A program made the position numbers and the translations under genes. A stretch of 3,085 bases of DNA from a virus (lineage: Duplodnaviria; Heunggongvirae; Uroviricota; Caudoviricetes). The DNA is taken from IMG/VR virus record IMGVR_UViG_2541047960_000015. One strand, given 5' to 3'. Positions within the stretch are counted from its first letter, which is position 1. Each line of letters opens with the position of its first letter. Below are positions 1-3,085 of this stretch, one piece after another. The notes beneath the pieces are model-generated. The model had not been told where the DNA came from, ran no database searches, and saw only the letters and a program-made list of their open reading frames with translations.

Positions 1-74
1 TCCGTAACGCCTCTGCCACGCGCGTAACGTGACAGGGATTAAGGGTAAACTAACTGATTTTGCAAGTTTTTATT

Positions 75-1361
75 TTACCCAACTTTCTTATGGGGCATAC
101 ATGGGACACTTTCAGATAGTCTTTTGTTAAGGAGTTCTATCTGTTCGTGATTGTTGTCTTTCATCCATGCTCCGTAAACATTGAATACCATTTGTGCGTT
201 TGTGTGGCCCATCTGGCTTGCGATAAAACTAGGATTAGCTCCTGCGGCAAGTGACCAGCATGCATAAGTATGCCTGGATTGGTACGATTTTCTGTGTCTC
301 AGACCTGCGCGTTTTAAGATACTTGTCCATGACTCCCTGATGGAGTCAACCTTGTAGTGAGGTCCGGACAACTGCTGCTGTTTTGTTACCTGAGGACTAA
401 AAACAAAAGTGCATTTATGCACAGCAGTTCTCCCATATTCCCTCTGCTTCACCTCTACAGAATGTTGCTTTCCAAGCATGGTCATTTCCGCCTGGCTTTT
501 AAGAGCATCAATAGCTGGTTGAACCAGATGAATTGTCCTTCCGGTGCCTGCATCGGTTTTTGGTGGAGTGAATTCGCCAAGTTTTGTATAATTTCTACGG
601 ATGGTTATAGTCCTTGCTTTAAGGTCTATATCTTCCCATGCCAGCGATACCAACTCCCCGTGACGAATACCCGTGTATACAGCGAGAATCCACAGGTTTT
701 TTGTTTGTTGATGACGGCAAGCCTCAATAAAACGAATAAATTCGTCACGGGTGAGAGGATCTGGTTTTACCTTGGACTTTTTTAAGGGAGCCAGACCGTT
801 AAATGGGTTTCCTGAGGTATAACCATTATCTGTTGCAAATTGAAACATTCCAGCTATGGTTGTCATATAGTAGTTTACCGTGACCACTGAGCGCCCTTTT
901 ATGGAAGAAGTCTTTCCATTAGAAAGCTTTTGGTAACCGGTCAACAAATCTCTCCTTACGAAAAGTAAATCCTCTTTTGTTATGGATGAAACCAGTTTTT
1001 TTTCACCTAACATTGGTAACATGTTTTTAATTACTGACTGGTAACGGTTAAGTGCATTCGCACAAATCTCAATTTTCTTAAGGTCCAACCATTTTTCCGA
1101 AAGTGCCTTAACGGTTATCTCTCTTTTTCCCAGACCAAAGTGTTTCAGGTTAGGGGAATTAGGGAACTGCGCGGCGTAGTCGAAACTCCCCATTCTGATT
1201 GCAAAACAAACGGAAGTGCGAAGTTCACCAGCGATCTTCCGGTTTTTGGCTGTGTCAGGAACACCGAGGTTTTCTCTGACACGTTTGCCATTATAGTGAA
1301 ACCATATACGGAGTGATCCTCCATGGTTTTCAACGCCTGTCGGGTATGATGCGTTACTCAT
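75..1361 (-). CDS. int: Prophage integrase, tyrosine recombinase family (IntR/Rac-like; N-terminal arm-binding region plus C-terminal catalytic domain)
   Basis: Uninterrupted 428-aa ORF. ATG at 1359-1361 is preceded on the minus strand by GGGAGG (SD) with a 4-nt spacer; TAA stop at 75-77. The C-terminal part carries tyrosine-recombinase signature blocks: 'AVYTGIRHGEL' (box I Arg), 'SRHTYACW' (box II Arg-His) and 'GHTNAQMVFNVYGAW' (His plus candidate nucleophile Tyr). The N-terminus 'PTGVE..G..RIWF...GKR.RE' and overall layout match my recollection of E. coli Rac IntR and related lambdoid integrases. Not confirmed by search. Confidence 0.95.
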   Translation of the reverse strand: MSNASYPTGVENHGGSLRIWFHYNGKRVRENLGVPDTAKNRKIAGELRTSVCFAIRMGSFDYAAQFPNSPNLKHFGLGKREITVKALSEKWLDLKKIEICANALNRYQSVIKNMLPMLGEKKLVSSITKEDLLFVRRDLLTGYQKLSNGKTSSIKGRSVVTVNYYMTTIAGMFQFATDNGYTSGNPFNGLAPLKKSKVKPDPLTRDEFIRFIEACRHQQTKNLWILAVYTGIRHGELVSLAWEDIDLKARTITIRRNYTKLGEFTPPKTDAGTGRTIHLVQPAIDALKSQAEMTMLGKQHSVEVKQREYGRTAVHKCTFVFSPQVTKQQQLSGPHYKVDSIRESWTSILKRAGLRHRKSYQSRHTYACWSLAAGANPSFIASQMGHTNAQMVFNVYGAWMKDNNHEQIELLNKRLSESVPCMPHKKVG

Positions 1362-1394
1362 TAAACCTCCCAGACGTCCAGGAGCATTAACAGG

Positions 1395-1649
1395 TTAACC
1401 GGAACTTGCATTTTTGGCACCTGGTTGTTTCTGGTTTTCGATCCATCGCATAATTTCTTCGATGTTGTACAGGCATTCACTGTAGTGCCCCGGATCACCT
1501 TCTACAGCGTAATGGCGGTATTCTTTTCCCTGCATCCATGACTTTCTTCTTGCCCGCTCAATGGTGCCAGGCTTTAGCCCTGTTGATGCAATGAGGACTC
1601 TCTCCGTACACCATTTGCTGGGGGTTATCTGATAGATGATTGTCTGCAT
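1395..1649 (-). CDS. xis: Excisionase-like protein (putative Xis / recombination directionality factor)
   Basis: 84-aa ORF immediately upstream of and co-oriented with int (33-nt gap). ATG at 1647-1649 is preceded by GAGGT (SD, about 5-nt spacer). The pattern 'W...(12)..TGLKPGTIERARRKSWM.GKEYRHY' resembles the lambdoid excisionase-like fold (Trp ... Thr-Gly ... basic wing). Size and position are typical of xis. Confidence 0.8.
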   Translation of the reverse strand: MQTIIYQITPSKWCTERVLIASTGLKPGTIERARRKSWMQGKEYRHYAVEGDPGHYSECLYNIEEIMRWIENQKQPGAKNASSG

Positions 1650-1667
1650 GCCAACCTCATAAAATTT

Positions 1668-1802
1668 TCATCCACGGCAGTGGCACCACACTTCAAACAT
1701 TCGCTTCACAACTTCACGACAGTAGAAGCCGTCAACATCTCGCGTCAGGTCATAGCGATTGCCGTAACGCTGGTGGACCCATCGTTCAAATGCTTTATTC
1801 AT
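1668..1802 (-). CDS. Small hypothetical prophage protein (44 aa), not in the supplied ORF track
   Basis: Own translation: MNKAFERWVHQRYGNRYDLTRDVDGFYCREVVKRMFEVWCHCRG, ending at TGA 1668-1670. Strong SD (AAGGAAG) 6 nt upstream of the ATG. It tightly fills the gap between the upstream ORF stop (1806) and the xis RBS/start (1649), and is co-oriented with the operon. No family recognised. Confidence 0.5.
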   Translation of the reverse strand: MNKAFERWVHQRYGNRYDLTRDVDGFYCREVVKRMFEVWCHCRG

Positions 1803-1805
1803 TCT

Positions 1806-2048
1806 TTACTTCCTTTTTATGGCTCGTAATTTTTTCAGGTGCTTTTCCTGCTCAGTGTCCGCGAGAATTTTGCGGTACCCCTGGTGGTCAATATGTTCGA
1901 ACAGGCAGTTTAACTCACCAATGCGTACCCGCCCGGATCGTCCGTCCATCCGTCGAAAGAACACTGAGTGCTCAGTGATGCGAGTAATCACCACGGGGTA
2001 TCCAGCTCTGTCCGTGTATATCTGACCGCGTTGAATCAAAGCGAACAT
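1806..2048 (-). CDS. Small hypothetical lambdoid prophage protein (80 aa); possibly DUF4222-type small family (from memory, unverified)
   Basis: ORF-track entry 1806..2084 begins at a TTG with no RBS. The in-frame ATG at 2046-2048 is preceded by GGGGA (SD, 7-nt spacer), so I place the start there, giving MFALIQRGQIYTDRAGYPVVITRITEHSVFFRR.... Co-oriented with the operon; stop TAA 1806-1808 sits 3 nt from the next start. The 'G.IY.DR.G.PVVI.R......FFRR' pattern recalls a small conserved prophage family, but I cannot confirm it. Confidence 0.6.
   Translation of the reverse strand: MFALIQRGQIYTDRAGYPVVITRITEHSVFFRRMDGRSGRVRIGELNCLFEHIDHQGYRKILADTEQEKHLKKLRAIKRK
1809..1815 (-). promoter_or_regulatory. 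Shine-Dalgarno sequence (AAGGAAG) for the 44-aa ORF, embedded in the 3' end of the upstream gene
   Basis: Minus-strand sequence reads AAGGAAG-TAA-AGA-ATG: SD, then the stop codon of the upstream 80-aa ORF (1806-1808), one codon, then ATG at 1800-1802. This is a translational-coupling arrangement. Confidence 0.5.
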
Positions 2049-2132
2049 GTGGTTATCCCCATCGACAAATCGAGAACACAACAAACGCTGCTGCGAATAC
2101 CACCCCCAGAGTTACGATTGCATCAGGCCAGC

Positions 2133-2795
2133 TCATTGATTCACCTCCTGCCTGTCGTCCGGCATTCGCTCACTACAGCTTATCCAACCATCCGGAGTTA
2201 CCGGAGAGTTGCCCGATAGTGCATTCTGCTCCAGTGATGCTTTTACAAACCACGCTGCCTGAACTATAACGCCATGAATCCAGCGCAAATCAGCATCGCG
2301 ATCTTTCTTTTTCATCTTTTCGCCACTTAAGGCCTTGCTTATGTGGCTGCGTACCAGGTCTTCATGTAATTCCTTCGCCTCCTCAATGGTGAAACCACCA
2401 GGCAGAAGAGCCGGAGTTACCGGAGAGCTGGTTGACGCTTCCGGGATTTCCCGAAAATTATTGGTTGACGAATTCTTGCTTTCCCGAAAGTTTCCGGACT
2501 GAAGCATGGCGGTGCGGCAGGCGTTCCATATTTCGGCAGCAATATCGCGCTCGCTATCGGTTAATTTGTACGTGGAAACATAGCCAGAGAGCATTTCTAC
2601 GTTTTCCGGAGTTGCTTCTTCCGGCACTACCGGCGCTGGCAAGGCAGCGTGATAGTAGAGTGGCATAGTTTTGTACAGTGGTTCGCCAGGACTTCTGTCA
2701 ACCTGATTCCATTCTTCAACCCAGGCATCAACAACCGCTTTGCTGGTTGATACATGTTCTTCTGAATCTACATTTTGTCCTGATATACAGAACAT
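2133..2795 (-). CDS. Ea22-like / DUF551-like modular early-region prophage protein, 5' region disrupted by IS insertion (220 aa from first ATG; frame stays open up to the IS junction at 2869/2870)
   Basis: 220-aa ORF from ATG 2793-2795 (preceded by AGAGG, 5-nt spacer) to TGA 2133-2135. The same frame continues upstream without a stop through 2796-2869 (...LDIRDNIERRAYEIALASLEAEAV-M...) and only terminates inside the IS end, so the native N-terminus appears to be cut off or separated by the IS. The C-terminus 'SPVTPDGWISCSERMPDD' resembles the start of the DUF551 motif (W-I-x-x-x-E-R-L/M-P) seen in Ea22-like proteins, but the protein ends only 8 residues later. Family assignment is from memory. 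Confidence 0.7.
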   Translation of the reverse strand: MFCISGQNVDSEEHVSTSKAVVDAWVEEWNQVDRSPGEPLYKTMPLYYHAALPAPVVPEEATPENVEMLSGYVSTYKLTDSERDIAAEIWNACRTAMLQSGNFRESKNSSTNNFREIPEASTSSPVTPALLPGGFTIEEAKELHEDLVRSHISKALSGEKMKKKDRDADLRWIHGVIVQAAWFVKASLEQNALSGNSPVTPDGWISCSERMPDDRQEVNQ

Positions 2796-2869
2796 AACTG
2801 CCTCTGCTTCCAGCGATGCCAGAGCAATTTCATAAGCCCGACGCTCAATATTGTCTCGGATGTCCAGGC

Positions 2870-2894
2870 TGAACCGCCCCGGGAATCCTGGAGA
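2870..2894 (+). repeat. Putative left terminal inverted repeat (IRL) of the IS3-family element
   Basis: Terminal about 25 bp beginning TGAACCGCCCCGGG. Length is assumed from typical IS3-family IRs; the right IR is not in the window, so the extent cannot be verified by self-complementarity here. Confidence 0.5.
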
Positions 2895-2923
2895 CTAAAC
2901 TTCCTGAGAAAGAGGTAAACAGG

Positions 2924-3085
2924 ATGACTAAAAATACTCGTTTTTCCCCCGAAGTCCGTCAACGGGCAGTCCGTATGGTTCTGGAAAGTCAGAGCGAATA
3001 TGACTCACAATGGGCGACAATTTGTTCCATTGCTCCAAAGATTGGCTGTACGCCGGAGACTCTGCGTGTCTGGGTTCGCCAGCAT
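2924..3085 (+). CDS. IS3-family transposase OrfA, N-terminal 54 codons (helix-turn-helix region); truncated by the window edge
   Basis: ATG at 2924-2926 is preceded by AAGAGG (SD, about 8-nt spacer). Translation [54 protein letters not shown] is open to the window end. HTH-like segment '[18 protein letters not shown]'. Confidence 0.9.

What the first reader, a model, noticed from the sequence alone, without database searches (positions are those of the whole stretch)
1668..1802. Unlisted 44-aa gene with a strong RBS, translationally coupled between the 80-aa gene and xis
This ORF is not in the supplied track but has one of the best ribosome-binding sites in the window (AAGGAAG, 6-nt spacer). 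Its start lies 3 nt after the upstream stop and its stop 18 nt before the xis start, so the three genes are packed as one translational unit. The product is basic and ends in C-x11-C-H-C (Cys28, Cys40, His41, Cys42), a possible but weak metal-binding arrangement. Small proteins co-expressed with xis could be recombination-directionality cofactors, host-takeover factors or anti-defence peptides. I do not recognise the family.
Basis: seen in the sequence. Interest (0 to 1): 0.5.

Follow-up and report, generated by a model that had tools for sequence, protein, structure and literature searches.

The report
Conserved small phage gene beside xis
The 44-codon reading frame is a real phage gene under strong selection, already annotated elsewhere as a hypothetical protein. 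It is a mobile early accessory gene of unknown function, not a metal-binding protein or an excision helper.

Summary
The ORF at 1668-1802 (minus strand) is exactly as described: ATG start, AAGGAAG Shine-Dalgarno with a 6-nt spacer, 3 nt after the upstream stop, 18 nt before the xis ATG.

It is a real gene:
- The frame is intact in 99 of 99 related loci.
- dN/dS is about 0.1, lower than for int or the DUF4222 neighbour.
- The five other frames carry stops in some or all homologues or show dN/dS above 1.

It is not new. RefSeq annotates it as WP_001030157.1, phage BP-4795 as ORF3, and it matches PHROG 3871 (unknown function). It occurs in 899 of 5426 complete E. coli genomes.

The family is small and, a few doubtfully labelled records aside, confined to Enterobacterales phages. 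It has no Pfam, NCBIfam or PDB relative. The AlphaFold2 model (pLDDT 87) is helix, beta-hairpin, helix.

The proposed Cys/His metal site is not conserved.

The gene usually lies just upstream of xis, but next to several unrelated-looking Xis types. It also occurs in the nin region before Q, and in a siphophage with no annotated int or xis. An obligatory Xis cofactor is therefore unlikely.

The best reading, which is inferred, is an autonomous delayed-early accessory protein that binds a conserved host or phage component. Interest is low to moderate.

The parts
1668..1802 (-). The 44-aa gene (phrog_3871; same sequence as RefSeq WP_001030157.1; homologue of BP-4795 ORF3). It is a C-terminally shortened form of the commoner 47-48 aa protein, which ends ...CRGLSVV.
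   Evidence: ORF listed. Annotated. phrog_3871 match at E = 1.9e-32. Frame intact in 99 of 99 loci. dN/dS 0.12. AF2 model with pLDDT 87.4.
1809..1815 (-). Shine-Dalgarno AAGGAAG of the 44-aa gene. It lies inside the last codons (K-R-K-stop) of the upstream DUF4222 gene, 6 nt before the ATG.
   Evidence: Sequence. Identical in all E. coli-type loci. SD-like motifs 5-13 nt upstream in 10 of the 13 other distinct upstream contexts.
1806..2048 (-). Upstream 80-aa DUF4222 gene. Its TAA stop (1808-1806) lies 3 nt before the 44-aa gene's ATG.
   Evidence: Pfam PF13973 at E = 7.9e-14. phrog_285. Annotated as 80 aa in RefSeq. Distant similarity to RgdR/ECs1581.
1650..1667 (-). The 18-nt spacer between the 44-aa gene's stop and the xis ATG. 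It carries the xis Shine-Dalgarno GAGG at 1658-1655.
   Evidence: Sequence. Junction comparison.
1395..1649 (-). xis, an XisR-type excisionase of the DUF1233 family (84 aa).
   Evidence: PF06806 at E = 2e-29. phrog_539 excisionase. Annotated xisR.
75..1361 (-). Tyrosine integrase (428 aa).
   Evidence: PF12167 and PF00589. Annotated as integrase next to mlrA in strain 266917_2.
2053..2136 (-). Conserved 27-aa hydrophobic ORF between the DUF551-like gene and the DUF4222 gene. It belongs to the same tightly packed operon.
   Evidence: tblastn finds it in 77 loci; the consensus is M-x-W-P-D/E-A, a hydrophobic run, then R-W-G. dN/dS 0.24-0.36. Not annotated.
2133..2795 (-). DUF551/Ea22-like gene. 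Its 5' part is lost or replaced at the IS insertion.
   Evidence: PF04448 at E = 4.5e-5. 98% identical to PhiR5_1 'Ea22' over residues 47-220 only.
2870..3085 (+). Left end of an IS3-family insertion sequence, which I recognise as IS629/IS1203-like. The orfA start is at 2924.
   Evidence: PF01527 HTH_Tnp_1. Thousands of near-identical copies, annotated IS3 family transposase. Prophage similarity ends at 2871. The IS629 name rests on my own knowledge.

Best explanation
The ORF is a genuine protein-coding gene of a small phage family (phrog_3871) that, a few doubtfully labelled records aside, is confined to phages of Enterobacterales.

In this prophage it sits at the distal end of the leftward early operon. 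It is probably translated from its own Shine-Dalgarno sequence and coupled to the DUF4222 gene upstream and xis downstream.

The product is a 44-48 residue domain predicted as helix, beta-hairpin, helix. An aromatic and aliphatic core (F5, Y17, L19, Y27, V32, M35, W39) and conserved charged residues (E6, D18, D22, R29, R34) appear to hold it together; no metal is needed.

It behaves as an autonomous, mobile accessory gene. The same protein turns up upstream of different xis genes, in the nin region before Q, and in a small cassette inside the tail module of a siphophage that has no annotated int or xis.

The most likely mechanism, which is inferred and not shown, is the one used by other phage early proteins of this size. 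It would bind and modulate a conserved host or phage macromolecule early in lytic growth or after induction. Excision itself would not depend on it.
For: Shown:
- Frame intact in 99 of 99 loci.
- dN/dS 0.12, against 0.21 for int and 0.22 for the DUF4222 gene.
- No alternative frame is a plausible coding frame.
- The start codon and the N-terminus M-N/H-x-x-F-E are conserved. SD-like motifs occur in most independent upstream contexts.
- The gene is annotated in RefSeq and GenBank.
- It is present in 899 of 5426 complete E. coli genomes, with up to 4 copies per genome.
- A profile search finds 218 clusters at 90% identity; the named ones listed are all from Enterobacterales genera.
- Only 30 representatives reach E <= 0.001 among 1.84 billion proteins, and three of those are spurious repeat proteins.
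- The AF2 model is confident: pLDDT 87.4, H3-13, hairpin, H30-43.
- The core residues are invariant in A1.

Context:
- 12 of 15 full-length species-representative loci have the gene within about 1 kb (at most four ORFs) upstream of an excisionase-like gene, 9 of them directly adjacent. Six of these excisionases are DUF1233-type by tblastn; the other types (AlpA-like, lambda-like) are my reading of the ORF translations. Fels-1's Xis is labelled 933W-like in its record but is 58% identical to the window's Xis.
- The gene lies in the nin region before Q in Intestinirhabdus, Serratia, Providencia and PhiR5_2, and in the nin region of two metagenomic contigs.
- It lies between tail genes, beside DUF551 and DUF2591 genes, in Citrobacter phage vB_CfrS_K1M. 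None of that phage's 96 annotated features is an integrase, excisionase or repressor.
- Salmonella phage CF-SP1 has it at a similar place: an unannotated match upstream of a gene annotated 'decoration protein', homologous by position to K1M's major tail protein.
- No promoter-like or terminator-like site separates the three genes on the coding strand.
Against: - No functional evidence of any kind exists for this family, and no binding partner is identified.
- Nothing informative came from fold or sequence comparison with solved structures or from the PADLOC models.
- The strong positional preference for the slot just before xis is unexplained. So is one natural in-frame fusion to Xis, which has no SD before the xis Met. 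Both leave room for some link to Xis expression or function.
- The protein carries a modest net positive charge (+3 by my count), so nucleic-acid binding is not excluded.
- Translation has not been observed.
Confidence: 0.55

Rival explanations
1. It is a recombination-directionality cofactor. The small protein would work with Xis, by binding Xis, Int or att DNA, to tune excision, and would be kept next to xis for co-expression.
For: - In 12 of 15 full-length species-representative loci, and in most E. coli, Salmonella and Klebsiella prophages, it lies directly or nearly directly upstream of xis.
- Its 3' end often carries the SD of the downstream gene, as ...GTG TGA GGT....
- One lineage encodes an in-frame fusion of the whole domain to a DUF1233 Xis, with no SD before the xis Met. 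It was seen on 2 contigs.
Against: - Proteins 70-90% identical lie next to excisionase-like genes of which some have no detectable similarity to the DUF1233-type Xis. A specific partner would be expected to co-vary.
- The divergent members are in the nin region, far from xis.
- Citrobacter phage vB_CfrS_K1M carries it at 74% identity with no integrase or excisionase annotated among its 96 features.
- In Pantoea loci a LexA-like gene is inserted between it and xis.
Confidence: 0.08
2. It is a small nucleic-acid-binding regulator, possibly stabilised by a Cys/His metal site, that acts on phage or host transcription or translation.
For: - Modest net positive charge (+3 by my count).
- Conserved R16, R21, R29, K33 and R34 on the hairpin and second helix.
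- The neighbouring DUF4222 family includes RgdR, which binds DNA non-specifically and regulates the LEE (PMC3378721).
- The window protein does contain C28, C40, H41 and C42.
Against: - The Cys and His positions vary freely, so there is no conserved ligand set.
- Equally conserved acidic residues (E6, D18, D22, E30) are not typical of a DNA-binding face.
- There is no similarity to any DNA- or RNA-binding fold or family.
Confidence: 0.2
3. The peptide has no function of its own. The ORF would exist only as a translational-coupling leader that delivers ribosomes to xis, or it would be a chance ORF.
For: The spacing to both neighbours is very tight, and the downstream SD overlaps the end of the ORF in the 48-aa forms.
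Against: - The amino-acid sequence is under strong purifying selection, with dN/dS about 0.1 and 12 invariant residues across genera.
- The protein is conserved in contexts with a different downstream gene, or with none on the same strand.
- xis has its own GAGG here.
Confidence: 0.03

Closest known systems
phrog_3871 / BP-4795 ORF3 (YP_001449240.1) / Fels-1 STM0895.1n / RefSeq WP_001030157.1 'hypothetical protein'
   Same: It is the same family. The HMM match is full-length at E = 1.9e-32. The window product is 100% identical to the ORF annotated WP_001030157.1 and 89% identical to BP-4795 ORF3. The position is the same, between the DUF4222 gene and xis.
   Different: Nothing essential. The window carries the 44-aa form, which lacks the last four residues (LSVV or similar) of the commoner 47-48 aa form.
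Small proteins of the lambda exo-xis region (Orf55, Ea8.5, Orf60a, Orf61, Orf63, Orf73/TraR-like, Ea22)
   Same: Same genomic slot, the distal part of the leftward early operon just before xis. Same size class. They are non-essential accessory genes thought to influence the lysis-lysogeny decision or host physiology (PMC8614690; abstracts listed).
   Different: No sequence or fold similarity was detected. Unlike Ea8.5 and Orf73 it has no conserved zinc ligands. This family is not discussed in the section of PMC8614690 that I read (section 15).
Small nin-region ORFs of lambdoid phages (NinD, NinE, NinF, NinH, NinX and similar)
   Same: The divergent members of the family sit among NinB, NinG and NinH and before Q, as small tightly packed delayed-early genes.
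   Different: There is no match to any Pfam Nin family at E <= 1.
RgdR (ECs1581), a DUF4222 prophage regulator of type III secretion
   Same: This is the family of the adjacent upstream gene, not of the 44-aa protein. It shows that small proteins of this operon type can act on the host (PMC3378721; PMC10877973).
   Different: The 44-aa protein is unrelated to DUF4222. ECs1581 itself lies in Sp7, followed by a primase gene, with no copy of the 44-aa gene in that 15.6-kb region.

Membership tests
phrog_3871 (phage protein family of unknown function) | Full-length significant match to the family HMM | tested here: met
   E = 1.9e-32, residues 1-44 against profile positions 1-44 of 48.
phrog_3871 (phage protein family of unknown function) | Conserved core motif F-E ... 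G-x-R-Y-D-L-x-R-D-x-x-G-x-Y-x-R-E-V-V-K-R-M-F-E-V-W | tested here: met
   All 12 columns invariant in A1 are present in the window protein.
Cys/His metal-binding (zinc-finger-like) small proteins | A set of three or four Cys/His ligands conserved across homologues | tested here: not met
   Cys28, Cys40, His41 and Cys42 are each replaced in several homologues, and none is among the invariant or nearly invariant (90% or more) columns.
Cys/His metal-binding (zinc-finger-like) small proteins | Bound metal in the purified protein | not testable with these tools
   This needs ICP-MS or a PAR assay on purified protein.
Recombination directionality factor or Xis accessory protein | Obligatory co-occurrence with an integrase and excisionase module | tested here: not met
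   The gene is present in vB_CfrS_K1M, which has no annotated int or xis. It is also present in nin regions.
Recombination directionality factor or Xis accessory protein | Co-variation with the partner Xis family | tested here: not met
   Proteins 70-90% identical lie next to DUF1233-type Xis genes and next to excisionase-like genes with no tblastn similarity to them, which I read as AlpA-like and lambda-like.
Recombination directionality factor or Xis accessory protein | Effect on excision frequency | not testable with these tools
   This needs a deletion mutant and an att-junction assay.
Any Pfam, NCBIfam or PADLOC family | HMM match at E <= 1 | tested here: not met
   0 families in Pfam, NCBIfam and PADLOC.
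Translationally coupled early-operon gene | Own SD, a gap of a few nt at most or an overlap with the upstream stop, and no intervening promoter or terminator | tested here: met
   4-nt ATGA overlaps are seen in Fels-1, CharmingMan and the nin contexts. Actual coupling is inferred, not measured.

The most novel reading that the evidence does not exclude
The family would be the founding example of a new class of 44-48 residue phage effectors with a previously unseen helix-hairpin-helix mini-fold. It would be shared by temperate and apparently virulent Enterobacterales phages and would neutralise or re-programme a conserved host factor, for example a defence or stress-response protein. A less likely variant is that in some lineages it has been recruited as an N-terminal module of Xis, as the natural fusion in L100 hints.
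Probability: 0.3. Interest if true: 0.55.

Novelty: already known. Interest (0 to 1): 0.27.

Why it matters
The practical gain is annotation. This gene should be listed wherever the track omits it, as VT1-Sakai, phiP27 and several Stx-phage records do.

The biological interest is moderate. A 44-48 residue protein is under stronger constraint than the integrase beside it. It is present in about one in six complete E. coli genomes, including Stx1- and Stx2-converting phages. It has no known function and no structural relative.

Because it travels between the xis-proximal slot, the nin region and a phage without annotated int or xis, its function is likely host-directed. It is therefore a reasonable candidate for small-protein interaction or anti-defence screens. 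Nothing here suggests a new kind of system.

Tried and rejected
1. Metal-site hypothesis: rejected on conservation.
2. Xis-cofactor hypothesis: downgraded by context analysis.
3. Remote homology found nothing:
- Pfam, NCBIfam and PADLOC gave no match.
- The PDB sequence profile search gave only E > 0.6 noise.
- In BFVD the only match near significance is one 47-residue, 43%-identical protein at E = 1.3e-3. The remaining weak matches (E 0.3-0.6, TM about 0.7) lie inside larger uncharacterised phage proteins.
- The AFDB50 library was unavailable.
4. The exhaustive profile search of 1.84 billion representatives returned 30 hits. The three multi-repeat hits (P0112, P0120, P0121) are spurious low-complexity matches.
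5. An hhalign comparison of the family with the window's own DUF551-like protein gave probability 1%.
6. Overlapping antisense ORFs (1640-1978 and 1680-1829, plus strand) were rejected as coding. The antisense frames have stops in 5 to 30 of 30 homologues, and the two frames that are not interrupted in every homologue show dN/dS above 1.5.
7. An Rfam scan found no RNA family in the window.
8. Literature:
- Nothing was found on BP-4795 ORF3.
- The section of the exo-xis modelling paper that I read does not cover this protein.
- The Sakai Ribo-seq supplements held no match to my search terms.
9. The longer database forms (58-106 aa) look like upstream-extended gene calls or fusions, not real domain architectures.
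10. The exact prophage::IS junction was not found in any complete E. coli genome, so the source strain was not identified.

Full report
**Observation**

The window is the left arm of a lambdoid prophage read on the minus strand:
- int, 75-1361.
- xis, DUF1233/XisR type, 1395-1649.
- The 44-aa ORF, 1668-1802.
- An 80-aa DUF4222 gene, 1806-2048.
- A 27-aa hydrophobic ORF, 2053-2136.
- A DUF551/Ea22-like gene, 2133-2795, cut by an IS3-family element that starts near 2870.

- The ATG is at 1802-1800.
- AAGGAAG is at 1815-1809, followed by the 6-nt spacer TAAAGA.
- The upstream TAA is at 1808-1806, 3 nt before the ATG.
- The TGA stop is at 1670-1668.
- An 18-nt spacer with xis's own GAGG follows, then the xis ATG at 1649.

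No promoter-like or terminator-like site lies between the three genes on the coding strand. The single minus-strand terminator-like match sits inside the DUF4222 gene, at the background rate.

**Is it a gene?**

An ORF of 44 codons means little alone, since the window has 44 ORFs of at least 25 aa. Conservation decides the matter.

I collected 16 loci from one-genome-per-species bacterial assemblies, 80 from viral contigs and annotated phage and genome records.
- The frame is open in 99 of 99 full-length homologues, which give 30 distinct nucleotide sequences.
- Pooled Nei-Gojobori dN/dS is 0.12 and the median pairwise value is 0.08-0.11.
- That is lower than for int (0.21) or the DUF4222 gene (0.22) measured the same way.
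- Variable columns concentrate at codon position 3: 28, 18 and 39 for positions 1, 2 and 3.
- The five alternative frames are not plausible coding frames. Four show dN/dS of 1.6-2.1. The fifth (antisense frame 1) gives 0.23 but is interrupted by stops in 30 of 30 sequences. This disposes of the overlapping plus-strand ORFs.
- The start codon and the N-terminus are conserved.
- SD-like motifs occur 5-13 nt upstream in 10 of the 13 distinct upstream contexts outside the E. coli type.

The gene is real.

**Already annotated**

- The identical ORF is RefSeq WP_001030157.1, 'hypothetical protein'.
- Its homologues are ORF3 of Stx1 phage BP-4795, XSB41269.1 of PhiR5_1 and STM0895.1n of Fels-1.
- It matches phrog_3871 at E = 1.9e-32.
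- The exact sequence is on at least 1000 contigs, the counting limit of the look-up.
- The gene is in 899 of 5426 complete E. coli genomes, with up to 4 copies per genome.
- Several records leave it unannotated: VT1-Sakai, phiP27, PPyecE_EH1910, Stx2_EH2246 and ASU11. That explains 'unlisted'.

**Family**

There is no Pfam, NCBIfam or PADLOC match.

A profile search of 1.84 billion representatives finds only 30 proteins at E <= 0.001, three of them spurious repeat proteins. A second profile search finds 218 clusters at 90% identity.

The named hits listed come from Enterobacterales: Escherichia, Shigella, Salmonella, Klebsiella, Enterobacter, Citrobacter, Cronobacter, Pantoea, Serratia, Providencia and Franconibacter. 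The species-representative loci add Trabulsiella, Superficieibacter, Intestinirhabdus and Scandinavium.

Most members are 47-48 aa. The window's 44-aa form lacks the tail LSVV. In the long forms the last codons plus the stop (GTG TGA GGT) carry the SD of the next gene.

**Structure and the metal idea**

AlphaFold2 with the family alignment gives a confident model with pLDDT 87.4. It has helix 3-13, a beta-hairpin around residues 17-28, and helix 30-43.

Nothing similar is found in the PDB:
- Foldseek gives E = 8.9.
- The sequence profile search gives E > 0.6.

In BFVD the only match near significance is one 47-residue, 43%-identical protein at E = 1.3e-3.

The invariant residues in A1 are F5, E6, Y17, D18, L19, D22, Y27, R29, V32, R34, M35 and W39. 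That is a hydrophobic core plus charged pairs.

The proposed ligands are not conserved:
- Cys28 becomes A, V, S, F or G.
- Cys40 becomes R, S or V.
- His41 varies freely.
- Cys42 becomes L, F, A, R, S, H or V.

A metal site is therefore not a family feature.

**Context**

Among the 15 full-length species-representative loci, 12 have the gene within about 1 kb (at most four ORFs) upstream of an excisionase-like gene, and 9 of these are directly adjacent.

The excisionases differ. Six are DUF1233-type by tblastn. The others show no similarity to the window's Xis, and I read them from their translations as AlpA-like or lambda-like. Fels-1's Xis is labelled 933W-like in its record but is 58% identical to the window's. 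Upstream neighbours also vary widely.

In two of the species loci (Intestinirhabdus, Serratia) the gene lies in the nin region just before Q.

The nin region is also where the divergent members sit:
- Providencia, between NinB and RusA/NinH/Q.
- Two metagenomic contigs, after NinH and after NinG.
- PhiR5_2, after NinH.

In Citrobacter phage vB_CfrS_K1M the gene (74% identical) is the last of a five-gene plus-strand cassette with DUF2591 and DUF551 genes, inserted between tail genes on the opposite strand. None of that phage's 96 annotated features is an integrase, excisionase or repressor. Salmonella phage CF-SP1 has an unannotated match (72% identical) at a similar place.

The gene is thus a mobile accessory module. 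It prefers delayed-early accessory slots, and it is not tied to xis.

**A hint the other way**

One lineage (Logan run DRR526068, 2 contigs) encodes the whole domain fused in frame to a DUF1233 Xis. No SD precedes the xis Met.

This shows the domain is tolerated on the N-terminus of Xis. It keeps a small probability for a functional link. With adjacent coupled genes, however, loss of a stop codon is an easy accident. Analogous accidental fusions to DUF4222 (P0199) and to the 27-aa peptide (P0230) exist.

**Mechanism**

What is shown:
- A conserved, constrained protein.
- A confident mini-fold.
- Early-operon placement with signals consistent with translational coupling.
- Independence from any one neighbour.

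What is inferred: like other phage early proteins of this size, it most likely acts by binding a macromolecule conserved across Enterobacterales.

My estimates are:
- Host- or phage-protein binder: about 0.55.
- Nucleic-acid-binding regulator: about 0.2.
- Xis cofactor: about 0.08.
- No function of the peptide: about 0.03.

**Comparison and novelty**

It is a member of phrog_3871 and the same entity as BP-4795 ORF3.

By position it belongs with the lambda exo-xis small proteins and the nin-region small ORFs, but it is homologous to none of them.

It is therefore already known as an annotated hypothetical protein, and nothing is known about what it does.

Interest is low to moderate. It is a widespread, tightly constrained microprotein with no structural relative, present in Stx phages, and worth including in small-protein screens. 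It is not a new kind of system.

Noticed in passing
window 2053-2136 (-): A 27-aa hydrophobic ORF (MSWPDAIVTLGVVFAAAFVVFSICRWG) whose start overlaps the stop of the DUF551-like gene by 4 nt. It is conserved in 77 related loci. The ends are fixed (M-x-W-P-D/E-A ... R-W-G) and the hydrophobic core varies; dN/dS is 0.24-0.36. A distant copy occurs in Pantoea. It is not annotated in the RefSeq, BP-4795 or PhiR5_1 records examined. The exact sequence is absent from the 15-billion-protein collection, where a variant is called in only a few assemblies. It is a likely unannotated small membrane protein.
   Followed up: partly
window 1806-2048 (-): The upstream 80-aa DUF4222 gene is a distant paralogue of RgdR (ECs1581), the prophage-encoded activator of LEE type III secretion in EHEC. 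At the position of RgdR's functionally important RGD motif it has RGQ.
   Followed up: partly
window ~2870-3085 (+) and 2133-2795 (-): An IS3-family element, which I recognise as IS629/IS1203-like, is inserted in the DUF551/Ea22-like gene. Similarity to the intact PhiR5_1 gene covers only residues 47-220. This exact junction is absent from all 5426 complete E. coli genomes searched, so the window may come from Shigella or a draft genome.
   Followed up: partly
L100 3962-4336: A natural in-frame fusion of a divergent copy of the 44-aa domain to a DUF1233 excisionase. No Shine-Dalgarno sequence precedes the xis Met, and a 27-aa MSWPDA... peptide gene lies just upstream.
   Followed up: partly
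window 1650-1670 compared with L053, L063, L066 and others: The 44-aa and 48-aa forms differ by a short replacement at the 3' end. In the 48-aa forms the stop and the following bases (GTG TGA GGT) serve as the SD of whatever gene follows. This makes a conserved module boundary that is reused with different downstream genes.
   Followed up: yes
L013 (record titled Chryseobacterium sp. 18061) and phage record OM284015.1 (Elizabethkingia phage EKP1): Typical enterobacterial copies of the gene (80-84% identical) occur in records labelled as Flavobacteriia hosts. These may be contamination or mislabelling rather than true host range.
   Followed up: no
L012, L016, L017 (Pantoea loci), ORFs beside the match at 3001: A 120-129 aa ORF that looks like a LexA N-terminal DNA-binding domain (my reading of the translation) sits immediately next to the small gene, upstream or downstream, between it and xis.
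   Followed up: no

Follow-up and report, generated by a model that had tools for sequence, protein, structure and literature searches.

The site flagged between the DUF551-like C-terminus of a 220-aa ORF and the 80-aa ORF downstream of it is very probably a scar of recombination in a prophage accessory gene with a modular structure. The window, a 3,085-nt stretch of viral DNA (IMG/VR record IMGVR_UViG_2541047960_000015), carries a copy of this gene from which, with high probability, 141 nt (47 codons) were removed in frame by recombination between 9-nt repeats. All genes relevant to the flagged site are on the minus strand. The features of the window are listed in Table 1.

Table 1. Coordinates of the features identified in the window.
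Feature	Coordinates	Strand	Remarks
Tyrosine integrase (int)	1361..75	-	
Excisionase (xis)	1649..1395	-	DUF1233
44-aa ORF	1802..1668	-	PHROG 3871
DUF4222 gene, 80 aa	1806..2048	-	ATG 2048, stop at 1806; Pfam PF13973, 50.9 bits; PHROG 285
27-codon ORF, MSWPDAIVTLGVVFAAAFVVFSICRWG and stop (predicted)	2053..2136	-	84 loci; TAA 2055..2053, 4 nt before the DUF4222 ATG
TGA stop of the DUF551 gene	2133..2135	-	Overlaps the small-ORF start as ATGA; same DNA in full-length alleles
220-aa ORF	2795..2133	-	From the mechanical ORF list; start is an internal Met at 2795
Retained part of the Ea22/DUF551-containing accessory gene	2133..2870	-	Codons ~18-263 of the 263-aa P0001, plus stop
Shine-Dalgarno-like AGGAGGTG	2142..2149	-	5 nt (GAATC, 2141..2137) upstream of the small-ORF ATG
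DUF551 remnant GWISCSERMPDDRQEV	2142..2189	-	Pfam PF04448, profile positions 1-16 of 68
Crossover interval/probable deletion scar GCAGGAGGT	2143..2151	-	9-nt overlap of two parental registers
Conserved 5' boundary of the DUF551 cassette, PVTPDGWISCSERMP	2160..2204	-	45 nt common to otherwise unrelated alleles
Left end of IS3-family insertion sequence (TGAACCGCCCCGGGAATCC...)	2870..3085	+	OrfA ATG at 2924

The minus-strand frame of the flagged gene is open from 2870 down to the TGA at 2133. P0001, a cluster of 263 aa represented by at least 24 contigs, is 100% identical across the whole 220 aa and has 43 extra N-terminal residues. Judged from this identity, P0001 is the intact form of the window's allele, and the alignment with the uninterrupted locus L097 confirmed it. 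The first ~18 codons of the P0001 form are missing in the window because an IS3-family element was inserted at 2870-2872, a break placed by alignment with L097 and with other copies of the element (L098 and L099). OrfA of this element matched HTH_Tnp_1 at 31.2 bits (Pfam), and the window ends 162 nt into OrfA. The end of the element, TGAACCGCCCC, with a terminal repeat starting TG, is common to copies that PGAP names 'IS3 family transposase'. The assignment to the IS3 family was made from the left end in the window, where an HTH_Tnp_1-type OrfA follows the TG-starting terminal repeat, and the element presumably resembles IS629/IS1203. The junction between the IS and the gene was shared by none of the complete E. 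coli genomes. The window's gene is both core-deleted and 5'-disrupted.

On the other side of the flagged site, the 80-aa gene matched PF13973 over profile positions 2-53 of 53 (Pfam) and was called as a CDS in all related records. It is a separate gene and not a continuation of the DUF551 gene. The same prophage end adjoins mlrA/yehV in related complete genomes. An antisense ORF of 83 aa (1968..2219, plus strand) was judged spurious; it had no Pfam match, and three conserved genes on the minus strand overlap it. An Rfam search of the whole window (E<=1) gave no RNA element in the spacer, the sole match being a sub-threshold eukaryotic snoRNA elsewhere. A promoter and terminator scan of 1600-3085 gave nothing within 2050-2170, and its counts were at the level of shuffled sequence.

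The C-terminus of the 220-aa ORF reads ...SPVTPDGWISCSERMPDDRQEVNQ (also given as ...GWISCSERMPDDRQEVNQ), followed by the stop TGA at 2135..2133. The preliminary description had reported a DUF551-like motif that falls short here, and the profile search of the 220-aa protein bore this out. PF04448 matched residues 203-218 (2189..2142) with 24.7 bits against a gathering cut-off of 22 and E = 4.5e-5, so that the motif is beyond chance. The match covered profile positions 1-16 of 68 only, and the window protein passed the PF04448 sequence cut-off on these first 16 positions alone. The intact P0001 was above the cut-off too, with 24.2 bits. A complete DUF551, defined by a 68-position match including the C-terminal HW(M)P(L)P motif, was absent from the window protein, and the full-length P0017 matched positions 1-68 with 56.1 bits.

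The 120 best protein homologues were compared to see where homology stops. In 108 of these, a complete DUF551 comes after the shared upstream sequence, and 10 homologue clusters end in DDRQEVNQ as the window does. In the full-length relatives, 49-70 residues follow the motif S(E/D)R(M/I)P. The cores of the 108 full-length homologues belong to at least 10 mutually unrelated types, yet all reconverge on ...HW(M/I)PLPEPPQEV, with a stop 1-4 residues later, and the 5' boundary motif is invariant among them. Most of the ~2400 matching E. coli genomes aligned only from ~2155-2161 up to 2205, at 93-100% identity. The full-length tail is HWMPLPEPPQEV(NQ) followed by the stop, and alleles with the same DNA, GCAGGAGGTGAATCAATGA, end in ...PEPPQEVNQ. 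Stx2a_WGPS2 gp05 ends in ...WMQLPEPPQEVNQ, and its tail, stop and downstream DNA are those of the window. The last five codons of the window's gene, the stop and the downstream sequence form the normal 3' end in WGPS2 gp05, in PhiR12_1 and in many IMG/VR loci. Since the full-length relatives share the tail and the stop, the TGA at 2135..2133 is the ancestral stop. On this alignment evidence, the missing part is the interior of the domain and not its end. The idea that only the first part of DUF551 is present was right in that the domain is incomplete, but the 3' end is not cut off; the interior is missing instead. Homologues share the stop at this point, but have ~47 further codons before it.

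The two sides of the junction were assigned to different parental sequences at base resolution. P0017 is a full-length cluster of 314 aa (14 contigs) that reads ...SERMPDDRQEVVVQTHSGWRYIAFYESHSGLFYDSPEGDVEYVFVTHWMPLPEPPQEVNRG to the stop (...MPDDRQEVVVQ...PEPPQEV...), and its core DNA contains GACGACAGGCAGGAGGTTGTTGTTCAAAC. The window and L010, which carries the P0017 DNA, are identical over 469 nt upstream of ATGCCG and over 23 nt more (ATGCCGGACGACAGGCAGGAGGT), to 2143, which is 492 nt in total. The 23-nt identity with the start of the P0017 core includes a rare AGG codon. Five full-length alleles have exactly the window's sequence between 2151 and the TGA (GCAGGAGGTGAATCAATGA), and compared with PhiR12_1, which has a full core, the downstream sequence has 6 mismatches in 330 nt. 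Two copies of CAGGAGGT lie 141 nt (47 codons) apart in L010; one codes for the N-terminal (R)QEV of the P0017-type core and the other for the universal C-terminal (P)QEV. The 5' parental register is the P0017-type N-terminal DDRQEV, and the 3' register is the common C-terminal PPQEV tail. The switch between these differing registers is abrupt, with 9 nt of microhomology at the crossover. The identity of both flanks and their 9-nt overlap in GCAGGAGGT indicate that a recombination event within a 9-nt direct repeat produced the scar.

Genes of this family have a variable N-terminal and middle body, to which a DUF551 cassette is attached. Three parts make up the cassette: the conserved 5' boundary PDGWISCSERMP, a core of ~50-60 residues swapped freely among at least 10 unrelated types, and the conserved 3' tail HWMPLPEPPQEV.. 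up to the stop. Because the P0017 core starts with DDRQEV, the tail's GCAGGAGGT occurs twice in such alleles, the extra copy lying ~141 nt before the one in the tail. Recombination between the two 9-nt copies would have lost the 47 intervening codons in frame and left GWISCSERMPDD-R-QEV-NQ and the stop, and the junction sequence expected from a 141-nt deletion is GACAGGCAGGAGGTGAAT. The event may have taken place in a single genome, by slippage or illegitimate recombination, or between two phages, by a misaligned crossover. The original stop, AGGAGGTG, the 27-codon ORF, DUF4222, the 44-aa ORF, xis and int would have survived it, and the resulting 'null-core' tail was later shuffled onto many upstream bodies as any other cassette. 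Four predicted beta-strands of DUF551 are lost, so that the domain would be functionally deleted. No solved relative was found in a PDB sequence search with P0017. The AlphaFold2 model of P0017 (27-sequence alignment) had a mean pLDDT of 48.9, with the DUF551 part at ~50-64, which is of low confidence.

The direction of the event was considered from the family as a whole. At the position of DDRQEV, DUF551 proteins have DDGQHV, EKGQNV, DDKQYV and EIRQTV, and DDRQEV fits this pattern. PLPDDRQEV is a singular exception to PLPEPPQEV. Because DUF551 is widespread and also stands alone, DDRQEV fits the family and PLPDDRQEV is singular, deletion from a P0017-type parent is the parsimonious direction. 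The opposite direction, in which WISCSERMP..QEVNQ was an independent short C-terminal motif and full cores were inserted later, is very unlikely. It would agree with the many intact genes that carry the short tail, and P0018 does resemble a core placed ahead of the scar. Against it, the 68-position DUF551 domain is widespread and is found as a stand-alone protein too, 108 of the 120 close homologues are full length, and the scar combines the N-terminal codons of one core type (23 nt identical, with the rare AGG) with the common tail.

P0018/L014 is a single metagenomic contig in which a full core is followed by HWMPLP-DDRQEVNQ and the stop (HWMPLPDDRQEVNQ), and its 5' motif is SERIPDDK. This ending after a full core would permit a different parent. 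The L014 DNA reads CTGCCGGACGACAGGCAGGAGGTG, from which it follows that P0018/L014 carries the scar. In our reading, a secondary recombination at the microhomology TGCCGGA gave rise to this contig. Deletion could otherwise have occurred between other repeats, TGCCGGACGAC, in a P0018-like parent (SERMPDD...HWMPLPDDRQEVNQ). We consider this improbable. The presence of CTGCCGGACGACAGGCAGGAGGTG at the 3' end of L014 is in its favour, but P0018 is known from one contig only, with SERIPDDK instead of SERMPDDR as 5' motif, and PLPDDRQEV departs from the near-invariant PLPEPPQEV, which is simpler to explain by a secondary recombinant that acquired the scar.

A direct parent for deletion from a P0017-type allele would have GTGAATCAATGA and the small ORF after the P0017-type core. 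This sequence was constructed and searched by BLAST against 5426 complete E. coli genomes, none of which gave a match with at least 80% coverage. The constructed parent matched only deleted alleles, in two pieces that occupy 214 nt in the record versus 355 nt in the query. An exact scan of IMG/VR gave 0 matches to the P0017 core. In the known P0017 loci, the tail differs (QEVNRG) and so do the genes that follow it (antA-like, Exc and an Arm-DNA-bind_1 integrase). Since the parent was not found and the known P0017 loci differ in tail and downstream genes, we infer both the polarity of the event and its intra- or intermolecular nature.

The preliminary description had suggested a mosaic junction at which a different 3' module or gene was swapped in. 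A junction does lie inside the flagged interval, at 2151..2143, but its 3' side is an ordinary DUF551 tail and not a different gene. The swap survives only as a misaligned crossover that joined a P0017-type 5' part to the normal tail of this module. Such an unequal crossover of two phages, joining the P0017-type N-terminal QEV to the module of tail, small ORF, DUF4222, xis and int, has in our judgement somewhat less than an even chance. P0017-type cores are known only with the different tail and downstream genes given above, the direct parent was missing from both the complete genomes and, as far as the core is concerned, the IMG/VR scan, and many other cores, and even an unrelated gene, precede the same downstream module. 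Against these points, an intramolecular deletion would give the same product, the sampling of the P0017 type is thin (14 contigs), and the joined 3' sequence starts inside the ordinary DUF551 tail, which means that it is not a different gene. An exchange between two phages is the intermolecular version of the repeat-mediated deletion that we prefer and does not contradict it.

The deleted allele is widespread. The junction is spanned in 168 of the 5426 complete E. coli genomes, including O104:H4 C227-11, and 49 of the 168 also have the upstream 200 nt in common with the window. The isolated phage PhiR5_1 carries the scar allele in an intact 252-aa gene. In the loci examined, the scar was present in 51 places, made up of 49 deleted alleles, the IS-cut copy of the window and P0018/L014. 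The 49 deleted alleles are distributed over 10 or more different upstream bodies, which are intact and 139-314 aa long, the frames are all open, and one allele has the point variant NDRQEVNQ. The allele is established, neither an artefact nor a one-off.

The two in-frame stops of the preliminary description were present as reported, the TGA at 2135..2133 being followed by six codons (AGLMQS) and the TAA at 2114..2112, and the 80-aa ORF is in frame with the 220-aa ORF (2135-2048 = 87 nt). These stops had been taken as a possible sign of a decayed longer gene, in which the DUF551 ORF and the 80-aa ORF were once a single frame, and this origin is extremely improbable. The common frame of the two ORFs speaks for it, and translation through the stops nominally extended the Pfam alignment to profile position 42. 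The read-through scored only 25.6-26.7 bits, however, a gain of 1-2 bits, and nothing of the C-terminal half of the DUF551 profile was matched. Full-length DUF551 genes use the same TGA stop, the stops in the read-through frame differ in position between alleles, and DUF4222 is a complete, separately annotated domain protein. The stops are not decay, and 84 nt of the spacer are occupied by a conserved ORF of 27 codons that is read in another frame; the TAA at 2114..2112 lies inside this ORF, out of frame. The shared frame results from the 1-nt ATGA overlap, the 84-nt small ORF and the 4-nt spacer (-1 + 84 + 4 = 87 nt). It is geometry and not a sign of former fusion. In JLK-2012, the frame relation of these genes is different.

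The spacer is probably a small membrane-peptide gene and not decayed coding sequence. The start of the 27-codon ORF is the ATG at 2136, which overlaps the DUF551 stop as ATGA. Copies were gathered from 84 loci with a regular expression in which the start, the WP..A motif and the RWG-stop were fixed; each has exactly 27 codons, and they fall into 10 variants at the DNA level and 7 at the peptide level. The variable columns were distributed 13/7/20 over the codon positions, pN/pS between divergent alleles was 0.35-0.6, and hydrophobic residues were replaced by hydrophobic residues. The mean Kyte-Doolittle hydropathy over 19 aa was 2.0-2.75, and a single-pass membrane peptide is the predicted product. 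The Shine-Dalgarno-like AGGAGGTG doubles as the QEV codons of the DUF551 tail and is complementary to the 3' end of 16S rRNA. The same 8-mer was found 5 nt before the ATG in 81 of the 84 loci. In 15 loci (L064 type) it was kept where an unrelated gene ends 33 nt upstream, and the small ORF had three different downstream contexts, including an intrinsic terminator and a different gene. The Shine-Dalgarno sequence kept behind an unrelated gene and the varying downstream context indicate that the small ORF travels with the 3' end of the DUF551 gene. We infer from these features of the DNA that the small ORF is translated.

The 27-codon ORF was annotated in none of the records inspected, and 84 nt is likely below the minimum gene length of common gene callers. 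The 27-aa peptide belongs to no family in Pfam, PHROGs or NCBIfam. The peptide allele of the window was absent from a 15-billion-protein collection by exact look-up, and a sibling allele was present there as 'hypothetical protein' in a few records. A full-text literature search for the 27-aa sequence found no mention. There is about an even chance that the ORF encodes a real single-pass membrane peptide translationally coupled to DUF551 genes across Escherichia/Shigella lambdoid prophages, with the near-invariant PPQEV tail of the otherwise hypervariable cassettes conserved as the Shine-Dalgarno sequence of the peptide and the 9-mer acting as a recombination hot spot that gives 'null-core' alleles from which the peptide would still be expressed.

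With this analysis, an ambiguous truncated domain with in-frame stops becomes an event resolved to the base pair. It offers a natural example of a temperate phage in which a 9-nt microhomology very probably led to the in-frame loss of a protein domain, and the product spread through E. coli prophages, among them Stx-phage relatives and O104:H4. Automatic annotation keeps the label 'DUF551 domain-containing' though the domain is gone, and misses the 27-codon ORF. If the peptide is real, the early-left (int-proximal) accessory region of lambdoid prophages would gain a small membrane protein, and the DNA-level conservation of the DUF551 tail would be explained.

Ea22 proteins of Stx phages are mosaics with variable C-terminal domains, among which DUF551 is a portable domain that is found in YfdS too (Goddard et al. 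2024, PMC10834534). YfdS has been linked to H2O2 sensitivity (PMC4776307). The supplement of PMC10834534 was searched for the tail motifs of the window to test whether 'Ea22 V1' is the window's allele, and it contained none of them. The DUF551 domains (PF04448/IPR007539) of the Stx-phage Ea22 variant V2, YfdS of CPS-53 (E. coli), BP-4795 ORF5 and Stx2a_WGPS2 gp05 have WISCSERMP and the QEVNQ tail with its stop in common with the window, and their genes, like the window's, lie directly upstream of DUF4222, xis and int. Compared with these domains, the window keeps 16 of 68 profile positions, and the core of ~47 residues with the predicted beta-strands is gone. Phenotypes reported for Ea22 and YfdS concern lysogenisation frequency, induction (spontaneous or triggered by H2O2) and survival of the host.

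The annotators of PhiR5_1 call the window-type gene 'Ea22', the name of the lambda Ea22/Ead family (PF13935). No PF13935 match was obtained for the 220-aa ORF (E<=10) or for P0001 and P0017 (E<=1), and neighbouring genes in relatives do match PF13935. The window-type gene is like lambda Ea22 in its place in the early-left accessory region near true Ead_Ea22 genes and in the common linker ...ARIALASLEAE.., but unlike lambda Ea22 it is without the lambda-type C-terminal domain. The 27-codon ORF is similar to small hydrophobic phage and prophage peptides translationally coupled to an upstream gene in its putative hydrophobic segment, the ATGA overlap and a strong Shine-Dalgarno sequence in the last codons of the upstream gene; it differs from that class in that the predicted peptide matches no Pfam, PHROGs or NCBIfam family.

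Models of lambdoid mosaicism of the Hendrix/Juhala/Clark type describe short-homology 'illegitimate' junctions and conserved boundaries around exchangeable cassettes. The scar is like such junctions in its sharp switch, in flanks 100% identical to different registers, in the 9-nt microhomology and in the conserved cassette boundaries. It is unlike the exchange of lambdoid modules in that the crossover would be out of register within one domain and leave an in-frame internal deletion, and unlike usual mosaic junctions in that one of the two recombining repeats doubles as a putative ribosome-binding site. The scar is ordinary phage mosaicism, a well-resolved new example of it and no new kind of element.

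Among the homologues P0002–P0120 of the interrupted prophage accessory gene, at least ten mutually unrelated DUF551 cores of 49–70 residues each were carried on the same upstream body. On one side of each core stands the WISCSERMP boundary and on the other the HWMPLPEPPQEV tail, both invariant, and the boundary DNA alone (45–50 nt) was matched in about 2400 genomes. As judged from these sequences, DUF551 acts like a cassette (window 2160–2204, minus strand). One homologue, P0018 (locus L014, 86–1003), is a full-length DUF551 gene with the C-terminus HWMPLPDDRQEVNQ before its stop codon. The L014 DNA reads CTGCCGGACGACAGGCAGGAGGTG, indicating that the deletion scar is present after a complete core; P0018 probably arose by a secondary recombination at the microhomology TGCCGGA.

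As the table shows, three further features were recorded in the window. The IS3-family element interrupts the accessory gene after about codon 18; an uninterrupted 263-aa form (P0001) occurs elsewhere, and a search of 5426 complete E. coli genomes found no other instance of the window's insertion junction. The antisense ORF had no match in Pfam and overlaps three conserved minus-strand genes, and is therefore probably spurious.

Unannotated or interrupting features of the window
Feature	Position	Strand	Description
IS3-family element, left end	2870–3085	+	OrfA from 2924
Small hydrophobic ORF	2053–2136	-	27 codons, unannotated; peptide MSWPDAIVTLGVVFAAAFVVFSICRWG
Antisense ORF	1968–2219	+	83 aa, across the scar region

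Several homologues of the DUF551 gene (P0006, P0014 and P0015; locus L006, 1753–2265) are named dTDP-6-deoxy-L-hexose 3-O-methyltransferase at NCBI. Pfam and NCBIfam scans of P0001 and of P0017, the 314-aa full-core form, detected no methyltransferase domain, so this name is probably a propagated mis-annotation.

The start of the small ORF overlaps the stop of the upstream gene (ATGA) and is preceded by the perfect Shine-Dalgarno-like sequence AGGAGGTG. Conservation of the ORF extends over 84 retrieved loci (pN/pS 0.35–0.6). Pfam, PHROGs and NCBIfam contain no family that matches its peptide, which was not mentioned in the literature searched. In L064, 14 similar IMG/VR loci (about 1160–1204) and L100, the small ORF lies 33 nt after the end of an unrelated gene. 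ACGCCGCAGGAGGTGAATCAATGA was kept before it in these loci despite the unrelated upstream gene, which makes the Shine-Dalgarno-like sequence plus the small ORF the left edge of the conserved small-ORF/DUF4222/xis/int module. A divergent small-ORF allele was located downstream of the DUF551 gene in L102 (701–830, E. coli ECMA0423) and L103, where the intrinsic-terminator-like hairpin AAAAACCCCGGATTGATGGTCCGGGGTTTTT stands directly 3' of the small ORF in place of DUF4222. In JLK-2012, the tail of gp05 (L004, 2771–2800) differs by 1 nt (GGGGTGAATGATGA); with this change the DUF551 gene runs into the small-ORF start region, its product ends in PPQGVNDELA, and the stop/start overlap of the two genes is altered.

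Follow-up and report, generated by a model that had tools for sequence, protein, structure and literature searches.

A probable recent IS629 insertion in codon 20 of a lambdoid-prophage accessory gene of Escherichia coli

Prophage locus and inserted element

The DNA that we analyzed, a stretch of 3,085 nucleotides referred to here as the window, corresponds to the reversed sequence of positions 9711-12795 of locus L004, which is taken from scaffold KE702681.1 of the E. coli draft assembly GCA_000461795.1. The host prophage is lambdoid and lies next to mlrA (yehV), where Stx1 and related lambdoid prophages integrate. The genes are arranged in the order three Ead_Ea22 genes, a 41-aa ORF, the disrupted gene, a DUF4222 gene, a small ORF (44 aa), a DUF1233 (xis-like) gene, int, and mlrA. 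The disrupted gene belongs to the accessory genes of the int-proximal, early-left region and precedes xis and int. The 428-aa tyrosine integrase (window 75-1361), containing Arm-DNA-bind_2 and Phage_integrase domains, adjoins mlrA (L004 12757-13443). Directly upstream of the disrupted gene is the 41-aa hydrophobic ORF (MFNNLPGTGFFVVFGVICAVIGWAVIESILWLLSFIHITIG; L004 7020-7145), whose stop codon is located 10 nt before the native ATG of the gene; because that ATG is not preceded by a clear Shine-Dalgarno (SD) sequence, translational coupling between the two is possible.

The first-pass annotation of this DNA had described a minus-strand reading frame that remains open for 25 more codons upstream of its first ATG and stops inside an IS, and inspection of the residual 220-codon ORF (2133..2795, minus strand) agreed with that description. 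The frame comprises 24 full codons (2796-2867) upstream of ATG 2795 and a 25th codon (2868-2870) that straddles the IS terminus at 2869/2870, after which it continues for 8 codons within the IS and ends at a TAG (2897..2895). A candidate SD sequence that had also been pointed out, AGAGG, was located on the minus strand at 2801..2805, 5 nt upstream of ATG 2795, and is recognized from sequence only. Approximately 25 open codons are expected by chance with a probability of (61/64)^25, or ∼0.3, and are not significant alone. Because a stop-free run of this length is not unusual (∼30%), the evidence for a disrupted gene comes from sequence comparisons.

The IS terminus, TGAACCGCCCC, starts at window 2870. 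From that position the window reads TGAACCGCCCCGGGAATCCTGGAGAC... and then enters a plus-strand ORF, orfA, which begins at ATG 2924 and is divergent from the truncated gene, as previously noted. The left end of the element (2870..3085, plus strand) opens at 2870 with the left inverted repeat, which is followed by a leader and orfA codons 1-54, and is cut by the contig end and a scaffold gap. Thousands of E. coli records contain elements annotated as 'IS3 family transposase, programmed frameshift' to which positions 2870-3085 were 100% identical. A complete reference copy (NZ_CP025917.1; L005 101-1410) is 1310 bp in length, encodes an orfA of 108 aa and an orfB of 296 aa, and carries an annotated programmed frameshift; it is 99.5% identical to elements of Stx phage records that are annotated as 'insertion sequence: IS3 family IS629'. 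When window 2870-3085 and the far end of the element (L004 7215-7453) were compared with this copy, 0 mismatches were observed; these two ends, the sequenced part of the IS in the source, amount to 455 of 1310 bp. The terminal inverted repeats are imperfect (TGAACCGCCCCGGGAATCCTGGAGA vs TGAACCGCCCCGGGTTTCCTGGAGA), with 23 of the first 25 positions matching and TG...CA ends. The 54-aa orfA fragment matched the NCBIfam IS3 transposase profile NF033516 weakly (E = 0.011) because the fragment is cut off. On the basis of these similarities, we identify the inserted element as IS629, a finer name than IS3-family.

Target duplication and uninterrupted alleles

Across the scaffold gap, the IS629 right end (L004 7215-7453) is directly preceded by ATGACCACTTTAACCGACAAAGAACTGATTAAAGAAATCAAAGAGCGTATAGGCAGCCT. 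Beyond this end we found an ATG and the gene's missing first 19 codons (ATGACC...GGCAGCCT) together with a second GCCT, and the flanks read ...GGCAGCCT[IS]GCCTGGACATC... The two copies of the target-site duplication occupy window 2866-2869 (AGGC on the plus strand, GCCT on the gene strand) and L004 7211-7214 (GCCT, beyond the other IS end). Deletion of the IS plus 4 bp, corresponding to one GCCT copy, generated an open frame of 263 codons (a 792-nt ORF), whereas deletion of the IS plus 2, 3, or 5 bp did not restore this frame. Because only the 4-bp removal restored the frame and matched the empty sites, the duplication is 4 bp. The 3-bp duplication previously suggested, GGC at 2867-2869, is ruled out since removal of 3 bp breaks the frame. 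In terms of the reconstructed gene, the 220-codon ORF represents codons 44-263 and starts at the internal Met44. The orphaned coding sequence between this ORF and the IS (2796..2869, minus strand) represents codons 21-43 and parts of codons 19-20; lacking a start codon, this segment can no longer be translated.

The reconstructed 263-aa protein is the same as an intact protein of other E. coli (P0001, e.g., EHV61232.1) that is encoded in 22 contigs, with 100% identity and coverage; the residual ORF product is identical to P0001 residues 44-263. Comparison of the 792-nt reconstruction with six uninterrupted loci (L007-L012) revealed 0 mismatches, and the orphaned segment is colinear with and identical to these loci. 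The P0001 loci share their neighboring genes, the protein, and all 792 nt with the present locus and differ from it in being uninterrupted. Among them, L008 is of the same prophage type at mlrA (yehV), with 3 mismatches in the 2.8 kb around the gene, and the reconstructed locus is colinear with it over ∼12.8 kb. L007 and L009-L012 are related prophages at another chromosomal site. At a chromosomal site other than mlrA, prophages with the intact allele encode another integrase, of 437 aa. Matches that covered 80% or more of window 2560-2869 were found in 157 complete E. coli genomes, with 98-99% identity in the best records, and in three more uninterrupted loci, L001, L002, and phage vB_EcoS-689R5 (L003), the homology passes window 2869 and extends 55 nt to a common ATG.

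None of the 120 best homologs starts at the equivalent of ATG 2795 (MFCISGQ); their starts are located ∼43-66 residues upstream. The MFCISGQ sequence is present in 12 of these proteins, at positions 44-50. Most (102/120) begin with MTT or MIT, and the motif L(A/V)SLEA occurs within the first 90 residues in 113 of the 120. Similarly, PHROG profiles 5117, 3323, and 660 align from reconstructed residue 1. The first-pass annotation would have taken the gene to be intact, with the IS merely adjacent, if homologs began at ATG 2795 or if the sequence past the right end of the IS failed to continue the frame; the frame continues beyond the IS and the homologs start upstream, so neither was found. Because the reconstruction matches the intact loci and no homolog starts at ATG 2795, we regard the gene as split, in agreement with the earlier suggestion that the IS had landed inside a coding sequence.

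We explain the locus by a simple transposition in the recent past, in which IS629 entered codon 20 of a lambdoid-prophage accessory gene of 263 codons, and assign this explanation a probability of about 0.95. The insertion duplicated 4 bp (GCCT on the gene strand) and cut the gene into two parts. That it was recent is suggested by the 0 substitutions in 792 nt relative to the intact alleles. The event is an ordinary instance of the known, well-documented behavior of IS629. In O157:H7 and other E. coli, the element likewise has imperfect inverted repeats with TG...CA ends, produces target duplications of 3-4 bp, and inserts in prophages; in four O157:H7 genomes, prophages or prophage-like elements contain 62% of the IS629 copies (PMC3271280). 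The reference copy in L005 is flanked by a 3-bp target duplication, ATA. Exact protein look-up of the 220-aa product located the disrupted allele in a single contig. Megablast of window 1900-3085 against 5,426 complete E. coli genomes yielded neither the junction nor the full mosaic allele, the IS insertion site was absent from the phage collection searched, and exact-match scans for the left junction gave no hits in species-representative genomes, IMG/VR viral contigs, or JGI metagenome contigs.

Affiliation of the encoded protein

A Pfam search of the reconstructed protein identified DUF551 (PF04448) alone, in the last 16 residues; the score was 24.2 bits versus a cut-off of 22, with only 16 of the 68 profile positions (1-16) aligned. 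The NCBIfam search of the same protein returned nothing. The Ead_Ea22 (PF13935) profile gave no match at E ≤ 1, and BLASTP detected no similarity to lambda Ea22 (E = 6) or to the adjacent genuine Ead_Ea22 protein (E ∼0.1). On the basis of these three comparisons, the Ea22 family label was rejected. The earlier description of an IS3-family element in the 5' part of an Ea22-like gene therefore held for the element and its position, which we narrow to IS629 and codon 20, and lacked sequence support for the gene. Judged by the protein itself, 'Ea22-like' is valid only by genomic position and by some phage-record labels: like lambda Ea22, the gene is an accessory gene of the early-left region that precedes xis and int, and it stands beside three genuine Ead_Ea22 genes, and relatives of the window gene are labeled 'Ea22' in some phage records. 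A pro-lysogenic role has been reported for true Ea22 (PMC7093339), and this role cannot be transferred to the window protein.

The sequence comparisons point to a mosaic member of the DUF551 family that lacks the DUF551 core. In an alignment, the family shows an N-terminal module that varies and ends in IALASLEAE, then a segment that also varies, a central module that is invariant (PVVPEEATPENVEM...), and DUF551 at the C terminus. DUF551 prophage proteins such as P0083 (300 aa, 670 contigs) have the central module PVVPEEATPENVEM...NSPVTPDGWISCSERMP in common with the window allele, as well as an N-terminus of the MTT...IALASLEAE type, whereas the window allele is without ∼45 DUF551-core residues and its N-terminal module is another mosaic variant. 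At window 2133-2160 the allele ends ...SERMPDD-RQEVNQ*, and full-length relatives have ∼45 residues more between SERMP and PLPEPPQEVNQ. This in-frame loss of the DUF551 core is widespread, as in cluster P0020 with 401 member sequences. A mosaic boundary is present within the gene at window ∼2640. The yehV-site prophage of O55:H7 RM12579 and many others match window 1900-2640 with 100% identity, and in them the gene product is a 252-aa 'phage protein' whose N-terminal module differs; window 2641-2869 derives from another module family. A 20-nt direct repeat, CCGGAGTTACCGGAGAG(T/C)TG, at window 2192-2211 and 2411-2430 encodes two 'SPVTP' linkers, and because the relatives P0021 and P0034 have extra modules here, the repeat may serve module exchange. 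An imperfect tandem direct repeat (31 nt, 77% identity, spacing 33) at window 2429-2492 encodes the 'NFRESKNSSTNNFREIPEAS' segment.

Fate of the gene and other readings of the junction

On the 5' side of the insertion, the gene is reduced to a stub in which 19 native residues are followed by 13 residues derived from the IS right end, giving a 32-aa fusion peptide. The 3' remnant is without the N-terminal module, including (R)IALASLEAE, the most conserved N-terminal motif of the family, and its sole available start is the internal Met44 (ATG 2795) with its moderate AGAGG SD. Consensus scans of the window part of the IS and of a full IS629 copy identified no promoter-like site facing the remnant. 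The only terminator-like feature found in the IS by such scans was one weak hairpin in the right inverted repeat, and this count is no higher than chance. Transcription of the remnant would need antisense read-through of the IS from the phage early-left promoter; antitermination by N could carry such a transcript across the element, and the SD of the internal ATG would be usable. Because the N-terminal module is lost, no promoter-like site was found facing the remnant, and transcription could occur by IS read-through alone, the gene is most likely inactivated. Polarity on the downstream same-strand DUF4222 gene, the 44-aa ORF, the DUF1233 xis-like gene, and int is possible. If the IS is polar on early-left transcription, expression of xis and int upon induction could drop, which could help to lock the prophage in place. 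For annotation, the 220-aa ORF should not be taken for an intact protein: it is the 3' fragment of a gene disrupted by the IS, and the 32-aa ORF across the IS is the 5' stub of that gene. The case has little importance beyond annotation; it adds to the examples in which IS629 erodes accessory genes of prophages, a process documented as a driver of E. coli genome diversification (PMC3271280).

Expression of the 220-aa remnant from Met44, as an N-terminally truncated protein that retains or acquires a function, is improbable. The in-frame ATG, the 5-nt spacing of AGAGG, the retained central module (PVVPEEATPENVEM...), and the lack of substitutions since the insertion are in keeping with such a function, but zero substitutions fits a recent event equally well as selection, the remnant has lost the N-terminal module of nearly all relatives and has no promoter-like site in the IS directed toward it, and the allele was seen in a single contig. 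The IS interior is represented by a run of 2255 N (L004 7454-9708), whereas a single 1310-bp IS629 would leave 855 bp; the assembled gap thus exceeds the need of one copy. The gap estimate may be wrong, or the insert may be larger, with nested or tandem IS elements. In either case, the matching duplications and the exactly contiguous flanks argue for one insertion event. We consider it quite unlikely that the insert is ∼2.7 kb (a tandem IS629 dimer, or IS629 with a nested IS or passenger DNA), that a Met44-initiated 220-aa remnant is functional and expressed upon prophage induction, or both.

The long gap, together with the multicopy nature of IS629 in E. coli (median of 3 places per genome having any), would also suit a junction created by an IS-mediated rearrangement, such as a deletion or inversion between two IS629 copies, or by a scaffolding misjoin. 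This origin is very unlikely, however, given that the same 4-bp GCCT is found on both flanks, that the empty site is recovered exactly when the two are joined, and that the reconstructed locus retains its ∼12.8-kb colinearity with L008; matching duplications and contiguous flanks are not normally left by rearrangement between separate copies. Finally, the comparisons refute the reading in which the gene is intact from ATG 2795, with the IS merely located in intergenic DNA ahead of it and a frame that is open by chance: this reading accommodates the ∼30% chance expectation for the stop-free run and the AGAGG SD of ATG 2795, but the intact alleles contain the 74 nt upstream, without a difference, as coding sequence, no homolog (0/120) starts at the Met44 equivalent, and the missing ATG and 19 codons lie directly beyond the other IS end.
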